Below, one piece after another: positions 1-64,000 of a stretch of 64,000 bases of DNA. Made by a program: the position numbers and the translations under genes. The notes beneath the pieces are model-generated. The model searched no databases and was not told the DNA's origin. It worked only from the letters and a program-made list of their open reading frames with translations. The first letter of the stretch is position 1. Each line of letters opens with the position of its first letter. This DNA comes from Octopus vulgaris (lineage: Eukaryota), in the NCBI GenBank assembly GCA_951406725.2, contig OX597822.1, forward strand, positions 49,910,001-49,974,000, in the 5' to 3' direction.

Positions 1-109
1 GCAGCTAGCTACCTTCGGAGATACTTATATTGATAGAGAAGAAAAGAAAAAAAAAACGTACGTATATTGTAACGACCATGGATGTATATAAGAAAGTGTT
101 ATGTGTATT

Positions 110-660
110 GATTTTGCTTGTATTTGGACCTATGGAACAAGCTAAATGTTCGATAGGATTTATGTTTGTTTATTGAGTAATTGTGGTGAATTATGAATTA
201 ATATTTGGAAGGCTTCTATTTATTTGTTGTTGCTGTGTACCGAGGATTTCAAAATTGATGAACTGAGCCTCCAAATAATTATAATATATGCTTCGTCTAT
301 AGTCGCTACCCTCTAATTGATTCTGCGTATGAAGATGTCATGTGCTACTCTAGCTATTTCTCTTGGTCAATTTTACCTTTTTTGATAATCTGTTCAGATT
401 TACCTACACTCTCTGCTCTACTTGTATATTATATTTAAGAGTGGGTAATCCTTTATAATGTTCCGGTTGGTTATAAAATGCACAAACGGTCTATGAAAGA
501 GAGTTGGATGTTATCTATGAAGGAGAGTTGGATGTTATCTATGAAGGAGAGTTGGATGTTATCTATGAAGGAGAGTTGGTTGTTATTTCTTTCAATATTA
601 TCTCATTTGTTGGTGTGGTCTGATATATTATTAAGAATGTGTATGTGTTAGTGCTTCCGT
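110..660 (-). mobile_element. Decayed Penelope-like element remnant (RT thumb region and GIY-YIG C-terminus)
   Basis: Minus strand reads ILNNISD...ERNNNQLSFID (like the PLE RT motif FTxExExNNQLxFLD) and, further on across a frameshift, NFEILG...IEAFQI...PQLLNKQ (like PLE GIY-YIG C-termini). Heavily disrupted. Confidence 0.45.
490..585. repeat. 24-bp tandem repeat x4 (tctatgaaggagagttggatgtta)
   Basis: Four near-identical units read directly; encodes QLSFIDNI repeats on the minus strand. Confidence 0.95.
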
Positions 661-2374
661 CTGGGTAAATGTGTATGTTTGGCTACATAAATGTGTATGT
701 TTGGCTACATTTCATACAGGTAGCTGTTAAAATGGCACTCTTTCCAGATCACCTTTATTCAACAGATTTTTTCCATCCTTCTAAGTTAATGCTTAGTACA
801 TAATTCAAATAGAGCAAATAAGAGATGGTGTGGAACTAAATGTATTCGTGTTAACACATTAGCAAATAAATCTAAAGGATGAATCATCGTATGTGATAGG
901 TACGACATGTGTTTATCTTAATTATATTGCTATAAAAGAACAGCCGAAGATGATAAATAGTCTTATCAAGGCATAAATCTGAAATCCTTATTTAATTATT
1001 ATAGATAGCGTTTAGTCCACAAAAAACTGAAAGTAACCATAAATCACTTTGCCGATAGTTAATCGCCTCTTCATTATTTCTTCTTGTTAACCCGATATTA
1101 CGTTTTTATGTTAGTTTCTTGACATTCAAAATGTACATTTGTCGTGGCAAAATAGCAGAATGAATATTTTTGCCGAGATATAACTGGATGACAGTTTTCT
1201 GCAGTTTCATGTTTGTTATTGAATAAGAGCGGGTCTGTCTACATCATTTATCATGTTTTTTTGTCTGACGTTAATATCTTTGTTAACGAAATCATAACAA
1301 CTACAGCAACCAATATTTACAACAAAAGGCAAGAAAAATAATGATAGAACCCTTTTACATTTAACCGCCTTTTAGATTTCGGGCTTGTTATGGTATAGAA
1401 AATCAAACAAAATTTTTGGGGGACTTAAAAGCTTTCTTCCATTAAGGTGATATTTTGTGGGAAACGTTTATCGTTCACTTCTATTAGCTACAGTTCTTTA
1501 GAAACGCCATGATAGGATTGTAGGATCTGCATTTCAATACTACCTCCCCATCAAAGTTAATGTAAAGCATTTCACATTGCAAATCGTATGATTTTCCGCT
1601 TGCTGTTTATAATCTTGTGACGATATATCCCTTTGAAAGTCGCAGTAAAAAAAGATTGATATTATTGCCAGGAATCCAACAGAACTTCAAAGACTATTGT
1701 TCACCATGTTATTCTCTGTCGGAATTTCTCTTTTTTCTTTTAAATTCAAGATCAACATTTTCATCGTAATTCCATCTTCGTTACAGCTGGATGACATTAT
1801 TACTTCCCTGTTTTATTAATAGATTCTATACATCCATTGTGTACACAATTTGATACAGATCATGTGTATTTGATATTCAAAGAGAAAATTATAACAATTA
1901 AATACTGATGAAAGCTTAATTGTGTGGTCAATATTTTTCTGTATAAATTATATTTATAACTTACATTATCCCAAATACACAGGAAAACACAAAATTTAAT
2001 CTAATCATTTTGAAATCCATGCCTAATAGTTATTATCTTTAATTCAACACAAACCCAGAAACTAGGTTCATTAAAATTCAAGGAAACAGTGGAACATGTT
2101 ATGTCGTATAGGAAGTATAGATAACACTTTCTATAATACTACTGTTTTGAGGCTTACTTTTATAGAATGAATAACCTCATAGATTCAAAATGATAATTCC
2201 AATTAGTATTTATAATTTTCAGGAAATGTGCGGAAATTATTTCTGAAGTTGCCTCATTCAACTGTGAAAACATTTCGTTGTGCAAATAGCTTTCCCTTTT
2301 AAACGTCCATTCAGAAATAATAAGATATAGGGCATACCTAAGGAGAAACAATATATAAATGAGCAGAATAGTTT

Positions 2375-2541
2375 TTAACTTTTATTTCTAACTTGTTTTA
2401 GTGATATGTTAACGGCCATGCTGGAGCTCCTCGAGCAAAACGACACCAATACATATTATTTGCAAAACCGCAAAGTTATGGGGACGTAAACAAACCAACA
2501 CCGGTTGCCAAGCAGTTGGATGAAAAGCATAATCATAAAGG

Positions 2542-2596
<55 letters not shown>

Positions 2597-2620
2597 GGAA
2601 TGTAGTTTACAGTTTCCCTA
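2375..2620 (-). mobile_element. Degenerate, internally deleted copy of SINE family A with expanded (CA)n
   Basis: Contains ggccatgctggagc, ggggacgtaaacaaaccaacaccggttg and cagtttcc, matching the full copies at 3161 and 15205. Confidence 0.7.
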
Positions 2621-3160
2621 CCGGTATATTGAATAAAAATGTACTCCGTCATACGAAATATAAATATCGTTCAATAAACACATAATTTGAGCTGCTACAA
2701 GTTTCATGTCCGCCAAGTATCATAAATGATACTTTATAGTGTGTCGTGTCCTAGCCAAAGACCACTCAGGTTAAAGCATTAACAAGGCACGTCCGACCCT
2801 AGCACTATACGAGCATGAAACCTATAGTCGGTTACTCTTAAATCTTGTATTTATTAAATTATTCATATATACACACTCACAGACACACACACACACACAA
2901 ATACATGCACGGGCATAGATATATATTCGTGTGTACCAAAGACATGACGTACTAATAAAATACCGGCATGCGTGCCACATGTCGTTTCTGCTTAGTTCAA
3001 AGACAATGAAATAGATTCATCCATAAACTTGAGTAGCAATAATCTGACCGGAAGCTCTATTATATTGCATGTGCGTGTTTGTATAGATGTGTGAAATGTC
3101 TGTGTGTGCAGAGGGTGTATGTGCGCACGAACAACGGTATATATAAATGTTTATCCCATA

Positions 3161-3559
3161 TACTCTCTCTCTTTTTTACTTGTTTCAGTCATTTGACTGG
3201 GGTCATGCTGGAGCACCGCCTTTAATCGAGCAACTCGACCCCGGGACTTATTCTTTGTAAGCCCAGTACTTACTCTATCGGTCTCTTTTGCCGAACGGCT
3301 AAGTGACGGGGACATAAACGCACCAGCATCGGTTGTCAAGCAATGCTAGGGGGCACAAACACAAACATGCACGCACATATATGTATACATATATACGACG
3401 GGCTTCTTTCAGTTTCCGTCTACCAAATCCACTCACAAGGCTTTGGTCGGCCCGAGGCAATAGTAGAAGACACTTGCCCAAGGTGTCATGCAGTGGGACT
3501 GAACCCGGAACCATGTGGTTGGTAAACAAGCTACTTACCACACAGCCGCTCCTGCGCCT
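3161..3559 (-). mobile_element. tRNA-derived CORE-like SINE (family A), full length
   Basis: Minus strand begins aggcgcaggagcggctgtgtggtaag (A-box-like), then GGTTCAGTCCC (B-box-like) and accttgggcaagtgtctt (CORE-domain-like); internal CA/TA tract; gagta-type tail; near-identical copy at 15205. Confidence 0.9.
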
Positions 3560-4402
3560 ATGAACATGCGTGCTAATATACTTGTGATTATTCACAATAT
3601 GTGTGTAAATTGATATCACATCAATGTTCTTCAAACTATCTTTTTTTCCCGCAAAACACGCTGGGCGTGAAATTCCAAAAGGCCAAACTCACCTTTCTGT
3701 CTCAAACCTATATTTTAAAACTTATTTTGGTTACACTTTGTTTCTCTCTTCTTATTAACCATATGTTTTACATTACTGATTTCAATTCATTTATTTATCC
3801 ACTTATTCTATTATTCATCTAAATTGATATCAAACTGGTCAACCTTCCTCTCTTTGGAAATTAGCTCTATCTTCGCACCCATATCTTCCTTGGGCATCAA
3901 CTTCGTTGCCGAATCAATTATATTATTCTGATTTTATTTGACATACATTTTCGTTCTGTTCGATTTTAACTCTAGTGTATTTATACACACATTCTTCCTC
4001 TGACTTTGTATTGTTCAATGATCGTTGGGCCCGTAACGTAAATTAGAACATTCTCAGTGCGTCCATTGCCAGTTGATATATATATGTAGCTTAGTCTCTG
4101 TAGTACTGTTGAGTTTTCCAACCACAATGCACAATTTTGAGGATTAGGTTTTTGGTCCCCATATCACCCCCCTCTATATACATAGGTACACACACATATT
4201 ATTTATTTATATAAACTTTTATGTGTATATTTTACATCTGTGCTAATACTGATATAACTAAAAGGATTATGAAATACTGTAAATGACTGGAATAAACATC
4301 ATCTCCCTCACAATCTTTCTCTTATCTGTTCACTATCCCTTTCGCACCCCTTCTCTCTCCGTATATACATACATACATATATATAGATATATACACGTGA
4401 AG

Positions 4403-4583
4403 TATATTTGCCACTTAAATGTGGCTAGCCCTTAAGCGTGGATGCTACTGTAGCTTGTAGCCCCAGGAGGACACCTCCTCCAGCTGGCTATCGACACACT
4501 TTCTGGAGGAGGTGTCCTCCTGGAGCTACAAGCTACAGTGGCATCCACCCTTAAGGGTTAGCCACATTTAAGTGGAAAATATA
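4403..4583. repeat. Inverted repeat with 81-bp arms and 19-bp spacer
   Basis: 4403-4483 equals the reverse complement of 4503-4583 with 5 mismatches by manual alignment. Confidence 0.95.
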
Positions 4584-4650
4584 TGTCACGATGTCGTGCA
4601 GCTACTGTGTATACCTGGCTCAGAGATTTATTATTGGTTTTATATATATA

Positions 4651-4780
4651 CGTTCTCAGTTCTAATTCCGCCGAGGTCGGCTTTGCCTTTCATCCTTTCG
4701 GGGTCGATAAATTACGTACCAGTTGAGTACTGGGGTAGATCTCCCACAAAACCTCGGGCCTTGTTGCTAGAGTAGAAAAT
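4651..4780 (+). mobile_element. 5'-truncated SINE family B
   Basis: ttccgccgaggtcggctttgcctttcatcctttcggggtcgataaa...ctagagtagaaaa matches the full copy at 61963. Confidence 0.85.
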
Positions 4781-5653
4781 ATATATATATATCAGCATGC
4801 AGCAGGTTGCAGCGTTGTTGTTTTCTGGCAAATACTAATTGCAAAGCATTGATCAATCCAAGTAAAATAGCAAAATATACTCGCCCAAGTTTGGGCGCAA
4901 TATGATCGAACATAGAATTACGAGGTTGTAAATTAAGTGTTTTGTGCATTGAAACTGACCTGCGCCCACTTAATGTCACAGTAAAAACATTGACTGGGAA
5001 AGAGAATACGAGGAAATGCATACTACATCTCTTAGAAACAACTACACTACAGAGTATTTACCAATGTACTTGCTCACAGATATTTCTCTGTTCTTTCATT
5101 TATAATTATCTAATTGATTATGCTTTCAGCTAATACACTTAGAAGACTATTCAGCAATCATTGAGTGAGATCATTTGGAATTTTACCAAACTAATGTCAA
5201 TACCTTTGCTGTTCAATGATTTGAAGTATTGTTTTAATGATTATTTCTTCTTTGTCATTATTTACTGGACTTTCTTTTACTAGCGGCTTATCGAATGGAA
5301 AGCGTCAAACATAAATTCAGAAAGAAAATTATTGGTTTTGTTTTACGTTTGTCTTTTATCAATCCACTCATGAGCACTTACTATAGATTTGGGAAGCTTG
5401 TATATGTCATATTGCTTTAGGCGTAAGGCAAGTAATTAACTGACATAAATAGTTGTATATTTAATGTAAGCAATTTGCAGCTCAACAATGCATTGAATAT
5501 TATTGACATTGTATGGGTATGACAATGTAGAATTTATGAGACAAAATACTTCATATATGTTGTAGGCTGGCTTTAAATAGAAATATATTTTTCTAGACAT
5601 GGTTATATCACTGGCTAGGGGCCAAAAATTCAAAGATAGACTGAGATGTCACA

Positions 5654-5716
<63 letters not shown>

Positions 5717-5740
5717 TCATACACATACACACACACAAAT
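5654..5740. repeat. (CA)n microsatellite
   Basis: Direct reading. Confidence 0.95.
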
Positions 5741-6645
5741 ACAGACACGCGTGCACTCTCACACTGACCCACAAAAACACACTCACGCTGAAACATGTAT
5801 ATGTATAAGTCTAACACAAATCACTACTTTTTCTTCACATGTCTTAGTTACCTAGAGTCATGGTAGGGCAACGCTGTGCTGATGACACTTATGGAAGGAA
5901 AATCACACGATAAATTTCTCTTATCTCAAATGAAATAAATTGTCCTGCTGTAATAAACATATACATTCGCAAAATTTATTCACTGCACGAAAATATCCCA
6001 CCTTCTTTCTCACGGTCAGTTGCAATCGCTGGTAGAGCAGAGGTTATATATTTTGCCAGTCTACATATATTAGAATTTCCATTAAATTCATTGCAGACTA
6101 CTTCCAGGATATGAATATTTTTTCTGAAGCAAACTTTCAAGACACACCATTCTTTATTCACTACAAACACTATATATGCAGAAATTCTCACCAATGCATA
6201 TGATACTAGTAGAGGTACCAAGGCTTCGGTTTAGTAACACCTAAAGTATATAAAATCATATGAATTCACTCTATTTTAGATATATCGTTTAAAGTGGTGG
6301 TAACAATAGTAAATTTTACAAGAAACATTTCAAGTTGATTTTCATAATATTGTACAAAACTGATATTCGTTATATTGGGGAAAGAAAAAGATCTCATTCA
6401 TCTAAAAAATATATATTTCTTTAAAAAACCCATGTTTTTCGGAATAAATTCTATATGTATATTACTGCCTGATGCAGTACCCAATTGAAGTTATAGAATC
6501 GTTTGACATGTCACAACATGAAACTAATAGTAGCACGTAGAAACAAATATATTGTTTATTAAATCATACATTTCTCTCACCAGATGGAGTACTTTTTGCT
6601 GTTGATCTTACCATCACGGAATTGTACTCTCTTTCTCTATCTTTC

Positions 6646-6654
<9 letters not shown>

Positions 6655-6736
<82 letters not shown>
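6655..6736. repeat. Compound (CT)n(AT)n microsatellite
   Basis: Direct reading. Confidence 0.95.
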
Positions 6737-6739
<3 letters not shown>

Positions 6740-8527
6740 CCGCACATAGTCAATGCGATGTATGTGTTTTGTCTGTTCGCCTTCTCATTGCGAAAAGTAT
6801 CTCAGTGTACGGCTTATTAAAACACTTGCAACGTGATTGAATAAAATCGGGGACGGACTGAATCAACAGTGTATTCCTACATATAAATAAATAGTCTAGT
6901 GTAAAAGCTATTTGCTGGTCTTCTACGACGATACATACGTAAGATTAAATCCAGTAACTTATTAAAATATTATCGACCACACATATTCAGTGCGCGTTTT
7001 TTCATTGTTCGACGGTTCCTCGCGGTAAAGCATCCCTCATTGCACTGCTTGTTAAGACACATGAAATCCATAGTCAGTGGAGACAAAATACTTTCAGAAA
7101 CTACTTGCACAATATCTTTTCCATTTTTGTTACACTAATTCTTATTAAGGTCAATGTTTTTTGAAAACATCTTGAAGCCTTCAATGAACCTCAATTGTCT
7201 TTCGATTTTAAATTGTGGAATACACTGACCTAATTCTCTTTTCAAAACAGCCTAGAAAAATACAAGAAAAAAAGTTCCTGGTATTGAATTAGTTACATTA
7301 GTGGAAACGTTACCAATATTGACTCTACCGCGGCCAATTAAGTTTTACACGTCAATTACTGGTTACTAAATTATAAACAATTCCGGGTGAACCTGTGACT
7401 ATATTGGAAATCATTGTTTTACATTAGATTTCAAATATCTTGTCTTAATGAATTAATCTGCATCTTGCTGGTGCTTGTGGAGTTATTGAAGTTAACCCAT
7501 TAATGATCCGGTATATTACGTTTCACTTTTTCACACAAATTACAAACATGCAAAATATTTTATTATGCAGTGTTCGCATTTTGAAAAGCGGAAAATTAAC
7601 GAGGGAAACTGATTAGGTATTAGAAGTTAGCAAATTGAATATTTTAAGAGCCAATTTAAGAGCCAGTTTAAGAGCCAGGTTTACGAGCTAAAGCATAACT
7701 TGATGTTGCTCATTCATTCATATTTGACAAAATAAGTTGCTCAATGCCTAGCATTTATGCATACACCTTCCATTACTTAAGTACATAATCATTCTTGTAT
7801 TCTCATATTGCTCGGTGTTCTAGGTATTTTTATACACAATTTCACGGATTAATTTCACGGAACGGATTAAGGCATAATATAGACTTCAATATCAATCCAT
7901 CATAGGAAGGAACAAATTGTAATGAAAATAGTTCAAATGGATGAGGGCAAGTAATTGGAAAAAATGTGTGTTACTTGATAAATTTAAAAGGCATACAGAA
8001 GATGTAGAGTAGAGGAGCACTGTGTTTGATTTGATATTAGGACTAAAATGAAAACAAAATCCTTGATCTTCAAAGTAAGATAACAAAACACTCAACTGTA
8101 TATAGTATTGGAATATAACACACAAAGAATATAAAACATGTATAGCATAGGGAAACGACTCAGGTCTGATGAATTCACTTATATTAAAACACAAATGTAT
8201 GCCAGAATATATTGCTGAAATTATAGCTTGTAAGGTCAAATATGTTTTTTCCATGCACCTATTTGTAGTATCACTTAGAGCATTTATAATTATGATAGAG
8301 AGGAAGAAATTACATTACGAAATATGTTGTTACACCATAAGATACGATATAAATTTCAAAACAAACGAAACATAAACGCTTAAAAGTACTAAGACACGCG
8401 AGGTAACCCCAACTACCAGTCACAAAAGTATTGGACTCGACTTTACAACATTTGAAGTTGCATAGACTAGGAGTAGACTTATGCTCACATAATCGTAAGG
8501 TATGATTTTGATGACTGCTCACAGGGA

Positions 8528-8528
<1 letters not shown>

Positions 8529-8584
<56 letters not shown>

Positions 8585-8662
8585 GTTGTTATTATTATTA
8601 TTGTTGTTGTTTTTGTTGCTATCATCATCATCCTCATTATTATTATTATTATTATTATTATT
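8529..8662. repeat. (ATT)n/(GTT)/(CAT) trinucleotide tract, tail or target of the adjacent R4/Dong-like fragment
   Basis: Direct reading. Confidence 0.9.
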
Positions 8663-8811
8663 TCTTATACGCACAACGGATTAGACTGTTGAAAGAGAAA
8701 AATTCCTAACATCAGACTACAACATGTAAACTTAGATGACAAAAACTCTCCTAAGTATTCTAGCTGTCCCTAATAACACTGCTTTCTGGAGCTGTACTAA
8801 ATTAGGTCTTA
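8663..8811 (-). mobile_element. R4/Dong-like non-LTR retrotransposon 3' end, copy 1
   Basis: Minus strand encodes RPNLVQLQKAVLLGTARILRRVFVI-stop (typical R4/Dong/Rex6 C-terminus), then a short 3' UTR running into (AAT)n. Confidence 0.75.
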
Positions 8812-8834
8812 TGATAATTATTATTATTATTATT

Positions 8835-9040
8835 CATGTACACTCAACAGATTAGACTGCTGGAAAAGAAAAGAAACCTAACATCGGGCTACAACAATTT
8901 GCCTTAGATGCCAAGAAACCTCCTAACGGGTTACATCAAGTAAGCTTAGATGCCAAGAACCCTTCTAAGTATCCTAGTTGTCCTTAATAACGCTGTTTTA
9001 TGCAACTGTACAGAACTGGGTTTGATACCTATGTCCTATA
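8835..9040 (-). mobile_element. R4/Dong-like non-LTR retrotransposon 3' end, copy 2
   Basis: Minus strand encodes DIGIKPSSVQLHKTALLRTTRILRRVLGI-stop; 3' UTR homologous to copy 1; ends in (AAT)n at 8815-8834. Confidence 0.75.
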
Positions 9041-10059
9041 TCCATCTATTATTATATAGTAATACTAACATCGATATAAATAATATTCATACATACTTAC
9101 GGAATGCATAGAATCAACGTAAACAACATAAATAGTCACAATGCTTATGAAAGATGTAAGACTACAATCTCGTTTACTAACTCGAAGCGTAAGTAATTGC
9201 AGCCAGTGAAAAATGTGTCAACACAACGAAAGCCTGCAAGCAACTGATAAGTTGCCTCCTGAAATAAATCCTCAAATTTCTGGTCAATGTTCCTAATCGG
9301 TTGACATAAGACTCTCTCTTTCGCTTTCAGTAAAATACTAAAGTAGTCAGATTATACATCCGACTGGTTACAAAGACAAAATACAAAACAATATTAATTC
9401 GACCACAATAAAATCAAAACGCAGCATTTCTTTCAACTACATATGTTTACCAAGAATATATATAAAGCACTTGCGTCTATACATTTCCTTCAGACTGGTT
9501 GATCTCTAGAAATATAATTTCTTACCAGTGTCGGAAGGAGATGTATACATTCAAAGCACTACTATTGTTAAACGGAATAGATACTGTAAACAGCACAAAA
9601 GCAAAGACAAACACAAAGAAGCACAAAAACGAAACATAACATGAATTGATAGCAGAAAAACGTTGAAAGGTTACTCTTTATTTTTCTGTTATCAGTTCTA
9701 TCGTAGCTATGGGAAATATTGTGCATAAGCAAACATTTCCAATACGATTATAAAATGTCTGTCTATTAACCTCATCTTTGCAGAGGAAATTTTCAAAAAT
9801 ATTCATATGCATACTTTCTTTTCGAAGGGGTTTCTGTTATCATCATCGGGTGATATAATTGGAGACAGTAACAGCATAGAACCAAACTAGGGATCTAGAA
9901 CATATGGTAATGGTCCATGGATGAGAGCTCTATTTTGTCACGTTAACTATAAAGATCCCTAGTTGAAATTAAGTCTCGTACTGTCAGTCCACCTAGGAAT
10001 AAGGCATGTCATAGTTCCAGAGTTCAGACGGATTTAAACGTTGAGTTATAATTAATAGA

Positions 10060-10795
10060 AGGCAACCCCCAGCATCTGCAGCGGGGCCCGACAGTATGTG
10101 TTGGTTTACCCCCGCAGCATCATGCTGGTTCTGTACCCCTTTGAGCAACATCAAATTCACTCATCCATTCACAATCACTCTCCAAAGCTGCCCTATCATT
10201 TATAAACTCTCTTGCGTCTCTCACTCCAATTCGCCTCTCTCCGTCCCCCACATCTCTGCACCATATAACATTGTGGGCATAGCCATGCCCACATACACAC
10301 GTCTTTTCGCTTTCATACTCAATCTTTTTTCTCTCTGCATACTTTTCATAACTCCAAGTATCTTACTCCCCTCCCTCAGTCAAACCCCATCTGCCGTCAA
10401 ATCTGATCCCAGATACTTAAAAACACTCACCTCTTGTACCCTCACACCATTTATACTCGCATTCATCCTACCAGTTATTCCATCTCTCACACTCTTCCAA
10501 ATTCTGCCACCAGTCTCCACAGTTGCTCTTCCGAATCCGTCACCAGTGCTGTATCATCAGCATGCAACAACTAACTCACTGGCCATTTCTCTCTGTTTTC
10601 TCCCACCATTTTAGCTCCCCTACCAAAGTCATTTACCTCACTCACCACAGCATCCACATATAAATTAAACAACGACGGAGACATCACACAACCACATCTT
10701 CACATCCAACCACAGACTTCACCACCCAACCTAACGCACGCCCTACTTTATAAAAACAGTACACCTCTCAACAATCTACCACATGTTCCATGCAT
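10060..10795 (-). mobile_element. RTE-like LINE reverse transcriptase fragment (pseudogenised)
   Basis: Minus strand: GCVMSPSLFNLYVDAVVSEV, LLHADDTALVTDSEEQLWRLVAEFGRV, VQEVSVFKYLGSDLTADG, SMKAKRRVYVGMAMPTMLYGAEMW; frameshifts and deletions. Confidence 0.9.
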
Positions 10796-11306
10796 ATATA
10801 TATTCATATTTAATATTTGCTCAATTAATATGCCATTCTCTCGCGAGCTGAAACTAGTAAAGAAACACACACACACATTTATGGTTCTAAAACAGATGAA
10901 AAGGCAGAATAATTTTACATAATGTTTCTGATGCCTAAAATAAAACCGGCGTTAAGCATTCAAATTGAATATCCACTGCTTGTTTAATGTGACCTATTTA
11001 GTAAAGTGACTTACTATAGATTGCACGATTTGATTTTACCTATCTTCTGTATGACATTTTAAAGACGTATTTTTGTAATTTACTGCCTTGTGTTAACAAC
11101 AATGCGCTCATTTTTTTTTCATTACATATGCTTAATTATTATTTTTTTTTTTGCTTTTTACTTTACATTTGTTTTTATTCTTCCTCTATCCGTGATCAAT
11201 AAAGTAGTTGACGAATCAGGATAGCTAAACTTTTATCCACTGGCATTGAAAACTTTTACGACAAAACATGGAACAAGAAAAATAACGCTTAGAATAAAAG
11301 ATATAT

Positions 11307-11366
<60 letters not shown>

Positions 11367-13270
11367 AGAGAGAGAGAGAGATGTATGTATATATATATAT
11401 ACATATATATATATATGGATGGGTGTTTGTGCTTGAGGTTAAATAAATTTACACATACGCGCAAGCTCATATACACATCGTAGAGATGTGTTTCCTTCGC
11501 ATATATGTTTACTCGTTAATTTCTGCATAGTTCTCGTTTAAGTATAGTGTTCTTTGTATACTTGTGTTTTCTGCTAGCACAATAGTTTTTAGACATCGTC
11601 ATATATCTCAGTTGGTCTTAAATACCTTATGATTTATCTATAAGTTCAATATAATAGACATTACCACAATGACATTGAACTTCACTTTTAAAACAATCAA
11701 AATCTCTTGACCTTGTTTTTTGTTGTTTGGTATCTCGCCCCATATGAAAACTTTAAATCCTTTACGAATCACTGATTTAACGGATAGTTGAGTAAAGATC
11801 TGAAAATTTACGCTCAGAAATTTTACGTGAGAACCATTCTCCTTTTCTTACGCATCCGCTTCTCATACTTATTCTCCGGAAGGGAATATAAAATTTTTTC
11901 ACCCGTCTAGATGTTAAATTGCTTTAAGGGAGTTCATTCCTTATATATCTGCCCAGATAATACAATATTAATAGAGACATTAAAATATGAATGGATACAA
12001 TTCCAAATGAAATAACTGAAATGACAGAAAATAATTTTCCAAACATAGGCAGCAATTCTGTATTTTTTGCTGAAGGTTTTTCATATTGAATAATGAGTAT
12101 TTCACACAAATGATTTTAATTGTCTGCTGGTGTCTAGACAAATTTCACTCTAGCCGAGTGTGAACAATATTAATTACAATACTGTGAAAGGAATTTGACA
12201 AACATTCATGGAATTAACGATTTTTAAAATTATTACCGCTCTATACCATTTAGCATATTAATTGAAACCAAGCAATTGTGCTTTCATGTGATCCCTTGAT
12301 ATGCTAGAAATAGCAAAGAATCACTGCCCCTTCGCTCATATTACTGTTTTACATAAGGGAGGAAGGATGAAAAATGAAAAGTGAGAGAATTTTCGGAGCT
12401 AGAACAAATTGTCACACGCGTCTGTTCTGCCCGGCATGATGTGATGTTAAATTGAAACAGCGAGCTACATGTAAAAAAAATGCTATGTTGTATTCAAACG
12501 GAATTTGAACGCAAGGGTACAGACTAACAAAATACTGCTTCATTTCACAGTGGAAATATTGCCTGTAAACGTCTAGCGGTATTTGCACAATGGTAAATAG
12601 GTGTTTACATGTGAAAGTCGCCATTCGGTTTGAAGTGACACATTTACTTCTAGAGCAGCACCCAGGTTACTCTTCTGCAGATAGATGCTCGTACTATTGA
12701 TTCGCTCACTTGTTCTCCTAACAGACTGATTACATATTGAATTTAAATATCGGAACAATCACAGTATTCCATTTTTGTACAAATATTGAAAAGATTTAAT
12801 CTAGGTTTGTGAGCAAAAATGAAAACAGCCGTGTCTTGATAGAGGGATAGTTGACATTTGAAAAACATTGATCTGAAAAACACATTCCTTTAATGCTCTT
12901 TAGTCATATGTTTTATCTACCCCAAGGTATAATATCGCAGATTTACTAACAGATCACTGGCATTTTAACAATATAAAGTTACTATACAGTGAGTGCACAA
13001 TTGAAGCAGACATGTAGAAACATATTTGCTAAGCGTATCGAATATACTGGTGTTTACACTATCATTCAATCAGTTGAAGCCCGCAAAAAACCTTCAAGTC
13101 GTGTACATGAATATGTACCAATCAAAATCATCAGATTGTATTAGAATGCTTGAACGCCAGGTTACTGTAGATAATATGATGGTATAATCGATTCCGTTTA
13201 TTGCAATTTATTGTCAGTAAAACCCTTTTTTGCAACGAATGTTCGTACACAGCACAATTATAATGAGTTA

Positions 13271-13376
<106 letters not shown>

Positions 13377-13487
13377 TGTGTGTTTATATGAGGATAGCGT
13401 GGTGTATAACGCAGCTTCATATGAGAATATAAACGAATCAAATATGATTAAATAAAGATCACAATTACACACATACATACATACACA

Positions 13488-13539
<52 letters not shown>

Positions 13540-15204
13540 CAGCTATCAGTGAGTGAAGTACTTCTGTTCTGCGGAAACAGTTGTAGTTAAATGCTTCTCC
13601 GATGTAAAAGGCAGAAGACAGAAAAAAAAAGCATATACATTTATATTAAAATAATAAAAACGCGAGCGATTTCATGTTTATCATTACCGTAATAGAGATT
13701 TATGCTTGCATTAAATTATATTAGTATACAATTCGTTCTGATGGTTACAAATATTATTGAGAAGGGAAAATGTTTGTGATGAAAAAAAACTATGAAATAC
13801 AGCACAAATCAAAATTGTATTTATTCCTCATTCTCATTTTAATAATAACCCTCTAATGTTAGAATATTTCTAAAAGAAAAAAAACACTAGAATATAAAGA
13901 ACCATGGTCATTGTTTCCTGCATTAAACACAGCGATCATCTTTTAGATGCAGAGGCGGAATAGCTAGCTCATTGGAATTGATACATTTCTCTATTCGCAA
14001 CCGTTCCATTTAAAGATGATATTTCAACTGTGTTGATAAATATATCATCCCGGACTGGTCTAGTCGATTGTTCATGTATGCTGGAGGAACCTCGAAGTTG
14101 CGACTTGACCAACTATATACCTTCAGTGATTTGTATATCACTGTCCTTTTCCTATCTACATTTGTTAAGTCAACTAGAAGAGTTAATTTAAGGTCGTGAC
14201 CTTCCTTTCCAAAAGCTTGTCACTTTCTTTCAGCTTTCTTGGTTCATCTTAACTTCCAAAACTTCTACTTCTATGCCTCTGCCAGTTGCAGCCGCATAAC
14301 GGTGGCTATTTGCTAGTTCGGTTTCCATTATGCTTCCTTTCGCCGGTTCTCCCTTAATTGGGAAGAAGAAACACAATTCAACAACAACTCGTTAGAGAAA
14401 ACAGCAATTTCAACAAGGAACAAAACGTTGTACACCCACGAGGGGAAACCTTTAAGAATTATAACAATATCACACCGATGTAAACGGAATCGTACAGATT
14501 TTTAAAAATACTGTCACAAAAAAAAAAAAAAATTCGCCGATTGACCATACTGTCTGTGTCAACCCTTTTGTTTCCTTCAAAATTTATATATTTTTCGCTG
14601 TGTGTAGTACTATGTTACTTCAAATCCTACTTCGGAATTTCTAATATTTTCTCTGCGATTTTTTCTTCAGCGTCTTTTTTTAACTACGTGAGCTACGAAT
14701 CCCCATCGTCACTGATATGTCCTATTATAACGTCGTATTTCGTTGTCTCTGCGGGACTGGTCCGAATGGCATATTTTCGCCGATTGACCTTACTGACTGA
14801 GTCTGTTCACTATGTATTAGTAATGAACCAGCCCACTTCTCAACTGAGGGCTTCCGCCAAAACAATAAACAATACTAATTTAGATACATGGTTTCAAAAG
14901 ATTTGCTCGGGGGTGATAACAAACTAGAAGATTAAGTATTTCTTTTCGGCATGGCTGGCAACGTCGTTACCAGCAATATTGATATGAAACTTTGTGGGTT
15001 GATTGAAATTTTCCTGATAGGTTAAATATAAAAAGTGCTTGACAATGTTTCCAAGTGATCTTGAACAAAATTAGAACCGGAAGATATTCATAAACAATTT
15101 CCAAACTTTACTGTGGACAAATTGATGGCATATGTCTAATTGCAATTGGGAAAAAGAGAACCATGTTTGATCGTTAAATCTGTTTTAAGCATTCTGAAAT
15201 ATGA

Positions 15205-15405
15205 ACTCTTTTACTCTTTTATTTGTTTCAGTCCTTTGCCTGTGACCATGCTGGAGCACCGCCTTTAGTCGAGCAAATCGACCCCAGGACTTATTCTTTG
15301 TAAGCCTAGTACTCATTCTATCGGTCTCTTTTGCCGAACCGCTAAGTGACGGGGACGTAAACACACCAGCATCGGTTGCCAAACGATGTTGGGGGTCAAA
15401 AACAG

Positions 15406-15460
<55 letters not shown>

Positions 15461-15636
15461 TATACATATATACGACGGGCTTCTTTCAGTTTCCGCCTAC
15501 CAAATCCACTCACAAGGCTTTGGTCGGCCCGAGGCTATAGTAGAAGACACTTGCTCAAGGTGCCAATCAGTGGGACTGAACCCGGAGCCATGTGGTTTGT
15601 AAGCAAGCTACTTACCACACAGCCACTCCTACGTCT
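15205..15636 (-). mobile_element. tRNA-derived CORE-like SINE (family A), full length
   Basis: Colinear and highly similar to 3161-3559; A-box-like TGGCTGTGTGG and B-box-like GGTTCAGTCCC on the minus strand; longer internal (CA)n(TA)n. Confidence 0.9.
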
Positions 15637-17349
15637 AGGAAGTAGTGTATTTTTAAATTCTAGTTTTCAATAACTCAACAGATACCAATATTAAAATTTG
15701 CCAAACAATTATCAATTAAAATATAATATTTATATAACTGGTGTACATGTTTTATAGAGAAAATAGAAATGAAACAAAACAACAGAACTCCGGCAATAGA
15801 ATACCTTACCCGTAATGAATTAAGGTATTCCGTCAAAAAGATGAACATAAAGGAGGTATATAAAAGCAAAGCATTAACTAGGAACACATGGAATTGGCGC
15901 GAACACTCCGAAAAGCTTACTTCATGATAATGAGTGTATGGCTTCAGTAATTATGATTTCGGCAGTGTCATCAAATATATTTACCAAGTACGAACATTGC
16001 AGATTAACGATTGTCATAGTACAGGTTATATAATAGGTAGCGAGCAGGGAATTAAACAATGTACGATGAAAGTGGATTCGTCGAAAGCGATGCAGATAAA
16101 ATACCAGATCATGCAATTTAATACGGCGTTGAAAATATTTTTCTCGGATAACTGATTCATACCTACAAAAATTGGTAGAAAACTTAACCGTAAGTTAAAG
16201 TACGAAAATAGTACAACAGTTCGGGAGAGATACAGGCAACAAACTTATGAGCGTTCTTTCATTTGTCAGCCATAATAATATCATGGAATTATAATATGCT
16301 TATAATATCATATATAGCTACTGAATTTAACAAAGTGGTTAAATTACATATGCTATTAGTACATTTGAAGTTCATTGCTTCATAATGACCAAACTGCTGT
16401 CTGCGAGACTTTATATCAATGGTTAGTTGAGAATAAATATTCTCTAGTTAAGATTTATGGTTAGACCCCATACATTATACTTTCTATTGATAAAATGTTA
16501 TTTAGAGACACACAAATAAATAAACAATGTAGTAGAAATACCCATAATTTATTTAGAAAGAAAAATAAAACAGAACTTCAATACCACAATCCCATCTTAT
16601 AATCTTGATTCCTTGAATACTAAAAACATTTTTACATAAACCATTGCATACGTGGATCTGTGAAAGATGTTTTGATAATGTGGGCAAAGTAAACATCATA
16701 GATACCAAAAGACTGATAAATGCTGAAAAACTGAAATATCATCTACTGCATCGATATATGTAATTAATATAAATAGAACATAAAATATAACGATTAATGC
16801 TTCACAAAAGCTAGAAGAAAAAAGTTTGTTTTAAATGGGTAACTTAATATTAATACAACAAGTAAAACGAATATTTCATCTCTTAACGAACTGTCAGATT
16901 CCATAGAGATATAGATTTATGGATTGATAAATACTCTGTATTTGAACTAAACAAAAACGTTGATAAGTCAGGTATTATGAGGTCACGATGCATCAGATTA
17001 TGAGAAAGTAGTTCTTGCAATACGACCCATACTGAGAAAAATAAATAATATGAAATTTATATATTTTAGAGTGCCAAATATTAGTTGTTTTAAAGCAATA
17101 ATACGATCACTGATGTATAATAGGTATTCAAAAGCAATATAAAGAGAATTTGCTATAAATGGGAATCGCTCCCTTTTAATATTCAGATGCGGCTGTAACA
17201 TCCCAGTGATAATGAAAGCACTTAAATTATTGAAATACTGAATAAATATATATTTGCAACACTGGTTAATATTCTAAGTGTGATGAACTTATTATTCCTA
17301 ATTTTATATATAATGCAGAAACACTCATACGCACGCATATATCTATGTT

Positions 17350-17397
<48 letters not shown>

Positions 17398-18199
17398 TGT
17401 GTGTGTGCCACATCATACTTCATTTATGTACACCATTGAGAGGTATAAGACTGACGTTTTGTTTCAGTTTAAATTATTTCATGGACACGATATAATTAAA
17501 GCACAATATATATTGGAGCGAGATGAACAAACACACGAAGCAGCCCGCGGGAACACCAGCAGCGTTTTGCCCTTCTTTGAGACGTAGCAATGATGTGTGC
17601 TCTGCGTTCATATGATAGACGAAATCTGTTGCTTGCGATATATGACTGCAGGATACACGTTATTGACGAGTTCCAAGAAATGGGAATAGCGTCTGGCTCT
17701 TCCGTAGTTTGCTGGAAGTGTGTTCATCTCATTGCAAGTTACATTGTAATTTTAATAAGTCTATGAAGAGATTTCCACTGGGGTAAAATCTACAGCTTCG
17801 CGTCTGTCTGTGCTGTATAGACCTTGTCGTTTATAAAAATAACGTTTATAGTTTAATGATTCAATTGTGCATATGTACACACACACACACACACACACCC
17901 TTACATGCACACAGGGATACACTCACAGACAGAAACACACGCACACACAGACACACACGCACGCACAGGAACATAGTTTTTGTCTTAGTGACTGCTATAA
18001 ATCATACTATTCTGGCTTATTTAATTATGTCTTTTATTTTAGAAATCTCCACCTGGAGTTAATCTGTTTTCCGCAACACTAATCCAGAAATGCTCTCAAT
18101 TTGCTTTGTGTGGCACGTAAAATCACTTACCCAAAATATCTGCGAATATTTTAAATGTCAAGGAAGTGAATAAAAAAAGCTCGTTTCTTGGGTGCAGCT

Positions 18200-19120
18200 T
18201 AATTTAAGTTCTTCGTAGGATTATTCTTAGCGGTCAACTTTTCTCCGATCTTCCCTGAAATTTCCGTACAAAAGTCCCACCTAATTTTTTCATTTGTTCT
18301 CCTTCAGTGCTGCCTCTTACATTGTGCTTGCTATTCCCCTCTCTCTCTCTTTGAAAGGGATAGATTCAAAGTCCGGTGGGTAACACTCCTTTGTCCTTAT
18401 TATGTACATTTTTATTTGAATCTCTTTTCCGGGCATTTAATCCTGAGCACAACATACATGTTGCTGAATGTTAGAAACGTTAACTTTATGTCATCCTGTG
18501 GAGAGGTAATTTCTTCGCGTATATTATAAGCTTGTTATCTCTATCTTTCTGTTCTCTCCATTCTCTATTTCACTGTTCCTCCAAATTGACTTGTTCCTCT
18601 AACACTCTCCGATTGGTTGTACTTTCGGAACTGCTGTCTCATCGATCAGCTGCTGTTAGCTACTCAATTTCTTTTACAGCGTTACTGGATTCTTGTATAT
18701 AGAAACTCCTTCAAAAGCCGTTTACTCGCACAAGTTTATCGTATGGGCTCCCATTTCTGCACCACCGACTAGTTCCATCATTCGAGTTTCTGCATACCCG
18801 ATCTGGAGTAACTGTTGAATGGTTTTGTAGCTATAATTAGTTACCTGGGTAGCAAATTCATATCGACCCTCCACTTGTGATTGCACTTCGTCCCATCTTC
18901 ACATGCCAACCGCCCATATAGCAACAAACAGATGACAAAGAATCAGAATTCAATGTTGTTGGCAAGACCTCTGAATGTAGCTCATTTTATGTTGGTCACT
19001 GTACTATGGAACTTACTTGTGGGAGGATTTATATTTCATTATGTCTTTCTTGCCGCTTCCACACGTTTTCAAATCACCCTCTTCAGGAGGCAAAGGCATA
19101 AGTTTCTTCCTGCTTTCAAT
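18200..19120 (-). mobile_element. Possible highly decayed non-LTR retrotransposon ORF (R4-like N-terminal region)
   Basis: Purine-rich, coding-like minus strand with scattered peptide pieces and many stops; no diagnostic motif intact. Confidence 0.25.
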
Positions 19121-19612
19121 TGAAGTAACTTTTCGGATAAAGTGATAGTGTTAAACATATCTCTTTATTATGTATGGAATACACATTTTGCGAAGCTGTA
19201 TGCTATTGAATCATCAAACTGCTCTCATTCACATTAAAAAACAAACATGAATACTTCATTAATTTGCAGTTTCAAAATACTGCTTTGGTTTGTTATGGCA
19301 TATTTTTGTCCAAATTCATCTTAATTTTGTTAGTGTGCGTGTTTCGGAGTAGCTGTCAAGACTTTCAGTTGTTTACCGTTTGTCTAGCGCTATTTCGTTT
19401 TGAGTGTTAGATACCATGACGAAAGTGAAAGGAAAAACTATTCTGCCCATTTTACGTGAAATATAACTTAATCAAAAGCTGCCCGCTTTCTTTGAAACAA
19501 TCCAATCGAGCTGATTCAGGCAAATTTATCCAATGAGGAAAAACAAATCTCGAAATGTAATCGCGATACAAAAGAGTGTTGAAACACGTCTTGTCACGTT
19601 ACAAATGAAATC

Positions 19613-19616
<4 letters not shown>

Positions 19617-19644
<28 letters not shown>

Positions 19645-19659
19645 GTAGTAATAATAATG

Positions 19660-19732
<73 letters not shown>

Positions 19733-19748
19733 TAATAATAATAATAAT
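19617..19748. repeat. (AAT)n microsatellite
   Basis: Direct reading. Confidence 0.95.
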
Positions 19749-19997
19749 CAGAAGAAGAAGAAAGAGGAGAGTGGGAGGAGGAGGAGAGAAATGTAACACA
19801 ATTAACAACAAAAACAACAATGAGATCAATAAAAGTAAGAATTTATTTCAAAGTAGATAGCCGATATTGTTGACATCAGTACATGACTGGTACCTTATTT
19901 TATCGAAAGGAAATGAGGAAAAAGCAAATTTGATAGCCGTGTTATTCATAATTAAAATGCAATACAATGATATACTGTTAATATCACAGAACTGAAA

Positions 19998-20213
19998 GGC
20001 CGCGAGCTGGCAGAATCATTAGCCCGCCGGAGAAAATGGTTAGCAACTTTTCGTCCATCTTTACTTTTTGAGTTAAAATGCCGCCTTGGTCGACTTTGCC
20101 TTTCGTCTTTTTCGGGGTCGATAAAACAACTATCAGTTAAGCACAGAGGTTGATATAATCGACTTATAGCAACTCCCATAATTTCTGACCTTATGGCAAA
20201 ATTTGAATCCAAT
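19998..20213 (+). mobile_element. SINE family B, diverged full-length copy
   Basis: ggccgcgagctggcagaatcattagc...gagttaaaatgccgcc...gtcgactttgcctttc...ggggtcgataaa. Confidence 0.85.
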
Positions 20214-21483
20214 ATGACAAGACTGTTAAATGTCAAATGGTATGCGCAATAATCAATATTGCAGATTTTCTATATCGTCTATTTTCAGATTTAACAAGTC
20301 TTGTGTCTTGAAAATAAGTTTTGTTTGCTTTTGCAATAAAATATAATAATGAATAAAAGCTAAAAAAAAAACAAATATCGACTGAAATATTTGTTGTAAA
20401 GAATTTGTTATCAAATCACATTTGGCCTTCTTTCCATGAGGATATGACAAACGATTGAAACAAGAATATTATAAATTTCATTATATTTGTATTTGTAATA
20501 AGGGAATTGCCTCCATAATTATGGCAACGTCTTAATGCCACACGATATTTACTAAAATAACTTCGATACGAAATTCTATGAATTTTATAGATATAATGAC
20601 TGATTCTGGTTCTACAATGTAAATTGGTACATTAGCAAAAAGTAATCTTGTTATATTATAGAAGTTCATTATGTAAATGTTTCAGCAGAAATTTTAATAT
20701 CTCTAGAAAAGAAAAGAATGAGATCTTGTCTGGAAAGTGACTTAATTTGAAATATGTGTTTAATATTAATGTAATCAGTTATATTAAAGCAACAGTCGCC
20801 ATATTTCATGAAAGCATAGATGTCATGAGTTCCAGTTTTATTCGCACCGCATGGCATCTCGGACAAATAACTGTTCATCATAGCTTCTGCTTTGGCACAA
20901 GCCTTAATGAGGAAAATGAGTAGAAGAAAACTACATGGAAACCCGTCTTATGGATATCGTACCGAATATATAGATTTTTCCTCGATATGCACTCTGATTG
21001 CTACAAAGGCTAATTTTCGCCCTAGACATACCTGTGAATATTCGTTAAGTGCACTGTAATTCAGCTTTTATATTCATATCCAGATTAAAAATCGTATTTA
21101 TACCAATAATAAATGGGGCCCTTGGTTTTGCGAGTTCATGCGGTAGTGAAAATTTGGATAAATTAAGGCTTTAACAAAAGAAACCAGCCACCTAATTTGC
21201 ACATTAGAAATATAATCTGTAAGTGGAATAGTAGAAGTGTTCAAGACATTTTCATGGTTAAAATACGAATATTTTCTTATAATAAATATTTTAAAAACAA
21301 AGTTTTGTTTGTTTGCTAGAAAGAAGATTGCAGATAATTAAAAACAAAAAAGTGTATCCATCCATCCAACCATGCATACATACATACAGCCATATATTCA
21401 TACACAAATACATACATTCATACATAAATACATACATACATACACGCGTACTATGTACATATATAAGTGTTATATGAATTATA

Positions 21484-21600
21484 CACTGCCTGGAATCGAA
21501 TTCGGAATCTTGGGGTTAGTAGCCTACTCTCTTAACCATTACGCCATATGCCTGTGGGCTACTCAACCCAAGATTCCGAGTGAACTTCCAGGCAGTGATA

Positions 21601-21694
<94 letters not shown>

Positions 21695-21800
21695 CAATAT
21701 CATCGGAAATATAACTTAGGAATGAGACCCCAGGTTCAAAATTGCCCCGGAACAATAAACAAGATGAGGGCAAATATCCATCAAACGTAAATAATATAAA
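21484..21800 (+). mobile_element. tRNA-headed repeat with inverted 5' duplication and internal (AAT)n
   Basis: Minus strand 21552-21484 has A-box TGGCGTAATGG and B-box-like GAATTCGATTCC; its 3' part is repeated in opposite orientation at 21556-21597, then (AAT)n at 21603-21692. Confidence 0.65.
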
Positions 21801-22000
21801 TCCTGAAAGATACAATGTCACCAGACTGTGCACAGTAACCATTATCAGTAATAGTTGTGTTCTTTTTAATTTATTTATAAATAACATTACACTATTTACT
21901 ATATATATATTGGCCTGCGTTATTCGAAGGCTAAAACAATGCGAACGCATTGTGACCAGCGATGTGTAACAACATCCGATGGTCTGGTCGGTCACGTGAT

Positions 22001-22006
<6 letters not shown>

Positions 22007-22042
<36 letters not shown>

Positions 22043-22130
22043 CATATATATATGTATATATATGTATATATATACATACATATATATACATGCATATATA
22101 TACATACATATATGTATATGTATACATACA

Positions 22131-22164
<34 letters not shown>

Positions 22165-22231
22165 CATACATATAAACATATACATACATATATATATATA
22201 TCTACATACATATACATACATATAAACATAC

Positions 22232-22263
<32 letters not shown>

Positions 22264-22294
22264 ATACATATACATACATATATATATACATACA

Positions 22295-22340
<46 letters not shown>
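22007..22340. repeat. Long compound (TA)n/(TACA)n microsatellite
   Basis: Direct reading. Confidence 0.95.
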
Positions 22341-22341
<1 letters not shown>

Positions 22342-22930
22342 GTAACGTATGTATATGTGCATGTACACTTGCATTATTCACGTATGATCTCAAGTACGGA
22401 ATAAACAATATTACTTTCACGAAGAACAATTTTCTTAAGACGAACATCAAGGAAATTGCTTCGATTACTTTGCTATTTTCATTTTTAAACAATATATATA
22501 GTCGTAAGATGTCTTTCGGGATTTACACTCCAATCGTATACTTTAAGTGTTCACTATGGAATGTTGTATCTCATTAATCTTTTTCATTTTATTTATAGGA
22601 ATATTTCTTTCATATCTTTTTACTTTCCATCATTTTGAACCGTTCCATTTGGTGAATCCAATTTACATTAATACAGAAGGTGGGATACTTAAGTATATGT
22701 AAATTTACCATTGGTTTATGTACATCCTTCCATAGATATATTTCTTCATGTAATAACATGAGCATGTATTTTTCATTTATGCCTATGTATATATATTTCA
22801 TCTGTATACAGTTATATCTCCCTGAACCTCCATACAAATACATACATGCATGTATACATATATACAGGCAGGCACACACACAGACACGCACACACAGACA
22901 CACACAAACACACACGTGTATATATATATA

Positions 22931-23145
22931 ACGGGAAGCTTTATGAAAATAAACAAAAGACGAAGGCAGGTGGTATACAAACAAACAATTGTATTAGTAT
23001 GGCGCTCAGGAATATAAATAAAACAAGTCTTTTACGTTTCGAGCCTACGCTCTTCAACAGAAAGATACACAGAAAAGAAAAACGCAGAGAAACAAGGAGA
23101 GAAAAAAAATGCATGCAGAAGCTAGCGAATTAACATGGCGATCTA
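22931..23145 (-). mobile_element. About 210-bp interspersed element flanked by TA tracts and carrying a hammerhead-like fold (copy 1)
   Basis: Homologous to 33440-33645 over its length (aaagacgaaggcaggtggt, gtattagtat..cgctcagg, ttttacgtttcgagcctacgctcttc, caaggagagaaa). Confidence 0.8.
23028..23065 (-). ncRNA. Variant minimal hammerhead ribozyme candidate (A6U core)
   Basis: Minus strand UCUUU-CUGUUGA-A-GAGC-GUAG-GCUC-GAAA-CG-UA-AAAGA: stem I 5 bp, stem II 4 bp, palindromic ACGU in place of stem III. Confidence 0.6.
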
Positions 23146-23166
23146 TACATACATACATATATATTC

Positions 23167-23208
<42 letters not shown>

Positions 23209-24969
23209 GAATGTGAACACCAAAGGGTTAAAGGTTCACTACAACTGATTGAGATCCAATCTTTATTGCGATTACATCATGTAAAAAAAAACAACTTTTT
23301 TCTTCAGGTGAATGAAAAATTTAAAGCTTGGTTCGGAGAAATAATATCAAGATATGAAATTTGTTGGGACTCTCTCATTTCGCCCCAAAAATGAGAGATT
23401 GAAGACATACCGAAGTTTAGCCAGATTTCGAATGTCTGTGGATCATAAAACAATCAACGGACAATATCACATTAAATGATCTCTTAACATATTTTTGTCC
23501 TTATTTTATATAAATATCACACCTCGAATTTTCCCTATATTGGATGTTGAACCGCATACCAGTGTGCATACGTATAAAAAGTAACTGCATTCCGGTTTGC
23601 ACAGTAATAACATATCATGTACATATATATCTTATATATATATGTGTGTATATTTGTGCGTGCATGTACATGTAACTTTATCAATATGTCCGTATACGCA
23701 CGGGTATACATGAATGTGGTTGTATATGGTATATACACAGATATGCAGATCTGACGTCATCAGCAGTATGGATATAAGTGCGACTGGATTTAGTTCAGGA
23801 CTTCCTGCGTGTCCGGGATGCGTATAACATATGAGTGACAGAGAAATATACAAAATGGAATGCGCGAGATACTTTATTAATAAATACGATCATTTCGATA
23901 TATCTTTCATCGTTCTCTCGTGGTTGACATTCTTGACGATTAGTTTTAGTGCATCATTCAGTGCAGATATGCCTCATTAAGTGATTTCTGAAAAGGTGAC
24001 ACTTTTCTTAATCTCCATTTCGCGCATTTCGATTATAATACATCTTCGTATTTCTCTGTACCTGGTGGCATACAGGAAAAAGCAGGAACTACACACACAC
24101 TCACACACACGCACACACACACACACGCACGCACGCACACACACACACACATAGGTGTACATGTGTGTGTATGTGTTTGGCTAAACTAAAATGATCGTGG
24201 AGAAGCAAACACGAGTATAGTTAGTTATTATCTATTTCAGTTCTCAGATTACATACACGCACAAATACATACGCGTTAACTGTCACCTACATACGGGTAC
24301 ACACGCATACACATACAGGTACGTATAAAAAAATTGATACACGAATATGCGTGTATATATGCATATAAATACATTCAGACTCACACACTTACGCACACAT
24401 TTATACCATATGTACACACACATTGTACTTACTTGCACGACATACAGATATATAGAGATATATTAAATTTTCGCTAATAAAAAATTGACAGTGACTACGA
24501 ATTTGTCGCTTGCTTGCCTTCTAGAAATGTACTGAGAAATTTTTCGGTTTAATCTAAAATTGTTTCGACAGAGAAACAAACATTAATACACAAATACACA
24601 CGAACAGATATGTATATAGTTTTTAACGGCTGGACTCTTAAGTATACGAATGGATAAATAATAGTATATAAACATTGGGTTACAAGAAACCGTTGGACGG
24701 AAAATTCGAAGGATGCATTTGGGAGGCAGTTCCATATTTTCTGTCAACATTAAAAATGTCCTACCATTAAAGTAGCATAATGATGGAACTCTAGTCTTGT
24801 GCACACTTACAAAACACATACACACACACTCATAGACACAAGAATGTATATATAGCATTAATGTTTGTGCTTATGCCAAGTTTATCGATAAAACATTAGT
24901 TTAAAGTGAAGGTTCACTGAATGCGTTTTGGAGTACATGCTTATTTTACTATTGCTTGCTTGTTTCCAT

Positions 24970-24980
24970 GAGAGAGAGAA

Positions 24981-25021
<41 letters not shown>

Positions 25022-25069
25022 TAGACAGAGAAGAAAACGAGAGAGGAAGGGACGGAGAAATAGACAGAG

Positions 25070-25126
<57 letters not shown>
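24970..25126. repeat. (GA)n-rich microsatellite
   Basis: Direct reading. Confidence 0.95.
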
Positions 25127-25130
<4 letters not shown>

Positions 25131-26654
25131 TGTGTGGTAAAATACTCGTATTTTATAAAAAACTTTTCATCAAAAAGGCAGACGCCCAGCAATTTTGTAG
25201 AGAGTTGGTGACTAGACATTTTGAACTTAGTATTTGACTGGCACAATAATTCATTGGTTGCAGAGTAATAAAAGGTAAGATTATCACGGCAAAATTTGAA
25301 AGGGTCTCATTAAATTCAAGTTGTTTTTATTTCAACGATTTTCTTCTACATTGCCGCTCTACATTCCAGAAAAGAGCAGTTCAACATTTCCTGTGAGTGA
25401 GACACTACTTTATTGAGACTGCGAGATACATTGGCTATTATAGTCCTTGATCGGTTTTACTGGAAAGATGGTGGCTATCTTTGTCATTGATAGATACGAT
25501 AAATTTCTACTGAAAATGAATCTATACAAAAATCTACAAGCAACTACAGAATGAAGGTAAGGCGAAATAGATTGCTTTCTAGTCCTACTATGATCATAAC
25601 TCAGAAAACATGCATATAAGAAATATAATATGAAAATATTCAATGATATTACCCTCACACTGGCTAATGACACATGTTTATAATTTTAAATCCAAATGGT
25701 ATTACTCAGCCTCCATTTTTCAAAATTGAAGTTCGATTATGCGGCAACTAGGATATCATCAGGTATGGAGTTAAGGGAAAGAGTAAAGTAGACGCATTAG
25801 AAACCCTGGAACATATTTTTCCAGTCATCTTGTCAATGTTTATGACATCCTTGTAAAAGGCAAATGTATGGGTTGGTCTTATTTATAGATATTAAATAAT
25901 GATTGGTCACTGTAACCTGACTATATTCATTATCTCATTGTAATTCAGCAATATATTTTACTCCTTGCTTATGTAAATAGTTTGAAAATTTATGGACGGA
26001 ACAGCATATCTTCTATTAATTCGACTAATATGTCGCCGTTACAAATAAGACCAAAGTTATTTTTTTCATCCTTCCTTTCCTTTTTCCTTGTTCTTCCCAC
26101 TTACTATCGCTCGAATGATAAAGAATTTCTTTTAACACGATTCGAATAGATTGGATTTCACATCACTAGGCCTGTTGGTGATGCTTTGCTTTCATCAAAG
26201 ACAACATAACTACGACTAATTAGTAATATAAACCGGTATGAACGTGCCTGCATGCAACAGAAGCAATATAACTTACTGAATTGGTGTAAGTAGAATCTGT
26301 ACTAGTCTACGTATTCCTATTTCACGTGAAGAACGTTACTCAATGCAGATTTTAATATCTAACTCTCATATGTTTTTTTTTTTATCAATTTATAGAAAGC
26401 TGGCCTAGAGGGCGAGAAGAATCAACACATTAAAAGCGTATACTATTTTCTTATTTACCTTCCGAAAGCCTAAGGTTGCAGTGTACACTAATAATTCAAA
26501 GCAAACTATTGATTAAGGAGAAAAAATAGAAAATGTAACGAAAGTAAACTAGATCATATAATGAACGATGTAAATGTCTGCGAAACGCGAAAAGTAAAAA
26601 TTTGAGGATATTTAACAGGATTATTTTCGATCGTTACTCTACTTTAAATTCTCC

Positions 26655-27340
26655 ACTATCACCGTTACCATCATTATCATCATTATTATCATAGCAAGCG
26701 GTATCATCATCGTTGCTACTATCAATGTGATTGTAGACTTCTGTATTGGCATCGTCACTGACTATCACCTACCGTATTCAATCTATACTTTTCTATTCCA
26801 TCTCTTTCTCTGCCACCACCATTAGCAATTCCATTGTATCATCGCTATCGTCATCTCATTCAGCATCACTAGCATCAGTATTCATCAATATTATTAGTGT
26901 ATTCATCATTCTTATCAACTTTAGCATTCACTTAACCCTCAACATTATCGTAATCTTGATGATAAAGCATCATGATCATGGACATAATTATTATTTATAT
27001 TCCCTGCTAGCAGCAACAGATAAGCATCGTCGGTGTCGTCGTGATCATCATCGTGATCATCATCATCGTCACCATCATCATCGTCACCATCATCATCGTC
27101 ATCATCATCGTCATCATCATCATCATCATCACCATCATCATCGTCGTGGTCGTCGTCCTCGCCGTCGTCGTCGTCGTCATCATCATCAGCTTTATCACAA
27201 TCACCAGTATCACAAGATCCTTAAAATCTCAACCATCATTACACTCACCGTCATCCGTCATTTTCCTCGTCGTTGTCGTCATAATCACCAACTCGCCCTC
27301 CACGATCGTTATTTCCTTCCTTGTGGTCATCATCATTCTC
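26655..27340. repeat. (CAT)/(CGT)/(CAC) low-complexity trinucleotide region
   Basis: Purest at 27025-27190; source of the His/Ile/Met-rich pseudo-ORFs. Confidence 0.9.
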
Positions 27341-28974
27341 ATAAATATTCCAAATTCAGATATTGATTTCAAAAATTTTCATGGCAGCATACATTTTTGG
27401 GAAGATTATGTAGTCATTGATATCAGCTTATTCTACTAAATGTTGCTTGGTGGAATTAGTTTTATTAGTAAAGGAACTCAATTAGTGTATCGAAACATCA
27501 GTTTATTATATCTACTTTAATGTTCAGCTTGAAGAAAAAATACACCTTAGCATCGGTAATACTGGAATTTAAAGCTTAGCATTGCATAATACTTTCCCGG
27601 TTCTTTAAGAGTTACAACTTTTCGTAAATATTCGAGGTGTTGCTGATATTATTTGGTCCAAAATAATTTTTGATCGAGTAAGTCTATGATCAAAGTCATT
27701 ATCTCGCTTGAGATCTCTTTCGAATTTATTTGAAACTATTTTATTACGGTACATGTCATGATATCTTAAAGAAGATACAATGTGATTTGAGGAAGATGAC
27801 GTTCCGATAGTTTGAGCAATGCGCAGTGGCTTGCTTGGTTAACTTGTAGCATTTTTCCTGGAATTCATTTTTGACTGCCTGCATTTCTTCTCTTTATGTG
27901 TGCTTCAAGAAAGCTTGCTGTGTAATTGATTTTTGCATTTTTAGTTTAAGTTGCTTGTAGCTTGGTTCTCGTTGCAACGAGCGGTAGCTTCTGTAAAGAT
28001 TTTATAGCTGATCGATCGGTTTTTTTTTTAGATAAGTTTAAGAAAAATAGAACAACTTATTTATATCCTAACTTATTTATGATTAGGTTAATAATAATGA
28101 CAATGTTGTTCCGTGAACGACGAAAAAGTTTGTAATAGAGTTGAAATAATCATTTGGAATTCTGAAAACATGAAATTGTGAACTAGATGGATTCAGTAAA
28201 AATTATTTGTTAAACAATGAAGAATCTGTTCCTTAGTTATAAGATTGGTGTTCTGCATGCCATCATCTCGATATGACTGCCGTTGATGTTAGAAACGTGT
28301 CTAATAAATTTATAGATTTCAGTACGAAAATTACATCACCAGTTTGGACTGTGAGAAATTCCAAGGTTTTTCTGCTACATTCTTCTTTTTAGAAACAATT
28401 TATCAGTTCCTTTATAAAATGCTGTTTACTAAAAACAGTTTTAAAAAGTCTGTGAAGCCATATATTTTTCAACACATACTTGTAGTTTTTTCTGTTCATG
28501 TCTTCCTCTTCCTAATTTGTTTTAAATATACATACAGTTATGCACAGCTCACATTCATTTTATCTCTCTTAATACGTCAGTACTCGACATTCGATCTTTT
28601 CACATCTATGCATATAATTTTTGCTCAAAAACTCCTCCAGTATTTTGTACTATTCTTCACAATTTTATTTTGTACATTCTATGTTATTTTATTTCAGGGA
28701 ATTAACAGTGACGTCACAGAGCACTTTATCTATATAAAAAAAAATCAGCGAAATTTCGAAATAAGAACACTTTGTATACCTTTTTAATTTTCTTTTTTTA
28801 AGAATGTATTTAAGAATATATTCCAAACATATACAAGTTCAATGATATGAAAATTTGTATACACGTTCAAAACGTTTGAATCCCTTTTTAGTTTCTGCTT
28901 AAACGTAATCCTTACCCTAACTCAAAATTCTAATCCGAAATGCTAACACGAAACCCAAATGTTAGGTGCTAACT

Positions 28975-29160
28975 GCAGTGACGTCATATTCCAGAGTTCG
29001 TACACGCAACGTCATTCTTCAGTGTGCGTGTGCGCGGTTGGAACCTTCTGGAAAGGCATAAGGAAGTTCCCTCATGCACATGCGCTAGAGACTGGGGAAG
29101 GAATTCTATCGCGTTCCTTAATAGCGTCGTGGACTTGAGACACGGCGATAGAAGTGAAAG
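28975..29160. promoter_or_regulatory. Candidate promoter/enhancer: CRE, HSE, NF-kB-like and NRF1-like motifs in a CpG-rich patch
   Basis: TGACGTCA 28979-28986; gGAAccTTCtgGAAa 29040-29054; GGGAACTTCC on the minus strand 29062-29071; TGCACATGCGC 29075-29085; locally raised CpG. Confidence 0.4.
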
Positions 29161-31107
29161 GACGTATTTTTAAACGTATGATGAGCCTATTCTCCTGTCC
29201 CAGACGCTTAGGAAATGACCTGCTCTGTTGTTGCTGAATTTTTGTAAGATTCTTACAAACGTTAAAATTCAGCCTTGCTGTGTTGAACTAAGTGGATACC
29301 AATATACCAACGTGCTTCATTTGTGAATAAGATAATAAAGAATCATATATATTTTTAAAGTTGCGTTTTGTTCCTGACTGGTAGTTTCTAGAAACAAAAA
29401 GAAAGGAAATTGTGTTGCACCCAAGTTGCACCCAAAAAGTGTAAAGAAGGAACCAGTTCCCTTTACATAACCATCACAAAGAGTGTGATGGGAAAGATGT
29501 GTGTGTATGTGTGTGGAGTGTGTATGTGAGAGAAAAAAAATGAGGGAAAGATGAAAAAAGAATGAGTTTGGTTTAATCACGAATATATTTGCTGTAGGAT
29601 TAAGTTATTTTTATTCGTGTGCATAATGTCGTAAGTGTATGTGTATACATGCTAATAGAGTAAACCTTTTCATCTTAATCATTCCTTTTCTTAAGGGTGA
29701 GAGCGTGTGACATCCCTCCCGTCATACGTACATACATACATACATACGTATCTATATACACCCACACAGACACTGTTTTCATTAGTTATCGTGAGTCTGC
29801 TACGACTTGGCTTTGTAAACTGACTGAAAGCGCGCGCGTATATATCCCTGAATGTCAGTGCTATTAACGTAACAGCCCGATGCCACTCTACATTTCTCGG
29901 TTATACAACTCAGTTCTGCCCCTCTCTGATATCAGTCACTCTTTCTATGCGATCTGATTTCCCTCAAACTAACACTATTGCACCCTTCTCATTTTATCCA
30001 AAAGTACAATTTCATAGGTTATGAGATAAAAATAACTTCAACCTATATCTTCGCCAAAAACGTTGCTCAGTGATTATATACAAGTCGAATTTATATACAA
30101 ATTTGCTCTGATATATTTTGTCACCTGAAACTTCTGACTAACCCTCATGCTATTTAGATAATCATATCCTGAATTTGACTAGTTTGTACAAGGAGATCTC
30201 TCAAAATTATTTTCATTCTCACGCCGAATGTATTGTTACCCTCAACCTCATTCACTCTCAAATCATGTATCTATCGAGCTGTATCATTCATTCGTCAACC
30301 GTTCCTCCTTTCTTATACTCCAAATGGATTTCATTTGAAATGTTTTACATCACAACTTGGAATTTTCCATTATCGCAATTGAAAAATTCAACTAAAACCC
30401 CACTGCACGTGGTAACAATATATTTATATAGATAAAATACATTTTTAAAAAAGGGAAAAGGAATCTGAATGACGTTCTCCAATCAGAGTCTATTAAGAGT
30501 ACAATGAAACTTTTAACACATTTCCGGTATCTGGGTTGAACACATGTAAACAATAACACCTACATACAAAATATACACACGCCCTCACACTAAACCGCTC
30601 ATATCACAGATACAATTGTGTAGAAAATTGACATACACACCCGTTACATGAGTGCCAATTTATCACACATGCAGGTTTGTACACACACACACACTCACAC
30701 ACACACTGGAACAAGTAAAAAGATTGGTCAATATAAAGACCTAGGAACAAAAAAGATATCTGAGAACACGAAGAGCATTTTGGATTTTAAAAAAGTAATC
30801 TTGTTATTTTGTTAAGGAACAAATTCAAGTATGCAAAGTAGAAAATTAAATCCAAAGAAGAAAATGCCCCATACACACTTGCACGGGGACAAACAGACAC
30901 ACACACATGTATGCACATACACGCATGCATACACACATGCACACATGAATGTATGTGTGTATATATATTGTCATTGATAGCATGCAAAATAATATAATCG
31001 AACTATGCAACAAAGACAGTATCGTTTGGATATAACTCTCGTGACATATCGAGATTTCATTACTGTGGAATTTCCTTTCACATTGATTATGCAGAATAAT
31101 TTGTTTA

Positions 31108-31312
31108 GGGTGGCGAGCTGGTAGAGACGATAGCATGCCGGGTGAAATAGCGACATTTCGTCTGTCAGAGTTCAAATTCCGCTGAGGTCGACATTGCGTT
31201 TCTTTCTTTCGTGGTCGATAAATTAAGTACCAGTTGCGTACTAGGGTCGATCTAATCGACTAGGCCAACTTTTTCCCCAAAATTTCGGGCTTTGCGCCTA
31301 GAGCAGAAAAAA
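31108..31312 (+). mobile_element. SINE family B, full length
   Basis: gggtggcgagctggtagagacgatagc...gagttcaaattccgc (B-box)...gtcgataaattaagtaccag...gcctagagcagaaaa. Confidence 0.88.
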
Positions 31313-32205
31313 ATATGTTTTATTTTATAGCTTTGAAACGGTTAACATGTTAATAGCTCTTGTGATTACCTTACCAACAGAGAAATTGCAGTTTGGGAAT
31401 ACTTCATGACAATTCTATGAACTTTTATGGTGAAAGTATATTAATCAAGAAAATATGATAATGTTTAGGTCTTGGGAGAGAGGGCGGGTTTGCGTTGTCC
31501 CATCTTTGAAAACGTTCAGTGCGGGATTTTATAGTGTGAGATTTTATAGTGTGAGTACAATACAGTTCAATCGCTCGTTTTTATTTCTAGGTTCCTTCTT
31601 TGATATTGGGAAGATTTTAGTTGAAAATGTCCATACAATATTGCGAGTTCTCTCATTTGTACTGTCCCTAGCATTAACAACTTATTACAGTTCATGAAAA
31701 TATAACAGGCCATTATTATGTAAAAGTGGTACTATCTCTCAAAATTGATTAAGGCACAGCCTTACAACTTGTAGAATATCGCTGCATATAAATATGATAT
31801 AGCTTTAAAATCACAAATGGTGGGCGTGTTAAGGAAAGTTATGTATTCTACTATCTCTCATTAAGTGGATGCTTGGTCAAGGAGAATTGAGAGTAATGTT
31901 GTGTTGAAATATTAGTTCCTTATAATAAACTATGCGTCCGTTATGATAATATAAAGGGAGATAGAGAACAAAAATAGAGAATCATGGCAGACATCAATAT
32001 CAATATCAATATCAGTATATATATATATAAGCTGACATCAGACACTCCTAAATCTGGTTTTACGCTACATTGTACTGTTATTATTGAAATTTCATAAGAG
32101 AATAAACACAGAAAAAATTCCCAGACGTTTCCGAAAACAGCCTCCGTCTCACAAACATAGGCACGCACGTACAAAAAAGAAAGTGAGAATATATTTGTGC
32201 GTGTA

Positions 32206-32245
<40 letters not shown>

Positions 32246-32535
32246 AGTGTGTGTGTGTGTGTATTTGTGTCTGTGTTTATATAAATAATTAAATAAATAT
32301 ATTTATATAAGTATATGTATCTGTGTGCGTGTGAGCCTCTGTTTCTGGACTCATATTCCTGATTGATTAATTGATATTTTGACTGTCATTTAAGAACGTA
32401 TCTCGCAGTTTCCACCCCACTGTGTATTCGGCAGTAATTGATGTCAACAGAGGCAGTCTATTAACAACGAGAAACGAATACATACATACAGACCTACATA
32501 CATATATATATAGATATATATGTATATAACGTCAG

Positions 32536-32586
<51 letters not shown>

Positions 32587-32594
32587 CATATGTT

Positions 32595-32642
<48 letters not shown>

Positions 32643-33317
32643 CGTGTATGCATATATGTGTGTAAACAGATAACAATTGGCAGAGACAGTTAGAGAGAGA
32701 TTATCATCATTAAATGTTCCAAAGACTATACCTATCTCATGCATTAAATGGAACTAAACAGATTGTCTTTTATTTCCTTAGTAGAGCATCAAAGATATTT
32801 TATCGATTTTTCACATTCTGTTCTTTACATGCGAAATTTAAAGTTTTGCATCTATACAAACATCAGACATATGATGGCAGTTCAATGATAAGAGTGAAAG
32901 TAAAAATAATAATATTAATGATAAAAAAGAAATGTTATCTCATACAGGAAGATACAAAATGAGTTCGAAAGTGTGACTGCGACAGAATTAAGGAGTAAAA
33001 TTTAAAAAAAAATATCTGGTTGAAAATTCTAAGTGCTTGCAGCAAAATCAATAAAAAAAGTGACTTTCGTAATTTTACATATTTTTTATGTAGAAATACT
33101 CTATTCTTTCTACTAATCTTCTACTCATACTTATACTGATAATTCACTCGCAGGTCACCCAGGTTTGAATAAATGTAGATTTTTTCTTATGCTTTTGTTC
33201 ATTACTGTTTTTCATAGATATTTCTATTATTATGTCTACATATAATCGTAAATATGTCTCTATGTGCTTACTGGAAAGCACGCACGCATAAATACACTCA
33301 AACTCTCACACACGAAC

Positions 33318-33354
<37 letters not shown>

Positions 33355-33439
33355 ATATTTATATATGTATGTATACATACATACCTTCACATACATACAT
33401 ACCTTCACATACATACATACATAAATATATATACATATA

Positions 33440-33645
33440 TAGGGAGAGTTTACGAAAAAAAATAAAAGACGAAGACAGGTGGTGTACAAAACAAAAAAGA
33501 TGTATTAGTATAACGCTCAGGCATAGGAAAAAAGTATTTTACGTTTCGAGCCTACGCTCTTCTACAGAAAGAGGCACAGATAAAAAAAAATGAGAGAAGC
33601 AAGGAGAGAAATAAAAATGTGCGTAATAGCTAACGATCTATCATA
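33440..33645 (-). mobile_element. About 210-bp interspersed element with hammerhead-like fold (copy 2)
   Basis: Homologous to 22931-23145; begins at a TA/TACA tract. Confidence 0.8.
33535..33572 (-). ncRNA. Variant minimal hammerhead ribozyme candidate (A6U core), copy 2
   Basis: Minus strand UCUUU-CUGUAGA-A-GAGC-GUAG-GCUC-GAAA-CG-UA-AAAUA; the core differs from copy 1 only at N7. Confidence 0.55.
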
Positions 33646-33659
33646 TCAAATATCTGTTA

Positions 33660-33780
33660 ACTTTTATCTTTTACTTGTTTCAATAATTGGGTTGCGACAA
33701 TGCTGGGTCACCGATTTGAAGAGCTTTATTCGAGCAAGTCAACCCAGTCAGTATTAATTCTTTTAAACGTGATACTTTAT
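33660..33780 (-). mobile_element. Degenerate 3' fragment of SINE family A
   Basis: cttttacttgtttca...tgcgacaatgctgggtcaccg...tcgagcaagtcaacccag. Confidence 0.6.
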
Positions 33781-34609
33781 AAAGCCGATTAAAATGGAAA
33801 TGTCTCTTTCCAAGCGTTATATCTGAGTCGTGAAGGAAAATCTTTCGTACCTGTAGTAGAAAGCATGAATTATCCTAACTATGATAATGATTAAATATTT
33901 TGAGTATATATTTTGTTTCTGAAGTTGAAGATATGTGTGGAGACATATGTCCTTTTTATCGTGTTTTGCGTTCACATTTATTGTCCCGTTTCCCCACTTA
34001 TTATGAGTTTAATAGTAGTTGTGTGCTAAGATTAGTTTGTGAAGATATGGTTTATTTTTCTTTGTTTTGACTTCATGAAAGAAAGTAGCTTTAGCTGATT
34101 AATTATTTGATAATGCAGTGTTTTAGGTGTGTAATAGCTTATTGTGAAGAAGGGTAACTTATGCTATTGTTCTGTGATTTTGCCTATAAATTACCGAGGG
34201 AAGTGCTTTTGAATCAGAACTGAGTGGAAGGTGCTATAAAATGCTGTGTAACGTCTTTTGTGGTTAGTAACATGTGTGTTTAACAACCAGACTCTATGGA
34301 ACATTGACAATGTTTCATGGTATTTACGTACATGTATACGGACGAGCGTGTGTGACTTAAAAATATAGTAGCAGCTACAAACATGTTGATATTATAAATA
34401 TTTAAAATATAATATTCGTACTACACACTCGCTCACAGATGCCATCCTCTACAGATGTAGAGACATACCTTAATCTAAATTTTCCGGTCTTGCCTCATCA
34501 TCAATCTTCATCAAAAGAAAATGCCACCGTCTGGCGCACATACAGCTCGGACCAACTGTAATCACGTCTCGCTGTCAGAGCGCCAATAATGAAAGTGTTA
34601 TATTTCCTG

Positions 34610-34765
34610 AGTGTGTTATGGTTTCACTAATTTACCGCCATTATTTTATTGACTCGAAAGGATGAAAAGCAAAGTTCACTTCGATGTGATCTTAATTCAG
34701 AGCTCAGAAATTCGGAACAAATACCTTAAGGCATTCTATCCAATAATGCCCTGATTTACTGCCCT
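34610..34765 (-). mobile_element. Degenerate SINE family B
   Basis: ttttattgactcgaaaggatgaaaagcaaagttcacttcg is the reverse complement of the family B core. Confidence 0.55.
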
Positions 34766-37339
34766 TAACAATTATCATTATTATATATATTCTTTTCAAT
34801 GATATGTTCATCTTAAAATAATGCAGACAGATTACTATATATTTTAAATTATTTTAAACCCCTAGAAGAGAAATCCACCAGCTGATCTCTTGAGAAGGTT
34901 CGGGTTCTGTTCAAATTTGCATGTTCCTTCAACAAGGGGGATGTTTGTACGTATTTGTGATGTACGTACGTATTTAAGATGGAGTTTAAATGCCGAAACA
35001 ACGGGATTTGTAGTGAACTAAGCTGATGTAATACAATGGTGGCGTGGATGGAGGAAACAGGAGAGCATGGGTAACTACAAGATTGTCTTTTTAAAACCTT
35101 ATCCAGTCCTGCGTACACATATTCAGATACGTATCTGGCATTGCAAATATGAATGTAAGGCTGGAAGATGTAGTGGAAGAGTACAGATGTTGTAATGTTT
35201 ATGTCTCTAAGTCTGTCTATGTAGACGGCCATCGGTGTCTGTGGAGTCTCCTTTGGTTTCAATATGCAATAATCATAGATTATTTTCTCTTGCCAGATTT
35301 TATATAGCCGTTTGTCTCTTTGAATACACTTTACTCGTTGTATTGTATTTAATATATTCATATGTATTTACTCTGATCTGTTGTTGAATTTTTGTTTCTG
35401 TAATCATTTGGTCTCTAGATTTGTCTTCCAAATATTAAAGTGATAAAAAACATAATAATTAATATACAAAACGAAAAGGAACTAAAACCAATGCAGCAAA
35501 TATGAATGATGGAGAAAAAAAAATTAATAGTTGGCTACCGAGGCAATGCAGAAACATTTTGTTTTCAAATGTTGTGCGGAAGTTCCTTTTCCAGTTACAT
35601 TTTCTGTCAAATATTACAGACAGGAAAATAAATAACAAATTTTTAATTACGGCGTTCATATTACTGCATGTGTCCATATATAGACACATGCATACACACA
35701 AATACAAGCACATACATGCAAAAGAGCTCACATTAGAACGCACTGACATCATGAATACACACTTTATATTCTCATTTCCCTAAATTATTCCGGTCTCTTT
35801 TTTGCAGCACACGTGCAAATTGAACACCCGTTTCCGCCGAGGACAATAGAAGAGTGTTAACTTTCGAAAGAGTTACTGGTCAGAAACTAAAGCATTTGTA
35901 AATATGCACACTCTCACACATGCAAAAAACATACACACACATTCTCTCATCTACACACACATATAGCTTCAATTCCTTTCCTGATAACCTTCTTAATAAT
36001 TATTACTTTATAAAGAGATTTTGCAGAGATACATTTGGCAGTTCTTCATGGCAATTATATTGATGAAATTAAAATATCAAACATGTTCTCTTTACCCAGA
36101 AATTACGGAAGACCATACTTTTCTTCACCCATTCAGTAATTCACTGATGACAGTTCTACAACAAAACAATTTTTCAAACAACTTTTTGGCGGTAACCGGA
36201 TTAATTCTAGTTCTTGTCAATATGAATGTTGGAAGGCATTAAAAACAAATTATTGTCGGTTTAACTTACACTAACTCCAATACAAATAGCAATTAATTAT
36301 GCAACTCAATGAATGTTTCCAATTCGTCTTGGAATTGGCTTCTTTCTTTTTAATCGTGTACTCTAATTTCATGTTGATAATGAAAACGTTAATCAAGATA
36401 ATGTCGACGATGTTGTTTATGTTGGGCAGTGAAGATAAAGAAGCTATGGACGTTTTAAGAAGGTAAGAAATATTTTTATAGCTGCGTAAAATAATTAATC
36501 AAAACATTTGCATAATTGCAATGCACGTCTGGAAATGTATCTCCACAAATGTTTTACTATTATATAAGATATGCTTCATAAGAACACTGATATGTACATG
36601 ATGCGAACTGATACTCAAAAACAAAAACAAAAATCATATGATAGACATGTGAAGGAAAACAAACAGGTTATTAGCTTGGCTCTCTGGGAAAATGGAAAAG
36701 GTCTGAGGTATCGAGCCTATAACACAGCCAACCAACTCAACAGTGTCATATAGAGTGAAGAATATAAGTAAATCCATTTCAAATAAAGATTTATAATGTT
36801 CATCCCAGAGCATTTGAAAATTTGGATGAAATATCTTTGATCTCAGGTCTGTAAAGATTAACGTGAGACTAAACAACCACAACGATCTCACGTACCACCA
36901 CTAAAATCTAAGCCAATGCAACCCACATCATCACCAGTATCAACACACCGACTTTTCAATCTAACTCGCTAAAACAGATATCAAAATTATTTTCAACGTT
37001 GTTTCTGTACATATTCTATAGAAACTATAGCCAGCACCGATTTTTGCTACAACGTTTCTTATCGAGACGTCAGATTTAAACAAGCAAGTATGTTACAAGT
37101 GCAAGGGGCGAGTTGCCTATAAAATTTGGTGGCCTTTCAGTTAGCTATAATCGTAGAGTATTTTCTCTTCCCCATTTATTACCTTTTATCGTTTTTTCAA
37201 TATTACATCCATAGGAATAAGAATATTTTCTGTTCTTAGAAAACAAGTTTCTTAAGTCAATGGCTTTACAACATATTTGTTGTGGATAATTAATCGTCTC
37301 TGCTGTGAGAGTTAGCTTCAATTTATGTTTTCTGAAAAG

Positions 37340-38850
37340 AAGCTATCACGTAGTGTGAAAAGGAACCTTAAAGGGATTACATGGATATTAAGCATGATGT
37401 TTTAAAAAGAATTGATGCGGAAGAGAAATTAAGTTGTATTGGCAAAACATTAAATCTTGCAAAATCTGCTTTGGAAACAATTGATGACAAGAGCGAGAAA
37501 ATTATATCAAGTGCTCAAGAAGCTATTTTCCCATAGATCTAATGTAATGTTTTAAATGGAATGCCTCTTGAGTGTATGAATCAAGGATCCAAATCGGCGT
37601 AATGTGCCGATAAACATGCTGACAATTTTTTAAAAAATCTAAATGTATATATGGCAATTTGTAGTAAAAAATAATGTGAAGCTGCTAATCATTACTGACT
37701 TGTAAAGGCTGGTTTGAAAATTTCTAGAAGCGCACGAATTTGTGCCAACTTAAAATTGACTGGTGAACCTGTAAACGCTGATACACAGGCTGCAATTAAT
37801 TATCCCCAGCAGCTGAAGACAATTATTACTGGAGGGGGCTACACACCAGAGCAAGTACACAATGTTGATAAAACTGCACAATTCTGGAAGCGTTCACCTC
37901 TGGGAATTTTAGTGCTCGAGAAGAAAAATCAAAATACCAAACTTCCAAAATGGTCTGACATTTCTCCAAGGAGGAATTGCCGCTAGTGATATAAAATTAA
38001 AGCCCCTACTCGTGTATCACTCCGAAAATCTAAGGGGTTTTAAGGGTTACACAACGTTCAATCTACCTCTGTAGATTCGCGTTTAAGTAAGATGGCATGG
38101 ATAACTAACACCTTTTCCAAAAAGTGGTTTACTAAGTTCTCTTTTCTCCTGCTCTAGATAGGTAAAGTACCAAACATATTATGTCCAAAAAACATTGCTT
38201 CATTTAGACAATGCATCGCGGTACTTAGTGAACTTTCTAATAATATGAATGTAGAATATATCCCCAAGGGTGCTTTGATTCAGTTAATATACCAAGGTAT
38301 GATAGCTCACTTCAAAGTATATTATATGAGGACTTTGAAACAAGATATGAAAGCAATTGACAGGGAGTATAAACCTACATTTAGAGATTCCTGGAAGAAA
38401 TTCAACGTAATGGATGCTGTGGATAATATAGCTGTGTCATGAATAATATAGGTGTATCAACTGGAATAGTACTTGGAAATGTACACCCGTGTCTATACCC
38501 CATTTTTTTCTGAAATAGAACATCAATATCAAATTTGAAAAGATATTGTGACAATTATAAAGGACAAAGGATGTGAAGAAACCATAAAAGATGATAAAAC
38601 TGAGATACTAGAGTCTTAGTGAGAATGTTTATCTAACGAGGAGCTTATGATGTTAGAAAAAGAACAAGATCAGAATAGAAATAAGACAACACATGCTGCA
38701 GCTATACTACGTAAATTTAGCACAAAAAAATTGTTGTTAAAAAGTCACAAGAGGAATTCACAATAAGCTCAGTTCCGCGACAGAACTGTACTAAGTTATG
38801 ACGCGTCAGAAACAACAAACAACTTTGGATAAATTCTTTACATCACAAGC
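37340..38850 (+). mobile_element. Decayed Tigger/pogo-family transposase (CENP-B-like HTH plus DDE_1)
   Basis: Peptides MDIKHDVLKRIDAEEKLSCIGKTLNLAKSALETI; GWFENF; LKLTGEPVNADTQAAINYPQQLKTIITGGGYTPEQVHNVDKTAQFWKRSP; KLKPLLVYHSEN; LHLDNAS; LIQLIYQGMIAHFKVYY; WKKFNVMDAVDNI; many stops and frameshifts. Confidence 0.9.
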
Positions 38851-38881
38851 TAATGTTGACGATAATTACTATAAGACCGTA

Positions 38882-39090
38882 AATATTGGTTTCAAATTGT
38901 GGTTCAAGGCCAGCAATATCAAGTGAGTGGTAGGTTGTTGCATCAACTCAATGCCAAACTGGTACTTACTTTATCTACACGGAAATGATGAAAGGCAAAG
39001 TCAACGTCGGTGGAAATAGAGTTCAGAATGCAAAGATGGACGAAATATCGCAAAGCATTTTGCTCGAGATGCTAAAGATTCTACTTGCTT
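38882..39090 (-). mobile_element. SINE family B, diverged
   Basis: tattggtttcaaattgtgg...ctggtacttactttatc...gatgaaaggcaaagtcaacgtcggtggaa...gcaaagcattt. Confidence 0.8.
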
Positions 39091-39249
39091 TAAGTTAGTA
39101 AATTTTGTTCCCAATCCTCCTAGTAACATTCATCCACCATCGCCCCCCCCATGTAGTCTTACGATATTACGAGTTTTAGTATTGATTTCCTTATATTAAT
39201 AATAATAATATATTATTAAAAAATATATATGTATATATAATATATATAT

Positions 39250-39289
<40 letters not shown>

Positions 39290-39317
39290 GAATATATGTA
39301 TGTGTATATATATATAT

Positions 39318-39374
<57 letters not shown>

Positions 39375-39909
39375 CATGTATGTATGTATGTATGTATGTA
39401 TATTATGGAGAAATCGTGATTAACAACAATTGACTACAATCAATTATTATTTATTATTTTTAATACAAAATTTTATTCCATATAACAGAAATTTCTCCTT
39501 CGAATCTGATGCGAAAGAGAATTCTGAGAATAACATTCCCTCATATTTTATAATACATTTGATCTGTAACATGGAGATTAATCAGAGTGAAGAAAAATAC
39601 ATGAAAGAAAAGAGAGGAGGAATGAAGGCTTAGTATATGAGATTCATACGATTTTGCAGTGTAACGCTTCAGGCAGTTGATTAAATGACTAAACTGGAAA
39701 TTAATTGATGGGTTACCCCTAAAGAAAGATTAACCCACCAATGGGATAAAATTTTGTATTAAAAAATCATAGATAATAATCGATGGTAATCAATTGTTGT
39801 CGGTCAAGATTTCTCCAGTTTCTGCTGAATTGAAATTTGATTACTGATAAACTCTTGTTTATTTTTGTTATTTCATTTATACTACTAGTATAATATATGT
39901 TTGCATATG

Positions 39910-40158
39910 TATTAGGTCATCCCATAAGTTCTGTCGATATCACCTTTTTTACAATTGATTAGAATTCAATAGTATTTTAGAATCTCTAATGGAATTAAAA
40001 AAATATTTTTTATGCATTTGTGTACATTTAAACTATTTAAATATTATTTTACAGAATAATAGAATTAAAATATCTCTGATTAAAACCCGTCTAACATGGA
40101 AGTATCCAAAGATCATTTGAGGCACATATTGTTTATGAGTACAAAAAAGGAAACTCTT
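39910..40158 (+). mobile_element. mariner 5' end (TIR and transposase N-terminus), truncated
   Basis: tattaggtcatcccataagtt TIR-like start with TA; ATG at 40096 gives MEVSKDHLRHILF, then (frameshift) YEYKKGNS; ends at a TA tract. Confidence 0.8.
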
Positions 40159-40163
40159 ATCTC

Positions 40164-40195
<32 letters not shown>

Positions 40196-40954
40196 ATTTT
40201 TCTCTTGTTTACATAAAATATACAAGCATTATTTTTTTCCTTATTTTCCTTTATTTTCTATAGGTTACCTTTGGTATTATATCATCTAATGGTTTCAAAA
40301 ACAATTAATAGCGCTCTGTTCCTCATTATACACATCAATCACATTTTGTTATATATATTTCAACCTTGAGGCGCTGGCTTGGTTTTGTCTGCAATTAGAA
40401 TGACTAGGGCTCCATTCCTGAAACGAAAATTCCGTTGTTACATTGTATCCACATTTAGACTGTCTTCTCTGCAGAAATAGTTACTGGGACAAGTGATGGT
40501 GTAGTCAACTCTCACAAACATACACGCACATATCTAACATGGATTCTAACACACTAAATATATGTAACTATGATTTCAATTCAATTTTTCTTTATATGTC
40601 ATTATAATCTTTTTGACACTGCTTTCAGCACTGTCACGAGGTTTACTTCGATGAAATTAAATTTCGCTGTCGTCTTCATATAATTACTTGAAAGCTTTAG
40701 AAGTAGGATTAAGGTCGCAGCATCTTGAATGTAGGGTAACGAACAAGAAAGCATTTGTAAATTCATAGCATGAATGTTTAGATTGAAATGAATTCTGCAA
40801 TGCAGTTCAACTACGCAGAATATCAGTTGTGCACATTATTGAAATATTGATTACTGGCATAGACATATTTACACTGCAAATAAATATTTGATGAAATCTG
40901 CGCAAGAGAAAAAGTAGCCAAATACGTACAAATTCATATTATATACGATATAAA

Positions 40955-40962
40955 TACACACG

Positions 40963-41046
<84 letters not shown>
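40955..41046. repeat. (CA)n microsatellite
   Basis: Direct reading. Confidence 0.95.
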
Positions 41047-41047
<1 letters not shown>

Positions 41048-41491
41048 GAACACACATACACACACTTGTGTGCGTGTTTTCAACTTTGTATGTCATTATT
41101 CAGTTTATTTCAAGATTTTTCGCCAACAGATAATGAACCTATATCTAACCTAGATCCATAGCTCCTTCATTGAAATTTCAACATCAACAACAGGGTATTT
41201 TTCTTTGTATGTATGTATGTATGCATGTATGTATGTATGTGCAGATTTGTTTTATGTATGTTTTATGTATGTATTCGCATGCAGATTTGTATGCCTTATG
41301 TATGTAGTCTCATGCAGATTTGTATGTTTTATGTATGTATTCTCATGCATGTAGCTGTATATTTAGAGATACTCATATATACTTAAATGATAAACTTCTG
41401 GAAAGTTATACAGATTTTTAGATTTCCAGGGATAGACTGGATGCATGCATGTATATATAGGTTTAGGATTATATATGTATATGCACATATG

Positions 41492-41952
41492 TATCAGGGT
41501 GGGTAAAACGTAAGTAACTCTTTGAACCATGTGGAATATATACCGGAGTTTTGCAGTGTTTTGAATCCTTTTAAAACATGTTTTTGCAATTGTCTGATAT
41601 TATAGACATAGCCCTGCCCAAATTCATCAACAAATTAACTTTAATGTTTTTATTCACCGTCGTTACAGTCATCTGAAATAGAACTGTCAATGCGCGATAT
41701 TCGAACAATTTTGCGATTCAACTTCAAAAAAAAAAAAAATAAAACGTAAAGCAGCTGAAATTGCTCGCGATAGTAACGGAACATTTGATGAGGAACTGAC
41801 CAGTGAGTGGTCCGCTCGAAAATGGTTTGTAATCTTTGCAAATAAATACATGAGCCTTACACATCGTGAGTGTTAGGGACGCCCATCTGTCATTGATGAC
41901 GGTCAATTAATGACCGTCATTGAGAAAGATCCACATAAAACTACTTGAGAAC
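41492..41952 (+). mobile_element. Second mariner family, 5' part with HTH domain
   Basis: TA-cagggtggg start; RDIRTILRFNFK...KRKAAEIARDSNGTFDEELTSEWSARKWF...GRPSVIDDGQLMTVIEKDPHKTT. Confidence 0.8.
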
Positions 41953-42263
41953 TGCTTCTTTCCAACCTAATCCTTTTTATCAATACCATTTTACTCCCTT
42001 CTAACATACTTATCTATTTTCTTCTCTGTATCAATTTACCCCTTGAATGAGCAGCGCATGGGATGAATATCTACACACTATCCATTTATAATAACAAAAT
42101 ATGAACTCCTTTCGGAATTTACATACATTGGACAAGAAGCCCATTCTACACAGCACATTTCTTGGACTGCAACTGTATCATCCAACATATATTTTTATAA
42201 TAACCTCCAAAATAACCTCTTATGTCGAACTCTACTATTTCCTTCTGTTTAACTCTCATATCA

Positions 42264-42309
42264 TCTCTGATGATGGGATTCCCTTTATATCCCCGAAACA
42301 GCTGTAAGA
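42264..42309 (+). ncRNA. Minimal type I hammerhead ribozyme (Penelope pLTR type)
   Basis: UCU-CUGAUGA-U-GGGAU-loop-AUCCC-C-GAAA-C-AGCU-G-UA-AGA: canonical core, 3-bp stem I, palindromic stem III (ACAGCUGU), GUA cleavage triplet. Confidence 0.75.
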
Positions 42310-42510
42310 CTACATTTATAATTGTCCTAACAATTTCACACTAACTTGGCTTTGTTTCTCATTTCTTTCAACATATACACGCTCACACACGATCCGCGCT
42401 AGACTTCTCACTCATATAATTATCGAACCGAGAGTCTAACAGTTGTCCTTCTGCTGTACCTATATAGCCTTACCTGCCTTTTTGTGGATCCTCTGGATAT
42501 AAAACCTCTG

Positions 42511-42548
<38 letters not shown>

Positions 42549-42849
42549 ATTATGGTATTTTAACATTAAATTATTTTGTAATGCTCAGAAAGTTACATTA
42601 GCGCTTTCATAAATAGAATAACCATCAGATTTCAAAAGTGTTTAACTGATAGTTAAATTCTTGAGAAATGCAGTACCTCTCAGAACGCTCCAACAAGCTG
42701 AATTTTTAGAATACGGTTTTAACCAATCCGCATGTGGCTTAAATTTCACAGTTTTCTAGGCATATCGATATTCAATAATCTGTTTATATTGATATGTTAG
42801 AAATATTTTTAATCTACATCATTAACTGGTTCTTATATTATTATAGATA

Positions 42850-43330
42850 TTTCCATTTAGAACAGGTCTGAACATTTTAATAAACCGTTTCTCTTTTATA
42901 TTTCTACCAATATCACTTGTGTCATTTAGCTTGTGGAAAATATAAATTAGAAACATTTTGTGACAACATGTCTCAAAATGTTCGGTCTATGGAATTTGGC
43001 GAACATTGGTATTCCAGATTTCTTCTCTGTGGACTCGTACGCGTTCCGATAATGCATTCCCTGTCTCGCCTATATAGAGTTTCATGCAGTTGATCAAATG
43101 TCTGCTTTTGTACTTCAGATCTGCATTTGCGAAAATCTTTCCATTTTTTCTTCCAATGGATCTACCGGTATACATGTATTAACTCGTTCCACATGTGTTA
43201 TCATTGCATTTGGTTACAGTGTATGTTTTATCGTAATTGTTCATGTTGAAGTTTGCCTTTGTTAATAGTTTCCTTAGGTTATGTGATTGCCTTTTGTGTA
43301 AAGTAAGTGTTTTATTAGTTATTGTTTTTG
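42850..43330 (-). mobile_element. Penelope-like element GIY-YIG endonuclease remnant
   Basis: Minus strand: KRQSHNLRKLLTKANF...VTKCNDNTCGT...CMKLYIGETGNALSERVRVHREEI...EHFETCC...RNIKEKRFIKMFRPVLN. Confidence 0.88.
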
Positions 43331-44989
43331 AATTTTTCACTTGATGAAAGTCACACACGCACACACATACACACACATACACACACATGCACACGAAAGA
43401 AGACACACATAAAGACATATATACACACTCACAGATACACTTTCGTATATAAGATGTTCGATTTTTACGAGAACTCAGATTCATCTACATACATTTTTAT
43501 TTTGAACACACTCCTGTTACAGAGTTTCTATATTTGCATCACCTACAATCGTTATGCAAATGTATGATAATGCAATTAGCAATGCTCACTAGTTTACAAA
43601 ATATGTTCAACCGGAATAAAGCACATTACTACATATAACCATGAATTATAGATAGAGGCTGTGTTCTTTAGGTAGTAGATATCCGAACGATATGGGGAAC
43701 AGAAATACCGTGGAGATCCTGAAGTTCCCAAGTGTGCTGCTAGTTTAATGTAAGACAAATTGTACTCGTAACGTAACGGACATCTTTTAAGAGCACGTGT
43801 CTTAAAAAGTTTACATTTTGCACATATAATGCTATGCTATATTATACATAATCTATGTTTTAGACTGGAGTTAAATTAGGTTCACCAATGAAAAGAAACG
43901 CGGCACTACATACAGATTTACTATTTAGGTCCAAGTAAGTGATATATCTAACGAAAATATGTGGGATAATGCCGTATTGAACTGCTTAAATAACAAATGT
44001 TTTGATATCTGCTTAAAGGTAGAATCAAAATTTAACGAGGAACTTACTAGGCGATGGCGCCATCGTCCGTCACTCTATGTATGGTGCTCCTTACCCTCTG
44101 AATTTCGTAGTTTCGGATGTCGAGTGATTTTTCTGATTTTAAAACTCGGTGGAAACAATTTAAAGTAAAAAAGACACTACATGATATGACAGGACCCCAT
44201 TTTCTACACTCAGGTTTATGAATTCATTAGACGTACTTTCGTAACTACAACAAATCGACATGAAATCGCTATCATACACTTTGTGGTTTCTTATGTAATC
44301 AACAATCATTTCTATATAATTGCATAACATCGATCGTTTGTGATATATTTAATTTCGGAAAACAAACTTTACCGCATCATGACTCTGGGCTACGTACGAA
44401 TTCAATTAGATATATAAAATATCTAAACAAAGGATACTTCAAATATACAGAAGCAATTGCTGAAAATAGCAAATCAATCATTTATTGATTTGCTCCCCTA
44501 AATTCACACACAGGTCATAAAATTCCTTCTTTCCAATCACTTCATGCTTACATTCCGCACCTCTTTATTTCACATTTGATTCACTTCTTCATTGCTTCCA
44601 CCAAATAAACACTCGTTAACTACTGCAAACGAAACAGTAAATCTCTTTCTAAATTAAGTGATATGCATACATTTACCAAATTCGACTTTCCCGATTTCTA
44701 CATCTTTCGGTGTTTCCTCTTTAGCTTTCTCTCATCAAACATTTGATATATATACAACGTAATAATGAGGTAATTGCTCCCTGACAGTGACAAAAAGTAG
44801 GTTGGTATTTCTCTCAATAATCTCTGAACTAATGACCACTGTGCTATGTCCTTTTTCGGAATTCTGGTTATCCATATGCCCTGATGATGTAAATCCAATA
44901 TATGCATATTTCTATCTCTCTCCCTCTCGCTCTGTACATATTTTATACGTATATATAAATTCTATAATTATAAGCATAATTATAATTAG

Positions 44990-47640
44990 GGTTCAGCAAA
45001 AATTGCTTCACCACATACCGAAATTTAGAAATAGCAGTTAAATACTATTCCACTACCATAAGATATCTCCCACACAGCCATACTCTCAACTCATCGCAAA
45101 ATTTAGTTAAAAAGCGAAGTAGAATCTCATGAATTTTCAGGTAGGCCGTGCAATTTATGTCAGCCACCTGAAATATAGTATTTCTATGAGAAAAATATAT
45201 TTTTGAGTCAAAACTTTTAAAATAGAAGTACCGAATTTTCCCAGTTTATTGCCAGATTCAAATTAACCGATAAACCTTATCAGTAATACACTTCAGTAAA
45301 CCTGATAATTAAGGTGACATCAAAAAAGTGAAACCCTAAAATCTTCTTTTTGATATTCATAAAGTTATCTCATCACTTTTATTACTTCAATACGTAAGAA
45401 AACCAACCACATTAAGAGCTTTTTCTTTTCACAGTTGGAAAAAAACTCCAACTAAAGACATCCCAATTGAGTGCACTTATTCCGTTGTACATGATGAACA
45501 TACATAATGAAAATGGTTTCATCATAACATCTGCCATCCACGCGGGATTACGAAGATACGAAGTAGAATTAGCGTACCGATTGTTTCCGTCTTTTGTTAT
45601 TGACAGGTTTACGAGTCTTTCCGTATGACATTAGGAAAGATGAAAGTACCTAAATGTGAACACGCAAAGTGTAATGTAAATGCTCAACCAATTCATGTTC
45701 TTTTTTAATCATAGAGATAGATATCAAATGGCATGGCTTCAACGAGAAGATGCAAAAATGAGCGCAACTTATTTTGCCATACATGTGGTGAGTTCACACC
45801 AAGAGCCAACAGGAAACCGATATCTGACTTTTACAAGAAAGCCTATCGTGCTTACTTTCACATCGAGCTTGGTGATCAGGACAAATCATGGGCCTCTCAC
45901 ATTGTTTGCAAGACATGTTTGGAACGCATGAGATAGTGGACTTCAGTTACCCTAAAATCTCTGAAATTCGCTGTTCCTATGATCTCGCGTGAGCGAAAGA
46001 CCCAGTCTGACGAATGTTACTTCTGGTCAGTCAGTGTTGCGTGACTGAACCAAAGAAACGCAGATCTATCGACTACAACAGTCTTCATTCCGCTATTCGA
46101 CCAGTGCTGCATTCAGATGATTTGCCAATCCCAGTTTTTCACGACTCTGATGCTGATGTTGATGAGAGATACAGCAAAAACGATCCTGGCTATGTTCCCA
46201 AAACCGTGCCAGAGCCGCTTAACCAAAATGAGCTGAATTATTTGGTTCGAGACTTAAACCTAAGTAAAGATTCATCAGAAATGTTGGCCTCTGGGCTCAA
46301 CGAAAAACACCTGTCAGCAAAAGGCACAAAGGAGACATTCTATCGAAATAGTGATGCCAAATTTGCTCCATTCTCTAATGAAAACACAGTTCTTGATCAT
46401 TGCAATGACGTTGAGAGGCTTCTTCTTCGACTAGGCGTCCACAAATACGATCCTGATGAATGGAGATAGTTCATTGATAGTTCAAACATAGTGGGAAATG
46501 TGTTTTGCTCCAGAATACCAACATGCATGCGCCAATACCTATAGGTCGTTCAACAACACTGAAAGAAAAACATGATGCCATCAAACAGGTTATGGAATAT
46601 ATAGGCTACAGCAAACATAAATGGATGCTATGTGTCGATTTGATAGAGGTAAATTTCCAGCTTGGTCAACGGAGTGGCTACACGAAATTCCCATGTTTTT
46701 GTTTGTGTATGTAGGACAGTAGAGCAAAAGAGGAGCACAGGAAAAGGATACATTTGCCACACTGCGAGTTGAAGTTCAGTGAAAAATACGTTTAGTGCAG
46801 CGCTAGTTACGAAAGAAAAAAAATCATTTCCCTCCCTTTTATATCAAATTTGGATTTATGGAACTATGTAAAATCACTCCACAAAGGAAGTAAATGTCTT
46901 GAGTTTATATGTTTATCGTTTCCAGGACTTAGCACCGAAAGCCTCAAAGCAGAAATGTTTGATGGTCCTTATATCAAGAAACTCATTAGGGATAATGAAT
47001 TTGTTATTTCAATGAATGATTTTGAATTACGCGCTTGGACATCGTTTGTTGATGCGGTGAAAACTTTCTTAAGCAATCGAGGGGCCTAAAACTACAAGGA
47101 GTTAGTGGAAAAGCTATTGAAAAGTCTACAGGACATAGGCACTATTAAAACAATGGAAGCGCGCTACCAGTTACGGTGGGACAAACGAATGATTGCTGAC
47201 GACTGCTGGAGTATCAAAATTGATTTAAATAATATTGAACATGGAAGACAAGAAAGAAAAAATCTTTACCATAGTTCTTTGTTCACGAAGGTTTTATTTC
47301 TGTTGTTGATTTATTTAATGATTTGATGAAAATATTTGTTGACATTAGTATATTCAATCGTGTTATTTTTAAAGACATAGGGTCTGATTATTATTGTACA
47401 AATAGTACTTCTCAATATGCAGACCAATATTTGTTGGTATTTCTACGATTTTACTTTGAGAAATATTGTCATCTATCAATATCAAATATACAGAAAAGAA
47501 ATGATAAAAATGCTTTCTTTTTCCAAAAATGGGGCATTTCTGTACAGCAAAAACGGTAGCTAACCAAGAAAAAGTATGGATATTTTCGGATTCAGCGCCT
47601 TCAAATTAGCTAACAAAAAAAAGATGTTTTGTCAATGTGA
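44990..47640 (+). mobile_element. Near-complete decayed DNA transposon, Chapaev3 (CMC)-like transposase
   Basis: MASTRRCKN..FCHTCGEF..AYFHIELGDQDKSWASHIVCKTC; NELNYLVRDLNLSK; YDPDEWR.FIDSS; LGQRSGYTKFPCF; FDGPYIKKLIRD; MEARYQLRWDKRMIADDCWSIK; 3' ttttcggattcagc...gtg end. Family name from memory; ends approximate. Confidence 0.8.
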
Positions 47641-48020
47641 AATTCTAGAAACGATAAAGGACACAATGAATGTTATACTCTTGAGTTTATTTTGACATTA
47701 TCTCTACAATTGTACGATCCTTTCCGAGCAGAATACCAATCACAAGTACATCAAGAAGAAATATTGCAAATATTACTATTACACGTTTGTTTTACTGTTT
47801 ACATAAAATATTAAACTTAATAGTCGGAAGAAAACTATAAAAATATAAATATAACATTTCGATTGATACCAGACAGGAAATAGCACTTGCATAAAAAAGC
47901 GCTTTTGGTTTCGATATTTATTACAGTGATAGAGATATTTGCTTTAACTGTCAGTTGGTGGAATGCAAGTAGCAATTGGAAATACTAACTAAAATCTGTA
48001 TAAGTAAAATACAAACTCTA

Positions 48021-48060
<40 letters not shown>

Positions 48061-49779
48061 ATATTTGAAAAAAACGTTTCCAAATATATTATATATGAAA
48101 GCTCTGAACAAAATCTCGTTACATCTTCTAAGCACTGGCTGCAAACAGGCTGCTCAGAGCCATTACTGCGAGCTTGTAAAGGAAAGCGTAATCAATAAGC
48201 TGTATACAGAAAAATTGCTAAATTAGTTTAACGAGGTCAGCGGCTAGTTTTCAAGAAAGGTTTCGAAAAATAAGGAACAAAAATAAGAGAACGTAGTTAA
48301 GATTGAAAGATACAGTTATGAGAAAAATGTTAATGTAATATATAGAAAATCTTTCCTAGAAAGTAGCTCAAAGCAAAAAAGAAAAATTATGTCTAACGCT
48401 GAAATTTTAGTTCACAGAAGCAACCGAGATATGTAATCAATATTAAAAATGTGAATTATTTAAGCTTACGTAATAGCAAAACTAGTAACTCTCATTAATT
48501 TCATATTTTACGGCAATTTAGCTCTGTACAATAAAGACATTCTGAACTATAAAGGAAATAATTTGCGATCAAAACCCAGTCCCAAGTAATTGTGAAATAA
48601 CGTTTTAAAATCATAAACTGAAAAGTAGAATATCGAATTTCTAGATGCGTACCTCGGCCCGGGAATATGTGTTATGCAAAGTATATCATGCTGGTATGTA
48701 TTAAATATCATTTATTCAAACAAACTCTTATTGTTGATGTATATTTTTTGAAATTATCTTGCATTCTTCAAAAACATTTCTCTCGATACAAATAGTTTTT
48801 TTTGTTCGGTGGGGTGGCACCTTATTCTAAGTTACTTTTTAAAAATTGAATGAAAAATAATTATCTTACATTTTTAACAAGTAATTTTTTAAGAAAATAC
48901 AATTTCATATGCGGTATTTTAAATTTTTTTATGTCAGTTAAATCGTACTTATTTCTTTCAGTATTTACACATGCCAGTTTAAGCAATCGATGCGTCAAAT
49001 GATGTCATGTTAGGTACATACTGCATAATGTTCTTACTGAAAAGACATATACTGCTTTTGTTGTTTTATGATCTACGCAAGCCTATGTAATATATACAAT
49101 AAAATCATACCTGTATTAGTGCTAACACATAGAAAACGGGCGCAAATTAAACGGTGTCCTTGATTATGTCCTGTGGGTGGTACTTTTTTGAGTCGTGATT
49201 ATGTTATACTTAAGTCACAGACACACACAAGCAGACATACCCGCACATATATTGTCAGCATCATAGAGTTTTTGTATATTTTGTTGTTATATAAAGATAT
49301 TTTACCCGGCAAAATTCACCGCTACTTATGTATTAAAAAGTGATTGAAAAATTACAGAAGTGGCAATTAACCGAGAGGCTGAAAGAAAACTTGTTATTGA
49401 GACTGAAGAAGTATCAGTTAGAAATAGGACTCCGTGTGCTATACTTCAGGCACATACATTATTGAAAGCCTATTTAACCTCTGCATTCGTCCAGTGATTT
49501 GTCCCGTGATAGACGAAAAAATGTTGAAATTATTCGGCGTCCATATCTATCTCGCTTTGTAAAAAAAACTGCAGTGTGCAATTCATTTTCTCGTTTCGTG
49601 ATCAGCCATAATATATCTGAAACTCTTAGTAGAAAAAGAGAATAATTCCAGCCCTTCGAAGAATGTTTACACATTAAATAGGTTTGAGTATTTATTTCTA
49701 ATTATTACCTGCATTTCACAAGTACACCAGCACATAGATTCTTTACCCTCTTTCTCTCTCACTCTCTCTTTCTTTCTAC

Positions 49780-49842
<63 letters not shown>

Positions 49843-49925
49843 CAATTGCAGCGTGGAAGGTGTTTGTAAGCCATTTAAGAAACACACAAAAGCCGTTCGA
49901 TTCACTTCAACATTTAAGTTTAATT

Positions 49926-49971
49926 TGTCAAAATATTTTCGTCGCTAAAATCCGCGACCTGTTCACTGACA
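49926..49971 (-). ncRNA. Mirror copy of the G3-C8 hammerhead variant
   Basis: Same motif on the opposite arm of the palindrome (5-bp stem I UGUCA/UGACA). Confidence 0.65.
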
Positions 49972-49995
49972 GAAATCCGTGCTGCATCTCAGATT

Positions 49996-50045
49996 TTTGT
50001 CAGTGAACAGGTCGCGGATTTTAGCGACGAAAATATTTTGACAAA
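49996..50045 (+). ncRNA. Hammerhead ribozyme variant with G3-C8 swapped core
   Basis: UUUGUCA-GUGAACA-G-GUCGC-GGAUUUUA-GCGAC-GAAA-AUAU-UU-UGACAAA: 7-bp stem I, 5-bp stem II, palindromic AAAAUAUUUU stem III. Confidence 0.7.
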
Positions 50046-50833
50046 TTAAACTTAAATGTTGAAGTGAATCGAACGGCTTTTGTGTGTTTCTTGAATGGCT
50101 TACAAACACCTTCCACGCTGCAATTGTTTTCGTTTCAGTACACGATCTCAGATCAAATCACTTGCTATGCGAGTACATCTTCCTATATATATATATAATA
50201 AAAGACAAAAGAAGGAAAATACACAGTTTACATAGTTTTATTATATTTCAAATGAAAGTGTATTGTGGTTGTCTACCGGTTTCACTTTCACTAATCGTGA
50301 CATTGAAATTATTGTAATTTCGAATTTTCTCAAGACTATTTTAGCCCATGTTCTGGTATGAAAGTTTGTGAATCAAGCGGCAAGTAGAAAATCTAACTTT
50401 AGTGATTGGGGAAGAATGCGAGTGCTCACTCGTCTGTATAAATTCGGAAGTGCTGGTTGTTGGATATTAGCTATTCGATGTCGCTTATTCGAAAACATAT
50501 TCAATTATTAGTACTCTCAAGTTTACAATTGAAATACTACACTAAAAAAGAAAATAAATGAGTAAAAATATAAGTTTTACGTCTCTTTAATCCACATCTC
50601 TTTACCTACATGAATTAAGAGCATTGCTGTCTGTGAGATATCTTATGGTAGAGGAATGGTATTTAACTGATATTTCTAAATTTCGGTATGTCGTGAAACA
50701 ATTTCAGTTTGCAGAACCCTAATTATAATTATAGAATTTTTGTATAAGGTTACCGATGAAGGTTATTTTAACATACCGATCTACTTGGCAAAATTATTAA
50801 TTACTAATGAATTAATTGATTCTACCCTTTATG

Positions 50834-50881
<48 letters not shown>

Positions 50882-52126
50882 GGAGCAATAAGGAAATGGA
50901 GGGGATCAATAGGTGTTTCATGAACTTTAAAGACATATGTCAACTTATTTATTCACTAAACTGACAATTACAAGAACATATTTACATGTATAACATACTA
51001 TGCTTTTCATATAAGATATAAAATATAGTAATATATAAAGATACCAGTAATTATTACAATATAACATACATGAATATATATATATATATAAAATAAATCT
51101 CTGAACGAGGTATAAACAGTAGCTGCACGACAATGTGAAATATATTTGCCTTATATATATATGTATAAAAGGATATTATTATTCATAATATCAGTGTTTT
51201 AATATGCGAAAAAAATATCTGATGGAATAAAGTAGCAGAGTACTAGCAAGCATTAACGACATGCTGACATATCAGCCCAAGTGACCAGACCACAAGTTAT
51301 CAGTAAACACAAAGATGGAAGCGGGAAAATATTAAAACCTTAATAACCCCATCTCAATGAGACGAAATAATAGAAAATTGAAAGCCAGACATAGCGGTAC
51401 TTCTTGCTAGTACCCTTAATTTATACGGTCAGAAGATTTTTCGCATTCTAAGCCACTGATAATACTATAAATAATAATATCCTATTTAAATAATTTTTAT
51501 TTAATTTGATCATATTTTTATATTTGCTGCGGTATCAAACACGGTCATCACACACATTGGTTGAGATGAATAAACTGCATAACCTTAGACATCAGTAAGG
51601 CTCCGTGGCGAAAACTAAGAGAATGCCTCAAAGTTCGAAATCACGGGCGATACGAATATGTCTGATTTTCAATTTTTGACTTTTTTCTTTATTGGGATGG
51701 AGGTTTGGTTTTTTTTTATTCATTTACTCGCTTTCAACTTTGTGCTTAGTGATAACTCGTGGTTTGATAACATTGACTGCTATGTCAGAATGCCAGTACT
51801 GCTTGTTAGTACCCCTAATTATTATTTGATGATTTATACCGACAGAAGTGTGGTCTTACACATGCTAAACCAATGATATTATCAGACTGGTCTACAAGTT
51901 TTTAGGTGTTTAGGGAATAGACATCATTCCTATTCAAAATCGGTCTCTTGAATCCAAATATTACTTTCTATTTGACCTATCAGGTCTAGTATTTTAGTTA
52001 TTGAAAATCTCAACAGTCACTATGTATGTATGTAGTTCAGTGCGCAGTGTCCGTTAATTTATTCTAATTCTGAGTTTTTACTTTTCCCATCTTTTTTATA
52101 TGTTGGGTTGAACTAAGTAATAGAAA

Positions 52127-52800
52127 ATGAGTAAGGTGTCCTCTTCAAGAAGGTGTTGAGTTAATTCTGCAAATGTGTTTTGCTATGTTTGCGAAGAATA
52201 CACATTACTTGAAAATCAAAAAAAAGCATAACTGATTTCGTTGAAAGATCGTATATGGCATATTTTGAGGCCAAGCTGGGAGACCAAGATAAATACTGGG
52301 CACCGCATAGTATCTTCAAACAACGTACAGGACATTTGCAACAAAGGACTAAAGGGACAAGGAAAAGTATGAGGTTTGCTATACCAATGATATGGTAGGA
52401 ACCCTATAATTACGTGGACGACTGCTATTTTTGTAATCTAAATTTGAAGTGTATTCACCGTAAAAATCGACAAAGTCTTGTCTATCCTAATCTTGCTTCT
52501 GCTATTAGTCCGGTTTCACACTGTGAAGAACTTCCTGTTCTCCTTCAATGTCTTGCCTAAGGTAACTTTACCCTCAACCAAAGAAGATCCATCACCTGAA
52601 GATGACACTAGAAATCAAGACTTTTCAATTGAGACTTTACCTCAGCATTTCACCCATATGTCGCTGAATGTTATAGTTCTAGACTTGAACCTCACAAAAT
52701 ACTCTGCAGAACTGTTTGAAAGAGAATAATTTTCTACAGAATGGCGTTCATATCAAGTTTTGTCGGAGTCGATATGAAGAGTTCCTTTCTATCCTTACAG
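52127..52800 (+). mobile_element. Chapaev3-like transposase 5' fragment (different family from 45.7 kb), duplicate copy 1
   Basis: NSANVFCYVCEEY..AYFEAKLGDQDKYWAPH..MRFAIPMIW.EPYNYVDDCYFC..YPNLASAISPVSHCEELPV. Confidence 0.8.
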
Positions 52801-52898
52801 AGGAAGAGCTGGTTTAATGTGGAAATGTCAGTGGGCATTGAGGTATACAAACGAGAATATTTCAGTGTTTGTGTGCAATTTGAGGACATATACGGGAA

Positions 52899-53490
52899 GT
52901 GATAAAAACCAAACATCCAATCAACATCATGGTGTGTGTAGTGATCACTAGTGATGGCAACATTATGTCCCCATTCATCTTCCTATTCGGACTTAGACTC
53001 AACACAGAGGCCTACATCAAGTTTCTGGAGGGGGAGGTGCTGTCCTGGGTCAGGAGGTTGGCTGCTGGAAGACAATATGTCGTACAACAGGACACTACAC
53101 CATGCCACACAAGTAGGAAAACCCAGTCATGGTTGCCAGTGCGAGAAAATTAACCCTAACATCTGGCCACCTAACGCTCCAGACTGCACACACTTGATAA
53201 TTACGTGTGGGGCGCAACTGAGCGAGAGACCAACAAAACTCCTTGTAACACCAAAGATGAACTGAAAGCAAGGATTATGGCAGCATTCACCAATTTAAAG
53301 AAAGAGACCGTCCAGAAGAGTCGCAGTAGATTTCAAAGTCGTCTGGAGGAGGTGATTGAAGTAAATGGCGATTTTATTCAATAAATTTGGTCTGTAGTAT
53401 TTCAAGATATTTTTATGTAATTTTGGTAAATATATCTGTTAAAATGAGATGTCAGTGTCATTTTCATTTTTGCGTAATTTAGACATTATA
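52899..53490 (+). mobile_element. Tc1/mariner (maT/DD37D-like) transposase 3' half, duplicate copy 1
   Basis: KTKHPINIMVC..SDG..QQDTTPCHTSRKTQSWL..NPNIWPPNAPDC..LD.YVWG..DELKARIMAAF..RFQSRLEEVIEVNGDFIQ; D-D spacing cannot be counted because of a deletion. Confidence 0.8.
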
Positions 53491-53507
53491 TACATCGCAG
53501 CCTCTCT

Positions 53508-53592
<85 letters not shown>

Positions 53593-54289
53593 TGTATTTG
53601 TGTGTGTGTGTGTGTGTATCGTACAAAGACGATAATTACTTTTGCAGAACAAATCTTGTCTCCTTGTCAACAGTTTGTCAAAATGTCTTTACTTGAAACG
53701 CTTTGTTTTCTACTTTCTTATTGGTTGAGATGAATAAACTGCATAACCTTAGGCATCAGTAAGGCTCCGTGGCGAAAACTAAGAGAATACCTCAAAGTTC
53801 GAAATCACGGGCGGTACGAATATGTCTAACTTTCAATTTTTGACTTTTTTCTTTATTGGGATGGAGGTTCGGGTTTTTTTTATTCATTTACTCGCTTCCA
53901 ACTTTGTGTTTAGTGATTACTCGTAGTTTGATAACATTGACTGATATGTCAGAATGCCAGTACGGCTTGCTAGTACCCCTAATTATTATTTGATAATTTA
54001 TACCGACATAATTGTGGTCTTACACATGCTAAACCAATGATATTATCAGACTGGTCTACAAGTTTTTAGGTGTTTAGGGAATAGATATCATTCCTATTCG
54101 AAATCGGTCTCTTGAATCCAAATATTACTTTCTATTTGACCTATCAGGTCTAGTATTTTAGTTATTGAAAATCTCAACAGTCACTATGTATGTATGTAGT
54201 CCAGTGCGCAGTGTCAATTAATTTATTCTAATTCTGAGTTTTTACTTTTCCCATCTTTTTTATATGTTGGGTTGAACTAAGCAATAGAA

Positions 54290-54965
54290 AATAAGTAAGG
54301 TGTCCTCTTCAAGAAGGTGTTGAGTTAATTCTGTAAATGTGTTTTCTTATGTTTGTGGAGAATACACATTACTTGAAAATCAAAAATAAGCGTAACTGAT
54401 CTTGTTGAAAGTTCGTATATGGCATATTTTGAGGCCAAGCTGAGACACCAAGATAAATACTGGGCACCACATAGTGTCTGCAAACAACGTACAATACATT
54501 TGCAACAAAGGACTAAAGGGACAAGGAAAAGTATGAGGTTTGCTATACCAATGATATGGTAGGAACCCTATAATCACGTGGACGACTGCTATTTTTGTAA
54601 CCTAAATTTGAAGTGTATTCACCGTAAAAATCGACAAAGTCTTGTCTATCCTAATCTTGCTTCTGCTATTAGTCCGGTTTCACACTGTGAAGAGCTTCCA
54701 GTTCTCCTTCAATGTCTAGCCTATGGTAACTTTACCCTCAACCAAAGAAGATCCATCACCTGAAGATGACACTAGAAATCAAGACTTTTCAATTGAGACT
54801 TTACCTCAGCATTTCACCCATATGTCGCTGGATGTTATAGTTCTAGACTTGAACCTCACAAAATACTCTGCAGAACTGTTTGAAAGAGAAGAATCTTCTA
54901 CAGAATGGCGTTCATATCAAGTTTTGTCGGAGTCGATATGAAGAGTTCCTTTCTATCCTTACAGA
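54290..54965 (+). mobile_element. Chapaev3-like transposase 5' fragment, duplicate copy 2
   Basis: Paralog of 52127-52800 (DDCYFCNLNLKCIHRKNRQSLVYPNLASAISPVSHCEELPV). Confidence 0.8.
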
Positions 54966-55062
54966 GGAAGAGCTGGTTTAATGTGGAAATGTCAGTGGGC
55001 ATTGAGGTATACAAACGAGAATATTTCAGTGTTTGTGTGCAATTTGAGGACATATACGGGAA

Positions 55063-55655
55063 GTGATAAAAACCAAACATCCAATCAACATCATGGTGTT
55101 TGGAGTGATCACTACTGATGGCGACGTTATATCCCCATTAATCTTCCTATTCGGACTTAGACTCAACGCAGAGGCCTACATCAAGTTTCTGGAGAAGGAG
55201 GTGCTGTCCTGGGTCAGGAGGTTGGCTGCTGGAAGACAATATGTCGTACAACAGGACACTACACCATGCCACACAAGTAGGAAAACCCAGTCATGGTTGC
55301 CAGTGCGAGCACATTAACCCTAACATCTGGCCGCCTAACACTCCAGACTGCACACACTTAATAATTATGTGTGGGGCGCAGCTGAGCGAGAGACCAACAA
55401 AACTCCTTGTAACACCACATATGAACTGAAAGCAGGATTATAGCAGCATTCACCAATTTAAAGAAAGAGACCGTCCAGAAGAGTCGCAGTAGATTTCAAA
55501 GTCGTCTGGAGGAGGTAATTGAAGTAAATGGCGATTTTATTCAATAAATTTGGTCTGTAGTATTTCAAGATATTTTAATGTAATTTTGGTAAATATATCT
55601 GTTAAAATGAGATGTCAGTGTCATTTTCATTTTTGCGTAATTTAGACATTATATA
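55063..55655 (+). mobile_element. maT-like transposase 3' half, duplicate copy 2
   Basis: KTKHPINIMVFGVITTDGDV..QQDTTPCHTSRKTQSWL..WPPNTPDC. Confidence 0.8.
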
Positions 55656-56059
55656 CATCGCAGCCTCTGTGTGTGTGTATGTATTTGTGTGTGTGTATCG
55701 TACAAAGACGATAATTACTTTTGCAGAACAAATCTTGTCTCCTTGTCAACAGTTTTTCAAAATGTCTTTACTTTAAACGCTTTGGTTTCTACTTTCTTAT
55801 TGTTTCTGAAAGGAAACACCCGACATCAGTTATGGTCGTAATAAATGTGAATATATAAAATAATGATTCTTTTTCATTATAAGTTAATAAATAATATTAA
55901 GAAGGATTCAGAAAATAATAATACTAATTTAAAATAGACTGTTTTATTGAGCACCAAACTATTTTTACACGAAATGATATACGTAAATATCCCCGAAGAT
56001 ATTCTACATTAAGATCTTTCTTTCTGTCTTTTTCTCCCTCTGTTTCTCTCTCTCTCTCC

Positions 56060-56121
<62 letters not shown>

Positions 56122-56662
56122 ATCTATTTAACTCTGTCTCTTCATATACATATTTCTTTCTACATATATATATGTGTGTACATGTGTATAATGTATAGAT
56201 ATATTTATATATATTCAAATGTGTATAGACGATACATATCCATAGATATTCAAACACACTGGGACATACAAAGGTGTGTTCGTACGATTGCCTATGTGTG
56301 TCTCTGTCTGTGGGTATACGTATATTTACACATATATACTTAGATGTACATTCGCAATAAACATCTCCACATCTCCACACACAAACCCTTTCAAAATATT
56401 ACGTTATAAAAATTTTCGATTGTAGTGACATTAGTTTGCAAATAGCACACATAAATTCTATGAAAAATGTTTTTAACGGCATTACAGAATAGTGTAGAAT
56501 ATATATATAATATAACCACAATATGAATAGTATGGATAGAAAATACAAGTTCACAATCACTGCGCAAGCGACACCAATTTACGTATATTGACCATTATGG
56601 CTGACAGTTTTCTACGTTTTATATGGACGTAAGGATATAAGTCTCTGTGTGTTTATGTTTAT

Positions 56663-56708
<46 letters not shown>

Positions 56709-56757
56709 TTTATTTAAAGCATCAGAAAATTCAACAAAACCTGTACTCTGGTATATA

Positions 56758-56819
<62 letters not shown>

Positions 56820-56845
56820 TATATATGCATATAAATGCATATATA

Positions 56846-57480
56846 GGTTTAGGGCATCATGAAATACGAAAACAACATGAAATACGAGGCAAAATTGGGT
56901 ATGCACACACCGAGTGAAACAAATGGAAAACAAGACAAGTAACATACATAACTATCCTTCATCAGTTGTCGGCTGCTCACCTACTCCCCATTTCAAGCAA
57001 TTCACGACAATATGAGGCTTCGAAAAACAGATTTGGGATTTTGCAGAGGGTCAAAGTTTGTAAAAAAAGCAGGCCACTGGACACATAGAACAAACGAAGC
57101 GAAAGCAAACGTGGAGGTCCTTGGGCCAGACGAGGTAAGGTAGAGAATACGCAGTAGTATTATCTTTGACAAGAGAAAGGATAAGAGAGTAGTCAGATAA
57201 GAATGCGTCTGGTCTGTGCGACAGAGGGAAAGAAAAGAAAGATGATCAGGTGAGGAAACGAAAGAAGATCATGTGAGGCAAAGAAAGATGGACAATGGTT
57301 GCATGTGTGTAAAGAGAGAGAGAGTAAGATGAGAAGAGAAAGAGACAGACAGACAGAAAACGGTGAATGGGAGAAAAATGAATTAGAGAAAGGATGAGAG
57401 AGAATAAATAGAAGGGGGGGGAACGGGAGAAAAAGAATTAGAGATGAGATAGAAAACGAAAGAAGGAGAGAGAAGACAGT
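56846..57480 (-). mobile_element. Unclassified interspersed repeat, inverted relative to 57680-58269
   Basis: For example atgcgtctggtctgtgcgacaga versus tctgtcgcacagaccagacgtat, and tttgggattttgcagagggtcaaa versus tttgaccctccacaaaatcccaaa. Strand label arbitrary. Confidence 0.75.
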
Positions 57481-57547
57481 AGAAGGTAGAGTCGCATCAA
57501 AATTATTAAGATAAGCTTACTTGGAAATAAATGCGTGGCGTTCAATC

Positions 57548-58269
<722 letters not shown>

Positions 58270-58560
58270 ATATATGTAAATATATATATGCATATATATA
58301 TATTTATATGTAAGTATGTACATATATTGTATGTGTATATGCATATATATGTGTGTGTGTGTGTCTATATGTGTGTATGTATATATATATGTGTGTATGT
58401 GTGTATGCATATATATATATATGTGTGTGTGTAATTTAAAAATAGGATAAAATCTTTATAAGAATTTATTAGGTATTTAAGAACATTAAGAAAATACTTC
58501 AACATACAAATCCACATAAAGAATCGTGCAAACCAAATCCAAAATTGAATTATATATATA

Positions 58561-58611
<51 letters not shown>

Positions 58612-58641
58612 TATAATGTTGATGTGACTCTACCCTCTCCT

Positions 58642-58676
<35 letters not shown>

Positions 58677-60063
58677 TTCACTCTCTCTCTTTATATACTT
58701 GCACGGACACGTACACGCAGACACTCACATAATATATATTTACACACATGTAACGGTAATTTGTTACAATTTCCTTCCATTACCAAACAAAGTAAAAGAA
58801 AATAACTCACATTTCCAACTCTTAATCCAAAATTATAAGCAGGTATGTTCGTGTTTATCAATTTATTTAATATCCGCAACATATTTATTTAGTAAAGTTT
58901 TTATATATATTTATTCACGATCCATATTGATTATCAGCTCATAATATTTTAAAGCTTGAATCAAAGCAAAATGAGCAAACGATCGGCAATAATCAATAGC
59001 TCACACATACTTTATCAATGAGTCGAAATATATTTCGAAATGTGTGATTGATTCAATTCTATAATTGGTTATCAACCTATTAAACACAATTGTACCAAAT
59101 GCAGTCGCTATGGGATTTGAAGTTTTAGATATATTACTTAATGAAACGACATGTTTATTCACTAATTCATGGTTCCTAACCATTTCATTCACTTAGCTTT
59201 TACACATGGTATTTGCTATTCGATTGGTTATTTTCATAACATTCTAATTAAGGAATGACAGTCTCTACCGTCACAGGTACTCGTGAAAGACTGAAAATCA
59301 CTTCAGTTATATTCTAGCGTAGACCACCACTCATCAATGGTACTACAATCCGGTAGATATTGATATATTGAAAAGCTCATCCATATTTGCAGACATTCAT
59401 GTCAGAATCCAAATGCTCACAGCAACATCAGAGACAGAATTATATAATGGTGGCGTTCGTTTCTCAAGTTAATAGGGTATTTCTTGAGAAATATTGGCTA
59501 TTTCCAGCAAAGTGGCAATCTGATAGTTTTCCCCGTTAGAAATGCGTATCTTTTTTCAACTAAATCGGAGCAAGAAAATCTGAACCAGCAAGAAAACAGT
59601 ATTTTATCAACCTCTAGTTGTAATAAGCACGCGTCCTAAACGTAAAGTGAAGCAGGTGTCTATGAGTATTTCTGTAATACTTAGATGTAACAAAACTGTA
59701 TTCTTCGTAAAGAAAAAACTGGTAATATATGTCAGTATGATGTGTGCATCCATAATACTATTACAAACTGCGTGTCAATTCAAGCTACAATGATACAGAA
59801 GAAAAATGATAGATACGGATGCACACACACACACACACACAGAGACAGACACAAATAAAGGTAGTAGGTAAAAAAGGAGTGAGGGTGAGAGAGAAAGAGA
59901 AATAATGACATAGAGAGAGAGAGAGAAAGAGACATCAAAAGAGAGAGAGTATGTGTGTGTAACAAAATTGAGAATAAAGGGAAAAAAATTAGTAATTGGT
60001 TGGTTGCACAGGGACATGTAATTCCAAATTGCAATTAATCATAGAAGCGTGCTTCTGGGTCAG

Positions 60064-60404
60064 GGTATGCAGAATTACGTAGTGGTATGGAAATTTGACA
60101 TTTTCATGAAGTTATATTCTTTTGACTTGTTAAATAACAAAATAGACATATATCTGTATGTACATTAACAATTTGCATTCGATATTTTAGATAAATACGG
60201 ACACACACACACACACACGCACAGATAAACACACATATGTTGCGTGTATATGTATATGAGTATTTAACATAAAATAACACACTGAAAGTATTAACGTACA
60301 CGTGAACATTTGTAATGTGTGTCGATTATCTTAGTTCAGAACCGCAAAAAATAAGCGACTTCCAAATGTCAAATTTTCATACCACTACGTTCTTTTTGCA
60401 TACC
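60064..60404. mobile_element. MITE-like element with about 40-bp inverted repeats
   Basis: ggtatgcagaattacgtagtggtatggaaatttgacattt (60064-60103) versus aaatgtcaaattttcataccactacgttctttttgcatacc (60364-60404). Confidence 0.65.
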
Positions 60405-60481
60405 GCTCCTCACAATTACGGTCCTAGGCATAATTGTAATTTCTAAATGCATGTGTATGTTTGAGTGTGTGGATGTGTGTG

Positions 60482-60515
<34 letters not shown>

Positions 60516-60681
60516 AGTGCATGCCCGAGTTTACACATACATGCACATACATATATCCATAGAAGCGTGTGAATATATATACTTGTATATTATATTTGTG
60601 TTTGTGTTTGTCTGTGTTGGCATAACTATATGTATATAGGTGTGTATAAATATATAGTTGTACATATGTATTATATACACA

Positions 60682-60730
<49 letters not shown>

Positions 60731-61962
60731 TACACTGTGCTAGTCAGACATCACATAATTCATATATCAGAAAAAAATTAACATTCACAAAATCACACCC
60801 AACAACTCACATATTATAAGAATAAAACTGAAAATAACGTCTTGGAAATATTGTGATAAAAATAGAAAGGATATAGAAATATGTTAGTATAGACGTGGCA
60901 AATTAAAGGAAAATGAAATGTTAAAGAGAAAAGAGAAAATGTTGGTAAATGTGTGATGAAGGAAAATGAGGCACTTAGATGAAATGGAAAGTGAATAAAA
61001 GGAGCGTGAGAAAGTGAAGGGAGGGTTCATTCAGATACCAATGATAATGTGAGAGTACGGTGTTTTCTCGTGTGGTTAAAAGTAGGTTCGGTTCAATGGA
61101 GGAATGTAGATAACTATATTAAAGTGTAGTTATATCTTTCTAAATTTGGCTCAGGATCAGCAGTTTTGAGGCAGTTTTGAACCCTGTGCTTGAACTTGCT
61201 CTCGTTTTATCCACCCATGAAAGCTGAGTTGGACCCAAAATCTAACGATTCGGGCAGTTCGACCCCTTAATATTTTAGTTGTGTGAGTTTCACTTATCCA
61301 CATTGGTATATATTTCTGTTCCCAAAATTATTGTAGGCTTATTAATTACATTCGCCCTAACGCCTTTTTTCTTAAATCTATAATTGTGTTCTATAGTACA
61401 ATACATCAACGAAAAGAAATACTTAACTTATCAGCAATTTAATGCTTTATCTTGCTACCAAGAAAGTGTTAAGTATACATAATATCTGTCCATTGATATT
61501 AATGATCATAGTTAAAAGTTGTACACAGTCTATACAAAATGTCCGCGAACCTATTGTATTTACACATACATCACTTACAATCAGGAAAAACGTAGTGTTA
61601 GGTAAAAATCTATAGATATGTCTTCAGTGTTATATATAGGAATGATTATAATATTATACAATGCAAAATATACATTATAATAACGAAATGAAACACTCTT
61701 GTAACATCATATATTTTTATGACATATATATACAATTAGTTATGTTATTCATACGTTATCGACTGAGGAATAAAGACATCGAATCATTCAACACCATTAC
61801 ATTATGTTATCAACCCGCTTAATTGATAAGTCAAGTGAGTCTATAAGAACACCTTGATTGATATTTCAAGAGAAAGTTTTTACCCTCAAATTATATAATG
61901 CAGAATATTCAACTCATTTCTCAATCGTCTTAAGAATTTTACGAATTTTTGTGTATGCTTAA

Positions 61963-62177
61963 GGCGGCGAGCTGGCAGAAACGTTAGCACGCCGGGCGAA
62001 ATGCTTAGCGGGATTTCATCCGTCTTTACGTTCGGAGTTCAAATTCCGCCGAGGTCAAATTTGCCTTTCATCCTTTCGGGGTCGATAAATAAAGTGCTAG
62101 TTACGTACTGGGGGTCGATCTAATCGACTGGTCCCCTTCCCCAAAATGTTGGGCCTTGTACCTAGAGTAGAAAAAAA
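61963..62177 (+). mobile_element. tRNA-derived SINE family B, best-preserved copy
   Basis: ggcggcgagcTGGCAGAAACGttagc (A-box-like)...GAGTTCAAATTCC (B-box)...tttgcctttcatcctttcggggtcgataaa...A-rich end. Confidence 0.9.
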
Positions 62178-64000
62178 TTCATATGTATGCTTATACAGGC
62201 ACATATGCGATATTATATGTATGCATGTGCATGTACTTTTGCGCACGTGTGTGTATTCTGGTGCATAAATATGTGAGTACATTGATTCTGAGGGATGAGC
62301 GAGATAAGAAGGCTTACTCAGGTAGCTACAAAAAGACAGTTTAATAGCATAATGTATTTTATCGTTGTACACCACTCTTTCTCAATGAGAAGAAGCAGCT
62401 GAAAACCTAAATGGTGTTGCAAATTTCATTTTATACCTAACTATTTGTAAAGATGTCTCAGAGTAATTGCCAAATCTGCATCACAACAGCTAAGACTCGC
62501 ATGGAGAATCCGAGAATATATCAGCCGTAATTAGTAACCGACCAGCAACAAATGTCAAGTTAAAACAGACCTGATTATTGCTAAGATTTGAAAGCTTGTA
62601 TTTCTAGTATCCACAAAACACCTAAGTGCTTTGCAAGTGAAGGCGATTTGATCAATATACCATCACAAGATACTTAAACCATGACTTATTTATTCGATAG
62701 TTCTTCACTCTACATTTTATGCCCATATGACAATGGTTCTCACTCCTTTTCAAGTCCTTAAAATCTTGTTTGATCCACCAGTTTCTGTCCATCTTTCAGC
62801 GTTTCCTTTTACACAGTATACCAGGTACTGTATTAAGTATTTCACGGAGGCCATCCTAAGCATAATCGCAAAGCAATAAAAATCTTGTACTAGTCCCTAT
62901 TTTATACTTTAGGCATCAACTTGCAGATACTAAATCTAAACATCATTCACATCACTTTCATAGTCTCACATCATATACAACAGTCAAGGAAACTGTTTAA
63001 TTGCATATTAATTCATAGCATGATCATAGGTTAATGAAGAATGATTTCTCTCTGACTGATTCTTCCTGGTAAGGCCGCATGAAATATAGTTCTTCATTGC
63101 TGACGTAGAGAAATGATATTTGATTTTCAAATTCGTCGTACGTTACATCTAAGCATGAATTTTTGTCTAAGAATTTAAAAAGAACAGCCACAGTTCTTTT
63201 TCCATCTATTCTTCTACCTTATATATTCAGTACTTTTATTGATATGTGCATGATATCGAAAGAAGAAAGTATTGTATGTACAATGTAATGAATAATAAGC
63301 TCATTGATTTATTACTTTCTCAAAGAATATGATCTCTAGATACATGTGAAACATGTCTTTACGTATATAGACATAGTATTGTGGGAAATAAAACGCATAA
63401 CATTATGTGGAGTTGGAGTGTTGGTTTATATGCAGTATCAGACTTTTTATTCATCGCTTAGAAGTTAATATAAACAGACTGCATTCATTAGTGTTCTTGG
63501 GTAGAAAGCTTGATCGAACGGTTATTGCCATTTTCACATAGCTATACATAAATATGCAATGAATGAGGTCAGATTATTGCCTGATTTTAGCTTCTGTAAT
63601 ATCAAAGGAAAGATGTATTTATCTTTTAACTGTAGCTTGAAACTGCACTCCAACACTAATCCTCAAATTGTTGCTCTGTTGGCAATAAATGCTATTTAAA
63701 ATTTTGCGTGTGCTGGTATAACTGAATCATTTAAGAAAAGGTTATTTCATTTTAAAAACTCCTACAATAATTCAGACAATAGACGAAGTGATATTTTATC
63801 AAATGAGTTTATATTGATAGGATAGAATGAATATTTGCAATAGAAACGTGTTCCTTGATTTTCACAAATAAAGTGTTATTAATATACGATTCTGCAACTA
63901 CTGAGTAGTGTATGGAAGCAGTACTTAAAGAAATGCAAAAATAATAGCATTAAATTATATGTCATCACGGATTATTGAAACAAGAAAAATATACACTTGC

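What the first reader, a model, noticed from the sequence alone, without database searches (positions are those of the whole stretch)
49842..50197. 286-bp palindrome carrying a G3-C8 swapped hammerhead ribozyme on both strands
Seen: 136-bp arms with only 2 mismatches between TA tracts. Each arm holds stem I / GUGAACA / stem II GUCGC-GCGAC / GAAA / palindromic AAAAUAUUUU / stem I'. Known: the hammerhead C3-G8 tertiary pair tolerates compensatory swaps, and Penelope-associated minimal hammerheads with palindromic stem III cleave as dimers. Inference: a young non-autonomous Penelope-type mini-element. A transcript from either strand contains a ribozyme plus its perfect antisense, so it could toggle between a self-cleaving fold and a long dsRNA hairpin (ADAR or Dicer substrate).
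Basis: partly seen in the sequence, partly recalled or inferred. Interest (0 to 1): 0.85.

Follow-up and report, generated by a model that had tools for sequence, protein, structure and literature searches.

The report
Penelope palindromes built from two RNAs
The palindrome is two short copies of the front end of a common jumping gene (a Penelope-like retrotransposon) joined head to head, each with a predicted self-cleaving RNA whose core base pair is swapped; in about a tenth of such palindromes the two halves are different versions of the element, so each half was likely copied from its own RNA molecule.

Summary
The palindrome is real (136-bp arms, 2 mismatches) and the hammerhead-like fold with G3-C8 is family-wide (6,805 exact core matches). 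It is not a separate mini-element. Each arm is the first ~150 or ~200 nt of the transcript of a young Penelope-like element whose RT/GIY-YIG ORF I found elsewhere in the genome (arms 97-98% identical); the arms hold the ORF's first codons. Head-to-head arms, one-sided tail, 9-14-bp target duplications and TA preference are published Penelope anatomy. New here: (1) 48 palindromes (of about 498 young ones) have arms from two different subfamilies, 14 of 30 fetched inside one unique target duplication; (2) 22 of 24 unselected two-armed copies pair the short end with the long end; (3) arms often end in an extra G, like a copied cap. This favours priming from both target strands on sense RNAs, with two RNAs in at least some events, over the published self-priming idea. 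The G3-C8 swap covaries with a C3-G8 sister family, but a G3-G8 sub-lineage also spread, so cleavage looks dispensable. The ribozyme/hairpin toggle is not supported.

The parts
49785..49835 (.). (TA)n target tract, left
   Evidence: 28 of 40 unselected copies have (TA)5 on at least one side
49842..49989 (-). Inverted arm: unit positions 1-148, from the inferred transcription start (49989) to the inner priming site R1 (49842, 33 nt into the ORF)
49924..49973 (-). G3-C8 minimal hammerhead, minus-strand copy (stem I cut to 5 bp by the change at 49972)
49990..49990 (.). Junction base: extra G (minus strand) at position -1 of the left arm, likely cap-derived, and also the first base of the right arm
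   Evidence: inference
49990..50180 (+). Direct arm: unit positions 11-201, ending at the outer priming site R2
49996..50045 (+). G3-C8 minimal type I hammerhead; G3 50003, C8 50008, predicted cut after U 50038
50095..50180 (+). First codons of the element's RT/GIY-YIG ORF (likely start ATG 50095; second in-frame ATG 50167)
50128..50180 (+). One-sided tail (R1 to R2), coding sequence
50183..50195 (.). (TA)n target tract, right; the target duplication cannot be resolved in this copy

Best explanation
The palindrome is one insertion of a Penelope-like retrotransposon: two short copies of the element's front end joined head to head, likely made when both strands of a cut AT-rich target primed reverse transcription on capped sense RNA, likely on two RNA molecules in at least a tenth of events. 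Steps: (1, shown) the ~204-nt unit is both the 3' repeat and the start of a ~4.3-kb element with a ~1,050-codon RT + GIY-YIG ORF. (2, inferred) Transcription starts at unit +1; the extra G at -1 is the copied cap. (3, shown as ends, inferred as priming sites) Copies end at two sites inside the ORF start, R1 (~+148) and R2 (~+204), matching the two internal RT start sites measured for the Anolis element. (4, shown) Two-armed copies nearly always pair R1 with R2 inside one 9-14-bp duplication; inferred: an asymmetric, probably dimeric, RT-EN complex primes one target strand at each site. (5, inferred) Both cDNAs run to the cap and their 3' ends are joined by short microhomology, giving a variable centre. 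(6, shown) Some palindromes have arms of different subfamilies; inferred: two RNAs were present. (7, predicted) The G3-C8 hammerhead folds in one-arm transcripts, would cleave weakly and only as a dimer or with protein help, and is not needed for insertion.
For: Parent element: 25 of 29 loci found with an upstream query run on into the unit; L307 has a 1,025-aa open frame with GIY-YIG above the Pfam cut-off; in L309 the tail continues into the ORF N-terminus and the unit recurs at the 3' end, 97-98% identical to the window arms; L307 is a 5.9-kb version of the same layout (1.8-kb arm with tail, 4.1-kb arm ending at R1). Layout: 24 of 40 unselected loci are two-armed, 22 of the 24 R1+R2, none R1+R1 or R2+R2; 10 of 40 show unique duplications of 9-14 bp. 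Two templates: 48 exact A/B loop-II chimeras, control 0, among 498 young palindromes, 6 of the first 50 listed (my tally); 14 of 30 fetched chimeras have a non-(TA)n duplication, tail on B 17, A 10, none 3; in L264 three separated diagnostic sites (15-19, 39-44, 124) switch together inside one duplication. None of the 7 A x C-loop cases has the full old haplotype although old copies are about half of the unselected loci. Against fold-back: the tail-less arm reaches further towards +1 in 10 of 12 unselected palindromes, as in the window. Cap: G at -1 in 43 of 57 copies that end at +1, 7 of 12 single copies (p 0.0015), where the element has C/T. Literature: PMC11167929 (passages and section 3 part 2 read) reports nicking and extension of both strands, two RT starts bounding the tail, a predicted protein dimer, partial rescue by C3G/G8C, and insertion without cleavage.
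Against: Most arm pairs agree at diagnostic sites (44 of 50 for the A/B loop; random mixing within A1/B would give about 16 chimeras, 6 seen), so one RNA serving both primings fits the majority. A1 and B differ almost only in loop II, so most chimeras cannot show whole-arm exchange; L257, L266 and L267 differ at one diagnostic block only. In palindromes the -1 G can often be read as templated by the other arm. In chimeras the longer arm is not biased (13 v 11). No fully intact copy with its 5' repeat was fetched for this family. No RNA ends, cleavage or expression were observed.
Confidence: 0.75

Rival explanations
1. One RNA serves both primings (R1 and R2 on the same molecule, strand displacement); the mixed-arm palindromes arise later by ectopic gene conversion or recombination between copies.
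For: Explains the strict R1+R2 pairing and the concordant majority; single-block discordances in L257, L266, L267. It may be true for most events even if two RNAs are used in some.
Against: Needs conversion in 10-18% of copies that are only ~2-4% diverged; chimeras occur between neighbouring young subfamilies and not with the abundant old haplotype; conversion between the two adjacent arms should erase, not create, differences.
Confidence: 0.2
2. Self-priming (fold-back) of one cDNA or on an antisense template makes the inverted arm, as proposed for rotifer Penelope elements.
For: PMC3846280 (Discussion read) infers this from palindromic junctions; junction sequences with the tail arm longer fit a fold-back (2 of 12 unselected).
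Against: Cannot give arms of different subfamilies or a tail-less arm that holds bases missing from the tail arm (10 of 12), unless later deletion at the centre is invoked; L265 has the extra G on both arms.
Confidence: 0.07
3. One reading: a non-autonomous palindromic mini-element that moves as a unit and toggles between ribozyme and dsRNA hairpin.
For: About 500 near-full young palindromes; two copies with tails at both ends (L002, L012); some junction types recur.
Against: Junctions vary and the same types recur in different subfamilies; 16 of 40 loci are single arms and many arms are truncated; subfamilies A1, A2 and B each occur in copies that carry the long upstream spacer, and A1 and A2 in copies that reach the ORF; energy gap and transcription order rule out a toggle. 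Short copies acting as secondary sources is not excluded.
Confidence: 0.04
4. On the ribozyme alone: the G3-C8 motif is an inactive relic kept as an RNA structure or protein-binding site.
For: 72 G3-G8 against 23 G3-A8 copies in the old subfamily show a source without the 3-8 pair that still spread; predicted UUU triplet; stem III duplex only -0.2 kcal/mol; copies do not start at the cut site.
Against: Three double changes against the sister family keep pairing, including 3-8; subfamily changes crowd loop II (5 of 8 sites) and spare core and stems (1 of 43, a U-G wobble); four unrelated hammerheads in the fetched DNA all have Watson-Crick 3-8.
Confidence: 0.4

Closest known systems
EN+ Penelope-like elements with inverted pLTR and tail (Adineta vaga Pen2a, PMC3846280; Craig et al., PMC8557442)
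   Same: Head-to-head inverted pLTRs, tail at one end, pLTR and tail hold the first codons of the ORF, short target duplication, TA-repeat preference, C-terminal GIY-YIG.
   Different: Tail is 53-56 nt, not 30-40; thousands of solo leader copies; mixed-subfamily arms and cap-like G are not described in the passages I read; those papers invoke self-priming or leave the mechanism open.
PAc, Poseidon of Anolis carolinensis (PMC11167929)
   Same: Two internal RT start sites in the ORF start that bound the tail; both strands cut and extended; AT-rich targets; uncleaved RNA is the template.
   Different: PAc has C3-G8 and its ORF starts in stem II; here the ORF starts about 57 nt after the cut site. 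The section I read proposes no two-RNA model and does not explain inverted arms.
Minimal PLE hammerheads (Cervera and De la Pena 2014, PMC4209133)
   Same: Extra nucleotide after position 9, G10.1-C11.1, palindromic stem III, pairs on opposite strands 100-700 bp apart, U3-A8 variant known.
   Different: Core is GUGAACA (G3-C8); their consensus is CUGANGA. G3-C8 did not occur in parts 1-2 of 4 of the text or in the 2 supplement files searched (1 file not searchable).
Nematis clade of PLEs
   Same: CX3CxxC linker with short spacing to the GIY motif and CCHH, like the two Nematis rows seen in the PMC8557442 supplement; only 25% identity to the long-linker, Neptune-like family of this genome.
   Different: No tree against reference clades was built; the assignment rests on motifs.
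L1 twin priming (recalled, no paper read)
   Same: Second target strand primes internally on the RNA and gives an inverted 5' part.
   Different: In L1 the two parts copy non-overlapping stretches of one RNA; here both arms copy the same stretch and can come from different subfamilies.

Membership tests
EN+ Penelope-like element | Single ORF with RT and C-terminal GIY-YIG | tested here: met
   L307 1,025-aa frame, PF01541 E 1.8e-5 above cut-off, RT motifs seen by eye (no Pfam RT hit); homologues named 'reverse transcriptase domain'
EN+ Penelope-like element | pLTR: the same sequence at the 3' end and at the ORF start | tested here: met
   L309; full partial tandem in sister L310
EN+ Penelope-like element | Inverted 5'-truncated copy and one-sided tail | tested here: met
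   22 of 24 two-armed loci; tail 53-56 nt, longer than the published 30-40
EN+ Penelope-like element | Short variable target duplication, AT/TA preference | tested here: met
   9-14 bp, mode 12; 28 of 40 next to (TA)5
EN+ Penelope-like element | Spliceosomal intron in the 5' region (some families) | tested here: inconclusive
   No spliced copy among fetched loci; the acceptor-like AG at 50137-50138 lies in coding sequence
Nematis clade | CX2-5CxxC short linker plus CCHH | tested here: met
   L307 sequence against rows, by eye
Nematis clade | RT phylogeny | not tested
   no reference clade sequences held
Minimal PLE hammerhead | Stems I and II, extra nt after 9, G10.1-C11.1, palindromic stem III, NUH | tested here: met
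Minimal PLE hammerhead | CUGANGA core | tested here: not met
   GUGAACA; the Watson-Crick 3-8 pair is kept by a double change
Minimal PLE hammerhead | Self-cleavage as dimer or with protein | not testable with these tools
   needs bench assay
MITE or non-autonomous palindromic element | Fixed inverted termini, fixed centre, own master | tested here: not met
   ends asymmetric, centre variable, ORF-linked parent
Retrozyme | Unit bounded by the ribozyme cut site | tested here: not met
   copies start 58 nt upstream of the cut site

The most novel reading that the evidence does not exclude
Penelope-like elements insert as a two-RNA particle: two transcripts, held together by the protein dimer and possibly by the palindromic stem III of their hammerheads, are each reverse-transcribed from one target strand, one from R1 and one from R2. 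This would explain inverted pLTRs, the one-sided tail and why a poorly cleaving hammerhead is kept (as a dimerisation module), and the G3-C8 core would be a natural active swap reached through a G3-G8 intermediate.
Probability: 0.35. Interest if true: 0.85.

Novelty: new variant of a known kind. Interest (0 to 1): 0.62.

Why it matters
How Penelope-like elements, the closest relatives of telomerase, build their inverted repeats is an open question (PMC8557442 names it; PMC3846280 offers self-priming). Mixed-subfamily arms inside one target duplication are a natural marker that can be counted in any genome with young subfamilies and give a direct two-RNA test in the existing in vitro system. 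The family also supplies a natural G3-C8 hammerhead in thousands of copies, with a C3-G8 sister and a G3-G8 side branch, and seeds the genome with hundreds of near-perfect 140-bp hairpins that would be editing or small-RNA substrates when read through.

Tried and rejected
Rfam: no hammerhead match; only sub-threshold miRNA hairpins. Pfam GIY-YIG search of the genome returned mainly a 781-aa Neptune-like family that shares no DNA with the element. The sequence after the tail in L059 was the target repeat, not the element. Same-strand core repeats 3.2-3.4 kb apart (L151, L224/225) held no PLE ORF. Acceptor-like AGs at unit +1 and at 50137-50138 were dropped as introns: the first is the inferred start site, the second is coding; no spliced copy. 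Enrichment of 5' ends at the cut site: 2 of about 40 truncated arms start at position 60, both explained by stem I microhomology; not significant. Expression: no RNA holder listed; four contig sets laid on the unit showed no splice joint and cannot show ends, strand or editing. No solved structure matched. No earlier scan finding. Lunse et al. on PLE hammerhead variants is not held and may report G3-C8; figure images and one supplement file of PMC4209133 could not be seen. Searches for a natural G3-C8 core or a two-template model found none in the held library.

Full report
Observation. The inverted repeat is as described: arms 49842-49977 and 49992-50127 with two mismatches and a 14-nt centre. 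The + arm folds as a type I minimal hammerhead: 7-bp stem I, core GUGAACA, an extra G, 5-bp stem II closed by G10.1-C11.1, GAAA, palindromic AAUAUU, predicted cut after U 50038. In a one-arm RNA stem II pairs have probability 1.0 and stem I pairs 0.56-0.99. Rfam does not recognise it. A 53-nt tail follows the right arm. The genome is 2.8 Gb in 227 contigs and rich in microsatellites; the best protein hit is labelled Octopus vulgaris by its source, so it is likely an octopus.

Family. The element gave 2,204 first-look candidates, of which 40 were scored at 93-100% identity. The core pattern with G3-C8 has 6,805 exact matches (control 0), G3 with another base at 8 has 434, both changed 65. I fetched the first 40 loci of the list, chosen only for an intact core: 24 are two-armed and 16 single; 22 of the 24 pair one arm ending at unit ~+148 (R1) with one ending at ~+204 (R2); 28 of 40 touch a (TA)5 tract; 10 show a unique duplication of 9-14 bp (two pairs of these loci look like segmental duplicates). 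The centre varies: 25 junction types in 29 near-full palindromes.

Parent. Several copies carry shared upstream sequence. Searching with it gave 468 candidates; 25 of 29 fetched loci run on into the unit, and about 1.0-1.3 kb upstream lies the end of a GIY-YIG ORF. A protein search scored 150 of 1,139 candidates: 33 at 77-100% identity and 117 at 62-66%. L307 has a 1,025-aa open frame with GIY-YIG above cut-off. In L309 the tail continues directly into the ORF N-terminus, the ORF spans about 1,047 codons from the second ATG (with a frame break and a stop), and the unit recurs at the 3' end, 97-98% identical to both window arms. An in-frame ATG at 50095 likely starts the ORF, in the same frame as the sister family; R1 and R2 lie 33 and about 86-90 nt into it. 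L307 is a 5.9-kb insertion with the same layout as the window's 340 bp. This is the anatomy given for Penelope-like elements in PMC3846280 (passages and Discussion read) and PMC8557442 (passages and supplement hits read). Linker spacing and CCHH point to the Nematis clade (by eye, no tree).

Why copies are so short. Of 57 copies ending exactly at +1, 43 have G at -1, where the element has C or T; among single copies, where the other arm cannot supply it, 7 of 12 (p 0.0015 against 17% G). I read this as a reverse-transcribed cap (established for other retroelements; recalled), so +1 is the start site and the short copies are cDNAs primed at the R1/R2 sites nearest the cap. PMC11167929 (passages and section 3 part 2 read) shows for the Anolis element two internal RT starts that bound the tail, cutting and extension of both strands, a predicted protein dimer, and uncleaved RNA as template.

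Two templates. Subfamilies differ in loop II (A: GGATTTTA, B: GGTCTTAAA/TATA, old: GGTYTCAAA) and at a few other sites. 48 palindromes have an A arm and a B arm (control 0) among 498 young palindromes; of the first 50 listed, 34 are AA, 10 BB and 6 AB (my tally). I fetched 30 of the 48: 14 sit in a non-(TA)n duplication of 9-17 nt, 12 in TA tracts, 4 show none; the tail is on B in 17, on A in 10, absent in 3. A with an old-type loop occurs 7 times, and none of these carries the full old haplotype. Of 5 A1/A2 cases, L264 switches at three separated sites inside one duplication; L266 and L267 differ only at the 5' block, and L265 and L268 have one arm too short to test. The tail-less arm reaches closer to +1 in 10 of 12 unselected palindromes, including the window's type, which a fold-back of the tail-arm cDNA cannot give; among chimeras the split is 13 to 11 with 2 equal. 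Against my reading: chimeras are fewer than random mixing predicts (6 against about 16), so two RNAs are shown only as a lower bound of 10-18%, and later conversion is not excluded.

The ribozyme. The sister family (55% identity over 815 aa; full pLTR-ORF-pLTR in L310) has C3-G8 at the same place; against it three pairs change on both sides: 3-8, one in stem I, one in stem II (only two families, so not a statistical test). Among subfamilies, variable sites fall in loop II (5 of 8) and spare the core and stems (1 of 43, a wobble); the rest of the leader is not significantly more variable than the core. With 3 and 8 left free, four unrelated hammerheads in the fetched DNA are C-G or U-A. In the old subfamily, all 100 matches with a purine at 8 were listed: 72 G3-G8, 23 G3-A8, 5 other, 0 C3-G8, so a source without the pair also spread; whether it is the intermediate or a later loss is open. 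C3G/G8C partly rescues the Anolis ribozyme (PMC11167929); PMC4209133 (parts 1-2 of 4 read) reports U3-A8 and low activity as dimers; PMC3884650 (passages) mentions an engineered G3-C8; PMC6765202 (passages) reviews dimer cleavage. I put weak activity at about 0.6.

Toggle. Transcripts from +1 point outward from the centre and hold one arm. A read-through transcript on either strand makes the antisense arm first, and the hairpin is -246.6 against -13.3 kcal/mol. No switch is expected. RNA data were uninformative.

Verdict. Identity as an inverted-pLTR insertion of a Penelope-like element: about 0.97. Priming from both strands on sense RNA with two RNAs in some events: about 0.75. New variant of a known kind; interest 0.62, carried by the mixed-arm evidence and the natural G3-C8 core rather than by the palindrome itself.

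Noticed in passing
L274:1868-3195: Direct tandem array of at least 8 units (about 172-nt period, each ending at R1 plus a TA tract), each with a G3-C8 hammerhead: a natural in-cis dimer substrate.
   Followed up: partly
L310 (G000:C5:115838800-115846300, minus): Sister family, very young and abundant, 1,312-aa open frame with an Asn-rich insert, full pLTR-ORF-pLTR+tail, hammerhead core CUGAUGC (C3-G8, C at 9).
   Followed up: partly
L037, L038, L050, L056, L060, L049: Neptune-like 781-aa family and neighbours carry U3-A8 hammerhead-like motifs, so C-G, U-A and G-C cores coexist in one genome.
   Followed up: partly
L002, L012: Palindromes with the tail at both ends (R2+R2), rare exceptions to the R1+R2 rule; L247 is R1+R1.
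   Followed up: no
L121, L123, L128, L131, L136, L138, L141, L142, L145, L146, L150: An older repeat family with the same stem I and II sequences and decayed CUGAUGA-type cores.
   Followed up: no
L028:1324, L172, L179:411, L224: Four unrelated minimal hammerheads in flanks (C3-G8 or U3-A8).
   Followed up: no
L224, L225 (G000:C2:171.24-171.25 Mb): 3.4-kb triple tandem duplication that includes one decayed unit.
   Followed up: partly
L091-L120: An unrelated older dispersed repeat (1,088 first-look candidates) ending at TA; one copy of the unit inserted in it.
   Followed up: no
L048:1501-1650: GIY-YIG exon that looks like a host SLX1-type nuclease rather than a PLE (name recalled).
   Followed up: no
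L299:4520-5035: N-terminal ORF piece on the strand opposite to the RT piece, head to head: an inversion inside the coding region.
   Followed up: partly
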